From assembly GCA_046484245.1 (NCBI GenBank), contig JAWOBN010000070.1, forward strand, positions 1 to 47,422: DNA of 47,422 bases, written 5' to 3'. Position 1 is the stretch's first letter, and every line of letters starts with the position of its first letter. A model generated the notes under the pieces. That model was not told the DNA's origin. It did not search any database and saw only the letters and a program-made list of their open reading frames with translations. This document shows, in pieces, positions 1 to 47,422 of the stretch. Made by a program: the position numbers and the translations under genes. The stretch comes from a bacterium. GTDB taxonomy: Bacteria; Hydrothermota; 32-111.

Positions 1-482
1 CTGAAGATCCTTGTGGGGTCCTCAGTAAAGAGGCCTTTCCTGTTTGCCCTGACAAGACCACTGTGGAGATCATCTAATCCACCGGTTTTATCAATGATCT
101 CTTCTGTTTCAGGTGCCATTGCCATTGAATTGATTGTAAAATCCCTTCTCCTGATATCATCCTCAATGCCTGCCGGTTCAATGTCAGGCAGTACGCCGGG
201 CCTTTCATAAACCTCCCTTCTTGCTGTTATAATATCTACTGAGAGGCTGTCTATACTGTAGGCAGCTGTTTTGAATCGTGAAACCATCTGCGGTTTTGTT
301 TCAAAATATTCATTGAACACTCTGAGGAATGCGTCAAAATGATATTCAACAGCAATATCAATATCAGTGAGATTTTCAATACCGAGGATTCTGTCCCTGA
401 CAAAACCGCCTATGAGATAGAAATCATACTCTGTATTCTTTGAAATATCTTTTAATGAATTGAGGAAAGTATGATAATTCAT
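1..482 (-). CDS. Class II tRNA nucleotidyltransferase, N-terminal part (runs off the window edge); probable A-adding or CCA-adding type
   Basis: Not in the ORF track. Manual translation from ATG at 482: MNYHTFLNSLKD...YLIGGFVRDRILG...TDIDIAV...DIITARREVYERPGVLPDIEPAGIEDDIRRRDFTINSMA...GGLDDL...FTEDPTRIF. Shows GGxVRD, DxD, RRDFTxN and EDxxR motifs. Confidence 0.92.
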   Translation of the reverse strand, partial: MNYHTFLNSLKDISKNTEYDFYLIGGFVRDRILGIENLTDIDIAVEYHFDAFLRVFNEYFETKPQMVSRFKTAAYSIDSLSVDIITARREVYERPGVLPDIEPAGIEDDIRRRDFTINSMAMAPETEEIIDKTGGLDDLHSGLVRANRKGLFTEDPTRIF

Positions 483-484
483 CT

Positions 485-514
485 AAAAAATGAGGGGCTT
501 TATTTAAAGCCCCT
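485..514 (-). terminator. Intrinsic terminator after the TPR gene
   Basis: Stem aggggcttt/aaagcccct (493-501/506-514) followed on the minus strand by a T6 run. Confidence 0.65.
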
Positions 515-519
515 GTATT

Positions 520-2112
520 CTACATCCTGCTCTTTGCTTTCTTGAGGTATCTCTCTGCTTTCCTGTTGCCCGGTTCAAGTTCAAGCACCTCTTCAAATTT
601 CTTTACAGCCTCTGCATATTCGCCATTGAGGAAGTGCTGATATCCTTCATCGTATAATTCATCAGGATTCTTCTTCGGCTGGGGTTTGGGCTGAGGTTTT
701 GGAGCCGGCTTATTTGCAGCATCTATTTTTGCCTGCATCTCTGAGTATTTGCGTTTTGCCTCTGCATTATTCCTGTCAAGCACAAGTATGGCATTCCATT
801 CATTCCTCGCACTCTTATACCAGTCCTTGTTTTCATAGGCAATGGCATTCTCCCTGTGTTTTGCTATTGCATCATTGCGCTCCTTGATAGCTTTCCTGTA
901 ATATGCCAGTATTGTCGGGTCATCGGGCAGAATGTCCCTTGCCTCTGTAAGTTTATCAAGCGCACTCTTTATATTGCCTTCATTGAGATCATCCCTTGCA
1001 TCCTTGACAAGCGCAATTGCCTCCTCACGCGCTTTTGCTTTCTTATCATCCTTCTTCTGGAGGCGCACATTGAGTTCTGTTGTTGCATTGCCGGATACGG
1101 AGAATACCCTCTTCTGCCACTTGTAATTATCAGCATCAACCTTTATCTTGTACTTGCCCGGTTTGAGCTTCATCTTGACCCTGCCTGATGACAACTTATA
1201 GGGACCTGCATCAATGTTCTCAAAATCAATCAGTCCGGATATATTCTTCCCTGATGAATTATCCAGTATATTGACAACAAGATAACCGTGCTGCGGTTTT
1301 TCACTCTGGAGATTGAATATATAATTGACACTCGCATCAATGCGCGGTCTCTGGTTAGGGTCATTTGAAGTGAACAATTCTGCATGTGTAAGAGCTGCAT
1401 CAACAGACAGCACATCATTGTGGAACCTCAGTCCTGCATTGACATCCCTGCCGTCAACATCAGCCAGGAATGAGAGATTGTCTATAATAGGCACTTCAAC
1501 ACCGCCGAAGAATCCGAACATCAGATCTGTTGTTATTCCGTCTGTCAACTGTGTCTCATTGAAGAATGCTGCTGTTGAGAGGAATCTGCCTCTTGAATAA
1601 CCGACAAATTCACCCCTGCCGATACCCACACTGAATTTACCTGCACTGCCGAAATCCTTGGATGCAATGAGATACACACTGAGCATATCAGCTGCCCTTT
1701 CATTCCAGGAATAATCATAATATCCGGTTGCACTGGGATCACTGCCTCCTCCGCCTTCATCAATATACTTCCTGTAAGTGATATTCCTCACTCCTGCTGA
1801 GAGGGCGGGTAATGCCTCACTCTCCTTCATAATATTATACTGAAAATGCAGGGCAAAGTCCTTTATTGTGTACATGTTCACAGTAATATCCATTATATCC
1901 AGTATACCGTATGATACAGCCATATTGTATGAGAATGGAACCCTGTCTTCACTGAGTTTGATTGCAGTGGAACCGTACAGTGCAATATCCAGCTGCCCGT
2001 TACTGAGTGTATATGCAGTGGGATTTCCCAGTAACTCCGTTTTCTTTATTGTCAGAGCATTCACCTGTAAAATAATAATTATTGCTAATACTAATATAAT
2101 AAATCGTTTCAT
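520..2112 (-). CDS. Secreted/outer-membrane protein: possible YjbH-like beta-barrel N-terminus, PEGA/carboxypeptidase-regulatory-like domain, C-terminal TPRs
   Basis: Signal peptide; PTAYTL start and alternating beta strands; LKPGKYKIKVDADNY; TPR YDEGYQHFLNGEYAEAVKKFEEVLELEPGN; GGAGG RBS. Confidence 0.75.
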   Translation of the reverse strand: MKRFIILVLAIIIILQVNALTIKKTELLGNPTAYTLSNGQLDIALYGSTAIKLSEDRVPFSYNMAVSYGILDIMDITVNMYTIKDFALHFQYNIMKESEALPALSAGVRNITYRKYIDEGGGGSDPSATGYYDYSWNERAADMLSVYLIASKDFGSAGKFSVGIGRGEFVGYSRGRFLSTAAFFNETQLTDGITTDLMFGFFGGVEVPIIDNLSFLADVDGRDVNAGLRFHNDVLSVDAALTHAELFTSNDPNQRPRIDASVNYIFNLQSEKPQHGYLVVNILDNSSGKNISGLIDFENIDAGPYKLSSGRVKMKLKPGKYKIKVDADNYKWQKRVFSVSGNATTELNVRLQKKDDKKAKAREEAIALVKDARDDLNEGNIKSALDKLTEARDILPDDPTILAYYRKAIKERNDAIAKHRENAIAYENKDWYKSARNEWNAILVLDRNNAEAKRKYSEMQAKIDAANKPAPKPQPKPQPKKNPDELYDEGYQHFLNGEYAEAVKKFEEVLELEPGNRKAERYLKKAKSRM

Positions 2113-2137
2113 CAGCCCTCCAAGACTATTTTATCTA

Positions 2138-2165
2138 ATTATAGATATCTGATAATCCGTGTCAA
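2138..2165 (-). promoter_or_regulatory. Sigma70-type promoter of the TPR gene
   Basis: TTGACA-16 nt-TATAAT on the minus strand. Confidence 0.7.
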
Positions 2166-2328
2166 CAGGTTTTTGATGTTTTTATTATCTGATATGTAAT
2201 CAACGGCCATTATTCTTACATTCAATCTACCCTCAGATCATCCATTTTCCTCCTCCTCTTTCCTATGCATATAATCTCATGGTAAATTCATGCAATTACA
2301 GACCATTATGGAGCAGCAGAATACCCCC

Positions 2329-2356
2329 TTGACTTTTGTCAAATGTTTTATATAAT
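2329..2356 (+). promoter_or_regulatory. Sigma70-type promoter of the first C25 gene
   Basis: TTGACT-16 nt-TATAAT, followed by AAGGAGGT RBS. Confidence 0.65.
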
Positions 2357-2378
2357 AATACAAAGAAAGGAGGTCGTT

Positions 2379-5300
2379 ATGAGATTCAGATTCCTTTTAA
2401 CCATTTCATTAATACCATTTATGCTCACTGCTGCAATTGTGAACCCCCAGTCGGAACCCCAAGACACAATATCTGTCGGGAAGTCCCAGAAGACTGATAC
2501 AAAGATGATCTTTGATTACTGCAAATATTTCCTTCTGTGCAATCCCGCAGGTTTCAATACTGAGGAATTGAAATATTACTCCTTTGCTTCGGGTTTTGAT
2601 ATTGTTGAAACAGCCCATTACTCGCAGGACAGTATTGCTGCTAAGGTTTCCGCACTTCACTCAAGCAGAGGCAGGCCTGCTGCCATTATTCTTGTGGGTG
2701 ACGAGATTATACTGAAGCCCCACTGTGAGCTTGTTAATCCCTACAGCGGGAATCATTTTTCCACTGATGATTATTTTGCAATTGACGGAGATTCCGTAAA
2801 TCCTGTCTGCCCTGTCTTCCGTCTGCCTGTCAAGACACAGTCACAACTGGATAATCTGCTCTCAAGGACAGTCCGTTTCATGCAGAATGCGTCACTCTCA
2901 GACATATCTTTAATGACTCCATTTGAAGACATCAACAGTGACTCTATTGAGGATTATCATTACTGTATGACAAATGAGAGGATCCGCCTGTCCCTGGCAG
3001 GTGATTTGTCTTGCTCATATTCATACGGGTCTGATTGCCCTTATCCGAAGTATCTCTATGACGGTGCGCTGCTGCCTGATGAACTGCTCAAACCGCATTA
3101 TGACTGGGATATTTCCCATGATGATTTCAATGAGTGCTTTGAAAACCCCGCACTTGTATCATACTGGGGGCATGGCAATGAACTGGCGACAGTGATGCCC
3201 CATCTTTCAACTGCCTATATGACTTATTATAACATGAATACAGGCGGGCTGCTCTTTCTCTTCTCCTGTCTTACCGGCAATTTCAGCAATGACCTCAATC
3301 AGCACAATACTTGCCTGGCGGAATCCCTGCTTCTGTATGACCAGGGTGCTTCATTTGTCCTTGCATCCTCAACAGAGACATTCCTGCAGTACAACAGGAA
3401 TATGCTCCTCATGCTCTATGACTGTCTTGACAACAGCCTCTTCCCTGTTGGAAGTGACGAGTCTGATCTGCATCTCTACAGAATTGTCCATTCATTAAAG
3501 GCGCATACACTGTCATTTGCAGGCCTCAACAGGTATTCATATGCACAGGCGAGGAGCTATCATGCATTCGGACTGCCGTTTCTTATTATGATGAAGACAG
3601 GCAGCCCGCATCTCTTTGACACCCCCGATACTCTCTACACCAGTAATCCTCGTCTTGATATCCATGCTTATGCCGGTGACACACTCTTTATATTCTCTGA
3701 CAGTGTCTTTTATGACACTTTTGCCGTCAGTTCCGGCCTTAACAGCAAGCTAATCACCAATACCCCGGAGGGATTACTCTACATTTCCTCATACAAGAAC
3801 GGATATCTCCATATTGATTCGGTGAGTATTATCGCTTCACCGTTTCATATATCGGGTTTTGACATCAATGACATCACAGGTGATAATGACAATACTGCAG
3901 AATGCAGTGAATCACTGTTTGTCTCATTTGACTGTTTTGCTGACACCTGCCGGAGAGTCCGTGTTATTTCCGGTGAAACCCATGTCATAGATTCTGTTCT
4001 GGATATATGCGCCGGAACAATGCGCGACTCTGTTGCTGTAATAATGAAAGACAGTGTCACGAGATGCAGGATGTATTTTGTCTCAGGCTCTGATTCATTT
4101 GTATATGACATGCCTGTTGAAAGACGGGCTGTTCAATTGGATTCCGTAATTATGCTTGATGACTATCCGCTTGCGGAGAATGAATATGTCAATTTCAAAT
4201 TCCACTTCTCATTCGGCGGTCATGATTATGATTCGCTTCTCATTGATTTTATCTCAGACAGTGCTGATTTCATATATGAGACAGTATCAGTGAATAATTG
4301 CTCTGACCCGGCTGTTGTATTCAATACAATCCGTTTTACAGGCAGATACTGTCCTGTCACAATCAGGTGTTCTTCGCGTTTTCTCAAGAATGAGTTTTCA
4401 ATGGAATTCTCCGTACCGCTGAGCAATGAACTCTTTGTCTATGATCCTGCAGGCATGCTCCGGGGCTCATCTTTTCTCAATTTCCTCAGGGATTCACTGG
4501 GACTGTCCCCTGTTACAGGCAGTGCATTGAATGATTCCGTAATATACCCGGCATATATATTCTCCATGGGCAATTATCCTGATAATAATGAAATGGACAT
4601 ATATGAAGCTGACTTTATAAGAGAACTGTTCTGCAGGAATATACCCCTGTATCTGGAGGGAGGGGACTGCCTCGGTTATGACAGTGAGGGCAGGGACCTG
4701 CAGGATTTGTTCAATATTGACAATGCATATGACGGCAGTGACATAAGTTCCGGAACAAGGATATACTTCACCCCGCTGGATGATTCACTCACTGTAAGGG
4801 AGCAAGCGGGCTGCATTGATTATTATAATACGGATAATTGCATGCACACTGCATCAGGCAGGTCATATTCATCATTGTCTCTTACAGGATTGGCTCAGTC
4901 AATTTCAGTAAGCAATCTCCATTATCCTGACAGCAATAAGATGTACTACTTATATTATCTCTTTCTCATGCGCCCCTCTGCCAATCTGCTCTTTCCAGGC
5001 AGTATTACAATGAAACATACCCAAACATTAAATATATTCAATGGGGGCAGTACTGTAATGATGGAGATGCTGCACACACCCTCATTTTTAAGAAGTGTTC
5101 AGTACAGCAAGAGAATAATCCCCTCTGATACATCTATCAGTATCAAGCTGATTCCCGACAGGCAGTTCAAGGGTTTGCTCACTGATTCCATTGTATTCAC
5201 TGTATTCAGTGATACTTTCTCCATTGAGGTCAATTATCTGTCCCCTCACAGCTATGCCCTGGACAGGGAAGAGAGGGGTGTTGACCCGGCTGAGCATCCG

Positions 5301-5441
5301 CTTGATAAGGCAGGTGATATAAAATCCCCTGTCTCTTCCCATAAGCCTCTCCTCTATGACAAGGCAGGCAGAATTGTCCGGCAGCCTGTTGGTGGCGTAT
5401 ATTTCAGCAAGTCACAGGGCAAATTTGTATTTATAAGATGA
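2379..5441 (+). CDS. C25 (gingipain-like) cysteine peptidase family protein with short T9SS-like C-terminal tail
   Basis: Start moved to the ATG at 2379 (RBS aaggaggt, signal peptide). IILVGD, TDDYFA, GHG and FSCLTG (His/Cys dyad), LAESLL; C-terminus LYDKAGRIV...GVYF...KFVFIR. Confidence 0.75.
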   Translation: MRFRFLLTISLIPFMLTAAIVNPQSEPQDTISVGKSQKTDTKMIFDYCKYFLLCNPAGFNTEELKYYSFASGFDIVETAHYSQDSIAAKVSALHSSRGRPAAIILVGDEIILKPHCELVNPYSGNHFSTDDYFAIDGDSVNPVCPVFRLPVKTQSQLDNLLSRTVRFMQNASLSDISLMTPFEDINSDSIEDYHYCMTNERIRLSLAGDLSCSYSYGSDCPYPKYLYDGALLPDELLKPHYDWDISHDDFNECFENPALVSYWGHGNELATVMPHLSTAYMTYYNMNTGGLLFLFSCLTGNFSNDLNQHNTCLAESLLLYDQGASFVLASSTETFLQYNRNMLLMLYDCLDNSLFPVGSDESDLHLYRIVHSLKAHTLSFAGLNRYSYAQARSYHAFGLPFLIMMKTGSPHLFDTPDTLYTSNPRLDIHAYAGDTLFIFSDSVFYDTFAVSSGLNSKLITNTPEGLLYISSYKNGYLHIDSVSIIASPFHISGFDINDITGDNDNTAECSESLFVSFDCFADTCRRVRVISGETHVIDSVLDICAGTMRDSVAVIMKDSVTRCRMYFVSGSDSFVYDMPVERRAVQLDSVIMLDDYPLAENEYVNFKFHFSFGGHDYDSLLIDFISDSADFIYETVSVNNCSDPAVVFNTIRFTGRYCPVTIRCSSRFLKNEFSMEFSVPLSNELFVYDPAGMLRGSSFLNFLRDSLGLSPVTGSALNDSVIYPAYIFSMGNYPDNNEMDIYEADFIRELFCRNIPLYLEGGDCLGYDSEGRDLQDLFNIDNAYDGSDISSGTRIYFTPLDDSLTVREQAGCIDYYNTDNCMHTASGRSYSSLSLTGLAQSISVSNLHYPDSNKMYYLYYLFLMRPSANLLFPGSITMKHTQTLNIFNGGSTVMMEMLHTPSFLRSVQYSKRIIPSDTSISIKLIPDRQFKGLLTDSIVFTVFSDTFSIEVNYLSPHSYALDREERGVDPAEHPLDKAGDIKSPVSSHKPLLYDKAGRIVRQPVGGVYFSKSQGKFVFIR

Positions 5442-5468
5442 AGGGAGAGGTTTAAACCTCTTCCCTTC
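5440..5468. terminator. Hairpin between convergent genes, possible bidirectional terminator
   Basis: gaagggagaggttt/aaacctcttcccttc overlapping both stop regions. Confidence 0.5.
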
Positions 5469-8400
5469 TTCTCTTTATCCTTGACTCCACTATTGAATAG
5501 AGTACAGGTATGATAATAAGTGTCACCAGTGTGGATATAAAGAGGCCGCCCACCACAACAATACCCAGCGGCCTCCACATGCCTGAACCGCTTCCGGTTG
5601 AGACAGCCAGTGCCATCAGTCCGCTCATTGTGGTGAGTGCAGTCATCAGCACGGGCCTGAGACGGGTCTTGCCTGCAAGAGGCACAGCTTCCTCAACTGA
5701 CATGCCCCTTATTCTCAATTGATTGGTGAAATCAACAAGAACAATGGCATTATTGACTACAATACCTACCAGCATCAGCATGCCAATAAATCCCATTACG
5801 GACAATGCTGTATTGGTAATGAACAATGCCCATATCACACCGACAAATGCAAACGGCAGTGAAAATATTATGATAAACGGGTCAATGAATGACTCAAACT
5901 GACCTGCCATTACAAGGAAGACAAGAAGAATGCCCAGCATAATTGCAATTGCCAGATCCCTGAATGATTCCTGCTGACTCTCCACATCTCCGCCCTGGTC
6001 TATTCTCACACCATCAGGTATTCTCAAGTCCGAAACAATTTCATCCACTGCCAGTGTTGCTTCGGAAATAGGTATGCCGTCAACATTTGCCTCCACCTTG
6101 ACAAATCTTTCAGCATCCTTTCTCTCAATAAGAGGCGGCTCTTTTGTTCTCTTTATTTCAGCCACAGCAATTAGGGGCATGGACATCCCCATGGGATTGT
6201 AAACAGGAATACCGCTCAGATCATTAATTGATGTGAGGTATTTCTTGTCAAATGCCAGATTAATATCATATTCAAATCCGTCCTTTCTGAAGACAGAGAT
6301 ATCACTGCCATTGATGCCTGTATAAAGCGACTGCATGAGAAATGCGGTATTCATTCCTGTTGACGGCATTTTATCCTTTCTGGGTATAATGGAAATATTA
6401 TCAAATGCCTCATCCCTTGACAACGATATATCCACCAGACCGCTGACATCCTGCATACGGTCTCTGATTGATTTGGCAATAGAGAATATTTCCTCTACAT
6501 CACTGCCGTATATCTCCAGCTGTATCTGTTTGCCTCCGCCCATGAATCTGCCCCCGGGGCCGCCTGCAGAGAAATTGGATGACTGAATTTCAGGATAGGT
6601 GTTGAGCATGGCTCTGATTTTATTGATTGCATCACTGTATGTGCTTTCCCCTTCAAGATTCAGTTTGCCTATGACAGTAATTGAATATGAATTCCTGTCT
6701 GTTGACATTGCGCTATTGCCCCCTGATTCAAGCCCCGCCTGCATGGACCATATTGCAAATTCGGGGATCTCATTGGGTATAAGGATATTGAGTGAATCAA
6801 TAATGCTTGATGTTTCCTCAATTCTCATGCCCGGGATCAGCTTTACTGTTCCAAACACCATGGAGCTGTCCTCACTGGGGAAGAACTCTGTCTTCAGTGA
6901 AGGGATGATCATCAGCGACAGTATGAATATTATCACTGCTGACAAGAGGATGAATTTCTTATGCTTCAGTGCAAAATTGAGGAATCGGGAATAACCTGAT
7001 TCAACTGCAACAAATACTTTCTCAGATTTCAGCTCAAACTTAGTCTTTTTATGTCCGAGATGCCTCAGTATCCTTGATGAGAGCATCGGGGTCAGGGTTG
7101 TGGATGTTATCAGTGAACCCAGCAGCACAATGGACACTGTGTATGCAAGCTGTTCAAAGAGCACTGCTGTGAACCCCTGAACAAAAAGCAATGGAATGAA
7201 TATGGCAATTGTCGTGAATGTAGAGGCCATGATAGCAGTGACGACCTCTCTTGTCCCCCTGTATGATGCCTGCCTTATCTTCTCATTCTCCTCATCCCTG
7301 TGTCTGAAAATATTCTCCAGAACCACTATGGAATTATCCACAACCATTCCTATTGCAATGGAGATTGAGGCAAGTGAAATCACATTTATTGAACTGCCGG
7401 AGAAATAGAGATAGATAAATGCAATTATAAGTGAGAATGGTATTGCCAGTGCAATAATAAATGATCCCCTGAAGTTCCTGAGGAACAACAGTACTACAAG
7501 AATGACAAAGAAGAAGGCATACAGTACTGTTGAACGCAGATTGTTTATTGAATCCTCAATATCAACAGATGTATCATAGAGCATATCTATGCGTGTATTT
7601 TCCGGATAAATGTTTTTTGCCTCTTCAATCTTCTCCTTGACATCATCAACCACCTCAATGGTATTGGTGCCTGACTGTTTCTGGACAACAATAACAATGC
7701 CTTCATTATCCCTTATCTTACTGACAGACCGCATTTCCCCTGAACCGAATGTCACTTCAGCAACATCCTCCAGATATATGGTCTGATACGAATCTGTTGC
7801 ACCGATAACAGTCTTCCTGATCTCATCAATTGATTCATATTCACCGGGTATCCTGACTGAATATGCCATCTTGCCCTCTTTGACCTCACCAAGAGGTGCA
7901 TTGAGATTACTTGCAGTGATTGCACCTGTTATCTGACTGAGGGTTATATTGAATCTCTGCATAGAAGGTATATCTACCCGGATATTGACGCTTTTATCCC
8001 TGCCCGAAGCAAATACAGAACCGACACCTGAAGCCTGCCTCAGTTTATCCAATACCTGTTTTTCTGTTATTGCATAGAGATCCTCAACCGTCATGTCCGG
8101 TGATGAAACACCTACAACCATTACAGGGGCCATGGAACTGGAGAACTTAAAGACCATGGGGTCAGTCGCACCGTCAGGCAATCTGGATTTCACAAAATCA
8201 AGCTGACTTCTGATATCATTGAGTGCCGCATCCAGGTCCTTGCTGTAATCAAAGGTCACTTCAACAACAGATACTGATTCCCTGGACTCAGAGCTGATCT
8301 CTTCAATGTCCGGGACCATGGACACGGATGATTCAATCTGCTTTGTAATCTGTTCTTCAATATCAGTGCTTGATGCACCGGGATAATATGTAATAATTGA

Positions 8401-8529
8401 AACTGTGGGCAGCTCAATATTGGGGAACAGTTCTATTGGAATACTGGTAAGTGAAATCACACCCAGAATAAGCACTATGAGGAATGATACTATTACAAGA
8501 ATTGGCCGTTTTATTGCTAATTTAATCAT
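5452..8529 (-). CDS. RND (AcrB/AcrD/AcrF family) efflux transporter permease
   Basis: AIKRP N-terminus, GMVVDNSIVVLENI, GIVVNNAIVLVD, RLRPVLMT; 1025 aa. Confidence 0.96.
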   Translation of the reverse strand: MIKLAIKRPILVIVSFLIVLILGVISLTSIPIELFPNIELPTVSIITYYPGASSTDIEEQITKQIESSVSMVPDIEEISSESRESVSVVEVTFDYSKDLDAALNDIRSQLDFVKSRLPDGATDPMVFKFSSSMAPVMVVGVSSPDMTVEDLYAITEKQVLDKLRQASGVGSVFASGRDKSVNIRVDIPSMQRFNITLSQITGAITASNLNAPLGEVKEGKMAYSVRIPGEYESIDEIRKTVIGATDSYQTIYLEDVAEVTFGSGEMRSVSKIRDNEGIVIVVQKQSGTNTIEVVDDVKEKIEEAKNIYPENTRIDMLYDTSVDIEDSINNLRSTVLYAFFFVILVVLLFLRNFRGSFIIALAIPFSLIIAFIYLYFSGSSINVISLASISIAIGMVVDNSIVVLENIFRHRDEENEKIRQASYRGTREVVTAIMASTFTTIAIFIPLLFVQGFTAVLFEQLAYTVSIVLLGSLITSTTLTPMLSSRILRHLGHKKTKFELKSEKVFVAVESGYSRFLNFALKHKKFILLSAVIIFILSLMIIPSLKTEFFPSEDSSMVFGTVKLIPGMRIEETSSIIDSLNILIPNEIPEFAIWSMQAGLESGGNSAMSTDRNSYSITVIGKLNLEGESTYSDAINKIRAMLNTYPEIQSSNFSAGGPGGRFMGGGKQIQLEIYGSDVEEIFSIAKSIRDRMQDVSGLVDISLSRDEAFDNISIIPRKDKMPSTGMNTAFLMQSLYTGINGSDISVFRKDGFEYDINLAFDKKYLTSINDLSGIPVYNPMGMSMPLIAVAEIKRTKEPPLIERKDAERFVKVEANVDGIPISEATLAVDEIVSDLRIPDGVRIDQGGDVESQQESFRDLAIAIMLGILLVFLVMAGQFESFIDPFIIIFSLPFAFVGVIWALFITNTALSVMGFIGMLMLVGIVVNNAIVLVDFTNQLRIRGMSVEEAVPLAGKTRLRPVLMTALTTMSGLMALAVSTGSGSGMWRPLGIVVVGGLFISTLVTLIIIPVLYSIVESRIKRRREEV

Positions 8530-8536
8530 TATTACC

Positions 8537-9400
8537 TCACTTTATCCTTATCTTCTGACCATCCCTGACAAAGGATGAGCCTGCTGTTATAATACTGTCA
8601 CCGCTCTCAATGGAATTGATTATCTCAATATAGTCATTACCCATAAGCCCCGGCTCCACAGGCATCTTCACTGCCTTGCTGTTTTTGATAATATATATAT
8701 ATGAGTCCTCTCCATCACTGTGATATGCTTCATTCGGTATCCGGAGCACGCCCTCTTTCCTCTCAGTGAAAAGCTCTATTGATGCAGTACCGTTTATCAG
8801 TTTCCTGTTGCTGTTTGACAGCATGATATCCACTGAACCGAGTCCTGACCTGTTATTTGGGAAATAGGAGCATCTGGTCACCTTGCCGTCATAATGCTCT
8901 CCATCTACAATAACCTCTGCATTAACACATTCCCTCAATTTATTGAGTATATTTTTCGGCACATCAATACGTGCCATGATTCTTGAGGGATCGGAGATAT
9001 TGGCAACCGGTGCTTGCGGCATTACAGGCTGACCCTTAAGGAATGTCAGATCATATACAATACCGCTTATGGGTGCCTTTATTTTGGCTGATTCATATGT
9101 CATGCCGGGTATGGACCTGTCAATTTCAGCTATTGTCTGTTCCTTTTTGACATATTCCCCTTCACTGACATTGTATTTGATGAATTTGCCGGGCACATCC
9201 GGATATATCTCTGTCTGATTGACACCCTTCAATGTGCCGTAGAATTTCTCTTTGAGTATGACATCGCCCTTTTCTACAATTGTAAAGTCCACAAGACGGA
9301 CAAACTCTCTTCTCTGCACTTCAGGTCTTCTTCCCCTTGCCACGAAAATACCTGCAACTATTACGAGAATTATTATTGCGAGAATGATATATTTCTTCAT
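8537..9400 (-). CDS. RND membrane fusion (periplasmic adaptor) protein
   Basis: N-terminal anchor, biotinyl-lipoyl-like VSEGEYVKK, IKAPISG; lies between tolC-like and acrB-like genes. Confidence 0.9.
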   Translation of the reverse strand: MKKYIILAIIILVIVAGIFVARGRRPEVQRREFVRLVDFTIVEKGDVILKEKFYGTLKGVNQTEIYPDVPGKFIKYNVSEGEYVKKEQTIAEIDRSIPGMTYESAKIKAPISGIVYDLTFLKGQPVMPQAPVANISDPSRIMARIDVPKNILNKLRECVNAEVIVDGEHYDGKVTRCSYFPNNRSGLGSVDIMLSNSNRKLINGTASIELFTERKEGVLRIPNEAYHSDGEDSYIYIIKNSKAVKMPVEPGLMGNDYIEIINSIESGDSIITAGSSFVRDGQKIRIK

Positions 9401-9409
9401 TGTTCCTCC

Positions 9410-10750
9410 TTATAAAAGTCCGACTGCATTCAGCAGTGAATAATACTGTACTATGAGATTATAGAGTCCCTGTGAATAATCAGCCTTTGCCTGTATATAC
9501 CCGGACTCAGCATCCAGATAATCTGAATTGGATATTATTCCCTGTCTGTACTGTTCCTTTGCCATCTGCCATGCCTCTTCAGCAAGCTCCAGACCGGACT
9601 CATATGTATTCATATTCATCTGCGAGACATTGTACTTATCATGCACTTCTTTGACCTCTGCTTTTATCTGATTCTTCATATTGGCATAAGCCATTTTTAT
9701 CTGCTTCTGCTGATGCCCTGATTTCATTATATCAAGCACCCTCTTGCCTCCTGTAAAAACATCAAATGACATTGACAGCCCCCATGTGAAGGACTGGTCA
9801 ATTGCCAGTGTGTCAGAAAAGATTATCAGTGAATCCTGGCTTGCATTGGGAATATTATTATAGGAATTCTTGGCAAACCCGACAATATTGGGCAGGAATG
9901 CAAGCTTGGTCATAAGTGCAGCCCTCTCAACAATATTTACATTTTTCTCAAGTATATTGATATCCTTTCTCTCTTTGAGGGCTTCTGCTGACAACTCCTC
10001 CTCATTCTTGTCACTTATGTCTATTGGCTTTGGTCTCCGGCTTATCTCACTGAGACTTGTCTCCAGCTCAATCTCCTCATCAAAAGGCATGCCTATGAGT
10101 ATCTTCATGGACCGCATCAGATTCTCCTTGGCATTCTCCAGTTCAGCTACACGCGGTTTAACTGCATTGTACTGTGTGCGTGCTGACAATAGTTCAAGTT
10201 TGCTTGCAGCCCCCGCCTCATATCTGCTCTTTGCACTTGCAAGATGCTCTTCTTTTGCCTTGAGCAATGACTCTATCATATCAATGGATTCCTCCATCAG
10301 CAAACCTGACATATACATCTGTATTACAGCCATTTTGATATCGGATCTGTTCCGGAAATACTCCAGGTCCTTTATTTCATTCTGTGTCCTGGATATGAAG
10401 TAACCGTTTATCAGCTTGCCTCCCATGAATATCGGCACGGAAAGCTGCATATCAACAGAATAATTGTCTTCAACAGCCATCTTTATTTCCTGCACTCCCA
10501 GAGGAGTCGGCATGATGAATGTCGGGACTGAATCCAGTTTTGTATATCCTGCACTGACAGTGAGTTTGGGCAGGAAATTGCTGATTGATGAGTATTTGTC
10601 TATTTTAGCCATCTCCCTATCCTCAAATGACATCTTGAGACCCGGGGCATTGTCCAGTGCATAATCTATTGTCTCATTCAGTGTCATTGAGAATACAGAT
10701 ACAGACAAAACAGTAAGCATTAATATTGTAATTGCTGTTTTCCCTATCAC
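9410..10750 (-). CDS. TolC-family outer membrane efflux protein
   Basis: Signal peptide, MTLNETIDYALDN, FLPKL, LSVPIFMGG, RYEAGAASKLELL, YRQGIISNSDYLDA. Confidence 0.93.
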   Translation of the reverse strand: MIGKTAITILMLTVLSVSVFSMTLNETIDYALDNAPGLKMSFEDREMAKIDKYSSISNFLPKLTVSAGYTKLDSVPTFIMPTPLGVQEIKMAVEDNYSVDMQLSVPIFMGGKLINGYFISRTQNEIKDLEYFRNRSDIKMAVIQMYMSGLLMEESIDMIESLLKAKEEHLASAKSRYEAGAASKLELLSARTQYNAVKPRVAELENAKENLMRSMKILIGMPFDEEIELETSLSEISRRPKPIDISDKNEEELSAEALKERKDINILEKNVNIVERAALMTKLAFLPNIVGFAKNSYNNIPNASQDSLIIFSDTLAIDQSFTWGLSMSFDVFTGGKRVLDIMKSGHQQKQIKMAYANMKNQIKAEVKEVHDKYNVSQMNMNTYESGLELAEEAWQMAKEQYRQGIISNSDYLDAESGYIQAKADYSQGLYNLIVQYYSLLNAVGLL

Positions 10751-11331
10751 TCTTCCTCCTTTTTTAGCATATCTATTATAAATTTCTTATATCTTTCGTA
10801 TTTTGTTTCCGAAAATTTTTCTGACATAATTATGTACTGCATCATGAATGTATTCAATGAACCGATTATTATGTTAACAGCAATATCAGAATCAATATCC
10901 CTGAAAATACCTTCCCTCTTGCCTTCTTCTATAATTTGGCTTAATTGGCGGCTCCGTTTATTGTACATTTTCATAGGTCCCTTTTTATTGTCTTTCTTCA
11001 CCTTTATCAAGAAACCGGGCAATTCCCTCATTAATAATTTTGCAAATGATCTATTGCTTATCAAACCATTCACTGTTATATCAAAATAATTGTTAAGCTT
11101 GAACAATGCATCACCATCTGCATTGACTGCATCGTCAGCATATTTAAGCCACTCTGTCATCATATACTCCATACTGGACAGATAAAGGTCTGCTTTATCT
11201 TCAAAATACAGATACAATGTGCCTTTACCTACTCCCGCTTTGTCAGCAATATCCTTCACCCGGGTCTTTTCAAAACCATTTTCAGCCAGTTCCTTCAGTG
11301 TTGCCTGGAGTATTCTTTCCTTCTTGTTCAT
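10747..11331 (-). CDS. TetR/AcrR family transcriptional regulator
   Basis: IADKAGVGKGTLYLYFEDK HTH; start moved to ATG 11331 after the AGGAG RBS. Confidence 0.94.
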   Translation of the reverse strand: MNKKERILQATLKELAENGFEKTRVKDIADKAGVGKGTLYLYFEDKADLYLSSMEYMMTEWLKYADDAVNADGDALFKLNNYFDITVNGLISNRSFAKLLMRELPGFLIKVKKDNKKGPMKMYNKRSRQLSQIIEEGKREGIFRDIDSDIAVNIIIGSLNTFMMQYIIMSEKFSETKYERYKKFIIDMLKKEEE

Positions 11332-11356
11332 CTCACTCCTTATTTGATTATTATAC

Positions 11357-11385
11357 AATATAACGAAAACTGACCGGTCAGTCAA
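11357..11385 (-). promoter_or_regulatory. Promoter of the efflux operon with overlapping TetR-type operator
   Basis: TTGACT-17 nt-TATATT; perfect palindrome ACTGACCGGTCAGT at 11369-11382 overlaps the -35 and spacer. Confidence 0.75.
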
Positions 11386-11486
11386 CCCCCAAATGATATT
11401 TTATCCCTTGCATTATTTTGTTTTTTTTATATAATAATAAAATAGACAATTGAGAATTATTAATTATTGTATAACAAGGAGATTGG

Positions 11487-12845
11487 ATGAAGGTAGAATG
11501 TCCAAAATGTCACAGCAAATATGAGGTAGAGGATTCATATATACCCATAGGCGGAGCTCCTATTCAGTGTCCCAATTGCAGCAATATATTCGGAATCTAT
11601 GTTTCCCCTATTGATATACCGATGACACCGATTGAAGAAACAGAACCGCCATCAGAGGAAATTCCTGCAGAAGAGCCCCAGGCTCCCCAACCCGAGGCAG
11701 TAAAGGAGGAGGAATCATCCGAACTGGGCAGTGTTCTATCCAGTGCAGCCAGGGCAGCTGAAGAGTCAAAGGGTGAAGAGATGCCGGAGCCGCCTCAGAC
11801 AGAAGAGAGTTCAGAACTGGGCAGTATGCTGAGCAGTGCAGCAGAACACTCTGCTGAAAAGCCCGAAGCTCCTGCAGAACAGACCTCATCCGGTCAACCT
11901 GAAATAGAGAAATCCCCTGAACCGCCCAAGACAGACCAGACACCGCCTGATCTCGGAGATATGCTCGGCGGAGGAGCTGCTCAGCCGGCTTCACAGAGTG
12001 AACAGCCCTCTCCTGAACTGGGCAGTCAACCCGGTATAGAGAAATCACCCGAACAGCCTCAGGCAGAAGAAACACCTCCTGACCTCGGCGACATGCTCGG
12101 CGGAGGAGCTGCTCAGCAGGATTCCGGAAGTGAACAGCCCCGTCCAGATGAGACACCGCCTGACCTCGGAGATATGCTCGGCGGAGGAGCCGCTCAGCAG
12201 GATTCCGTTAATGAACAGCCATCTCCCGAACTGGGCAGTGAACCCGGTATAGAGAAATCACCTGAACAGCCTCAGGCAGAAGAAACACCTCCTGACCTCG
12301 GCGACATGCTCGGCGGAGGAACAGAACCTCAGCAGCCCTCACCTGCTCAAAGCAGTGGATTTGAAATAGAAAAATCGCATGAACCCCCTGCTCCGAGTCC
12401 AGAGACCCCCTCACCGGAACTGCCTCAGCAGTCAGAACCATCAACTGAACCTGCTCCATCTGAACCCAAACCCCAGCCGCCTGCTGCTGAAACTGAAGAG
12501 GGCGAAGCTAAACCGAAGCGTAAAGTAGGTCAGGGCCTTTTTGAAAGCCTGCTTGCAGGTTTCAATCTTCCTGATAATTTCAAGACATTGCCCAAGAATG
12601 TTCAGAAAAATCACAAGAGTGCTATCCGTCTTGCCAGACAGCTTGCCAAAGATATACTGCTCTATCATAAGGATGAAGTTGAAAATGGTCTGGAACAGGG
12701 CAATCTCAAAGAGCTCCTCAAGGATGAGATTGAGAAATCCTTCAAATTCTACTCGCAGAGGGTTCAGCCCGAGATACTGGAGAATATGGATTATTTCCGT
12801 GAGGCACTCAATAAGATAATAGGCAAAGGCGAGAATATATTCTAA
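11487..12845 (+). CDS. MJ0042-type zinc-ribbon protein with long Pro/Glu-rich repetitive linker and a helical C-terminal domain
   Basis: CPKC...CPNC N-terminus; acidic low-complexity middle; C-terminal AIRLARQLAKDILLYH...EIEKSFKFYSQRV; AGGAG RBS. Confidence 0.85.
   Translation: MKVECPKCHSKYEVEDSYIPIGGAPIQCPNCSNIFGIYVSPIDIPMTPIEETEPPSEEIPAEEPQAPQPEAVKEEESSELGSVLSSAARAAEESKGEEMPEPPQTEESSELGSMLSSAAEHSAEKPEAPAEQTSSGQPEIEKSPEPPKTDQTPPDLGDMLGGGAAQPASQSEQPSPELGSQPGIEKSPEQPQAEETPPDLGDMLGGGAAQQDSGSEQPRPDETPPDLGDMLGGGAAQQDSVNEQPSPELGSEPGIEKSPEQPQAEETPPDLGDMLGGGTEPQQPSPAQSSGFEIEKSHEPPAPSPETPSPELPQQSEPSTEPAPSEPKPQPPAAETEEGEAKPKRKVGQGLFESLLAGFNLPDNFKTLPKNVQKNHKSAIRLARQLAKDILLYHKDEVENGLEQGNLKELLKDEIEKSFKFYSQRVQPEILENMDYFREALNKIIGKGENIF
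11940..12320 (+). repeat. Intragenic tandem repeat encoding TPPDLGDMLGGG x4
   Basis: Units start at 11940, 12072, 12153 and 12285 (spacing 132/81/132 nt; higher-order period 213 nt). Confidence 0.9.
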
Positions 12846-12849
12846 GTTT

Positions 12850-12880
12850 AAAAGCGGGCATTGCCCGCTTTTCCCTTTTT
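12850..12880 (+). terminator. Intrinsic terminator
   Basis: aaaagcgggca/tgcccgctttt followed by T-rich tail. Confidence 0.75.
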
Positions 12881-12922
12881 TCATTCTATTCCAACAGTAA
12901 AGTTTTTTAATGTAATATAATC

Positions 12923-12964
12923 TTGACATTCTGTTTATAGTTTGTATTATTATATAAATACAAA
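12923..12964 (+). promoter_or_regulatory. Promoter with probable GntR (YtrA-type) operator
   Basis: TTGACA at 12923, TATTAT at 12945; palindrome TTTGTATT...AATACAAA at 12941-12964. Confidence 0.6.
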
Positions 12965-12972
12965 GGAGTATT

Positions 12973-13347
12973 ATGAATATTTTTATTGATTCCAATTCAC
13001 CTCTTGCTGTTTATAAACAGATCAAGAATCAGATAAAGGGGCTCATTATTCAATCAGAATTACCTGAAGGCACTGTTCTGCCTAGTATCAGAACACTGGC
13101 AGGCTATCTTGAGATTGCCAACAATACTGTTGCGAGGGCTTACTATGAACTGGAGAAGGAGGGATATCTGAAACTTGACGGCAGGAGAGGCAGTATTGTC
13201 CGCAAGACGCAGGAAACCGATGAATTACAGAGGAATGAATTCCTTATGAATCTCACAGAGGAATTCCTGTTGAGAAGCAGGGAGTACGGTTATACATCAG
13301 AGGAGATTACTGCTGCCATAGAGGAGATGTACAACCGGGTTTACTGA
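12973..13347 (+). CDS. GntR family (YtrA-like) transcriptional regulator
   Basis: YKQIKNQIK, LPSIRTLA, NTVARAYYELEKEG; 124 aa. Confidence 0.93.
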   Translation: MNIFIDSNSPLAVYKQIKNQIKGLIIQSELPEGTVLPSIRTLAGYLEIANNTVARAYYELEKEGYLKLDGRRGSIVRKTQETDELQRNEFLMNLTEEFLLRSREYGYTSEEITAAIEEMYNRVY

Positions 13348-14681
13348 TGAGAATTATAATTGACAGTGACACAACCTCTCTTCTGAGACCACTTGAGGAT
13401 ATCAGGTATTATTTTGTCGGCGGTTATGTGCGGGATAAATTGATGAAGCGCCCGTACAATGATATTGATATTATTGTATTTGAGCCAATTGAGACAATTG
13501 AGGAGAAACTCCAGTCCGGGGCATTTATTGTAAACAACAGGTTTGCAACTGCCAGGTTCTCGGTAAATAACCGTATTATTGATATCAATACAGTGAGTGA
13601 TCTGGATACTGATCTTAAAAGGAGGGATTTCACAGTCAATGCAATTGCTGCTGATAAAACAGGTGAGATCATTGACAGTGAAGGCGGTCTGGAGGATATA
13701 ACCAGGCATCTTATCAGGCCTGTATCAGACAGTGTTTTCAAGGATGATCCGCTTAGGCTTATGCGTGCACTGAGATACTCCGCAGATCTCTCATTTGCTC
13801 TAACCGAAAGGGCAGAAGACATGATTAACAGAGACAGCGGCCTGATAAGGGAGTCAGCTCCCGAGAGGATTAATGAAGAGCTCCACAAAATTTTTTCACA
13901 GCCCGGCCGCGCTTATCTGATGAGGACAATGGCTCACAGGGGTCTGCTCAAGCATATATTCCCCATGCTTGAAGGGACAGAATCATTTGAACACAAGAAA
14001 CATCATTCTACTCATCTTCTGGGGCATCTGCTCAATACAACTGAAGCTATTGACAGTATATTGAATTCTGATATCCCGGAGAGGCTTGAGCAGTATGGCA
14101 GGGAAAATACTTTTATACTTTATATATCAGCATTACTCCACGACATAGATAAGCCGGGCAAGATGAGAAAAAAGGGGGACGGACTGTCCTTTGCAGGCCA
14201 TGATAAGGGCAGTGCAGAGAAGGCATCACGGATGCTTAATAATCTGAGGGTGTCAAACAGAAAGATAAGGTCAGTAGAAACACTGATAAGCATGCACATG
14301 AGACCTCACCTGCTTCTTGCTTCCCGGAGAGTGACAAGCAGGGGCTATTACAGATTGATGAGGGATGCAGGGGAGGATCTGGAGGGTCTTATAATACTGA
14401 CAATGGCTGATAAATTATCCTCTGAGGGCATTATTGACAATTCCTATATTGAACTCTATGAGAGAATCATGGATGTGAAGAATGACATAGAAAAGGAAGC
14501 CATCAGTTTCATCACTGGTACAGATATCATGGATCATTTCAGTATTGAGGAAGGCCCCCTTATAGGAGATATGATTAACAGCGGCAATGAATATGCTGTT
14601 GATAACAATATAGACAGCAAGGAAAAGATCCTTGATTTCCTTGCAGATGAATTCAAAACCCGTTTACCGGATACGGATTAG
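13347..14681 (+). CDS. Class II tRNA nucleotidyltransferase with HD domain; probable CC-adding type
   Basis: VGGYVRD, DIDI, DLKRRDFTVNA, DDPLRLMRALRY, ERINEEL, LLHDIDKP; the flexible loop before motif B is missing. Confidence 0.88.
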   Translation: MRIIIDSDTTSLLRPLEDIRYYFVGGYVRDKLMKRPYNDIDIIVFEPIETIEEKLQSGAFIVNNRFATARFSVNNRIIDINTVSDLDTDLKRRDFTVNAIAADKTGEIIDSEGGLEDITRHLIRPVSDSVFKDDPLRLMRALRYSADLSFALTERAEDMINRDSGLIRESAPERINEELHKIFSQPGRAYLMRTMAHRGLLKHIFPMLEGTESFEHKKHHSTHLLGHLLNTTEAIDSILNSDIPERLEQYGRENTFILYISALLHDIDKPGKMRKKGDGLSFAGHDKGSAEKASRMLNNLRVSNRKIRSVETLISMHMRPHLLLASRRVTSRGYYRLMRDAGEDLEGLIILTMADKLSSEGIIDNSYIELYERIMDVKNDIEKEAISFITGTDIMDHFSIEEGPLIGDMINSGNEYAVDNNIDSKEKILDFLADEFKTRLPDTD

Positions 14682-17600
14682 CTTCTTCCTTATCATATCC
14701 CCATTCTCATTGCTCATCTGCATAAAGTATATGCCGGACGACACTCTGGTGCCGGAAGCATTCCACTGATACCTGTGAATACCGGATGAAGCAATGGTGA
14801 GTGTCTTTCCGTCAATCAATCTGCCATTGACATCATATATGACAACATTAATGCTGCTCCCCTGTGGGGCACTGAAACGCAGAGAATAATCATTACTGAA
14901 CACTGAAGGTGATGATGAGATATATGAGAATTTCACATCACTGTTTCTTCCGGCAAGTTCAAGACCGCTTCTCCCTGCAAAGAATTCCATTATCCTGTAC
15001 AGGATATTCTTTCTCGTTGACGGATATGCACTGTCATCAAGACCGGGAAGTTCAAAGGAGAGCCCCACTGTCCTGTAATCAGGTGTCTCATTGGCAATAC
15101 CGTATCCATCAGAATTATTGATGAATATCATCTGAGCTGTTGTATCAAGCACAGATATGAGGTCAAGATAATTGTTCTCACCCGAATAACTGCATGCAAT
15201 ACCATTCATCAGGGAACCATTGACACCGGAAAAACCGCCCGATACACTGCCCCCGTCACCAATAGGGTCAATGCCGAACAGGGTATTGAAAGAATATCCG
15301 CCCAAAGACACATCATAATACCAGCATTCTCCACCCTCCATATACATATTGATCTCACCTGCATTGAGGAGTGAATCAAGTGCTGAAGCAATCTCATTAC
15401 CGGCTTCAATGAGAGTATTATTGGGATATACGCCTCTTGTGAGGAAAACATTATTATATTGACTCAGATCTCCCGCACTGACAGTTGTTGCATAATCTCC
15501 CGAATAGCCCAGTTCAATGAGGAGAGAATCAATAACAGGACCTGAGGAATTATTGCCGTCATAGTCCAGTACAAGATAATCCTTCTTATTGAATGATATA
15601 CTGTCTGTAAATGTGTCTCTCCTGCCCAGTGCATTGCTAAATACAACAGAAAATCCCCTTCTTGTATAATCTGTAATTGAACTGTCCGGTATGAACATTA
15701 TGGTATCCGATACAACAGTACTGTCCGGATAGAGCGTGTCAACTGTATCTGTCGGGGATATAACTGTGAGGAGTGAGTCATCTGTTTCAACAGTGTAGAT
15801 AATACCATAATCATCCATGTCGCCATTATTTTTCATTGATACTGTGATAAACGAGGTATCGCCCTTTGCCCCGTGCTTGACAAAATTACTGTATTCTGTG
15901 TGCGGGGCAAATATTTCACTGTACAGTTCCCGGCTCACTGAATCACCCGCTCCATTATAGAGCAATGAGGAGAATACAATTGTGGAATCATAATGCGCAT
16001 TGCCTGACAGAGAGGCCTCTATGAAACCGTCTGTTATTACTGCAGTTCCGGGCAGTATTGTATCAGGAATATCTATCAGAGTGTCACTGAGGGACAAATA
16101 AGGACTTCCGGACTTGATTACTGATGTAAGACCCGTTATTGTATCACTGCCGTAATTGGCTATCTCCAGATGTATCCTCCCGGTGTCCCCTGCAGAGAAG
16201 AGACTGTCCCTGCCACCATAATTGAATATTGAATCATTGAATTTTATTCTTGTTATTGACGGGGCAAAGGGAATATCACCGAGAATTATCTGCTGACTGT
16301 CCATCCTGCAATCATGCTCTGAAGCATATATCATCAATGTATCACCTTGAGAGAATGTGTTTTCAAATGCAATATACCCGTTGTACTGAGTCCTGGCACC
16401 TGCAATAAGCGAGTCACTGTGCATAAGAGCTGTATATGCATCATGATAACTGCTGTTGAGAAACACATTGGCCCTTATGCTGTCAATATCACCGGGCATT
16501 ACAGAATCAGCTGCAATAGAGAGATTGCCCTCTACTGTTGATTTGAGGTCAAATGAGGGATCACCCAGTATATTGTACATCTCAAAATACCTCTTGGACA
16601 AGCCGCTGCCTGAATATGCAGCATAGACCATATGTTTGGAGAAATTGAGCATACTCCCTGTGAATGTATAGGATGAATCAGTGTACCCGTCAATAAGAGA
16701 CCGCTCCATTATATCATCCTCATACCAGTAGGAATTTACTGATGAGCCGACAAAACCGGCAGCGCCATTGTCTGCCCTGAGCCAAGTTTCACCGAAGGAT
16801 TCGGAGGTATGGGCATAATCACCTGTAAGACATGCATAGGAGAAAACCAGCGGATACATCTGAGCATTGGTCAATGCATTGATGCCGGACTGGTTGAATG
16901 AGGGTCCTCCCCAAGCTGTCTCTAATCCGTGCCCTGTGTATATGGCAACTGTTCTGCCATTATTGATTGCCTCTGCAACAGGTGTACCTGTTCCGTAATA
17001 ATCATAGAAGGAATCCACTGTCATATTGATATCCCGTAACCTTGAAGCTGCATAGTTTTGTGTAGCTTCAGCCAGTTCATGGAATGAACCGTCATCTGTT
17101 GCCATGAGATATGCTCTCTGAGCCCATGTGTCTGACACAGACCAATCCGCCTGTTGAACAGTAATATTCTTCTCAATAACTCCCTTTAACTGAGTGGTAT
17201 CTGAAACAGACATCCTGCCTATATATACATCAGGGAAATAATCCTCCCCGTCCAGTGTTGAGTAATAGAGGTCAGTTGGAGGATTGTCCATCTCTGTGCC
17301 TATAAAATGGGGAATCTCATCAGTGTCCCCTATAAGCAGGACAAATTCAAGGCCGAATGCATTACTGTCATAGAAATTCTGAATCGCCTGTTTTATCTCC
17401 GTATTGGTGCTGCCTACAGTATCTGTCTCCAAAACCCTTACCATGAACCCCTGTCTCTTCTTGAGATCTATCAGATCCCCGAGATGGCCTGCAAAACGTG
17501 AGGATGTCACAATGAGATATACGGACATGGGTGAATACAGATCATCATAATCAAATATCTGATCTTGTTCATAATCAATGCGTGCTTCTGTATAAATAAT

Positions 17601-18110
17601 AAGAGTGTTTTGAGCAGGATTGTACTTCACAGGGTAGAATTCAACAAGCACCTTTGACTCGCCCATTATTGTGCCGGGACTTACTGTTTCAAGTGTATGT
17701 TCGGGAAGGAATCTGTTTGATGAATAGATCTCACTGTTCACAGTAAATTGAGGCTCCTGCCCCTTCATAACAGGACTCTGAACAGGATAAATCCTCTCAC
17801 TGCCTTTCAATGGATAAACCAGTGAATCAATAACAGTTACTGAATAATCCCTGGTATTGCCGTCTGTGAATATTCTTACAGCAGGTAGCTGCGGGCTGCC
17901 CGGTGTATTGGTGAACTGCATGTCAGTACTTCCAAATCTCCAGTAGCCATTCTCTTCAAAGAGGGATATTCTTTCTGCCTTGATTTCTATTCTGCCGGGA
18001 TATTTTGTAACAGCAAAATCATCACCGGTTTTATCACCTGGAATGATTTCAAGTGCAGACAGAGAGGAGGCAATGATTAATATTATTATAAGCGAAATTG
18101 ATTTACGCAT
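14664..18110 (-). CDS. C25 (gingipain-like) cysteine peptidase with propeptide and T9SS-like C-terminal domain
   Basis: Signal peptide; PGSPQLP propeptide; VLLIGD, TDLYY, IGRMS, YTGHG, YACLTG, FGETWLR, YNILGDP; C-terminus IYDVNGRLI...SSGIYF...KKLIRIR. Confidence 0.92.
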   Translation of the reverse strand: MRKSISLIIILIIASSLSALEIIPGDKTGDDFAVTKYPGRIEIKAERISLFEENGYWRFGSTDMQFTNTPGSPQLPAVRIFTDGNTRDYSVTVIDSLVYPLKGSERIYPVQSPVMKGQEPQFTVNSEIYSSNRFLPEHTLETVSPGTIMGESKVLVEFYPVKYNPAQNTLIIYTEARIDYEQDQIFDYDDLYSPMSVYLIVTSSRFAGHLGDLIDLKKRQGFMVRVLETDTVGSTNTEIKQAIQNFYDSNAFGLEFVLLIGDTDEIPHFIGTEMDNPPTDLYYSTLDGEDYFPDVYIGRMSVSDTTQLKGVIEKNITVQQADWSVSDTWAQRAYLMATDDGSFHELAEATQNYAASRLRDINMTVDSFYDYYGTGTPVAEAINNGRTVAIYTGHGLETAWGGPSFNQSGINALTNAQMYPLVFSYACLTGDYAHTSESFGETWLRADNGAAGFVGSSVNSYWYEDDIMERSLIDGYTDSSYTFTGSMLNFSKHMVYAAYSGSGLSKRYFEMYNILGDPSFDLKSTVEGNLSIAADSVMPGDIDSIRANVFLNSSYHDAYTALMHSDSLIAGARTQYNGYIAFENTFSQGDTLMIYASEHDCRMDSQQIILGDIPFAPSITRIKFNDSIFNYGGRDSLFSAGDTGRIHLEIANYGSDTITGLTSVIKSGSPYLSLSDTLIDIPDTILPGTAVITDGFIEASLSGNAHYDSTIVFSSLLYNGAGDSVSRELYSEIFAPHTEYSNFVKHGAKGDTSFITVSMKNNGDMDDYGIIYTVETDDSLLTVISPTDTVDTLYPDSTVVSDTIMFIPDSSITDYTRRGFSVVFSNALGRRDTFTDSISFNKKDYLVLDYDGNNSSGPVIDSLLIELGYSGDYATTVSAGDLSQYNNVFLTRGVYPNNTLIEAGNEIASALDSLLNAGEINMYMEGGECWYYDVSLGGYSFNTLFGIDPIGDGGSVSGGFSGVNGSLMNGIACSYSGENNYLDLISVLDTTAQMIFINNSDGYGIANETPDYRTVGLSFELPGLDDSAYPSTRKNILYRIMEFFAGRSGLELAGRNSDVKFSYISSSPSVFSNDYSLRFSAPQGSSINVVIYDVNGRLIDGKTLTIASSGIHRYQWNASGTRVSSGIYFMQMSNENGDMIRKKLIRIR

Positions 18111-18182
18111 AATGCTCCTTTTATATATTGATATAATCTAATAAAATACATACGCATTGTCAAGAGCAGCAGGGTAACAAAA

Positions 18183-18974
18183 TTATCCTTTCCTGAAAAT
18201 TCCCTGTTTCAGCATACCGAATCCATTGAAGGAATGCCTCAGTGTGAGGATAATGGATAATGTTACTGTAATGGACACAGCAGTGAATATCGCAATTATT
18301 ATGGCTATCTGATACTTGATTGCTGTCATGGGTGTGGAACCGCCCAGTATCTGACCTGTCATCATGCCCGGCAGTGAAACAATGCCTATTGTCGCCATAT
18401 TGGCAATAGAGGGTTTGAGGGCTGATCTGAGCCCGTCCCTCAGATAGGGCAGTGTTGCTTCAAATTTACTTGCCCCCAGTGAGAGACTGTAAATATACCT
18501 GTTATTGTTTCTCTTGATATCCTTATAGAATGTAGTGATGCCTATTATATTGCCCCTGAGAGAATTGCCCAGAAGCATCCCACCTATAATGATAAAGTAC
18601 TTTGCCTCAGTAATATCCTCTATACCGACAATAATGTAATTGAAATATATGAGAATGAGGAATACAGACAGTGTGAATGCCAGAAGAACAGGCAAGGCGA
18701 ATATTCTTACCGAGAGTCCGCTGTTTCTAATAACAGCAATGACTGCTACAATTATCATTATAATGAGCCAGAGAATATTGAGTGGACCGAAATCCCATTC
18801 AAAGAGATACTTTAAGAAGAGTGCCATTAAGAATAACTGCAGTGTCATCCTGGCAAATGACACAAGCATTGACCTTATAATGCCAAGATGGAATATGCGG
18901 CTTATTGCAATAGGTATAAGGAGGAGGAGAAATCCCAATCCGAGAGATACAATGGTTATATCAACAGCACCCAT
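18183..18974 (-). CDS. fetB: UPF0014/FetB (YbbM)-like ABC permease, putative iron export
   Basis: RMTLQL, GMLLGN, SLGAS, GIVSLPGMMTGQILGG, AIKYQI. Confidence 0.88.
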   Translation of the reverse strand: MGAVDITIVSLGLGFLLLLIPIAISRIFHLGIIRSMLVSFARMTLQLFLMALFLKYLFEWDFGPLNILWLIIMIIVAVIAVIRNSGLSVRIFALPVLLAFTLSVFLILIYFNYIIVGIEDITEAKYFIIIGGMLLGNSLRGNIIGITTFYKDIKRNNNRYIYSLSLGASKFEATLPYLRDGLRSALKPSIANMATIGIVSLPGMMTGQILGGSTPMTAIKYQIAIIIAIFTAVSITVTLSIILTLRHSFNGFGMLKQGIFRKG

Positions 18975-18976
18975 AA

Positions 18977-19609
18977 TTAGTCCATATCAATTATTCTGAT
19001 ATTATCTGAATCTCTCCAGAGATTGTCATGTGAAACTATAATGACAGTCCAGTCGCTGTGTCCCGTAAAGAGTTCAGCCACCTTATTCTTCTTACCGGTA
19101 TCAAGTGACGCTGTGGGTTCATCAAGGAGGAAAACATCCCTCCTCAGTATAAGTGATATGATAATGAGGACTCTCTGCTGCTCTCCGCCGGACAGTTCAT
19201 TGAAATGCTTATCAAGGTATCTCTCGGACATATCAAAATACTCCAGCCACTCAATGGTCTTTGACATTGAACAGCATTTATCCCTGTTATTCCTGTAACC
19301 GGTCACTGTCTCTATCAATTCCCTTACAGTACTGCCGGACATATCAGTACTCTGGGGAACATACGCTATTTCCTGTCTTATGTCCCAAACATTGTCCTTG
19401 CTGATATGCTCATCCCTGAACATGATCTCACCACTGTGGGGCCTGAGAAACCCCATGAGGAGATTGAGAACGGATGTCTTGCCGCCTCCCGAATCACCGT
19501 ACAATAAAACCTTCTCACCCTTCTTCACAGTTAGATTGAAATCATGAAGCACTCTCTTGCCTTCAAATGACAATTCAATATTCCTCATCTTGAAATATAC
19601 ATCACCCAT
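18977..19609 (-). CDS. fetA: FetA (YbbL)-like ABC ATP-binding protein
   Basis: GDSGGGKT, LSGGEQQR, LLDEPTASLD, VSHD; directly upstream of the fetB-like gene. Confidence 0.85.
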   Translation of the reverse strand: MGDVYFKMRNIELSFEGKRVLHDFNLTVKKGEKVLLYGDSGGGKTSVLNLLMGFLRPHSGEIMFRDEHISKDNVWDIRQEIAYVPQSTDMSGSTVRELIETVTGYRNNRDKCCSMSKTIEWLEYFDMSERYLDKHFNELSGGEQQRVLIIISLILRRDVFLLDEPTASLDTGKKNKVAELFTGHSDWTVIIVSHDNLWRDSDNIRIIDMD

Positions 19610-19615
19610 GTATAG

Positions 19616-19644
19616 AGAATATTTAATAAAACATAAATTGTCAA
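19616..19644 (-). promoter_or_regulatory. Sigma70-type promoter giving a probable leaderless fetA mRNA
   Basis: TTGACA-17 nt-TATTCT, 6 nt, then ATG; no SD. Confidence 0.6.
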
Positions 19645-19708
19645 CACCACAGTGAACTGTCTTTTTTCAACATCTGTCCCTTTCCCCCCATTTTGTAAAA
19701 ACCGCCCC

Positions 19709-19869
19709 TCCAAATCCCAGGTCCGGTAGTTGCATAGGTTGCACAACTAATATCGCTTAATTTATGTGGTTCACATCAGACCCTGTATAAGCTCAGTTAT
19801 TTATTGTTTTACATATTATGACCTTTGACTTTTCTGCAACCTATGCAACTACCGGACCTGGGATTTGGA
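19709..19869. mobile_element. 161-bp MITE-like inverted-repeat element, copy 1
   Basis: Perfect 35-bp IR TCCAAATCCCAGGTCCGGTAGTTGCATAGGTTGCA (19709-19743 / 19835-19869); second copy at 47139-47299. Confidence 0.8.
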
Positions 19870-19998
19870 CATAATGCTGGGTAAAGCAAGTATTAGCTAA
19901 TCTTATGTGGGATTTTGGCCTGTTTTACTCAAAATCCATTTGATATATTCCACCTCCGTCCCTCCATCGTCATGCGTGATGCGTCGGGAAATTTGTAT

Positions 19999-20071
19999 TA
20001 GGCTTCAAATTGTTGAATTCCTACGATCCCCTCATTATTCGTAATGGGCGGGTTATTAACGCCGCCCCTAC
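19999..20071 (-). repeat. Two GTAG-initiated REP-like hairpins
   Basis: Minus strand GTAGGGGCGGCGTTAATAACCCGCCC (20071-20046) and GTAGGAATTCAACAATTTGAAGCCTA (20024-19999). Confidence 0.5.
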
Positions 20072-20161
20072 ATACATCCTGTTTATCGCTTCTCTTTTCC
20101 ACTTTCAACTCATTTCCAGTCACCAGCATACCGGATACAAGCCGGTAAATTCTCTCTGGCC

Positions 20162-20213
20162 TTGACAAATCACGGGAGATAACTATAATATTATTGAAAA
20201 CGGTTATCAATAA
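20162..20213 (+). promoter_or_regulatory. fur promoter with Fur-box-like operator
   Basis: TTGACA-16 nt-TATAAT (20162-20189); TTATTGAAAACGGTTATCAATAA imperfect palindrome (20191-20213). Confidence 0.75.
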
Positions 20214-20221
20214 GGAGTGAG

Positions 20222-20686
20222 ATGAATAATAATGAATCAAACAGGAAGCCCAGGCGGCTCAGGCGCATGATGCGCAACAGAGGGTACAGGATGACATCAG
20301 CCCGTGAAGCCATACTTGATGTTCTATCCAGGGAATCCAAGCATCTCTCAGCCAAAGAGGTCTATTCCAAGGTTCTCCTCATTGAACCGGGCACAGGACT
20401 GACAACTGTTTACAGGACACTGGAGACACTCTCTGAAATGGGTGTGGTCAATAAAATAGAAATAGGCGATAAGACATCAAGATATGAGCTTATTAGGGAA
20501 GGTCACAGGCATCATCATCACATAATATGCACAAACTGCAATAAAGTGATTGATTATGATGATTTCATGGAGGAAGAGATGGAGATGTTCTGTAAACTGG
20601 AGAAGGAATTGGAAAAGAAATACAATGTAGAGATAAAGGGACATAATGTACAGTTCTTTGCAGTATGCAGGGAATGCAGGGAGTAA
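20222..20686 (+). CDS. fur: Fur family transcriptional regulator
   Basis: GYRMTSAREAIL, HLSAKEVY, TTVYRTL, HHHHIICTNC, C-terminal CREC. Confidence 0.93.
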   Translation: MNNNESNRKPRRLRRMMRNRGYRMTSAREAILDVLSRESKHLSAKEVYSKVLLIEPGTGLTTVYRTLETLSEMGVVNKIEIGDKTSRYELIREGHRHHHHIICTNCNKVIDYDDFMEEEMEMFCKLEKELEKKYNVEIKGHNVQFFAVCRECRE

Positions 20687-20699
20687 AAAAATTTGATTA

Positions 20700-20722
20700 T
20701 TAATGAAAATGATTATCATTAA
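20700..20722 (+). promoter_or_regulatory. Fur box
   Basis: TTAATGAAAATGATTATCATTAA; one mismatch to the 7-1-7 TGATAAT-N-ATTATCA consensus. Confidence 0.75.
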
Positions 20723-20737
20723 CAAAAAGGAGTTTAC

Positions 20738-21052
20738 ATGAAAATAGTCATACCAAGCAGCAGCAATTCAATGGATTCATTGATGGATGAACGGTTCGGC
20801 AGGGCAAAATATTTCTGTATCTATGATACAGATACTGACGAGTATTCATTCATTGAGAACACATGGCTGGGTCAGCAGCATGGTGTCGGGGTTCGGACAT
20901 CATCCGTAATAGCTGAAAAAGATGTATCTATGGTCATTGCACCGAATATAGGGCCCAAGGCAGGTGATATTCTCAGGGAGAGCGGCATTGATGTAAGGAC
21001 AAGTGAAGTAAAACCATTGAAACAGATTATTGAAGAGCACAGGAATGACTGA
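20738..21052 (+). CDS. NifB/NifX family (dinitrogenase FeMo-cofactor-binding-like) protein
   Basis: MKIVIPS, RFGRAKYFCIYD, HGVG, NIGPKA. Confidence 0.9.
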   Translation: MKIVIPSSSNSMDSLMDERFGRAKYFCIYDTDTDEYSFIENTWLGQQHGVGVRTSSVIAEKDVSMVIAPNIGPKAGDILRESGIDVRTSEVKPLKQIIEEHRND

Positions 21053-21890
21053 AAGAAGAATAATCACTGTTCTGTCAGGTAAAGGAGGCACAGGCAAGAC
21101 AACAGTTGCTGCCGGCCTGGCAACTGTAATGGATAATTCATACTATATTGACAGTGATGTGGAGGAGCCCAATGGCAAATTCTTTCTTAATCCTCAAATA
21201 GCTAAGAAAGAGAGATTCACCAAACCTGTACCGAGAATAGTAGAAGCCAGTTGCACATACTGCGGCAAATGCGCTGACGAATGCCAGTATTCGGCAATAT
21301 CCATTATCAGCAATACCAAGAAGACCTTTGTTTTTGATGAGCTCTGCCATTCCTGCGGTGTGTGCTGGACAGTCTGTCCGGAAAATGCCATTGAGCAATT
21401 ACCCAAGCCTGTTGGATATATAAACAGGGGTATTGCATCAGGCAAGAAATATGAATCATTCAGAGAGGGGCTTCTTGATGTCGGGGAACCATCCGGTGTA
21501 CCGCTTATCAATCATCTGCTCAGCAAATTTGATGATAACAGGAATTACATAATTGATGCCCCGCCCGGCACAAGCTGTCCTGTTGTTGCAGCTTTAATGC
21601 CCTGTGATTTTGCTCTTATAGTTACAGAGCCCACACCATTCGGTGTCAATGATCTGGAGCTTACATTGGAAATGATAGGGGAAATAGGTAAAAAAAGCGG
21701 AATAATTATCAATAAGCAAAGGGGTGACAGCCGTATTGTTGAGGATATTGCAGAGAAATACTCTGTCCCTGTCATAGGCACAATACCCTATAACCGGGCA
21801 ATTGCCGAGGATTATTCCAATGGTATTATCAGCCCGGTGCTGAAAAATGAAATAGAGAAAATAGCCGGAGGACTTAAATGGACGGACTAA
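21045..21890 (+). CDS. MinD-superfamily P-loop ATPase with inserted 2x[4Fe-4S] ferredoxin domain
   Basis: SGKGGTGKTT, DSDVEEPN, CTYCGKC, CHSCGVC, DAPPGTSCP, VTEPTPFG; start placed at MTERR. Confidence 0.9.
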   Translation: MTERRIITVLSGKGGTGKTTVAAGLATVMDNSYYIDSDVEEPNGKFFLNPQIAKKERFTKPVPRIVEASCTYCGKCADECQYSAISIISNTKKTFVFDELCHSCGVCWTVCPENAIEQLPKPVGYINRGIASGKKYESFREGLLDVGEPSGVPLINHLLSKFDDNRNYIIDAPPGTSCPVVAALMPCDFALIVTEPTPFGVNDLELTLEMIGEIGKKSGIIINKQRGDSRIVEDIAEKYSVPVIGTIPYNRAIAEDYSNGIISPVLKNEIEKIAGGLKWTD

Positions 21891-22774
21891 AAGAGATAGT
21901 TGTACTATCAGGTAAAGGCGGTACCGGCAAGACAACAATAACCGCATCACTCTCAAAATTAATGAAGAGAAAGGTTATTGCCGACTGTGATGTGGATGCA
22001 GCTGATATGTTCATACTCCTTGACCCCGAGATGCTGTCAAGAAAGCCATTCAAGGGTAAATCCATAGCTCATATCACCCAGGAAAAATGCACAGGCTGCA
22101 ACAGATGTTATGAGGTTTGCAATTTCAATGCAGTGCAGAACAATGAGGGTCATTATAGAGTCAATGAATTCATGTGTGACGGCTGCAATCTCTGCTCAAT
22201 AGAATGCCCGGCAGATGCCATTGAAATGATTGAACAGACAGTAGGCGAATGGTTCATTTCAAAAACTGACTGGGGCAGCATGATACACGCGCGCCTGAAA
22301 CCCGGAGCTGAAAATTCCGGCAATCTCGTTACAATGGTCAAGCATCAGGCAAGGCGAATTGCTGAGGAAAACAGTATTGACACTATACTGATAGATGGTC
22401 CTCCCGGTATAGGATGTCCCGTAATATCATCACTGTCCGGAGCAGATCTTGCATTAATAGTAACAGAACCGTCAAAGAGCGGCATCCATGACCTTGAGAG
22501 AATACACTCCCTTGCCGAATCATTCAATGTAAAGGCGGGGGTAGTTATCAATAAATTTGATATTAACCCGTCACTCACTGACAGTATCATTGAATTCAGT
22601 GAAAAGAGGAATATCACCCTAATGGGCATCATACCCTATGATGAATGCATCATAGATGCATTGATGAATAAACAGACACCTGTTGACAATAATCAATGCG
22701 GGCATATCAGGGAGATAATCAAGAAAATAGAACAGTCAATAATTGAACAGACAGGAATAACAGATGAATCTTAA
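21878..22774 (+). CDS. MinD-superfamily P-loop ATPase with inserted ferredoxin domain (partner paralog)
   Basis: SGKGGTGKT, DCDVDA, CTGCNRC, CDGCNLC, ENSGNLV, DGPPGIGCP, VTEP. Confidence 0.92.
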   Translation: MDGLKEIVVLSGKGGTGKTTITASLSKLMKRKVIADCDVDAADMFILLDPEMLSRKPFKGKSIAHITQEKCTGCNRCYEVCNFNAVQNNEGHYRVNEFMCDGCNLCSIECPADAIEMIEQTVGEWFISKTDWGSMIHARLKPGAENSGNLVTMVKHQARRIAEENSIDTILIDGPPGIGCPVISSLSGADLALIVTEPSKSGIHDLERIHSLAESFNVKAGVVINKFDINPSLTDSIIEFSEKRNITLMGIIPYDECIIDALMNKQTPVDNNQCGHIREIIKKIEQSIIEQTGITDES

Positions 22775-23051
22775 AGAGAAAGTCACGGATAGACTGCAGT
22801 CACTGCTTGACCCTGAACTGAGGGTCAATGTGATGGAACTGGGTCTTATAAAGGACCTTGATATTGACAACAGCGGCAATGTATCTTTGAAATTCAAGCC
22901 CAGTTCCCGGCAGTGCCCTGTGGGGATACAGCTTGCAATTGCAGTAAAGCAGAGCATCTTGGAGTTAGAAGGTGTAAGGAGTGTTGATATTGAAGTGCAG
23001 AATTTCATTCACAAGGATAAATTGGAAGAAATACTTAAATCTATAGAGTAA
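22764..23051 (+). CDS. DUF59/SufT-like Fe-S assembly protein
   Basis: DPELRVNVMELGLI, CPVG. Confidence 0.85.
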   Translation: MNLKEKVTDRLQSLLDPELRVNVMELGLIKDLDIDNSGNVSLKFKPSSRQCPVGIQLAIAVKQSILELEGVRSVDIEVQNFIHKDKLEEILKSIE

Positions 23052-23061
23052 GGAGGTAATT

Positions 23062-23391
23062 ATGCCTAGAGGAGATAGAACAGGACCGGACGGACTGGGA
23101 CCAAGAACAGGAAGAGGACTCGGATACTGCAGCGGATATGCAAGCCCCGGATTTGCAAAGGGCCCCGGAAGAGGTATGGGACGCGGCTACGGCAGAGGCT
23201 ATGGCCGTGGATTCAGACAGGGCTTTGGAAGGAGAAATGCTTTTTATGATTATGCACCTGCCCCGTATTATTACGATGAACCTGCCCAGCCCGAAGATGA
23301 GAAGAAGTATCTGGAAGAAGAGATGCAGATTCTCAAGGAGCGCATTGATCAGGTCAAAGAGCGTCTGGACTCCATTTCCGAAGACAAATAA
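23062..23391 (+). CDS. DUF5320 family Gly/Arg-rich protein
   Basis: MPRGDRTGPDGLGPRTGRGLGYC, GRG repeats, coiled-coil C-terminus; AAGGAGGT RBS. Confidence 0.88.
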   Translation: MPRGDRTGPDGLGPRTGRGLGYCSGYASPGFAKGPGRGMGRGYGRGYGRGFRQGFGRRNAFYDYAPAPYYYDEPAQPEDEKKYLEEEMQILKERIDQVKERLDSISEDK

Positions 23392-23396
23392 TCCAA

Positions 23397-23430
23397 AAAG
23401 GCGGGAGTAATTCTCCCGCCTTTCCTTTCT
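23397..23430 (+). terminator. Intrinsic terminator ending the Fur cluster
   Basis: aaaggcgggag/ctcccgccttt. Confidence 0.75.
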
Positions 23431-23492
23431 CAGCAATAATTCTGTTGCCTTAATCAGCTTTTTCATATAGAATATTCGTAAAAAGGAAAAGA

Positions 23493-24422
23493 ATGAAGAT
23501 TATTGTAACAGGCGGCGCCGGGTTTATTGGTTCACATCTGATAAATCGTCTGCTCAACGAAGGCAATGAGATTATCTGTCTTGACAATCTCCGCACAGGC
23601 AGTCTTAAAAACATAGAACATTTCCGGAAAAATCCCCTCTTTCAATTTGTGGAACACGATGTCATTAAGCCCTATGATGTCAAAGCTGACTGCATATATA
23701 ATCTTGCATGTCCCGCTTCACCTGTTCATTATCAGAAAGACCCTGTCAATACAATGAATTCAACTGTTGAAGGTGTGCGCAATGCAGTAAACAATGCCCT
23801 GAAATACAGTATTCGCCTGCTGCAGTCATCTACATCAGAGATCTACGGTGACCCGCTTGAGCATCCCCAGAAAGAGGACTACTGGGGCAATGTCAATCCC
23901 CTCGGGCCGAGGGCATGCTATAATGAAGCAAAACGCCTCGGTGAGACAATGATGTACAATTATCACGAGCAATACGGTCTTGATATGCGCATAGTGAGGA
24001 TATTCAATACATACGGTCCCAATATGCAGATGAATGACGGCAGGGTTATCTCCAATTTCATTATACAGGCTCTTCAGAATGAGGATATAACAATATACGG
24101 TGACGGAACACAGACGCGGTCTTTCTGCTATGTGGATGATATGATAGACGGACTCGTGAAAATGATGGAGAGTGGGGTCCACGGACCTGTCAATATAGGG
24201 AATGATAATGAAACGACAATTCTTGAACTTGCCCGGAAGGTCATTGAACTCTGCAAAAGCCGGTCAGGCATATCCTTCAAACCATTGCCTGAGGAGGATC
24301 CCAGAAGAAGAAAACCCGATCTGCATCTGGCAAAAGAATTACTGGACTGGCAGCCGAGGGTTTCGCTTGATGAAGGTCTGAAGAGGACTATAGAGTATTT
24401 CAGTTCACTCTTTGAACAATAA
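23493..24422 (+). CDS. UDP-glucuronate decarboxylase-like NAD-dependent epimerase/dehydratase
   Basis: GGAGFIGSHL, LACPASPVHYQ, STSEIYGDP, YWGNVNP, YNEAK, RIFNTYGP, DGRVISNF. Confidence 0.92.
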   Translation: MKIIVTGGAGFIGSHLINRLLNEGNEIICLDNLRTGSLKNIEHFRKNPLFQFVEHDVIKPYDVKADCIYNLACPASPVHYQKDPVNTMNSTVEGVRNAVNNALKYSIRLLQSSTSEIYGDPLEHPQKEDYWGNVNPLGPRACYNEAKRLGETMMYNYHEQYGLDMRIVRIFNTYGPNMQMNDGRVISNFIIQALQNEDITIYGDGTQTRSFCYVDDMIDGLVKMMESGVHGPVNIGNDNETTILELARKVIELCKSRSGISFKPLPEEDPRRRKPDLHLAKELLDWQPRVSLDEGLKRTIEYFSSLFEQ

Positions 24423-24461
24423 TGTAAGGGAGGCAGTATCAATAAGGTAATTGAAACATTA

Positions 24462-25205
24462 ATGTCACATAAATCCATCAGGCAATATACCCCCGAAGCT
24501 GTTGACGACAGTATTATTGAAACCATTGTAAGGGCAGGACAACAGGCTGCATTTGCCTCACAGGCATATTCCCTTCTACTGAAGAGGGACAGTGAGAATA
24601 ACCCGTTTCATGCTCCCCTGCTTTTTACTGTCTGCATTGATGCTCATAAATTTGAACTTATCATGAAAAAACGGGGCTGGAACAAAACTGCAATGAATGA
24701 TGTTTTTCTCTTTATCCTCAATATGCAGGATGCATGTTATGCTGCTCAGAATCTCGTAATTGCTGCTGAATCAATGGGTTTGGGGACATGCTATCTGGGA
24801 ATGACGCCTTATATTGCAGAGAGTATTGCTAAAGAGTATAATTTGCCCGAAAGGGTATTCCCATTTGTTCAGATTACTGTCGGTTATCCTGATGAGGAGC
24901 CGGATATCAGACCGAGATATCCCCTTGATTTTACACTCTTTGAGGATAAATACGGGTTCTCAGAAGATACACTCAAAAGAGCAATGGACCAGATGGACCT
25001 AGGATATCTCAAACAGGATTATTATAGAAAAGCCAATTATATGATACCATTGAATGACAGGAATGAGAAATATGACTTCAGCAATTACTCTTGGACAGAG
25101 CATATATCCAGGAAATGGGGCCAGTGGTATCCTAAGAAGGACAGTATTCTGAAGATACTGTCAAAATGCGGATTTGATATTGCAGACAAGAGCGACCAAT
25201 CTTGA
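24462..25205 (+). CDS. NfsA/Frp-like nitroreductase (true start may be ATC at 24438)
   Basis: HKSIRQY, AAQNLVIAAESMGLGTCYLG, NLPERVFP, GYPDE..RPR. Confidence 0.88.
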   Translation: MSHKSIRQYTPEAVDDSIIETIVRAGQQAAFASQAYSLLLKRDSENNPFHAPLLFTVCIDAHKFELIMKKRGWNKTAMNDVFLFILNMQDACYAAQNLVIAAESMGLGTCYLGMTPYIAESIAKEYNLPERVFPFVQITVGYPDEEPDIRPRYPLDFTLFEDKYGFSEDTLKRAMDQMDLGYLKQDYYRKANYMIPLNDRNEKYDFSNYSWTEHISRKWGQWYPKKDSILKILSKCGFDIADKSDQS

Positions 25206-25279
25206 CAATTCCCTGAACTCTTTCTGCTAATCTAATATATTCCATCACTTACATTCGGCACATACTATTGTTTGTTTAT
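25077..25279 (+). repeat. Direct repeat, left copy (nitroreductase 3' end plus downstream region)
   Basis: Aligns with 28181-28382 at offset ~3104, with scattered substitutions. Confidence 0.92.
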
Positions 25280-25324
25280 TATTTCCATTATACAAAAGTT
25301 GCGCTAATTTTTTGAGACTAATAT

Positions 25325-26911
25325 TTATTTGATCTTCAATATTTTAATTGTCTCCTTAAAATCTCCTGCATTTAATCTGTAAAAATACATACCGCTTGGA
25401 AGCACCTTTCCATTATTGTCTTTCCCATCCCAGTTAGCAGAATAATATCCCGCTTCTTTATCTTCATCAACAAGGACTTTGACTAATTGGCCGGCTGTAT
25501 TGTAGATCGTAATATTTGTATGAACAGTTTTGCTTATACCATATTGTATTCTCACATCATTCATAAATGGATTAGGAGTGATAAAAAATGTACCAAGCTT
25601 ATAAGGTTTTATTACATTAGATGAATCAATATTAGATGCCTTGTATTCCTTTATGGATGATAAAGATATCCTTTCTTTATCATTTGTTCCCACAAGCCAA
25701 AGAGGGGTACTCCCATAGTATAGAGCATGATCCGGATCATCTTTAAGTATCACTTTTACCTTGTTTACACCAATTTTAAACAAGCTTGATAAATCAACGG
25801 GTGGCAAAGGAATGTCTCCTTTTGTCGGTGCATAATTATGAGTCCATAAAGAACTTGTTCCGTCAGGATGCACTACTGTCATTTCTATAATATCATCTAC
25901 ACATGTAGATTCTAATCCTAAACTGTCTGATGCAAAGATTACTTGTCCACCAATATAATTATATTCAATTGAATCATTGAAAAATACATAACCTGCATAT
26001 GGAACAAGTGTCCATGGTATAGAATCCGTTATTTTTACAGTGTTCTCTGTTATGCCATAATTAAAACTCCATTCTGTTGTGTCTTCATAAAAATTTCCTG
26101 AAATACTGTTTGTTGAATATACTTTTACTATATGTAATCCTTTTGATAAACTATCGGGTTTGTATGAAACATTCTTTTTATTCTTCCCTCCTCTGATATT
26201 GGGAGATACCGTATCTCCGTCCAGCCACATCTTCACATTACCTATTTCTCCGGAACCTTCTATTCTAAGGGATATTCTCGGGGGATTATTGTGAATAGTT
26301 ATTGTATCTTTGTTTTCCGGTTTTAATTTGGAGAATTGTGGGAAGATGGAATGAAATGTATATCCTTCTCTCATTGCTGATAATCTTACTTTATGCCAAT
26401 CGAACAAAGTAGTATCGTCAAGACCTACTGCTTCAAACACTGAATCATTCCAAGCATATAACTGAATGTGTCCGGGTTTTCTTAGAGCATCTCCCATTTT
26501 TAATAAACTTTTATCCTTAGGTAAATCCATACATAATCCTACTAATGCTGCTCCTCCATGAATATTTACATCCCAACAATCCGTCACTAAACCAGAGCAA
26601 TCTATTCCTGTATAACCAGTTGTATTTCCTTCATTATAATTATCCATCCAATTTCTTGGCATAACACCTGCATTTATATCACTCTGAAATGCACTTGTGT
26701 TATCCTTATCTCCATAACTGTATGCCACTCCTGTGATTTGGGTACCCTTTGTTTTATATTGAGCATATCTTGGATTCGGTGTATTCACCTTCCAATTATA
26801 TTCAGCATATACTTTTGCCTGTGATATTATTGATTGTCGCGTCACAATTTCTGCATTTAATAATATACAAGCTAATATTGATATTAATAATAATATTTTT
26901 TTCATTTTCAA
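25325..26911 (-). CDS. Secreted NlpC/P60-like (papain-fold) protein with FlgD/T9SS-like C-terminal domain
   Basis: Signal peptide; GVAYSYG, GIDCSGLV, GDALRKPGHIQLY, FEA; C-terminus PNPF...IYNTAGQLVKVL...WDGKD...SGMYFYRL...KILKIK. Confidence 0.8.
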   Translation of the reverse strand: MKMKKILLLISILACILLNAEIVTRQSIISQAKVYAEYNWKVNTPNPRYAQYKTKGTQITGVAYSYGDKDNTSAFQSDINAGVMPRNWMDNYNEGNTTGYTGIDCSGLVTDCWDVNIHGGAALVGLCMDLPKDKSLLKMGDALRKPGHIQLYAWNDSVFEAVGLDDTTLFDWHKVRLSAMREGYTFHSIFPQFSKLKPENKDTITIHNNPPRISLRIEGSGEIGNVKMWLDGDTVSPNIRGGKNKKNVSYKPDSLSKGLHIVKVYSTNSISGNFYEDTTEWSFNYGITENTVKITDSIPWTLVPYAGYVFFNDSIEYNYIGGQVIFASDSLGLESTCVDDIIEMTVVHPDGTSSLWTHNYAPTKGDIPLPPVDLSSLFKIGVNKVKVILKDDPDHALYYGSTPLWLVGTNDKERISLSSIKEYKASNIDSSNVIKPYKLGTFFITPNPFMNDVRIQYGISKTVHTNITIYNTAGQLVKVLVDEDKEAGYYSANWDGKDNNGKVLPSGMYFYRLNAGDFKETIKILKIK

Positions 26912-26921
26912 TCTCCCAATC

Positions 26922-27965
26922 TTACTTTACACTCTCATATTGATATATTTCTGCTCCATCTTCTTTGGGACACAAATAATATATATCTCCGTCCTTATTT
27001 ACTCGTATGTGTTTCTGAAAATAATAGTTTAAATAGTCAATTTCATTTTCTTCAAGTATTATTAAACTTAATATCTCTCCTGTCTCTTTGTATTTATATA
27101 CTACTGTTTTTGATCTTTGTTGTTCTCTCCAATCTTGATTTTGTTTTGGATAATATGTTGCCAAATAATAGTTATTTTCTTTATCTTTACCAATATAATA
27201 ATAATCAAATGTTTTATATATTGCATATTCATTATTATATCTTTTGGGTGGTTTTAATTTATTCGGTTTAAGTACTTTTTTATTTTTGGTATCTATTATA
27301 TCCTTCATTTTATCTTCGGGTTTATTCTCTTTTGTTAATTCTGTACTCCCGCCATATCTTTTCACTAATGTTCCATTCTGATATATTTCTACTCCATGAG
27401 GTATACTCTTATATTGATAATCCTTCCCTTCCAATATATGCTCACCTGTCCGTTTTTCTGTATTATATATATATACAAATTTTCCCTTTCTACCTGTTGA
27501 ATTTCCATATATATATTTACCGTCTTCACTTACTTCTATATACTCAGTATTGTGAAACTCAATATCTTCATTCAGATATACTCCTGCTAATTCTCCTTTG
27601 TTATTATATTTTTTTACTGCTCCATTAAAATTATCTAATATATAAATGTTTTCTAATGTATCTAACGCAATACCCCATGGGCCGGTTGCACCTACTCCTT
27701 GAGTACATTTTAAGTTGTTTTTTTCACTCCCCCATTTTATTTTAACTAATTTTATTTCTTTATATTTTTCCGGTAAAATATTCTGTAATTCTAACACTGT
27801 TTTATTATTATCTTGATTTTTATTACCTTCAATCGCCGCTACATTAATTGGTTCATTTATTGCTATTTGTTTTTGTGTTTCCTCTTTCTCTCTCGGCTTC
27901 AATGCGGAACTCATTATTACTAATAATATAAGTATTGCAGTTAGTATAAACATTATCTTTTTCAT
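26922..27965 (-). CDS. Exported/membrane-anchored protein with an NHL-like beta-propeller repeat
   Basis: N-terminal hydrophobic helix; GPWGIALDTLENIYILDNFNGAVKKYN; RVNKDGDIYYL; AGGAGG RBS. Confidence 0.7.
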   Translation of the reverse strand: MKKIMFILTAILILLVIMSSALKPREKEETQKQIAINEPINVAAIEGNKNQDNNKTVLELQNILPEKYKEIKLVKIKWGSEKNNLKCTQGVGATGPWGIALDTLENIYILDNFNGAVKKYNNKGELAGVYLNEDIEFHNTEYIEVSEDGKYIYGNSTGRKGKFVYIYNTEKRTGEHILEGKDYQYKSIPHGVEIYQNGTLVKRYGGSTELTKENKPEDKMKDIIDTKNKKVLKPNKLKPPKRYNNEYAIYKTFDYYYIGKDKENNYYLATYYPKQNQDWREQQRSKTVVYKYKETGEILSLIILEENEIDYLNYYFQKHIRVNKDGDIYYLCPKEDGAEIYQYESVK

Positions 27966-28171
27966 CTTTTCCTCCTGAAATAATAATTATTTCTTAAAAT
28001 TGTCTTTTTTGATGTGATTTGAATTTTCGCTTGAAAAATTTCCCTCTCCTGATTATCTGTTTTAATCAAACCTCAATTGAACCAATTTCATTAAATTGCT
28101 TATCATAATGAACATTATTTTACAATCATTAATTAATATGTCAATAGTTATTTATGACCTGTCAAATTAAA

Positions 28172-28309
28172 AAATATAGTTTCAGCAATTACTCATGGAC
28201 AGAGCATATATCCAGGAAATGGGGGCAATGGAAGCCTCAGAAGGACAGTATTTTGAAGATACTGTCAAAATGCGGATTTGATTTCAGGGATAAGAGCGAC
28301 AATTCCTGA
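28172..28309 (+). pseudogene. Orphan 3' fragment of the nitroreductase gene
   Basis: Reads KYSFSNYSWTEHISRKWGQWKPQKDSILKILSKCGFDFRDKSDNS*, homologous to the C-terminus of 24462-25205, with the stop at the equivalent position. Confidence 0.85.
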
Positions 28310-28382
28310 CAATCCCCTGAACTCCTTCTGCTAATCTAATATATTTCCACACTTACATTCGGCACACACATTGCTTGTTTAT
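28181..28382 (+). repeat. Direct repeat, right copy
   Basis: Aligns with 25077-25279. Confidence 0.92.
28360..28375 (+). promoter_or_regulatory. Putative sigma54 (-24/-12) promoter
   Basis: CGGCAC-ACACA-TTGCT (GG-N10-GC), 30 nt before the methyltransferase ATG. Confidence 0.55.
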
Positions 28383-28405
28383 AATGAAATAAACAAGGAG
28401 CAGTA

Positions 28406-29104
28406 ATGGATTTAATAAAATCAACTGAAGTGAAGAGAGTCCTTGATATTGCAACAGGAAGCGGCAATTCCGTGGGCTCAATAAGGGAGATGTTCAAGAA
28501 TAATGATATTCAGATAACAGGCATTGATATAAGCAGGCAGAATATTGAAAAGGCACGCAGTCAATTATCCGATGAAAAAACAGTATTTGCTGTAATGAAC
28601 AGTGCCTATCTTGAATTTCTCAATGATTCATTTGACGCTGTTACAATAATCAATTCCCTTCACCATTTTGATGACCTCACCGGGTCACTCACCGAGGCAT
28701 TCAGGGTACTGAAGAGAGATGGGATTATGGTCATATGCGAGATGTTCTCCGATACAGACAATAAGGAGCAGCTGTCCCACATTATGCTCCATCACTGGTG
28801 GGCAAAAATAGATCATCAGCTAGACATACCGCATTACAAGACATTTTCGCGTGAGCATATTTTGAATATTGTTGAGGGACTGCCCTTCAGGGATATTGAA
28901 TATTCAGTTGAGGACAATCTTGATTTTGAGGTGGACAGGGAGATGATGGAAAAACTAACGGGCTATATTGATATTTATAAGACCAAAGCAGATAAGTTGC
29001 CGGAGAGCCGCCTCTTGAAAGCAGAAGGTGAATCCATAAGGAGTTATATTGCTGCCAATGGATTTAAATTTGCTCCACAGATAATTGTAACAGGCAGAAA
29101 ATAG
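28406..29104 (+). CDS. Class I SAM-dependent methyltransferase
   Basis: VLDIATGSG, GIDIS, FLNDSFDAV, LHHFDD, FRVLKRDG; AAGGAG RBS. Confidence 0.9.
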   Translation: MDLIKSTEVKRVLDIATGSGNSVGSIREMFKNNDIQITGIDISRQNIEKARSQLSDEKTVFAVMNSAYLEFLNDSFDAVTIINSLHHFDDLTGSLTEAFRVLKRDGIMVICEMFSDTDNKEQLSHIMLHHWWAKIDHQLDIPHYKTFSREHILNIVEGLPFRDIEYSVEDNLDFEVDREMMEKLTGYIDIYKTKADKLPESRLLKAEGESIRSYIAANGFKFAPQIIVTGRK

Positions 29105-31246
29105 TTAAATTTTAAAGAGTCCCGTGAACTTGAAGAAGAGGAGGGATTCAATATTGGGAGAACTCTCTGAATTTGCATTCTTCTGATATCTGTAGCCTAT
29201 ATACAAATTTTTATGGGAATCATATTCATATTCAAGAAGGAAAAAGATACGGTCTGTAATCTCACTGTACTCAGATTCATAGAAATAGTCCTCTTCAAAA
29301 TCCGCATATATTCTTTCATAGATACATTCAATATTCATGAAATTCACGGGACTTACAGATGCTCCTGTAGTTACAGAATGTGTCTTCCACTGAGATGTGA
29401 TTTCATTGAGCATATCAATATGCATTGCCCGGACAGAGGTGTCTGTTCCGAATTCCTGATAGGAATAACTCGCCCAGAAAGATAATTCAGGGAGGGGCGT
29501 AATATTGGTTCCTGCATTCATATAGAAGTACTTTCCGACATTTACCTTTGTATAGTCAATACCATAACCGAATCTCGTGTACCCATTGAGACTGATGTAT
29601 TTGTTTATTCTGCTGTACATATATATGTCCGGGTAAGTATATGTGAGCATTGTATTATAGACATCTGATCTTATCCATTTATAGCTGATTCCAGTGTGTG
29701 TGTTGCTGAAAATATCTGCATTGATATCCAGTGACTGATAGTACTCTACAGAGTCAGAGAATTGTGTTATAAAATACTGGGGTGTATTCCATCTTGTATC
29801 AAAACCAAAATCTTCAGCTATTCTTATGGATTTCAGAAAACTGTTTTCCATTCTGAATGTCCTTGCAAGATAACCGCCTATATGCTGATTATCATTGTCC
29901 GTAATATAACCCATGTCATTATTGAACAATGGATCCACACCGCCTACATGAATCACTGCACTCCAGTTGTCTGTTATATAGCGCGAGAATTCGTCATAGT
30001 AGAATCCATAGGATTGCTCCAGGCTGTCAGTATAAGAAACACCCGTGACAAAATTGTGTCTCCATAACCCCGGCCATCTGAACATACCGTCAGCAGAAAC
30101 TACTGCATTGGAATAATTGCTATCCCTGTCATACCTGTACAGTGTCATTATCCCCATATCAGAGCCATTGAACATATAACGCCATCTTCCCAATCCTGCA
30201 AAAGCATTGCTGTTTGATATCATTGTATCTGTCTTGTCATAGGCAGCAATCACACCGCCCTGGCTCTTCTCCCCTTTATATGTGTAACGGCCTGCAACAT
30301 ACGGGTTTTCTATTGCACGGGAGTAGAATATCTCCCTGTCAGTGTCAAAGACCCCTTGCTCTTCAATGAAGAATGGTCTGTATTCACTGAGGTATATGGG
30401 ATACCTGTTATTGAAATCCATATAGAGCGGATCTCCCTCCAGCTGAGAATAATCCGGATTGAATGCAATATTGATTACAGAAGAGGACTGCCGTGGTATT
30501 TTTACATCAAATCCCGCATTGGCATATGTCTTATCTGCTGCAAAGTCATTGCCGTAAACACTATAAGGCATAAGCTGTAATTTTTCCCTGTTCCTCTTAA
30601 CACCCTGCAAACTATATGGTTCCAATGCATTGAATTCATCTGTGGGATTTCTTGACTGAGGGCCGTAAGAGAATCCCGATTCATTTTTATATGATACATA
30701 CCTGTAAAAATTCATATTCCAGGTGATTGTATCCTCTGTTAACATGCGGAAATTATTGAAGGGTATCTTCATTTCAAGGTCAATACCCTTGTCTGTTCTT
30801 CTCATTGAATATTCAATCTCACTGTCCCATGTCAGATCCGTATCTGTGCCGTGCTTATCAAGTGTTTTACGGTAATCAGTGATTGCTCCCGGCATACCTA
30901 TTATTATATAGTACTGTTCCTGTTTATTGCCCATGGGGTCAATCACAACACCCATCTTGTCCTGCTGATTGAGATTGTCCCTGGTGCATTTTCTGGAAAT
31001 TATCTCTGAGGTATCCTGAACCCCGCTCATTGCAATATACAGATTCTCATTGTCGCTCATCAGGTAAACAACTGTCTTGTCATCCAGTGTATCTCCCAGT
31101 TGGGGATATGTTTCAATAAATACACTGTCTCTTCTATGCGCATTGGACCATTCACTCTTGCCTATATAGCCGTCAATGTCAGGAGGACTGTCTATGCGGG
31201 GTATAATCAGTGAGGTCAGCGAAACTGCTATGAACACTATATTCAT
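29105..31246 (-). CDS. DUF5916-type protein (CBM9-like N-terminus plus outer-membrane beta-barrel)
   Basis: PDIDG..EW, EMKIPF..R, WNMNFYR, NPDYSQLE, EYRPFFIE, FYSRAI, C-terminal LFFKFTGLF. Confidence 0.8.
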   Translation of the reverse strand: MNIVFIAVSLTSLIIPRIDSPPDIDGYIGKSEWSNAHRRDSVFIETYPQLGDTLDDKTVVYLMSDNENLYIAMSGVQDTSEIISRKCTRDNLNQQDKMGVVIDPMGNKQEQYYIIIGMPGAITDYRKTLDKHGTDTDLTWDSEIEYSMRRTDKGIDLEMKIPFNNFRMLTEDTITWNMNFYRYVSYKNESGFSYGPQSRNPTDEFNALEPYSLQGVKRNREKLQLMPYSVYGNDFAADKTYANAGFDVKIPRQSSSVINIAFNPDYSQLEGDPLYMDFNNRYPIYLSEYRPFFIEEQGVFDTDREIFYSRAIENPYVAGRYTYKGEKSQGGVIAAYDKTDTMISNSNAFAGLGRWRYMFNGSDMGIMTLYRYDRDSNYSNAVVSADGMFRWPGLWRHNFVTGVSYTDSLEQSYGFYYDEFSRYITDNWSAVIHVGGVDPLFNNDMGYITDNDNQHIGGYLARTFRMENSFLKSIRIAEDFGFDTRWNTPQYFITQFSDSVEYYQSLDINADIFSNTHTGISYKWIRSDVYNTMLTYTYPDIYMYSRINKYISLNGYTRFGYGIDYTKVNVGKYFYMNAGTNITPLPELSFWASYSYQEFGTDTSVRAMHIDMLNEITSQWKTHSVTTGASVSPVNFMNIECIYERIYADFEEDYFYESEYSEITDRIFFLLEYEYDSHKNLYIGYRYQKNANSESSPNIESLLFFKFTGLFKI

Positions 31247-31284
31247 TATATATGGAATAATTCACTCCTCTCAGATTTTTTTCT

Positions 31285-32196
31285 CTATTCAGTGGATAGA
31301 ATGTCGTCAATGAATTCTTCCTTGTCAAAAACCCACATATCCTCTTTGCCTTCACCTGCCCCCACAAATGAGATAGGCAGTCCCAGCTTGTCAGCTATTG
31401 TGATAATAGTACCGCCCTTTGCAGTACCGTCAATTTTTGTAAGGAACATTGTGTCAATCGGTATTGCCTCGGAGAATTTTTCTGCCTGTGACAGGGCATT
31501 CCTGCCTGTCGTCCCGTCAACAACCAGTATTGAAAATAGATTTATTTCGCTGAATTTATCTGTCAGCACTTTATGAATTTTATTTATCTCCTGCATCAGA
31601 TTGTAATTTGTATGCATTCTGCCTGCAGTATCAATAATGAGCATATCATAATCCTCATTGACTGATTTCTCATAGGCATTGTATGAAACAGCAGCCGGTT
31701 CCATTTTCTGTTCCGGTATATAGATATCACAATCTGTCCTCTCCGCCCATATCTTCAACTGTTCGTCAGCAGCTGCACGGAATGTATCAGATGCAGAGAG
31801 CAGTATCCTGCCCATAGATTGCTTGCTGTAATAATGAGCCAGTTTGGCAATGGATGTTGTCTTGCCTGACCCATTGACCCCGCTTATCAGCAATACCAAC
31901 GGCTTTTTCTCTGTACCGGGGAAAACAGGATCCTTGAGTATGCCCGAGAGCGTCTCCTTGAGATGACTCTTTATCTCTTCAGCATCAGTCAGGACATTAT
32001 CCTTGATTCTCCCCTTAAGGCCGTCTATTATCTTACTTGTTGTCTCCATACTGATATCAGACAGTATGAGCAATTCCTCAAGTGCCTCCATATCCTCAGC
32101 CTTGCCGCCCTTAAAAGCAGCATTGAATATCTCTGATACGGGAAGTGAGGCTTTCTTGAATATATTCTTTATTCTACTGAGCTGCATCATTGTCAA
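31285..32196 (-). CDS. ftsY: Signal recognition particle receptor FtsY (short NG form; exact start uncertain)
   Basis: GVNGSGKTTSIAKLA, DTFRAAA, DTAGR, TKIDGTAKGG, GAGE. Confidence 0.96.
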   Translation of the reverse strand: MTMMQLSRIKNIFKKASLPVSEIFNAAFKGGKAEDMEALEELLILSDISMETTSKIIDGLKGRIKDNVLTDAEEIKSHLKETLSGILKDPVFPGTEKKPLVLLISGVNGSGKTTSIAKLAHYYSKQSMGRILLSASDTFRAAADEQLKIWAERTDCDIYIPEQKMEPAAVSYNAYEKSVNEDYDMLIIDTAGRMHTNYNLMQEINKIHKVLTDKFSEINLFSILVVDGTTGRNALSQAEKFSEAIPIDTMFLTKIDGTAKGGTIITIADKLGLPISFVGAGEGKEDMWVFDKEEFIDDILSTE

Positions 32197-35100
32197 GGAA
32201 TTTTTGTGATATTGTTTGGAGATTTAATGATACAATACTGGTAACACCGGATTCCTCCATTGTGACACCAAAGAGATAATCACAGAACTCCATTGTCCTT
32301 TTATTGTGAGTTATCAGTATAAACTGCGTCTTGCTTCTGAACCGCTTGAGCAGTTTAATGAAATTTTCCACATTGGCATCATCAAGAGGCCCGTCTATCT
32401 CATCCATTATACAGACAGGTGTAGGCCGCACCATATACATTGCAAAGAGCAGGCAAATAACCATCATTGCCCTTTCACCGTCAGATAGCATTACCAGTTT
32501 ATCAACCTTCTTCTCTCTCGGTTCAAATGTTATCTGTATCTCTGATTCAAGGGGATTGTCCGGGTCAGCCAATTTTATATCTGCTCTTCCTGACTGGAAT
32601 ATATCCATGAATAGCTGGAGGAAATTGTCCCTTATTGTCTCAAAATACTGAAGGAATATTGTCTTGGCTTTGGCATCAAGTGTATTGATTGTTTTTTCCA
32701 GATTCCCCTTGGCTTTGATTATATCATCCTTCTGTTCATTCATTTCATCAAGGCGTTCACTCACCTCTTCAAATTCCCTGAATGCCATCTGATTGATAGG
32801 CTCCATCCTTATCATCTTCTCTTTGAGATAGGTCAGTTCCTCCGAGGGATTATCAGTGTATTTGCTAATCAACTCCTCATCTATCTCATAATCTTCTTCA
32901 TAATCCTGCTGAGCCAGTTCCTTCTCTGTTGCGTATTTTTCATGTTCAACGAGCAGAGAGCTTCTCTCTTCTCTCAATGTCTCCAGTATTGCGCTATGTT
33001 CTTCCTCAGCATCAGTAAGTTCATCAAACTTGACATCCTTTGTAGCAAGGTCATCCTCCAATGCCTTTATCCTCTGGTTCATTGCAATGAGCTCTTCCTG
33101 AACAGCAGATTGTTCCTTCTGTTTCTCCTCTATTCTCTTCTCCAGGTCCTGAATGCGGGCTTTGTTCTCTTCAATTATACTGCCGCTCTCTTCTATCTGT
33201 TTATCATAATGCTCTATGGATTCACCGAGCTCCTCTATTTCCCTTCTTATATACTCCCTCTCGGTCTGCATCTCAGAAAGATTCTTTTCCAGTTCATTCT
33301 TCCTGTTATTGAATATAATATACTCTTCCTTGACACTGTTGAAAGCCTCTTCCTCTGCAATAGCTTCAGCCTCTTTTGTACTGTACAGTGCATTGAGTTT
33401 GTCTGTTTCATCCTCATTATCATTCTTCCGGTTCATCAGTTCATTCAGCTCATCCCTGCGTGACTGCACAATGGACCTGAATCTATCAATAAGCCCCTTC
33501 TTCGCCTCTATTCTGTCACCCAGTGCTTTTATCCTTGTCTCAATGAAATCAAGTGAGGATTGTTTCCCTGTCAAGCTCTTGATAATATCTTCTCTTTCCC
33601 TGTAGAGCTCATTGATACCGGATTCAATCTCAATCAATTTTTCCTCTGTCAGAGATATCTCATTATTGGTCTTCTCCAATTCCTTCTCATTATTCTCTAT
33701 CTTTTTCCGCAGATTAAGGGTCTGAATCTCTCCTCCCTTTATGATCAGCCCGTCATTCATCTTGACAATACCCTCTCTGCTGACAAGATGATAAGGGCTC
33801 TCTTTCACCAGTATATCATCATTGTCGTATTTAATAAAATGCGACAGATATGCCTTTACCCCGTCAGGCGCTTCAACAAAACGGGATAATGCATCAGGAT
33901 GCTCATCGGCTTTACCGGTATTTTCACTGTTTATGAATGTAACAAGCTGTTTGCTGTCTTTTACCATTTGCCTTATCCGGTCACCGGAAATAAGAATTGT
34001 ATTGATAAAGCCGGATATTGCAGCTTTGACATAATCCTCTGAATCATCTTCTATCTCCATGCTGTTTCTTATGAACTCTATCTCACTGGTGTCATCAATC
34101 TTCAATGCATTCTGATTCTCTTTTATCCTGCTCTTCAACTGTTCAATATTAGCCATTATGCTGCTTCTTGCTCCCCTTATCTCCCTCATCCGTGTCTCAA
34201 GGTCTTTCTTGCGCTCCTTTATTTCAGCAATATCCTTTTCAAATGAGCTTTTCTCATCCTCCAGCAGATTGACCTTTTCCGCTATCTGATTTTTCTCGTC
34301 AAGCAGTTCTTCCATCTGATTCTTCAGGGAACCGAGATTATTCTCCTCCTGTTTCATTTCCTCTTCTTTTTCAGTCATACGGTGTTTGATATTCTCAGCT
34401 TTATAATCAATACTCTTGCAGCGGGATTTCAGGACAAGTATTTCATCCTTTATTTTATTGAGTTCCCTCTTGGTCTTGTTGAAATCACTCTGCTTCTTTT
34501 CAAAGAGTGTCTCTATATTGTCATCCGAACCGGATATACGGCCGCGTATCCTGTCAATCTTCTCATCAAGATTCTTGGATTTTTCCTTTAACTGGTCAAG
34601 CCGGTTCCTCCTGTTGGGCTGTTCACGCAATTGCCTCTCTTTATTCTCAATAGTGAGCCTGTTCTTTTCAGTAAGTGAATTGATTTTCTCCTGGGAAACC
34701 TCAATAACTGTTGTCATTGAATGAATGTTCTCAACAAGTTCTTCCTTCTCTTTCTGTAGATTGTTGAGATTCTCCTCCAGTGTTTTCCTGACAGTCTTGA
34801 TTTCAGCCAGTTCCTTCTTATTGACGGTTATACTGTCCCTCAGATCCTCTATCTTCTCTTCCTTGCCCTTTATCTTCTCTTCTATAGCATTTATCCTGCC
34901 TGCAAACTGCTCAATTCTCTCTCTCAGCACATATTGATGGAGATTTTCCACTATCATCTTGTATTTATTGTATCGCTTCGCCCTGCCTGCCTGCCTCTTC
35001 AGATCCCTGTGCTGTTTTTCAATCTCAGCTATCAAATCCTCAATTCTGTAGAGATCCTCCTGAGTCCTTATGAGCTTTCTCAATGTTTCTTTCTTTGCCT

Positions 35101-35611
35101 GCTTATAATGCGATATACCTGCTGATTCCTCAAAAAGATTCCTCAATGCATCAGCCTTGTCATTGACTATTTCCTCAATAAGGGACCTCTTGAACAATGA
35201 GTATGATTTGACACCCATACCTGCTTCAATAAGCAGTTTCTGGACATCCTTCAGCCTGACTGATTCCCGGTTTATCAGATACTGGGAATCCCCGCTTCTG
35301 TATAATTTTCTCTCAAATTCTATTTCTGAGAAGTCCAGTTCCAATTCCCCTTCATTGACAAATCTCAAAGACACATCTGCGAGATTGGAGGGCTTTCTCT
35401 TGTATGTGCCATTGAATATCAGATCCTCCATCAATGATGCCCTGAGTTCCTTGGGTGACTGTTCTCCCAGCACCCACCTTATTGCATCAACTACATTGCT
35501 CTTGCCGCTGCCATTGGGCCCCACAAAACCGGTTATTCCCCTGTTGAGTTTGAGATTTATGGGGTCCGGGAATGATTTGAATCCATACAGCCTGATTTCA
35601 CTTAAATACAA
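32174..35611 (-). CDS. smc: Chromosome segregation protein SMC
   Basis: GFKSF, GPNGSGKSNVVDAIRWVLGEQS, long coiled coils with central hinge, MDEIDGPLDDAN, QFILITH; smc-ftsY synteny. Confidence 0.95.
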   Translation of the reverse strand: MYLSEIRLYGFKSFPDPINLKLNRGITGFVGPNGSGKSNVVDAIRWVLGEQSPKELRASLMEDLIFNGTYKRKPSNLADVSLRFVNEGELELDFSEIEFERKLYRSGDSQYLINRESVRLKDVQKLLIEAGMGVKSYSLFKRSLIEEIVNDKADALRNLFEESAGISHYKQAKKETLRKLIRTQEDLYRIEDLIAEIEKQHRDLKRQAGRAKRYNKYKMIVENLHQYVLRERIEQFAGRINAIEEKIKGKEEKIEDLRDSITVNKKELAEIKTVRKTLEENLNNLQKEKEELVENIHSMTTVIEVSQEKINSLTEKNRLTIENKERQLREQPNRRNRLDQLKEKSKNLDEKIDRIRGRISGSDDNIETLFEKKQSDFNKTKRELNKIKDEILVLKSRCKSIDYKAENIKHRMTEKEEEMKQEENNLGSLKNQMEELLDEKNQIAEKVNLLEDEKSSFEKDIAEIKERKKDLETRMREIRGARSSIMANIEQLKSRIKENQNALKIDDTSEIEFIRNSMEIEDDSEDYVKAAISGFINTILISGDRIRQMVKDSKQLVTFINSENTGKADEHPDALSRFVEAPDGVKAYLSHFIKYDNDDILVKESPYHLVSREGIVKMNDGLIIKGGEIQTLNLRKKIENNEKELEKTNNEISLTEEKLIEIESGINELYREREDIIKSLTGKQSSLDFIETRIKALGDRIEAKKGLIDRFRSIVQSRRDELNELMNRKNDNEDETDKLNALYSTKEAEAIAEEEAFNSVKEEYIIFNNRKNELEKNLSEMQTEREYIRREIEELGESIEHYDKQIEESGSIIEENKARIQDLEKRIEEKQKEQSAVQEELIAMNQRIKALEDDLATKDVKFDELTDAEEEHSAILETLREERSSLLVEHEKYATEKELAQQDYEEDYEIDEELISKYTDNPSEELTYLKEKMIRMEPINQMAFREFEEVSERLDEMNEQKDDIIKAKGNLEKTINTLDAKAKTIFLQYFETIRDNFLQLFMDIFQSGRADIKLADPDNPLESEIQITFEPREKKVDKLVMLSDGERAMMVICLLFAMYMVRPTPVCIMDEIDGPLDDANVENFIKLLKRFRSKTQFILITHNKRTMEFCDYLFGVTMEESGVTSIVSLNLQTISQKFLDNDAAQ

Positions 35612-35822
35612 TATGCCTCCATCAGATAATAATCAATTATATATACCAAATTTCTTATTTTCAGTCAATACTATATATTACAGTAAAGCTGTAAAAAATA
35701 AAGCGGAAAATGTAAATACACCCGGTCAATCACCGGTATTCCGGATGCAGTTCCTTGATTATTGAAGTGTAACATTACGCTTTCCATTGCGTATTATATA
35801 ATGCAGATGGAGGTGATAGGGA

Positions 35823-35945
35823 ATGAAGAAACTGATAAGATATTTAAAAAGATATAAATTACTGATATATGCAATACTGATACTCTCCTTTCCGGTATTT
35901 GCTCTCTGGCGATGCGCCTCAATAATATGCGGAGCATCCTTCTGA
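35823..35945 (+). CDS. Unannotated 40-aa peptide MKKLIRYLKRYKLLIYAILILSFPVFALWRCASIICGASF
   Basis: GGAGGTGA RBS just upstream, TATAAT at 35797-35802, structured terminator immediately after the stop. Confidence 0.7.
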   Translation: MKKLIRYLKRYKLLIYAILILSFPVFALWRCASIICGASF

Positions 35946-35946
35946 T

Positions 35947-36007
35947 AAACCCGGGCACTGTTCTTTAACAGGAGACAAATTGCCTTCGTCTCCTGCCCGG
36001 GCTTTTT
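35947..36007. terminator. Branched (three-way-junction) hairpin, probable bidirectional terminator
   Basis: cccgggca/tgcccggg closing stem enclosing ctgtt/aacag and gagac/gtctc hairpins; T runs on both strands. Confidence 0.6.
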
Positions 36008-37068
36008 CAGTTCTGCAGTTCTTCCTGCCACTCCCTGAGTTTTTCCCTGAATATTGTATTGTCGGGTGCAAATTCAATTGCTCTCTTTTCTGATTCAACT
36101 GCATTTTCATAATCACCCATTCTGGCATACACCTCGCCCAGTGTATCCCAGATATTGCCGTCTTCAGGCTCCAGTTCAATTGCTTTTTTGGCATAGACAA
36201 GAGCATCTTCCAGTCTGTAATCATTTATGGCAAATTCCCATGCAATGGAATTATAGAGCATCGCATTATCACTGACCTTCTCTGCAATATTCAATGCCCT
36301 TGCAATTGCCGAATCCGCCTTCAGGTGATTGTTGCAATTGAGGGCATTGATGCCAATTCTTATATATGCACTGCCGAGGAATGTCTCCTTGTGAATATCA
36401 TACAATCTCCTCAATTCCTCAATCGGACGGGCATGGTCATCAATTCTTATATCTGTCATCCTGTCGTCAAAACCCGAATAACCGCCGTTTTCAGACACAA
36501 CAAGAAGTGCTGCTGATTGTCTGCCTCTCTTGTCTCCGCCTGCATTCTGCCCTGCTTCTAGTGCCCGTAATAATCTTCCTGCCAATGCGCCTTCAGCATT
36601 CTCAAAGGCAGCTGCCATACTGTCAATGACCTCAGGACCTGCCAGTATATTGCCCTGAACAGCATAATGCTTTCCGGTTCTGTGTCCTGCCCAATCGGAG
36701 CACTTCTCACCTGTAAATGCTGCCGGATTGCCTTCAAAATCAATCAGTCCGACCTGTCTGTACTGATAATTGCTGTCAGATTCCAGTAATTGATTCAGGG
36801 CATCTTCTGCATCAATGCCTTCTTCAAATAACTCCATTGCCTTTTGTCTGTACATGGTATTGCCCCATGCCTGTGAGGCGATTGCGCCTCTGCCCGCCTC
36901 TGCCTCAGGGACAACTGCCCCCACTGCAAAGAATTTGGATTGTACAGCAACTCCCCACTCATCCATCAGTGGGTCATAAGCCACTATGGAGAAAGTCGCT
37001 ATTGTACGCTCACCTGCCAGCAGTGAAAATACAGTGATCATTATTAAAAACAGAATAATCTTCTTCAT
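36007..37068 (-). CDS. DUF1028 (Ntn-hydrolase-like) protein with C-terminal TPRs
   Basis: TFSIVAYD, GVAVQSKF.AVG, RQVG, VQGNIL, GGDKRGRQSAAL; WDTLGEVY TPR; signal peptide. Confidence 0.9.
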   Translation of the reverse strand: MKKIILFLIMITVFSLLAGERTIATFSIVAYDPLMDEWGVAVQSKFFAVGAVVPEAEAGRGAIASQAWGNTMYRQKAMELFEEGIDAEDALNQLLESDSNYQYRQVGLIDFEGNPAAFTGEKCSDWAGHRTGKHYAVQGNILAGPEVIDSMAAAFENAEGALAGRLLRALEAGQNAGGDKRGRQSAALLVVSENGGYSGFDDRMTDIRIDDHARPIEELRRLYDIHKETFLGSAYIRIGINALNCNNHLKADSAIARALNIAEKVSDNAMLYNSIAWEFAINDYRLEDALVYAKKAIELEPEDGNIWDTLGEVYARMGDYENAVESEKRAIEFAPDNTIFREKLREWQEELQN

Positions 37069-37077
37069 AATAACTCC

Positions 37078-37728
37078 TTATCTGTATATACTTTGGGGAA
37101 CTGTAATACGGAAATCCCCCATGAAATACGGGGCTACAGTGTATTCGTCAAATATAAACATAATACTGTCTTTCTTTATTATAAATTCATTGAAATTTGC
37201 CCATTTCGCCTCTGTGCCCGAGAGTAGAAATTCATCGTTTCGTAAGCCACCGTAATCATCATATCTCTCGGACTTCTCTTCTGCAATACCTTGCCTGCAG
37301 TACCGGGAAATCTTCTTCAGTGCATTATGGTCAATAATATCCTTCAGTTGTATGCTGCTTCCTGAAATAATATCATAATTGAATGTCTCATAATTATGTA
37401 TGCCGTGAGCACCGCCTGTATATGATTCCAGATATCCGAGAATAGAGACAGCATTCTTGTTTTTCAGCACATTCTTGATCCTGAACTCAGTGAAATACTT
37501 CATACCGGACTCTTTTGCAAACCGGGCGGATTCTTCAATAAAATCCGTATTCTGATCATAGATGTTTTTAGATACTTTCTTAATATGCTCTTCAATATCA
37601 TTGAAACTGTCACATTCAAAATCAATGTACTCGCAGATAACATCATAATGATTGGTATGAACGTACAGTGAATCCACTGTATAATCCGGCATACCCAGTA
37701 TCAATGATAATAATATTATAAAATGCAT
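37078..37728 (-). CDS. DUF3298/DUF4163 (RsiV/PdaC-like) exported protein
   Basis: YTGGAHG, TFNYD..G..LKDI, FDEYTVAPYFMG. Confidence 0.85.
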   Translation of the reverse strand: MHFIILLSLILGMPDYTVDSLYVHTNHYDVICEYIDFECDSFNDIEEHIKKVSKNIYDQNTDFIEESARFAKESGMKYFTEFRIKNVLKNKNAVSILGYLESYTGGAHGIHNYETFNYDIISGSSIQLKDIIDHNALKKISRYCRQGIAEEKSERYDDYGGLRNDEFLLSGTEAKWANFNEFIIKKDSIMFIFDEYTVAPYFMGDFRITVPQSIYR

Positions 37729-37780
37729 AATTACCCCCTTTTATCTTATGATATCATTTTTGTGAATGCGGTCAACAGAA

Positions 37781-38020
37781 TCGTTATTCCTCAAAAATAA
37801 AGTACTTGAAAGATATATGTTTCCTCATAAAAGATATGAGGCGAGGACAGTTCTCAGAAAGCACCTTTGCCAACCCGTGCATAACCGATAATTCGGTGCT
37901 GATGAGAATGTGTGAGCCTCACCGTCATTACATCAATCGCTATGCTCAATGCTTTTTTATTAAGAAATCAAACATTACATAATAATTATATTCAGTGACT
38001 TTTTCTTATGAAGAAAGACG
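37781..38020. repeat. ~240-bp structured dispersed repeat, copy 1
   Basis: Differs from 43027-43267 at about 5 positions; imperfect ~30-bp terminal IR; long internal hairpin at 37837-37921. Confidence 0.9.
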
Positions 38021-38042
38021 CAGAGTTTATAGATTGAAATAT

Positions 38043-38068
38043 TCAAGCCCCGGCATAACGGGGCTTGA
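38043..38068 (-). terminator. Hairpin/terminator after the small basic ORF
   Basis: tcaagccccg/cggggcttga. Confidence 0.6.
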
Positions 38069-38076
38069 TTGCACCA

Positions 38077-38217
38077 TTATCTGGATTCTTTACGGTCAGA
38101 TTCGGGGTTTTTCCCAGAAGGCTTGTCTGAAGACTTGTCGGAAGTTTTAACTGGCTTATTTCTCACATCAGTTTTCTTTGCCGACACATTCTTTCTGTCT
38201 TTTTTCTTATCTTTCAT
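38077..38217 (-). CDS. 46-aa Lys/Asp/Ser-rich small hydrophilic protein
   Basis: MKDKKKDRKNVSAKK...; GAGGAGG RBS, TTGACA-16-TAGATT promoter starting at 38285, hairpin downstream. Confidence 0.6.
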   Translation of the reverse strand: MKDKKKDRKNVSAKKTDVRNKPVKTSDKSSDKPSGKNPESDRKESR

Positions 38218-38318
38218 TTCTCCTCCTCTGCAGTGACAATACACTGCAATTAAATATAATCTATCCCAAAAATACATTTTGTCAAGTGTGTTGTTATATT
38301 TTATAAATTATGCCAATT

Positions 38319-39077
38319 CTACAATCTGGCTGTATAGCCGCCGTCAATGGGCAGTGTGGCTCCCGTGATATATGATGCATGGTCACTGCAGAGCCACAGC
38401 ACGCCCTCTGCTATGACATCCGGTTCTCCTATGTATTTTATGGGGAGCATCTGTTTCATTCTCTCCCTCTTCTCTTCACTGTCCAAGCCCCTGTCACTCA
38501 TCGGTGTTCTTATTTCCCCCGGTGCAATGGCATTGATTCTTATGCCTTTAGAGGCGTATTCCAGTGCAGTGCATTTTGTTATGGATTCCACTCCATGCTT
38601 TGATACAACATAGGGCAGTCCGCGCGGAAAATTCATCAGTCCGGAAACAGATGAGGTGTTGACAATAACCCCGTTTCCATTCTTCAGCATAATGTCAATC
38701 TCATATTTCATTGCGAGGAATACTCCATGCATATTGATGTCAATCACTTCCCTGAACTGTTCAAATGTCAGTTCATTGAGGGGCTTGAAAACACCCTCAA
38801 TCCCCGCATTATTGAATGCAAAATCAATTGTACCGAAAACCTCTACTGTCTGGTTGACTGCATTCTTCATCTCTTCTTCAATAGATACATCTGCTCTGAT
38901 GAATTCAATATTACTGCTTATCTCCTTCAAACTCTCCATTGCCCGTACACCCGTTTCTCTGTTTCTTGAAACAAAGACAACATTCCCTCCTGCTTTGAGG
39001 AAATACTCCGCTGTTTTGTATCCTATGCCTGTGCTTCCGCCTGTAATGAACATTGTCCTGTCTTTGTAATTATACAT
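38319..39077 (-). CDS. Short-chain dehydrogenase/reductase (glucose-1-dehydrogenase-like)
   Basis: TGGSTGIG, NNAGIEG, YVVSKH, IRINAIAPG, DGGYTA; start at ATG 39077 after AAGGAGG. Confidence 0.93.
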   Translation of the reverse strand: MYNYKDRTMFITGGSTGIGYKTAEYFLKAGGNVVFVSRNRETGVRAMESLKEISSNIEFIRADVSIEEEMKNAVNQTVEVFGTIDFAFNNAGIEGVFKPLNELTFEQFREVIDINMHGVFLAMKYEIDIMLKNGNGVIVNTSSVSGLMNFPRGLPYVVSKHGVESITKCTALEYASKGIRINAIAPGEIRTPMSDRGLDSEEKRERMKQMLPIKYIGEPDVIAEGVLWLCSDHASYITGATLPIDGGYTARL

Positions 39078-39214
39078 CACGCCTCCTTTTTCATTATATA
39101 CAAGCAATACTTATGCCTCATGTAAATGATATTATTCTTTTACTTGTGAATTTCAGGGGTGAGACAGATAATTACCGGTAAATACTATTATCACATAATG
39201 GTGCTTGGTGTGTA

Positions 39215-41269
39215 TTATTCAATATACTGATACTTATACAGTTCAGCATACTTATCATTCTGCTCAAGGAGTTCCTGATGTGTGCCGCTTTCTACAATTC
39301 TGCCTTTGTGCAGCACATAAATCCTGTCTGCATCCTGGATTGTAGAGAGACGGTGGGCAATTGCTATTGAGGTCCTGTCATGCATTATCCTGGATATTGC
39401 ATCCTGGATAAGGGACTCGGTTTCACTGTCAATACTGGATGTTGCCTCATCCAGTATCAGTATCTGAGGCTCTGTTGCAAGAGCCCTGGCAAATGCAATG
39501 AGCTGTCTCTGGCCTGTGGAGAGATTCTTGCCGCTTTCAGCTACAGTGTCCCTGTACTGTTTCTCCAGTTTACTGATAAATGTATGGGCATTGACATATT
39601 TGGAATACTGGACAATCTTTTCATCCTCAACATCCTTATTGAGGGCAATATTATACTTGATGTCGCCGGAGAACATAATCACATCTTGAAGAACCAATCC
39701 GAAATAAGACCTGAGGTCATCAATATCCATGTCTCTTATATCCACATCATCAATGAGAATCTGCCCCTCATCAATATCATAGAACCGCATAAGCAGATTG
39801 ATAATTGTTGTCTTGCCCGCACCTGTAGAACCGACAAATGCCACTGATTCATTGGGTTCAATTGTAAAGGACACATCCTTCAGTACAGGCTCATCTTCTT
39901 TATAGGAGAATGTGACATCCCTGAATTCAACTTTACCTTTCTGCTGCTGGGGTGTTTTACTGTCTTCAGGTGATTTGATGTAATCATCCTCTTCAAGTAT
40001 TGTCATTATTCTTTCTGATGATGCCATTGCTGACTGGAAAATATTGAATTTCTCCGAGAAATCAAATATCGGCCTGAAGAGCTTTCTTATATAGGATATA
40101 AATGCAATAAGGACACCGACTGTAACAACACCCTCAATTACTGCATTGCCCCCGAAATATATCAGTGTGCCCAGTGTAATAAACATCAGTACATCAATAA
40201 GGGGTCTGAATATTGAGAATATGAGGAGCTGAAACATATTGGCATTATAGTAATTCTGGCTGGTCTTTCTGAAATCTGTGTCTGATTTTTTCTGCATATT
40301 GAATGCCTGGATGAGGGATATTCCTGATATGGATTCAGAGAGGAAACTGTTCAGTCTTGCCAGTGACACTCTCACTTTTCTGTATGCCTTTCTTGCATAC
40401 TTCTGAAAGAGAAACAGTATAACAATAAGTACAGGAAGCAGAACGAGCATAACGGATGCAAGGGGAACAGATAATTTGAACATGATAATGAATATTCCCA
40501 GAACAATGAGCACATCCTTTGCCGAATATATGAGCACATCTGTAAGTAATTGCCTCAGTGCATCAATATCATTTGTTGTTCTTGTGACAAGTCTGCCGAT
40601 TGGGTTTTTCCTGTAGAAATTCATGGATAACCGCAATATATGCCTGACTACATCCGAACGTATATCATACATTATATTCTCACTGACAATTGCCATTATA
40701 ACGACCTGCAGATAGGTCAGTACAAAAGAGATGAGCAAAAGCCCCAGATAAATAAGGGCATACTTCTTTACATTATAGAGATCATCGGATCTTATCTCCG
40801 CCATATTCTCCTGGGATATATTCTTCAGCTGAGAATAGTCTGCAAGGAGTCCTTTAGAGGTTTCAATATAGTCTATCCCATTGTTATCAAGGATTGTCCT
40901 GTCCTCTGTATTAAAGCGGAATAATTTCAGTTCTGTCTTCAGTCCCGCCTTTCTCAGATTGGCATTCTGCCCCCTTGTAATGATCTCCGAGGGAATATAG
41001 ATAAGGGAATCGGTTGTAATACTGTATGCTTTATGGCTTGATGCGATCTCTTCTGAAACACCACCCCTTTTAACTGCAATATAGCTCTTCTCAATATAAT
41101 TATCTATGACTGTCTTGGTGATTACCGGCAGATATATCTCAATGCTGCTTATTGTCAAAAGCAGCAGAAATGTCAGTATTATTTTACCGAGATACGGGCG
41201 TGCATATCTAAGCAGTCTCTTTAATATAGTTTTATCTGCGCCTGTATATAATTTTTCCTGTTCTATCAT
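39215..41269 (-). CDS. ABC exporter ATP-binding/permease (MdlB/YheH-like)
   Basis: GRLVTRTTND, GSTGAGKT, LSTGQRQ, LDEATSSID. Confidence 0.93.
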   Translation of the reverse strand: MIEQEKLYTGADKTILKRLLRYARPYLGKIILTFLLLLTISSIEIYLPVITKTVIDNYIEKSYIAVKRGGVSEEIASSHKAYSITTDSLIYIPSEIITRGQNANLRKAGLKTELKLFRFNTEDRTILDNNGIDYIETSKGLLADYSQLKNISQENMAEIRSDDLYNVKKYALIYLGLLLISFVLTYLQVVIMAIVSENIMYDIRSDVVRHILRLSMNFYRKNPIGRLVTRTTNDIDALRQLLTDVLIYSAKDVLIVLGIFIIMFKLSVPLASVMLVLLPVLIVILFLFQKYARKAYRKVRVSLARLNSFLSESISGISLIQAFNMQKKSDTDFRKTSQNYYNANMFQLLIFSIFRPLIDVLMFITLGTLIYFGGNAVIEGVVTVGVLIAFISYIRKLFRPIFDFSEKFNIFQSAMASSERIMTILEEDDYIKSPEDSKTPQQQKGKVEFRDVTFSYKEDEPVLKDVSFTIEPNESVAFVGSTGAGKTTIINLLMRFYDIDEGQILIDDVDIRDMDIDDLRSYFGLVLQDVIMFSGDIKYNIALNKDVEDEKIVQYSKYVNAHTFISKLEKQYRDTVAESGKNLSTGQRQLIAFARALATEPQILILDEATSSIDSETESLIQDAISRIMHDRTSIAIAHRLSTIQDADRIYVLHKGRIVESGTHQELLEQNDKYAELYKYQYIE

Positions 41270-42984
41270 TCTTCCAACTTTTGTATTTCGTATATATGCT
41301 GATATGTTTCAGATATCTTGAGCAATTCTTCATGAGTGCCCTTATTTTCAATCTTATTGTCATCTATTACATATATCATGTCTGCATTCAAAAATGATGA
41401 TATCCTGTGGGATATCACAATGGTTGTTATTCCTTCAGTATACTCCTTGAGATTGCTGATAATTTCTTTCTCTGTATTGGTATCAACAGCACTGAGCGCG
41501 TCATCCAGTATCAGTACAGGGGGTTTGCGGATTATTGCCCTGGCAATACATATCCTCTGTTTCTGACCGCCTGAAAGTGTCACCCCCTTCTCTCCGACAA
41601 TTGTGCCGTATTGATCCCTCAATTCCATTATATTGCCGTGCACTGAAGCAATGCTGCACACTTTCTCAATCTCTTCTCTGTCAGCATCCGGTTTACCGAA
41701 TCTTATATTCTCCTCTATTGTTTCCGAAAAGAGGAATGAATCCTGGGGAACATACCCTATGGAGTCCCTTATGCCTGATATCTTTATATTGCTGTAATGA
41801 CTGCCGTCATAATATATATCACCACTGTCAGGATGTACTATTCTAAGTATCAATTTTGCAATTGTTGTTTTCCCTGAACCTATTTTCCCGCATATGCCTA
41901 TATAATTTCCCTTGTTTATCTTTATATTGATATTTTCAAGCACAGGATTATTTTTATAGCTGAATGAAATATCTTTCAACTCAATATCACCCTCTATCTT
42001 TGTGTAAACAGCATCCTCACTCTCAACAATATCCGGTCTCTCATCAAGGAAGTCCTTTATCCTGGAGTAGGAGGCTGCACCTCTCTGAAAAACATTTGTC
42101 ACAAAACCGACAGCCATCATGGGCCAGACAATTATCCCTATATAGGAGATGAATGCCACCAGTTCACCGGGTGTCAATTGCCCGAGTATTACCTGCTGGC
42201 CTCCAATAAACAGTATTATTGCTATACCTGCCTGGGAAAGAAGGAAAATAAGGGGATGCATTGTACCCCAAATTTTTATGAGGGATATATTCATATCAAC
42301 ATATTCACGGTTCAGTTTATTGAAATTCTTTGATTCATCCTCTTCCTGCTGAAATGCCTGGATGATTTTCACTCCGGAATACATCTCCTGGGCTTTGTCA
42401 CTCATTGCAGAGAAGCCCTCTTGAACCTTACGGAATTTTCTGAACAGAACACGCATGAAAACAAGGGCAATAACAGATATGAGGGGAAGCGGTATTATGG
42501 CATACAGTGTCAGTCTGACATTTATTGTGAACATGAATATAAGTGTTGCTATAAAGAGGAAGGTTGCGTCAAAACCCGCTATCACACCGAATGCAGTTGC
42601 CATTCTGACAGCCCTCATATCATTTGTCATATGCGCCATTATGTCGCCTGTTTTTGTATCATTGAAAAACTTGGATGTAAGTGACAGTAAATGGTCAAAT
42701 AATCTGTTCTTGAAATCCATTTCAATAAAATGGGACATGCCTATTATTGTCATGCGCCATGCAAAACGGAAAATGCCTATTCCAATAGCAAGGCCGAATA
42801 TGGATAAAGATACTACAAGAAGAACAGAAGAGGAATCACCGGGAGTAATAACAGAATCAATTGCCCTCTGGACAAGCCGGGGAGAGATAAGCTGAGCCAG
42901 ATCAACAAGTACAAGGGATAAAAACCCTATGAGTATCTTGAAGGGGCTCTTCTTGTAATAATTTATTATAAATTTAATCAACAT
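41266..42984 (-). CDS. ABC exporter ATP-binding/permease (MdlA/YheI-like, degenerate Walker B)
   Basis: TGDIMAHMTND, GKIGSGKT, LSGGQKQR, ILDDALSAVD. Confidence 0.93.
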   Translation of the reverse strand: MLIKFIINYYKKSPFKILIGFLSLVLVDLAQLISPRLVQRAIDSVITPGDSSSVLLVVSLSIFGLAIGIGIFRFAWRMTIIGMSHFIEMDFKNRLFDHLLSLTSKFFNDTKTGDIMAHMTNDMRAVRMATAFGVIAGFDATFLFIATLIFMFTINVRLTLYAIIPLPLISVIALVFMRVLFRKFRKVQEGFSAMSDKAQEMYSGVKIIQAFQQEEDESKNFNKLNREYVDMNISLIKIWGTMHPLIFLLSQAGIAIILFIGGQQVILGQLTPGELVAFISYIGIIVWPMMAVGFVTNVFQRGAASYSRIKDFLDERPDIVESEDAVYTKIEGDIELKDISFSYKNNPVLENINIKINKGNYIGICGKIGSGKTTIAKLILRIVHPDSGDIYYDGSHYSNIKISGIRDSIGYVPQDSFLFSETIEENIRFGKPDADREEIEKVCSIASVHGNIMELRDQYGTIVGEKGVTLSGGQKQRICIARAIIRKPPVLILDDALSAVDTNTEKEIISNLKEYTEGITTIVISHRISSFLNADMIYVIDDNKIENKGTHEELLKISETYQHIYEIQKLEE

Positions 42985-43026
42985 AGTTTTTTATATTATC
43001 ACAGGAAAGTATTCCGGTCAATAAAT

Positions 43027-43267
43027 TCGTTATTCCTCAAAAATAAAGTACTTGAAAGACATATGTTTCCTCATAAAAGATATGAGGCGAGGACAGTTCT
43101 CAGAAAGCACCTTTGCCAACCCGTGCATAACCGATAATTCGGTGCTGATGAGAATGTGTGAGCCTCACCGTCATTACATCAATCACTATGCTCAATGATT
43201 TTTTATTAAGAAATCAAACATTACATAATAATTATATTCAGTGACTTCTTTCTTATGAGGAAAGACG
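43027..43267. repeat. ~240-bp structured dispersed repeat, copy 2
   Basis: Direct-orientation copy of 37781-38020. Confidence 0.9.
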
Positions 43268-43272
43268 TAAAT

Positions 43273-45165
43273 TCAATCGATTTGGAGAATATCCTCAATA
43301 TACTTAATGAGTTTTCTGCCGGAAAACGGTTTGGGAATGAAATTTACTGTCTTGCGGTCAATATCTTTCTCGGATAATATCTCCTTTGAATATCCCGACA
43401 TATACAGTATCTTAACACCGGGTATGATCTTCTTGATCTCCTCGCACATCTGTTTGCCATGCATCTCAGGCATCACAATATCCGACAGTATCAGGTCAAT
43501 CTTATCTCTGTGCTTGCGTGCAATCTTTATACCATGTACGGGATTGGAGGATGAGTAAACCGTATAACCCTTTTTCTTGAGCATTTTTCTTGCAATTGAC
43601 AGTATCTGTTCATTATCCTCAACAATGAGAATGGTCTTTCCATTGTCTTGATTTGATGAGGTCTCTTCAATTTTCTTTGTCTCTTTGCCTTTTACAGGAA
43701 AATATATCTTGAATACTGATCCTTCTTCCGGTTCAGAATATACATTGATGCTTGCATTGTGCTGCTTTACAATTCCGTAAACAGTGGAGAGCCCCAGTCC
43801 CGTCCCCTTGCCCTGCTCCTTTGTTGTAAAGAATGGTTCAAAAATATGCGTCTGTACTTCCTTTGTCATGCCCCTGCCATTATCACTCACAGTAAGCAGG
43901 ACATATTCCCCCTGCTTCAGCTCTGTGTATATTGAAGCATACTCTATATCCAGGTCAACCATTGATGTTTCAATGGATATCTTGCCATTGCTTTCAATGG
44001 CATCCTGTGCATTAATTACCAGATTCATCAGTATCTGTTCAATCTGAACAGGATCAGCCTCAATCATCTTAATATCATCCGACAGATGAAGAACCAGCTC
44101 AATGTCATTGCTGATTGTTGATTCCAGGAGTTTCATCAAATCCTCAATAACACTGTTCAAATCAACACTCTTCATCTCCATAACCTGCTTCTTGCCGAAT
44201 GCAAGGAGTTTCTTGATAATGCTTTTCGCTCTCTTTGATGACTGGACAATACTCTTTGCCTGCTTGTGAATTACACTGTCCTTCTCTGAATTATACTCAA
44301 TAAATTCTGCATTCATTGTAATGGGTGTGAGCAGATTATTGAAATCATGGGCAATCCCGCCGACAAGATGTCCTATGGATTCCATCTTCTGGGACTGCAG
44401 GAGCTGCTTTTCAAGATTCTTCTTCTCCGTAATATCTACCACTGATATCAGTACAGCTGTTTTGCCATTGTATGTTATCCTGTCAGCCCAGAAATCAATC
44501 CATTTTACTTTACCTGACTTTGAGACTATTCTGAATTGATAATGTTTGAGAGGATCCTCGCCCCTGAGCCGTGCAGCTGCTCTCTTCTTGATAAGCTCCT
44601 TGTAGTCAGGATGGACAACATCCTCAATATTCATATCAAGGAGCTCATCCTCACTGTATCCGGTAATATTGCATGCAGCAGGATTGACATATATCCATCC
44701 GTCTTCATTGTATATCATACTGGCAACTGAGGATGATTCCGTAAGAGTCCTGAATTTCTTCTCGCTCTCTATCAATGCTTTCTCATTCTCCACCTCATGG
44801 GTGACATCATACATTATAATCAGGCAATTCTCATCATCCAGGCCAATGAAATTGAACAGCATATTGATTGTGCTGCCATCCTTAGTATTCACATCCCTGA
44901 TAACAGTGGGGATTGTCTCTCCTTCCCTCAGTGTTCCGGATACTGATTCCCATCTCCTGGTAATTGTGTCCCTGTATCCTTTATCCGGATATGCCAGATT
45001 GAACCACTGATCTGTTGATTTGATATCCTTGAGGGAATAACCGGTCATTTTTTCAAATGCAGGATTGACATACTGGATTTTCCCATTCCCGTATCTTATA
45101 ACCATTATACCCATCGGGATTACATCAAGTATGGTCTTCAGTTCAACTGTGTCTGTAAGCTTCAA
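43273..45165 (-). CDS. PAS-PAS hybrid sensor histidine kinase with receiver domain
   Basis: Two PAS domains; QKMESIG..GGIAHDFNNLL; NLVINAQDA; FEPFFTTK; GTGLGLS; REC ILIVED...DIVMP; TTG start. Confidence 0.93.
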   Translation of the reverse strand: MKLTDTVELKTILDVIPMGIMVIRYGNGKIQYVNPAFEKMTGYSLKDIKSTDQWFNLAYPDKGYRDTITRRWESVSGTLREGETIPTVIRDVNTKDGSTINMLFNFIGLDDENCLIIMYDVTHEVENEKALIESEKKFRTLTESSSVASMIYNEDGWIYVNPAACNITGYSEDELLDMNIEDVVHPDYKELIKKRAAARLRGEDPLKHYQFRIVSKSGKVKWIDFWADRITYNGKTAVLISVVDITEKKNLEKQLLQSQKMESIGHLVGGIAHDFNNLLTPITMNAEFIEYNSEKDSVIHKQAKSIVQSSKRAKSIIKKLLAFGKKQVMEMKSVDLNSVIEDLMKLLESTISNDIELVLHLSDDIKMIEADPVQIEQILMNLVINAQDAIESNGKISIETSMVDLDIEYASIYTELKQGEYVLLTVSDNGRGMTKEVQTHIFEPFFTTKEQGKGTGLGLSTVYGIVKQHNASINVYSEPEEGSVFKIYFPVKGKETKKIEETSSNQDNGKTILIVEDNEQILSIARKMLKKKGYTVYSSSNPVHGIKIARKHRDKIDLILSDIVMPEMHGKQMCEEIKKIIPGVKILYMSGYSKEILSEKDIDRKTVNFIPKPFSGRKLIKYIEDILQID

Positions 45166-45175
45166 ATATAACCTC

Positions 45176-45931
45176 TCACTGCAGCTTGTCTTTCAAAGAA
45201 AGAGCGTTTTTCAGTGCAAAACCGCCGTGACAATTATTGAAAAATATATATACATCATCAAAATCCTCAGAACTGTTCTTTATTTCCTTACTGAAGATAT
45301 TGAGTTCTCCGTCACTGTAATTATAATTATACCTGTCATCCGCGTCATACCAGTTCTTATTCCTGCCGTGGAATCTGAAATATCCCAGGGGTCCGGTCTT
45401 TGCAATAACCCTGTTGTGCAGATTCTTTTTATCAGGCAAATCAACTGTTACATAATTGAGATTGTGCTCTCTTAATGTATCATAAACCTCCGTCTTGTTC
45501 CAGTCACTGCCCCTGAATTCTATGAATGTCGGGATATTCTTAAGGGGTTCTGTCCTTTCCAGAAGAGAATCCGTATTCTCGCTGTTCTTATGGAAGGACT
45601 CGGGGAATTGAAGCAGGATTCCTCCGAAATTATTATTGACATTGCCTTCCCTGTAATTATCGGCAAATGTCTTTACTGTATCTATATCATTGTATGTATG
45701 CGTAATGCCTTTATATGCCTTTATGATATACCGGAAATCATCCGGTGCCTTCTTTGAAAAGTTTTTAAGCATCGTGGCTGAGGGAAGGCGGTAATAGGAG
45801 AAATTGAGCTCAACTGCATTGAGAGCCTTCTCTGTGTAAGCCTCAAACATCTTCTTCTGATTGGTTGAATCAGGATATACAGTCCCTATCCAGTCCTTGT
45901 AATAATAACCGCTTGTTCCAATATATATCAT
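45176..45931 (-). CDS. DUF72 family protein
   Basis: IYIGTSGYYYKDW, VELNFSYY, LLQFP, YFRFHGRN, YIFFNN. Confidence 0.92.
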   Translation of the reverse strand: MIYIGTSGYYYKDWIGTVYPDSTNQKKMFEAYTEKALNAVELNFSYYRLPSATMLKNFSKKAPDDFRYIIKAYKGITHTYNDIDTVKTFADNYREGNVNNNFGGILLQFPESFHKNSENTDSLLERTEPLKNIPTFIEFRGSDWNKTEVYDTLREHNLNYVTVDLPDKKNLHNRVIAKTGPLGYFRFHGRNKNWYDADDRYNYNYSDGELNIFSKEIKNSSEDFDDVYIFFNNCHGGFALKNALSLKDKLQ

Positions 45932-46968
45932 AATTCCCTGAGAGTGTACTCATTACTGCCCAAACCCGTCTTCTCCCCGTGTTCCAGCTGTACAAGACAA
46001 TTGACTGATTCATGTATTTCTTCAAACACCTTCCTGCCCGCCTTCTCATTGACCAGGTCATAAGAAGCCCTGTCAATTGCAACAGGGTCTCCCGAAACAA
46101 GCACACCTACATCAGGTGCTACCGGTTTGTCACTGTACGGGAAACAATCGCATGAAGGAGTAATATCCTGCACAAAATTGATGTATATGCACTTTTTACC
46201 CTTCACTGCTCCATAGGCATACTCTGCCAGGCGTTTCTGCATATCATCAGATGCAATATCCCAGTTGATCTTTATTGCACCCTGCGGACAGGTTTCTATA
46301 CAGAGTCCGCATCCTGTGCATCTGTCCGGGTTGATGTGTGATTTGTCATTTTTTTTCTCTATTGCATCATAATTGCACCACTGGCTGCATATCATGCATC
46401 CAATGCATTTGTCTTCATTTACATTGGGATGAATATTGGAGTGCATTGAGAGTTTGCCTTTCTTGGATGCGCCGCCCATGCCTATATTCTTTATTGCACC
46501 CCCGAATCCGGAGAGGTCATGGCCCTTGAAGTGTGAAACAATAACAAGGCCGTCAGAATAATAAATATCCGAACCAATATACGCTGTCTTGGACATCTCT
46601 CCATTTATCTCAATCTCCTCATAACTCTCGCCCCTGAGACCATCAGCAATTATTATGGGATAATTGCCAAAGCCATTGAACAGTGCATTTTTTATATGGC
46701 TGACACTATTGGAGCGCTCCCCCCTGTACAGTGTATTGGTGTCTGTAAGAAACGGCCTGCCGCCCTCTTCTTCAATATGCTGACAGATGAAATTGAGATA
46801 TGCCGGTTTGATGAATGCCAGATTGCCGTGTTCACCGAAATGGACCTTGACTGCAACCAGATTGTTCTTGCCTGCCACTGCCTTGAGATTGCACTTGTCC
46901 ATTCCTGTAAAGATTTTTTTAAGCAGGTCTTTTCTGCTGCTTATTGGAATATAGAATACATCCGACAT
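45928..46968 (-). CDS. DUF362 domain protein with 4Fe-4S ferredoxin domain
   Basis: KVHFGE, TDTNTLY, HFKGH..GFGGAIKN.GMG, CIGC..C, CTGCGLC, DPVAID; start placed at MSDVF. Confidence 0.92.
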   Translation of the reverse strand: MSDVFYIPISSRKDLLKKIFTGMDKCNLKAVAGKNNLVAVKVHFGEHGNLAFIKPAYLNFICQHIEEEGGRPFLTDTNTLYRGERSNSVSHIKNALFNGFGNYPIIIADGLRGESYEEIEINGEMSKTAYIGSDIYYSDGLVIVSHFKGHDLSGFGGAIKNIGMGGASKKGKLSMHSNIHPNVNEDKCIGCMICSQWCNYDAIEKKNDKSHINPDRCTGCGLCIETCPQGAIKINWDIASDDMQKRLAEYAYGAVKGKKCIYINFVQDITPSCDCFPYSDKPVAPDVGVLVSGDPVAIDRASYDLVNEKAGRKVFEEIHESVNCLVQLEHGEKTGLGSNEYTLREL

Positions 46969-46975
46969 AGTAAAC

Positions 46976-47003
46976 ATTATACCTATACTGCAAATTTAGT
47001 CAA
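46976..47003 (-). promoter_or_regulatory. Sigma70-type promoter giving a probable leaderless mRNA
   Basis: TTGACT-16 nt-TATAAT, 7 nt, then ATG at 46968. Confidence 0.65.
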
Positions 47004-47138
47004 TAATTTAAATTTGTATTCACCTGCATCAGTAAAAAATAATTATTTGTCTGATTTATTGGTAATTTTCAGTTTCATCTACATCCTGCGACAATTATTT
47101 GTAGCCCCATTGCATCTCTGTTTCTTATCAAGCCAATT

Positions 47139-47299
47139 TCCAAATCCCAGGTCCGGTAGTTGCATAGGTTGCAGAAAATACAATATACGTAACTTATAAA
47201 TTAAGAAATAAAAAAACTTATGATTTGTTTGATTGTAAATTCCATAAATTGAGCGTATTAGTTGTGCAACCTATGCAACTACCGGACCTGGGATTTGGA
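47139..47299. mobile_element. 161-bp MITE-like inverted-repeat element, copy 2 (core inverted relative to copy 1)
   Basis: Same perfect 35-bp arms at 47139-47173 / 47265-47299. Confidence 0.8.
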
Positions 47300-47422
47300 A
47301 AAATCTGATTATACAATTATTATTTGAATCTACATGGATTTTAAGGTTTCTTGCCCATAATCTATTTGGAGCTGAATTATGCGTCTTTTGAGAAGTTGTT
47401 TTATGATATCTTATAACCAGCT

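Follow-up and report, generated by a model that had tools for sequence, protein, structure and literature searches.

Two short elements on one contig raise the question of what kind of DNA could keep its inverted ends identical, and the distance between them constant, while the sequence in between diverges. They occupy positions 19709..19869 (copy 1) and 47139..47299 (copy 2) of the window, which is the whole stretch of DNA that was analysed (47,422 nucleotides of contig C110), in a bacterial genome of 1.8 Mb that is assembled in 117 contigs and is 92% complete (G000). A preliminary description of the window, made from its letters, did not recognize the family. It proposed that the elements could be miniature transposons of the MITE or REPIN type that are mobilized in trans, invertible segments, protein-binding or recombination sites with a fixed geometry, or hairpin RNAs.

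The arm, TCCAAATCCCAGGTCCGGTAGTTGCATAGGTTGCA, has four exact matches in the window (0 mismatches), which form two inverted pairs, and no match in 100 dinucleotide-preserving shuffles of the same stretch. In copy 1, the left arm (19709..19743, + strand) has 35 nt, the core (19744..19834) is an AT-rich segment of 91 nt with no significant fold of its own, and the right arm (19835..19869, − strand) is an inverted copy of the left. Copy 2 consists of a left arm at 47139..47173 (+ strand), a core of 91 nt at 47174..47264 and a right arm at 47265..47299 (− strand), again an inverted copy of the left arm, and the element as a whole is inverted relative to copy 1. If one mismatch is tolerated, one arm of each copy reaches 38 nt, as in the left arm of copy 1, which then extends to 19746. 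A GTTGCA direct repeat is present within the arm (GTTGCAtagGTTGCA). When the two cores are placed in matching orientation, 62 of 92 columns are identical (0.67), exactly the value first obtained by hand alignment; the figure of 81% given by BLAST for copy 1 against copy 2 applies to the whole element including its arms, not to the core alone. Each core carries a short motif on the element midpoint: TAAGCT at 19788-19793 in copy 1 (midpoint 19789) and ACTTAT at 47216-47221 in copy 2 (midpoint 47219).

The flanks of copy 1 (...CGCCCC on the left, CATAAT... on the right) and those of copy 2 (...CCAATT and AAAATC...) share no target-site duplication. None of the 20 matches in the genome to the Y1 transposase described below falls on this contig, and the only two tyrosine recombinases in the genome sit on other contigs. 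The features originally reported for the window, namely four arms identical over 35 bp with their direct repeat, two cores of 91 bp that are about two-thirds identical, and no visible target duplication, transposase or recombinase, were therefore all reproduced.

The sequences that directly adjoin copy 1 are themselves repeats. On its left lies a repeat of ~45 nt that we call the L module (19660..19708, + strand; TTTCAACATCTGTCC..CATTTTGTAAAAACC.CCCC), and all 20 BLAST matches to this module in the genome adjoin an arm of the wider superfamily described below. On its right lies a second dispersed repeat of ~135 nt, the R_B module (19870..20005, + strand), which also flanks sibling elements. 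Together, L and R_B make up a slot that is also filled, in the opposite orientation, by a 98%-identical copy on contig C100. The L module is part of the slot that copy 1 fills and does not belong to the 161-bp family itself.

Across the genome the family has six copies, each of 161 or 162 bp. Relative to copy 1 (C110:19709), the others are 98% (C100:31815), 90% (C11:2727), 81% (copy 2, C110:47139), 77% (C77:3233) and 72% (C78:5056) identical. A comparison of seven copies, the six from this genome and one from the sister species (G010), shows arms with 0-2 differences in 70 positions, all of them at arm position 11 (A or G), cores with an identity of 0.57-0.97, and a length of 161-162 bp in seven of seven. 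One pair of copies, G000:C78 and G010:C57, is orthologous, as the surrounding 1.9 kb aligns at 88% between the two species. Within this pair the arms are identical at 68 of 70 positions, compared with 64 of 95 columns in the core (Fisher test, p = 8e-7) and 46 of 61 and 48 of 63 in the near flanks, that is, the nearest 60 nt (p = 4e-5). It follows from this excess that, since the species split, the arms were either retained or restored time and again. Such persistence in a vertically inherited copy is not predicted by a purely selfish element, and it requires either host-level selection or repeated homogenization. The element is thus constrained in its arms and spacing while its core diverges, as was first suggested from two copies; the accompanying idea of a freely drifting core stands only in part, since a short motif, (A/G)CTTA in this family, persists at the exact midpoint.

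The same division between arms and core is seen when the sequences are folded. As single-stranded DNA, the whole element forms a stem of 35-38 bp at -46.8 kcal/mol (z = -13.3; 0 of 200 shuffles were as good), and only the arms are paired in the centroid structure. A single arm does not fold beyond expectation (-2.4 kcal/mol, z = -0.2, with 82 of 200 shuffles folding as well), and neither do cores taken alone (z = -0.6, +1.1 and +0.4).

The arm has a narrow distribution. Of 272 genomes of the phylum that were searched with a 24-nt pattern and up to 3 mismatches, two contain it: G000 and G010, the latter being the sole other genome of the genus among the 272. In a scan of 185,579 species genomes, from which the records of G000 itself may be left out, the arm occurred only in contigs of G010, and a scan of metagenome contigs for the arm gave 0 matches. 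The preliminary description had recommended looking for an autonomous element with the same ends, and the sister species carries one. This element, G010:C78:469-1377, is 909 bp long, has TCCAAATCCCAGGTCCGGTAGTTGCATAGGTTGCAGAA at both ends and contains a single open reading frame of 270 amino acids. Its ends equal the window arm over 35 nt, or over 38 nt for one arm per copy, and the left arm of copy 1 is identical to its terminal inverted repeat. Furthermore, a stretch of 14 nt, CTGATTATACAATT, lies just past the right arm of copy 2 (47305..47318, + strand) and again just past the right end of the autonomous element, and is possibly a tail that belongs to the element. The origin of the miniature as a simple deletion derivative of the autonomous element was also considered and was rejected, because the core has no clear similarity to the autonomous interior (the best local alignment scores 20 over ~40 nt).

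Several lines of evidence bear on the enzyme encoded by this partner. Searches with two paralogues from G000 gave a match to the Pfam family Y1_Tnp (E ~1e-9) and a match to the NCBIfam model REP_Tyr_transpos that covers 137 of 146 profile positions at 60 bits, against a cut-off of 80. All 17 aligned relatives retain the HUH histidines (H60, H62) and the tyrosine of the YxHxNP motif (Y120) unchanged. An AlphaFold (AF2) model made from the alignment of these 17 relatives has a mean pLDDT of 88.5, and its top Foldseek match is 4ER8, the E. coli TnpA-REP protein bound to a REP hairpin (E = 5.6e-8, TM 0.72 on the target), with the TnpA structures of IS608 and ISDra2 ranked below it. In a sequence-profile search, 4ER8 was the only HUH protein matched (E = 1.2e-3). 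At the C-terminus of the G000 paralogues searched, residues 239-270 match HTH_3, HTH_23 and HTH_38 with E = 4e-4 to 1e-3, all of them below cut-offs. The profile also matches HTH domains in the PDB, for example those of the Tn3 resolvase C-terminus and KorA, and the model places confident helices at 229-244, 249-256 and 260-268. Taken together, these profiles and models predict a RAYT-like Y1 HUH transposase with a putative C-terminal HTH.

The 161-bp family belongs to a much larger group of related elements. The outer 12-13 nt of its arm are common to 123 arm ends in G000, and the outer 13 nt, TCCAAATCCC[A/G]GG, are common to all subfamilies in the genus. Within G000, 39 short paired elements were found, of which 28 are 158 bp long, with 4 of 161 bp, 3 of 162, 2 of 159 and one each of 157 and 160; longer nested forms also occur. 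Median core identity among the 28 elements of exactly 158 bp is 0.64, compared with 0.56 in shuffled cores. When 25 oriented elements of this length are stacked, short invariant motifs appear at fixed positions, including CTAAGT at positions 78-83, which is the midpoint, so that a motif at the midpoint of the core occurs in both length classes (158 bp and 161-162 bp). The L module is attached in a single fixed orientation in 25 of the 25 orientable 158-bp siblings, and sibling arms carry GGGGACAG or GGGGACGG.

Full-length members of this superfamily in G000 are 907-923 bp long, each with one open reading frame of 271-273 amino acids. Ten of the 20 transposase matches cover nearly the whole protein, at 37-100% identity, and the remainder are mostly fragments at contig ends. 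Full-length paralogues thus number about ten. The inner part of the arm is specific to each of them, and a by-eye comparison matched the arms of miniatures to the ends of particular paralogues. Some of the transposase lineages are present at several sites each. The terminal inverted repeats (TIRs) that flank the transposase genes have an internal periodicity, with a peak of self-similarity at an offset of 9 nt (z = 3.8). This offset is the best one in 9 of 15 such TIRs, which are related to each other and hence not independent. In the arm of the 161-bp family, the 9-nt pattern reads GTTGCAtag GTTGCAgaa.

With its six copies lying in unrelated contexts, and target duplications absent from six of six, we infer that the family has moved. 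The slot shared by copy 1 and the C100 copy is informative in this respect. The two elements are 98% identical yet flipped, and the L and R_B flanks around them are only 83-88% identical. The simplest reading of this difference between inside and outside is that two later insertions entered two old copies of the same slot.

At three loci, furthermore, the subfamily present in G000 is not the one present in G010. The first lies between a recF-like gene and glyQ, where the flanks are ~93-98% identical (a by-eye estimate), the paralogue protein in G000 is only 59% identical and both arms differ in the same way. At the second, the site of copy 1, G010 has a different miniature with GGGACGGTGGTTAAC ends. 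At the third, the C77 site, the G010 sequence begins with the same first 12 nt and continues into a different, degenerate arm. A clean empty site was not found in G010 for any of the six G000 copies: the flanks of copy 2 are absent from that assembly, the C11 locus continues past the end of a contig, at the C100 locus the arm is present but arranged differently, and the C78 copy is shared by both species. Nor was an excision junction, a new insertion or an inversion of this family seen, in contigs that break at repeats. One site on contig C117 of G000 reads TCCAATTGGA, 10 nt in which the five outermost bases of one arm directly meet those of the other, and its orthologue in G010 holds a full element. 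This may be an excision scar, as a single case: it is the sole example among 14 family genomes, and its left flank also differs between the species.

These findings allow the family to be placed, contrary to the first impression that it was unfamiliar, within a published class. Di Nocera et al. 2013 (PMC3733652) describe RAYT-like genes with long inverted repeats, named TIRYTs, in units named TIRtrons, and report moderately abundant families of TIR repeats that occur singly, as dimers or in clusters, with a GGGGWSAS motif in the majority of them, though not in all. According to Quentin et al. 2018 (PMC6006769), most TIRYTs belong to subclass 2.1 and are long proteins whose C-terminus holds an HTH or a Bac_DnaA_C-like domain; subclass 2.1 occurs in 14.9% of the surveyed strains. 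A large part of all RAYT-like genes are thus TIRYTs. The same authors consider the GGGG motif to be unlike a DnaA box and leave the role of the C-terminal domain open. No biochemistry of a TIRYT was found in the parts of these two papers (PMC3733652, PMC6006769) that were available.

The arms in the window are the ends of a TIRYT element. Most probably, each 161-bp element is a non-autonomous TIR dimer, that is, a MITE-like or REPIN-like miniature of a TIRtron. The earlier option of a family mobilized in trans thus gains support, as an element in the sister species has the same ends and encodes a RAYT-like Y1 transposase. Resemblance to TIRtrons extends to an enzyme longer than RAYTs, probably with a C-terminal HTH as well, to a gene placed between long terminal inverted repeats that are not self-complementary (z = -0.2 for the arm), to the dispersal of the same repeats as singles and inverted dimers, and to the presence of several paralogues per genome, which do not share their repeats. 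GGGGWSAS is matched by the sibling arms GGGGACAG and GGGGACGG. The 161-bp family differs in this respect, as its arm has AGGTCCGG (CCCAGGTCCGG) instead, and all arms in this genus add the shared outer 10 nt, TCCAAATCCC. This outer segment and two other features were not found in PMC3733652 and PMC6006769, as far as their text was available. The two are the constant length of the dimers (158 or 161-162 bp), which have a motif at their midpoint, and the presence of about ten full-length paralogues in 1.8 Mb, with some lineages at several sites. Finally, the cognate partner was located in the sister species and not in the G000 assembly.

Elements of the IS200/IS605 group have asymmetric subterminal hairpins at their ends, without terminal inverted repeats, and a TnpA of ~140 amino acids that has no HTH; re-use of a site after excision is known for them. 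The family described here resembles this group and its gene-less derivatives, the PATEs, in its Y1 HUH catalytic domain, in the lack of target duplications and in the apparent re-use of sites after excision, and differs from them in the fold search, which places their structures below TnpA-REP. Among classical MITEs, Correia and RUP are tied to DDE transposases, whereas the partner enzyme here is predicted to be a Y1 HUH transposase. As far as the text of PMC3184786 could be consulted, the Nezha, Correia and RUP elements described there share with our family a length of 130-170 bp, intergenic locations and TIRs identical to those of a full-length element, and for Nezha the full-length partner is likewise known only from related species. 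Those classical MITEs have flanking direct repeats (target duplications), in contrast to the six copies here, none of which has them (PMC3184786, within the same portion of its text).

REPINs, as described in the available part of Bertels and Rainey 2011 (PMC3116915), combine inverted ends that do not vary with a spacer that is less well conserved in sequence but matters in its length. The elements in G000 and G010 are similar to them in that their inverted ends are conserved (0-2 differences in 70) around a less conserved core of held length (161-162 bp in 7 of 7), that the repeats flank a Y1 transposase gene with one repeat family per transposase and no target duplication, and that the closest solved fold is TnpA-REP, 4ER8. 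Each REP is an imperfect palindrome tagged with a terminal GTAG, in contrast to the non-palindromic arm here, in which GTAG is internal at arm positions 18-21. Likewise, the REPIN spacer pairs and has compensatory changes, whereas the 91-nt core here is unpaired, and RAYTs are typically single-copy and without an HTH. The class is already published and barely studied, and what is worth notice in this genus is the two-part arm, the fixed length with its midpoint motif, and the exchange of cassettes.

The gene neighbourhoods were compared in view of the earlier remark that both window copies lie upstream of operons with metal or Fe-S genes. Both copies are indeed intergenic, as are all six in the genome. 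Copy 1 has an ABC-ATPase/UPF0014 operon on its left (− strand), and on its other side (+ strand) fur, a Nitro_FeMo-Co gene and two MinD/4Fe-4S genes; copy 2 neighbours a DUF362/4Fe-4S gene. One of the other four copies lies beside an Fe-S gene (FeS_assembly_P), and the remaining three adjoin rpmH-rnpA, rimM and an aldolase gene, and genes without a Pfam match. An Fe or Fe-S gene lies next to three of six copies, in an anaerobe rich in such genes, and we consider this proportion uninformative. Comparison of the neighbours of the six copies thus gave no sign that the family is truly associated with metal genes. In a consensus scan at copy 1, both operons have their promoter-like sites outside the element, which itself contains none. 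For the annotation of this genome, the overall result is that the elements beside fur and the Fe-S genes are most probably mobile DNA rather than operon-specific regulatory sites.

The intergenic positions, together with the conserved arms, also bear on whether the host has adopted the elements, with transposon-derived arms being kept as a fixed-geometry site that binds proteins or structures DNA, for example in nucleoid organization or regulation. A role of this kind has been argued for REPIN-RAYT systems. The arms of the inherited copy are conserved above the neutral level (68 of 70, against 0.75-0.76 in the near flanks), the length is held within 1 bp around a midpoint motif, copy 1 is clear of its two predicted promoters, and the abstracts of two preprints describe such systems as vertically persistent (10.1101/2021.07.10.451892, 10.1101/2022.05.22.493013). 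Against this, there are six copies only, the arm is limited to one genus, the neighbours have no common gene class (the three of six just mentioned), and the transposase lineages occupy several sites each in the manner of insertion sequences. Homogenization by the transposase could instead conserve the arms. As the main explanation we consider host adoption improbable; it overlaps with the reading of the elements as TIRtron miniatures, and both could coexist.

A DNA switch, in which a recombinase flips the 91-bp core and thereby phase-varies the divergent neighbouring operons, is less probable again, and we regard it as very unlikely. A short AT-rich segment with perfect inverted repeats on either side, set between operons that are transcribed divergently, is what such a switch would look like, and copy 1 and the C100 copy do lie in opposite orientations between homologous flanks. 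That flipped pair is 98% identical inside and 83-88% identical in its flanks, which is better explained by separate later insertions. No invertase was identified in G000: the only two tyrosine recombinases are off this contig, and no serine recombinase reaches the Pfam cut-off. In addition, the promoter-like sites of both operons beside copy 1 lie outside the segment, the arms coincide with the ends of an element that carries a transposase, and the six copies sit in unrelated contexts. The suggestion of an invertible segment was therefore not sustained. The last alternative, a long hairpin transcript that acts as an sRNA, terminator or mRNA stabilizer, draws on the strength of the 35-38-bp stem (z = -13.3, equalled in 0 of 200 shuffles) and is the least credible of all, as Rfam returned only sub-threshold matches to generic hairpins (plant MIR precursors, and WsnRNA46, which scores 34.7 bits where the cut-off is 65.3), folding of the cores does not exceed chance, no T-run follows the stem, the orientation to neighbouring genes varies, and an invariant stem leaves no covariation.

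If the elements are miniatures of a TIRtron, a scheme for how they move can be outlined. The TIRtron would be a unit of ~0.9 kb, with one TIRYT gene between two terminal inverted repeats of 35-38 bp, and the cognate TIRYT would act in trans on the arm pair of each miniature. Its conserved catalytic domain may cut and join within the shared outer 13 nt. The inner 20-odd nt, which appear to consist of two tandem units of ~9 bp that differ between paralogues, could serve as the address for the variable HTH. From the fixed length and the midpoint motif it seems that the arms meet in a defined geometry while the DNA is double-stranded, and not only as a single-strand hairpin. Subfamilies would replace each other at the same sites, in either orientation, and the junction left by a departed element would be re-used.

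The full form of this scheme is offered tentatively, as a possibility about which we have more doubt than confidence. In it, the enzyme would read double-stranded ends through a shared outer cut site and paralogue-specific 9-bp units bound by a DnaA_C-like HTH, the two ends would come together at a constant spacing about the midpoint motif, and cassettes would be exchanged at old junctions. This combination of a two-part address, fixed geometry and cassette exchange would explain the strict lengths of 158 and 161 bp, the mixture of subfamilies found per site and the intact arms of the inherited copy. If true, TIRYTs would differ from every Y1 transposase studied so far, and a two-part address would let at least seven lineages share a small genome without interfering with one another. 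The two genomes form a compact data set in this respect, with about ten paralogues that have matched ends and miniatures, an orthologous miniature that dates the constraint on the arms, and three loci that show the replacement of one lineage by another. Two of the proposals are open to direct test, namely that the target of the HTH is the 9-bp tandem units and that the cut site lies in the shared outer 13 nt.

The location of the cognate gene for the window copies was also considered. In the G000 assembly, no TIRYT gene with GGTCCGGTAGTTGCATAGGTTGCA ends was found, and none of the G000 paralogues has the arm of the 161-bp family; the best matches there to the G010 protein are 67% (full length) and 72% (a fragment) identical. 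The assembly breaks at repeats (117 contigs, 92% complete). Public data covering 18900-20700 were available from four runs, as Logan contigs that also break at repeats. They contained one joint (19874 to 20000) and loose ends, which we attribute to other repeat copies. One of these loose ends, in run X1 at 19708, places the arm beside a flank that resembles the glyQ side of the G010 locus, a hint that the sample contains the full-length cognate element.

At the locus between recF and glyQ, the TIRYT lineages (RAYT-like Y1 HUH transposases with a probable C-terminal HTH) differ between the source genome, G000 (contig C90, locus L018:835-2090), and its sister species, G010 (locus L039:300-1560), with 59% protein identity; the flanks are near-identical. 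The divergence extends beyond the inverted repeats, by approximately 25 nt on the left and 30 nt on the right, and the exchanged unit may therefore exceed the segment that the inverted repeats enclose. Unlike ends have been found within one full-length element of G000 (C46:8174-9100, locus L023), whose arms belong to different subfamilies, the left to GGTGGTTGCAATTTAAGCAAT and the right to GGTCCTTCATTTCTATAAC. Each of these arm types is also found on short elements, and the C46 element appears to be chimeric, combining two lineages.

In G000, five bases from the outer end of each arm are also found directly abutted, as TCCAATTGGA, with half of the L repeat, a dispersed repeat that adjoins the arms, on either side (C117:15013-15022, equivalent to locus L109:1504-1513). 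This is the sole example in 14 genomes of the family, and the site could represent either a scar left by excision or an unoccupied target. A full element is present at the orthologous site in G010, which spans the ends of contigs C63 and C65.

Inspection by eye of the left ends of full-length elements, including that at L039:500-527 in G010, identified hexamers in the inner arm that are similar to -35 boxes (TTGCAT, TTGAAT, and TTCACA). In the G010 element TTGCAT is followed, after 17 nt, by TATAAT, and by the same reading there are only 6 nt between TATAAT and the ATG. This short distance suggests that the transposase mRNA of this element is leaderless; the arrangement also suggests that the putative promoter and the proposed HTH binding site overlap.

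TIRYT miniatures of many different subfamilies are interrupted just inside the arm, 2-10 nt past it, by another miniature element, which has the ends GGTTCTTCTCC...GGAGAAGAACC and often contains a 158-bp miniature. Examples of these insertions are at C69:9337-9980, C63:44610-45132, and C101:26985-27100 in G000, and from position 2827 onward of locus L063 in G010. BLAST hits to positions 120-158 of the right flank of copy 1 revealed a short hairpin motif, GG(C)TTCAAATTGTTGAA(C/T)(C/T)CCTACGA, dispersed on at least 10 contigs; it lies at 19989-20027 in the window and also to the right of the copy on C77 (L005:1690-1720), and it is kept in G010 at the copy 1 locus. Other repeats within the window are a 236-nt pair with 97% identity (37769-38004 and 43015-43250), a 198-nt pair with 87% identity (25068-25265 and 28172-28369), and a 213-nt tandem duplication with 89% identity (11918-12320).
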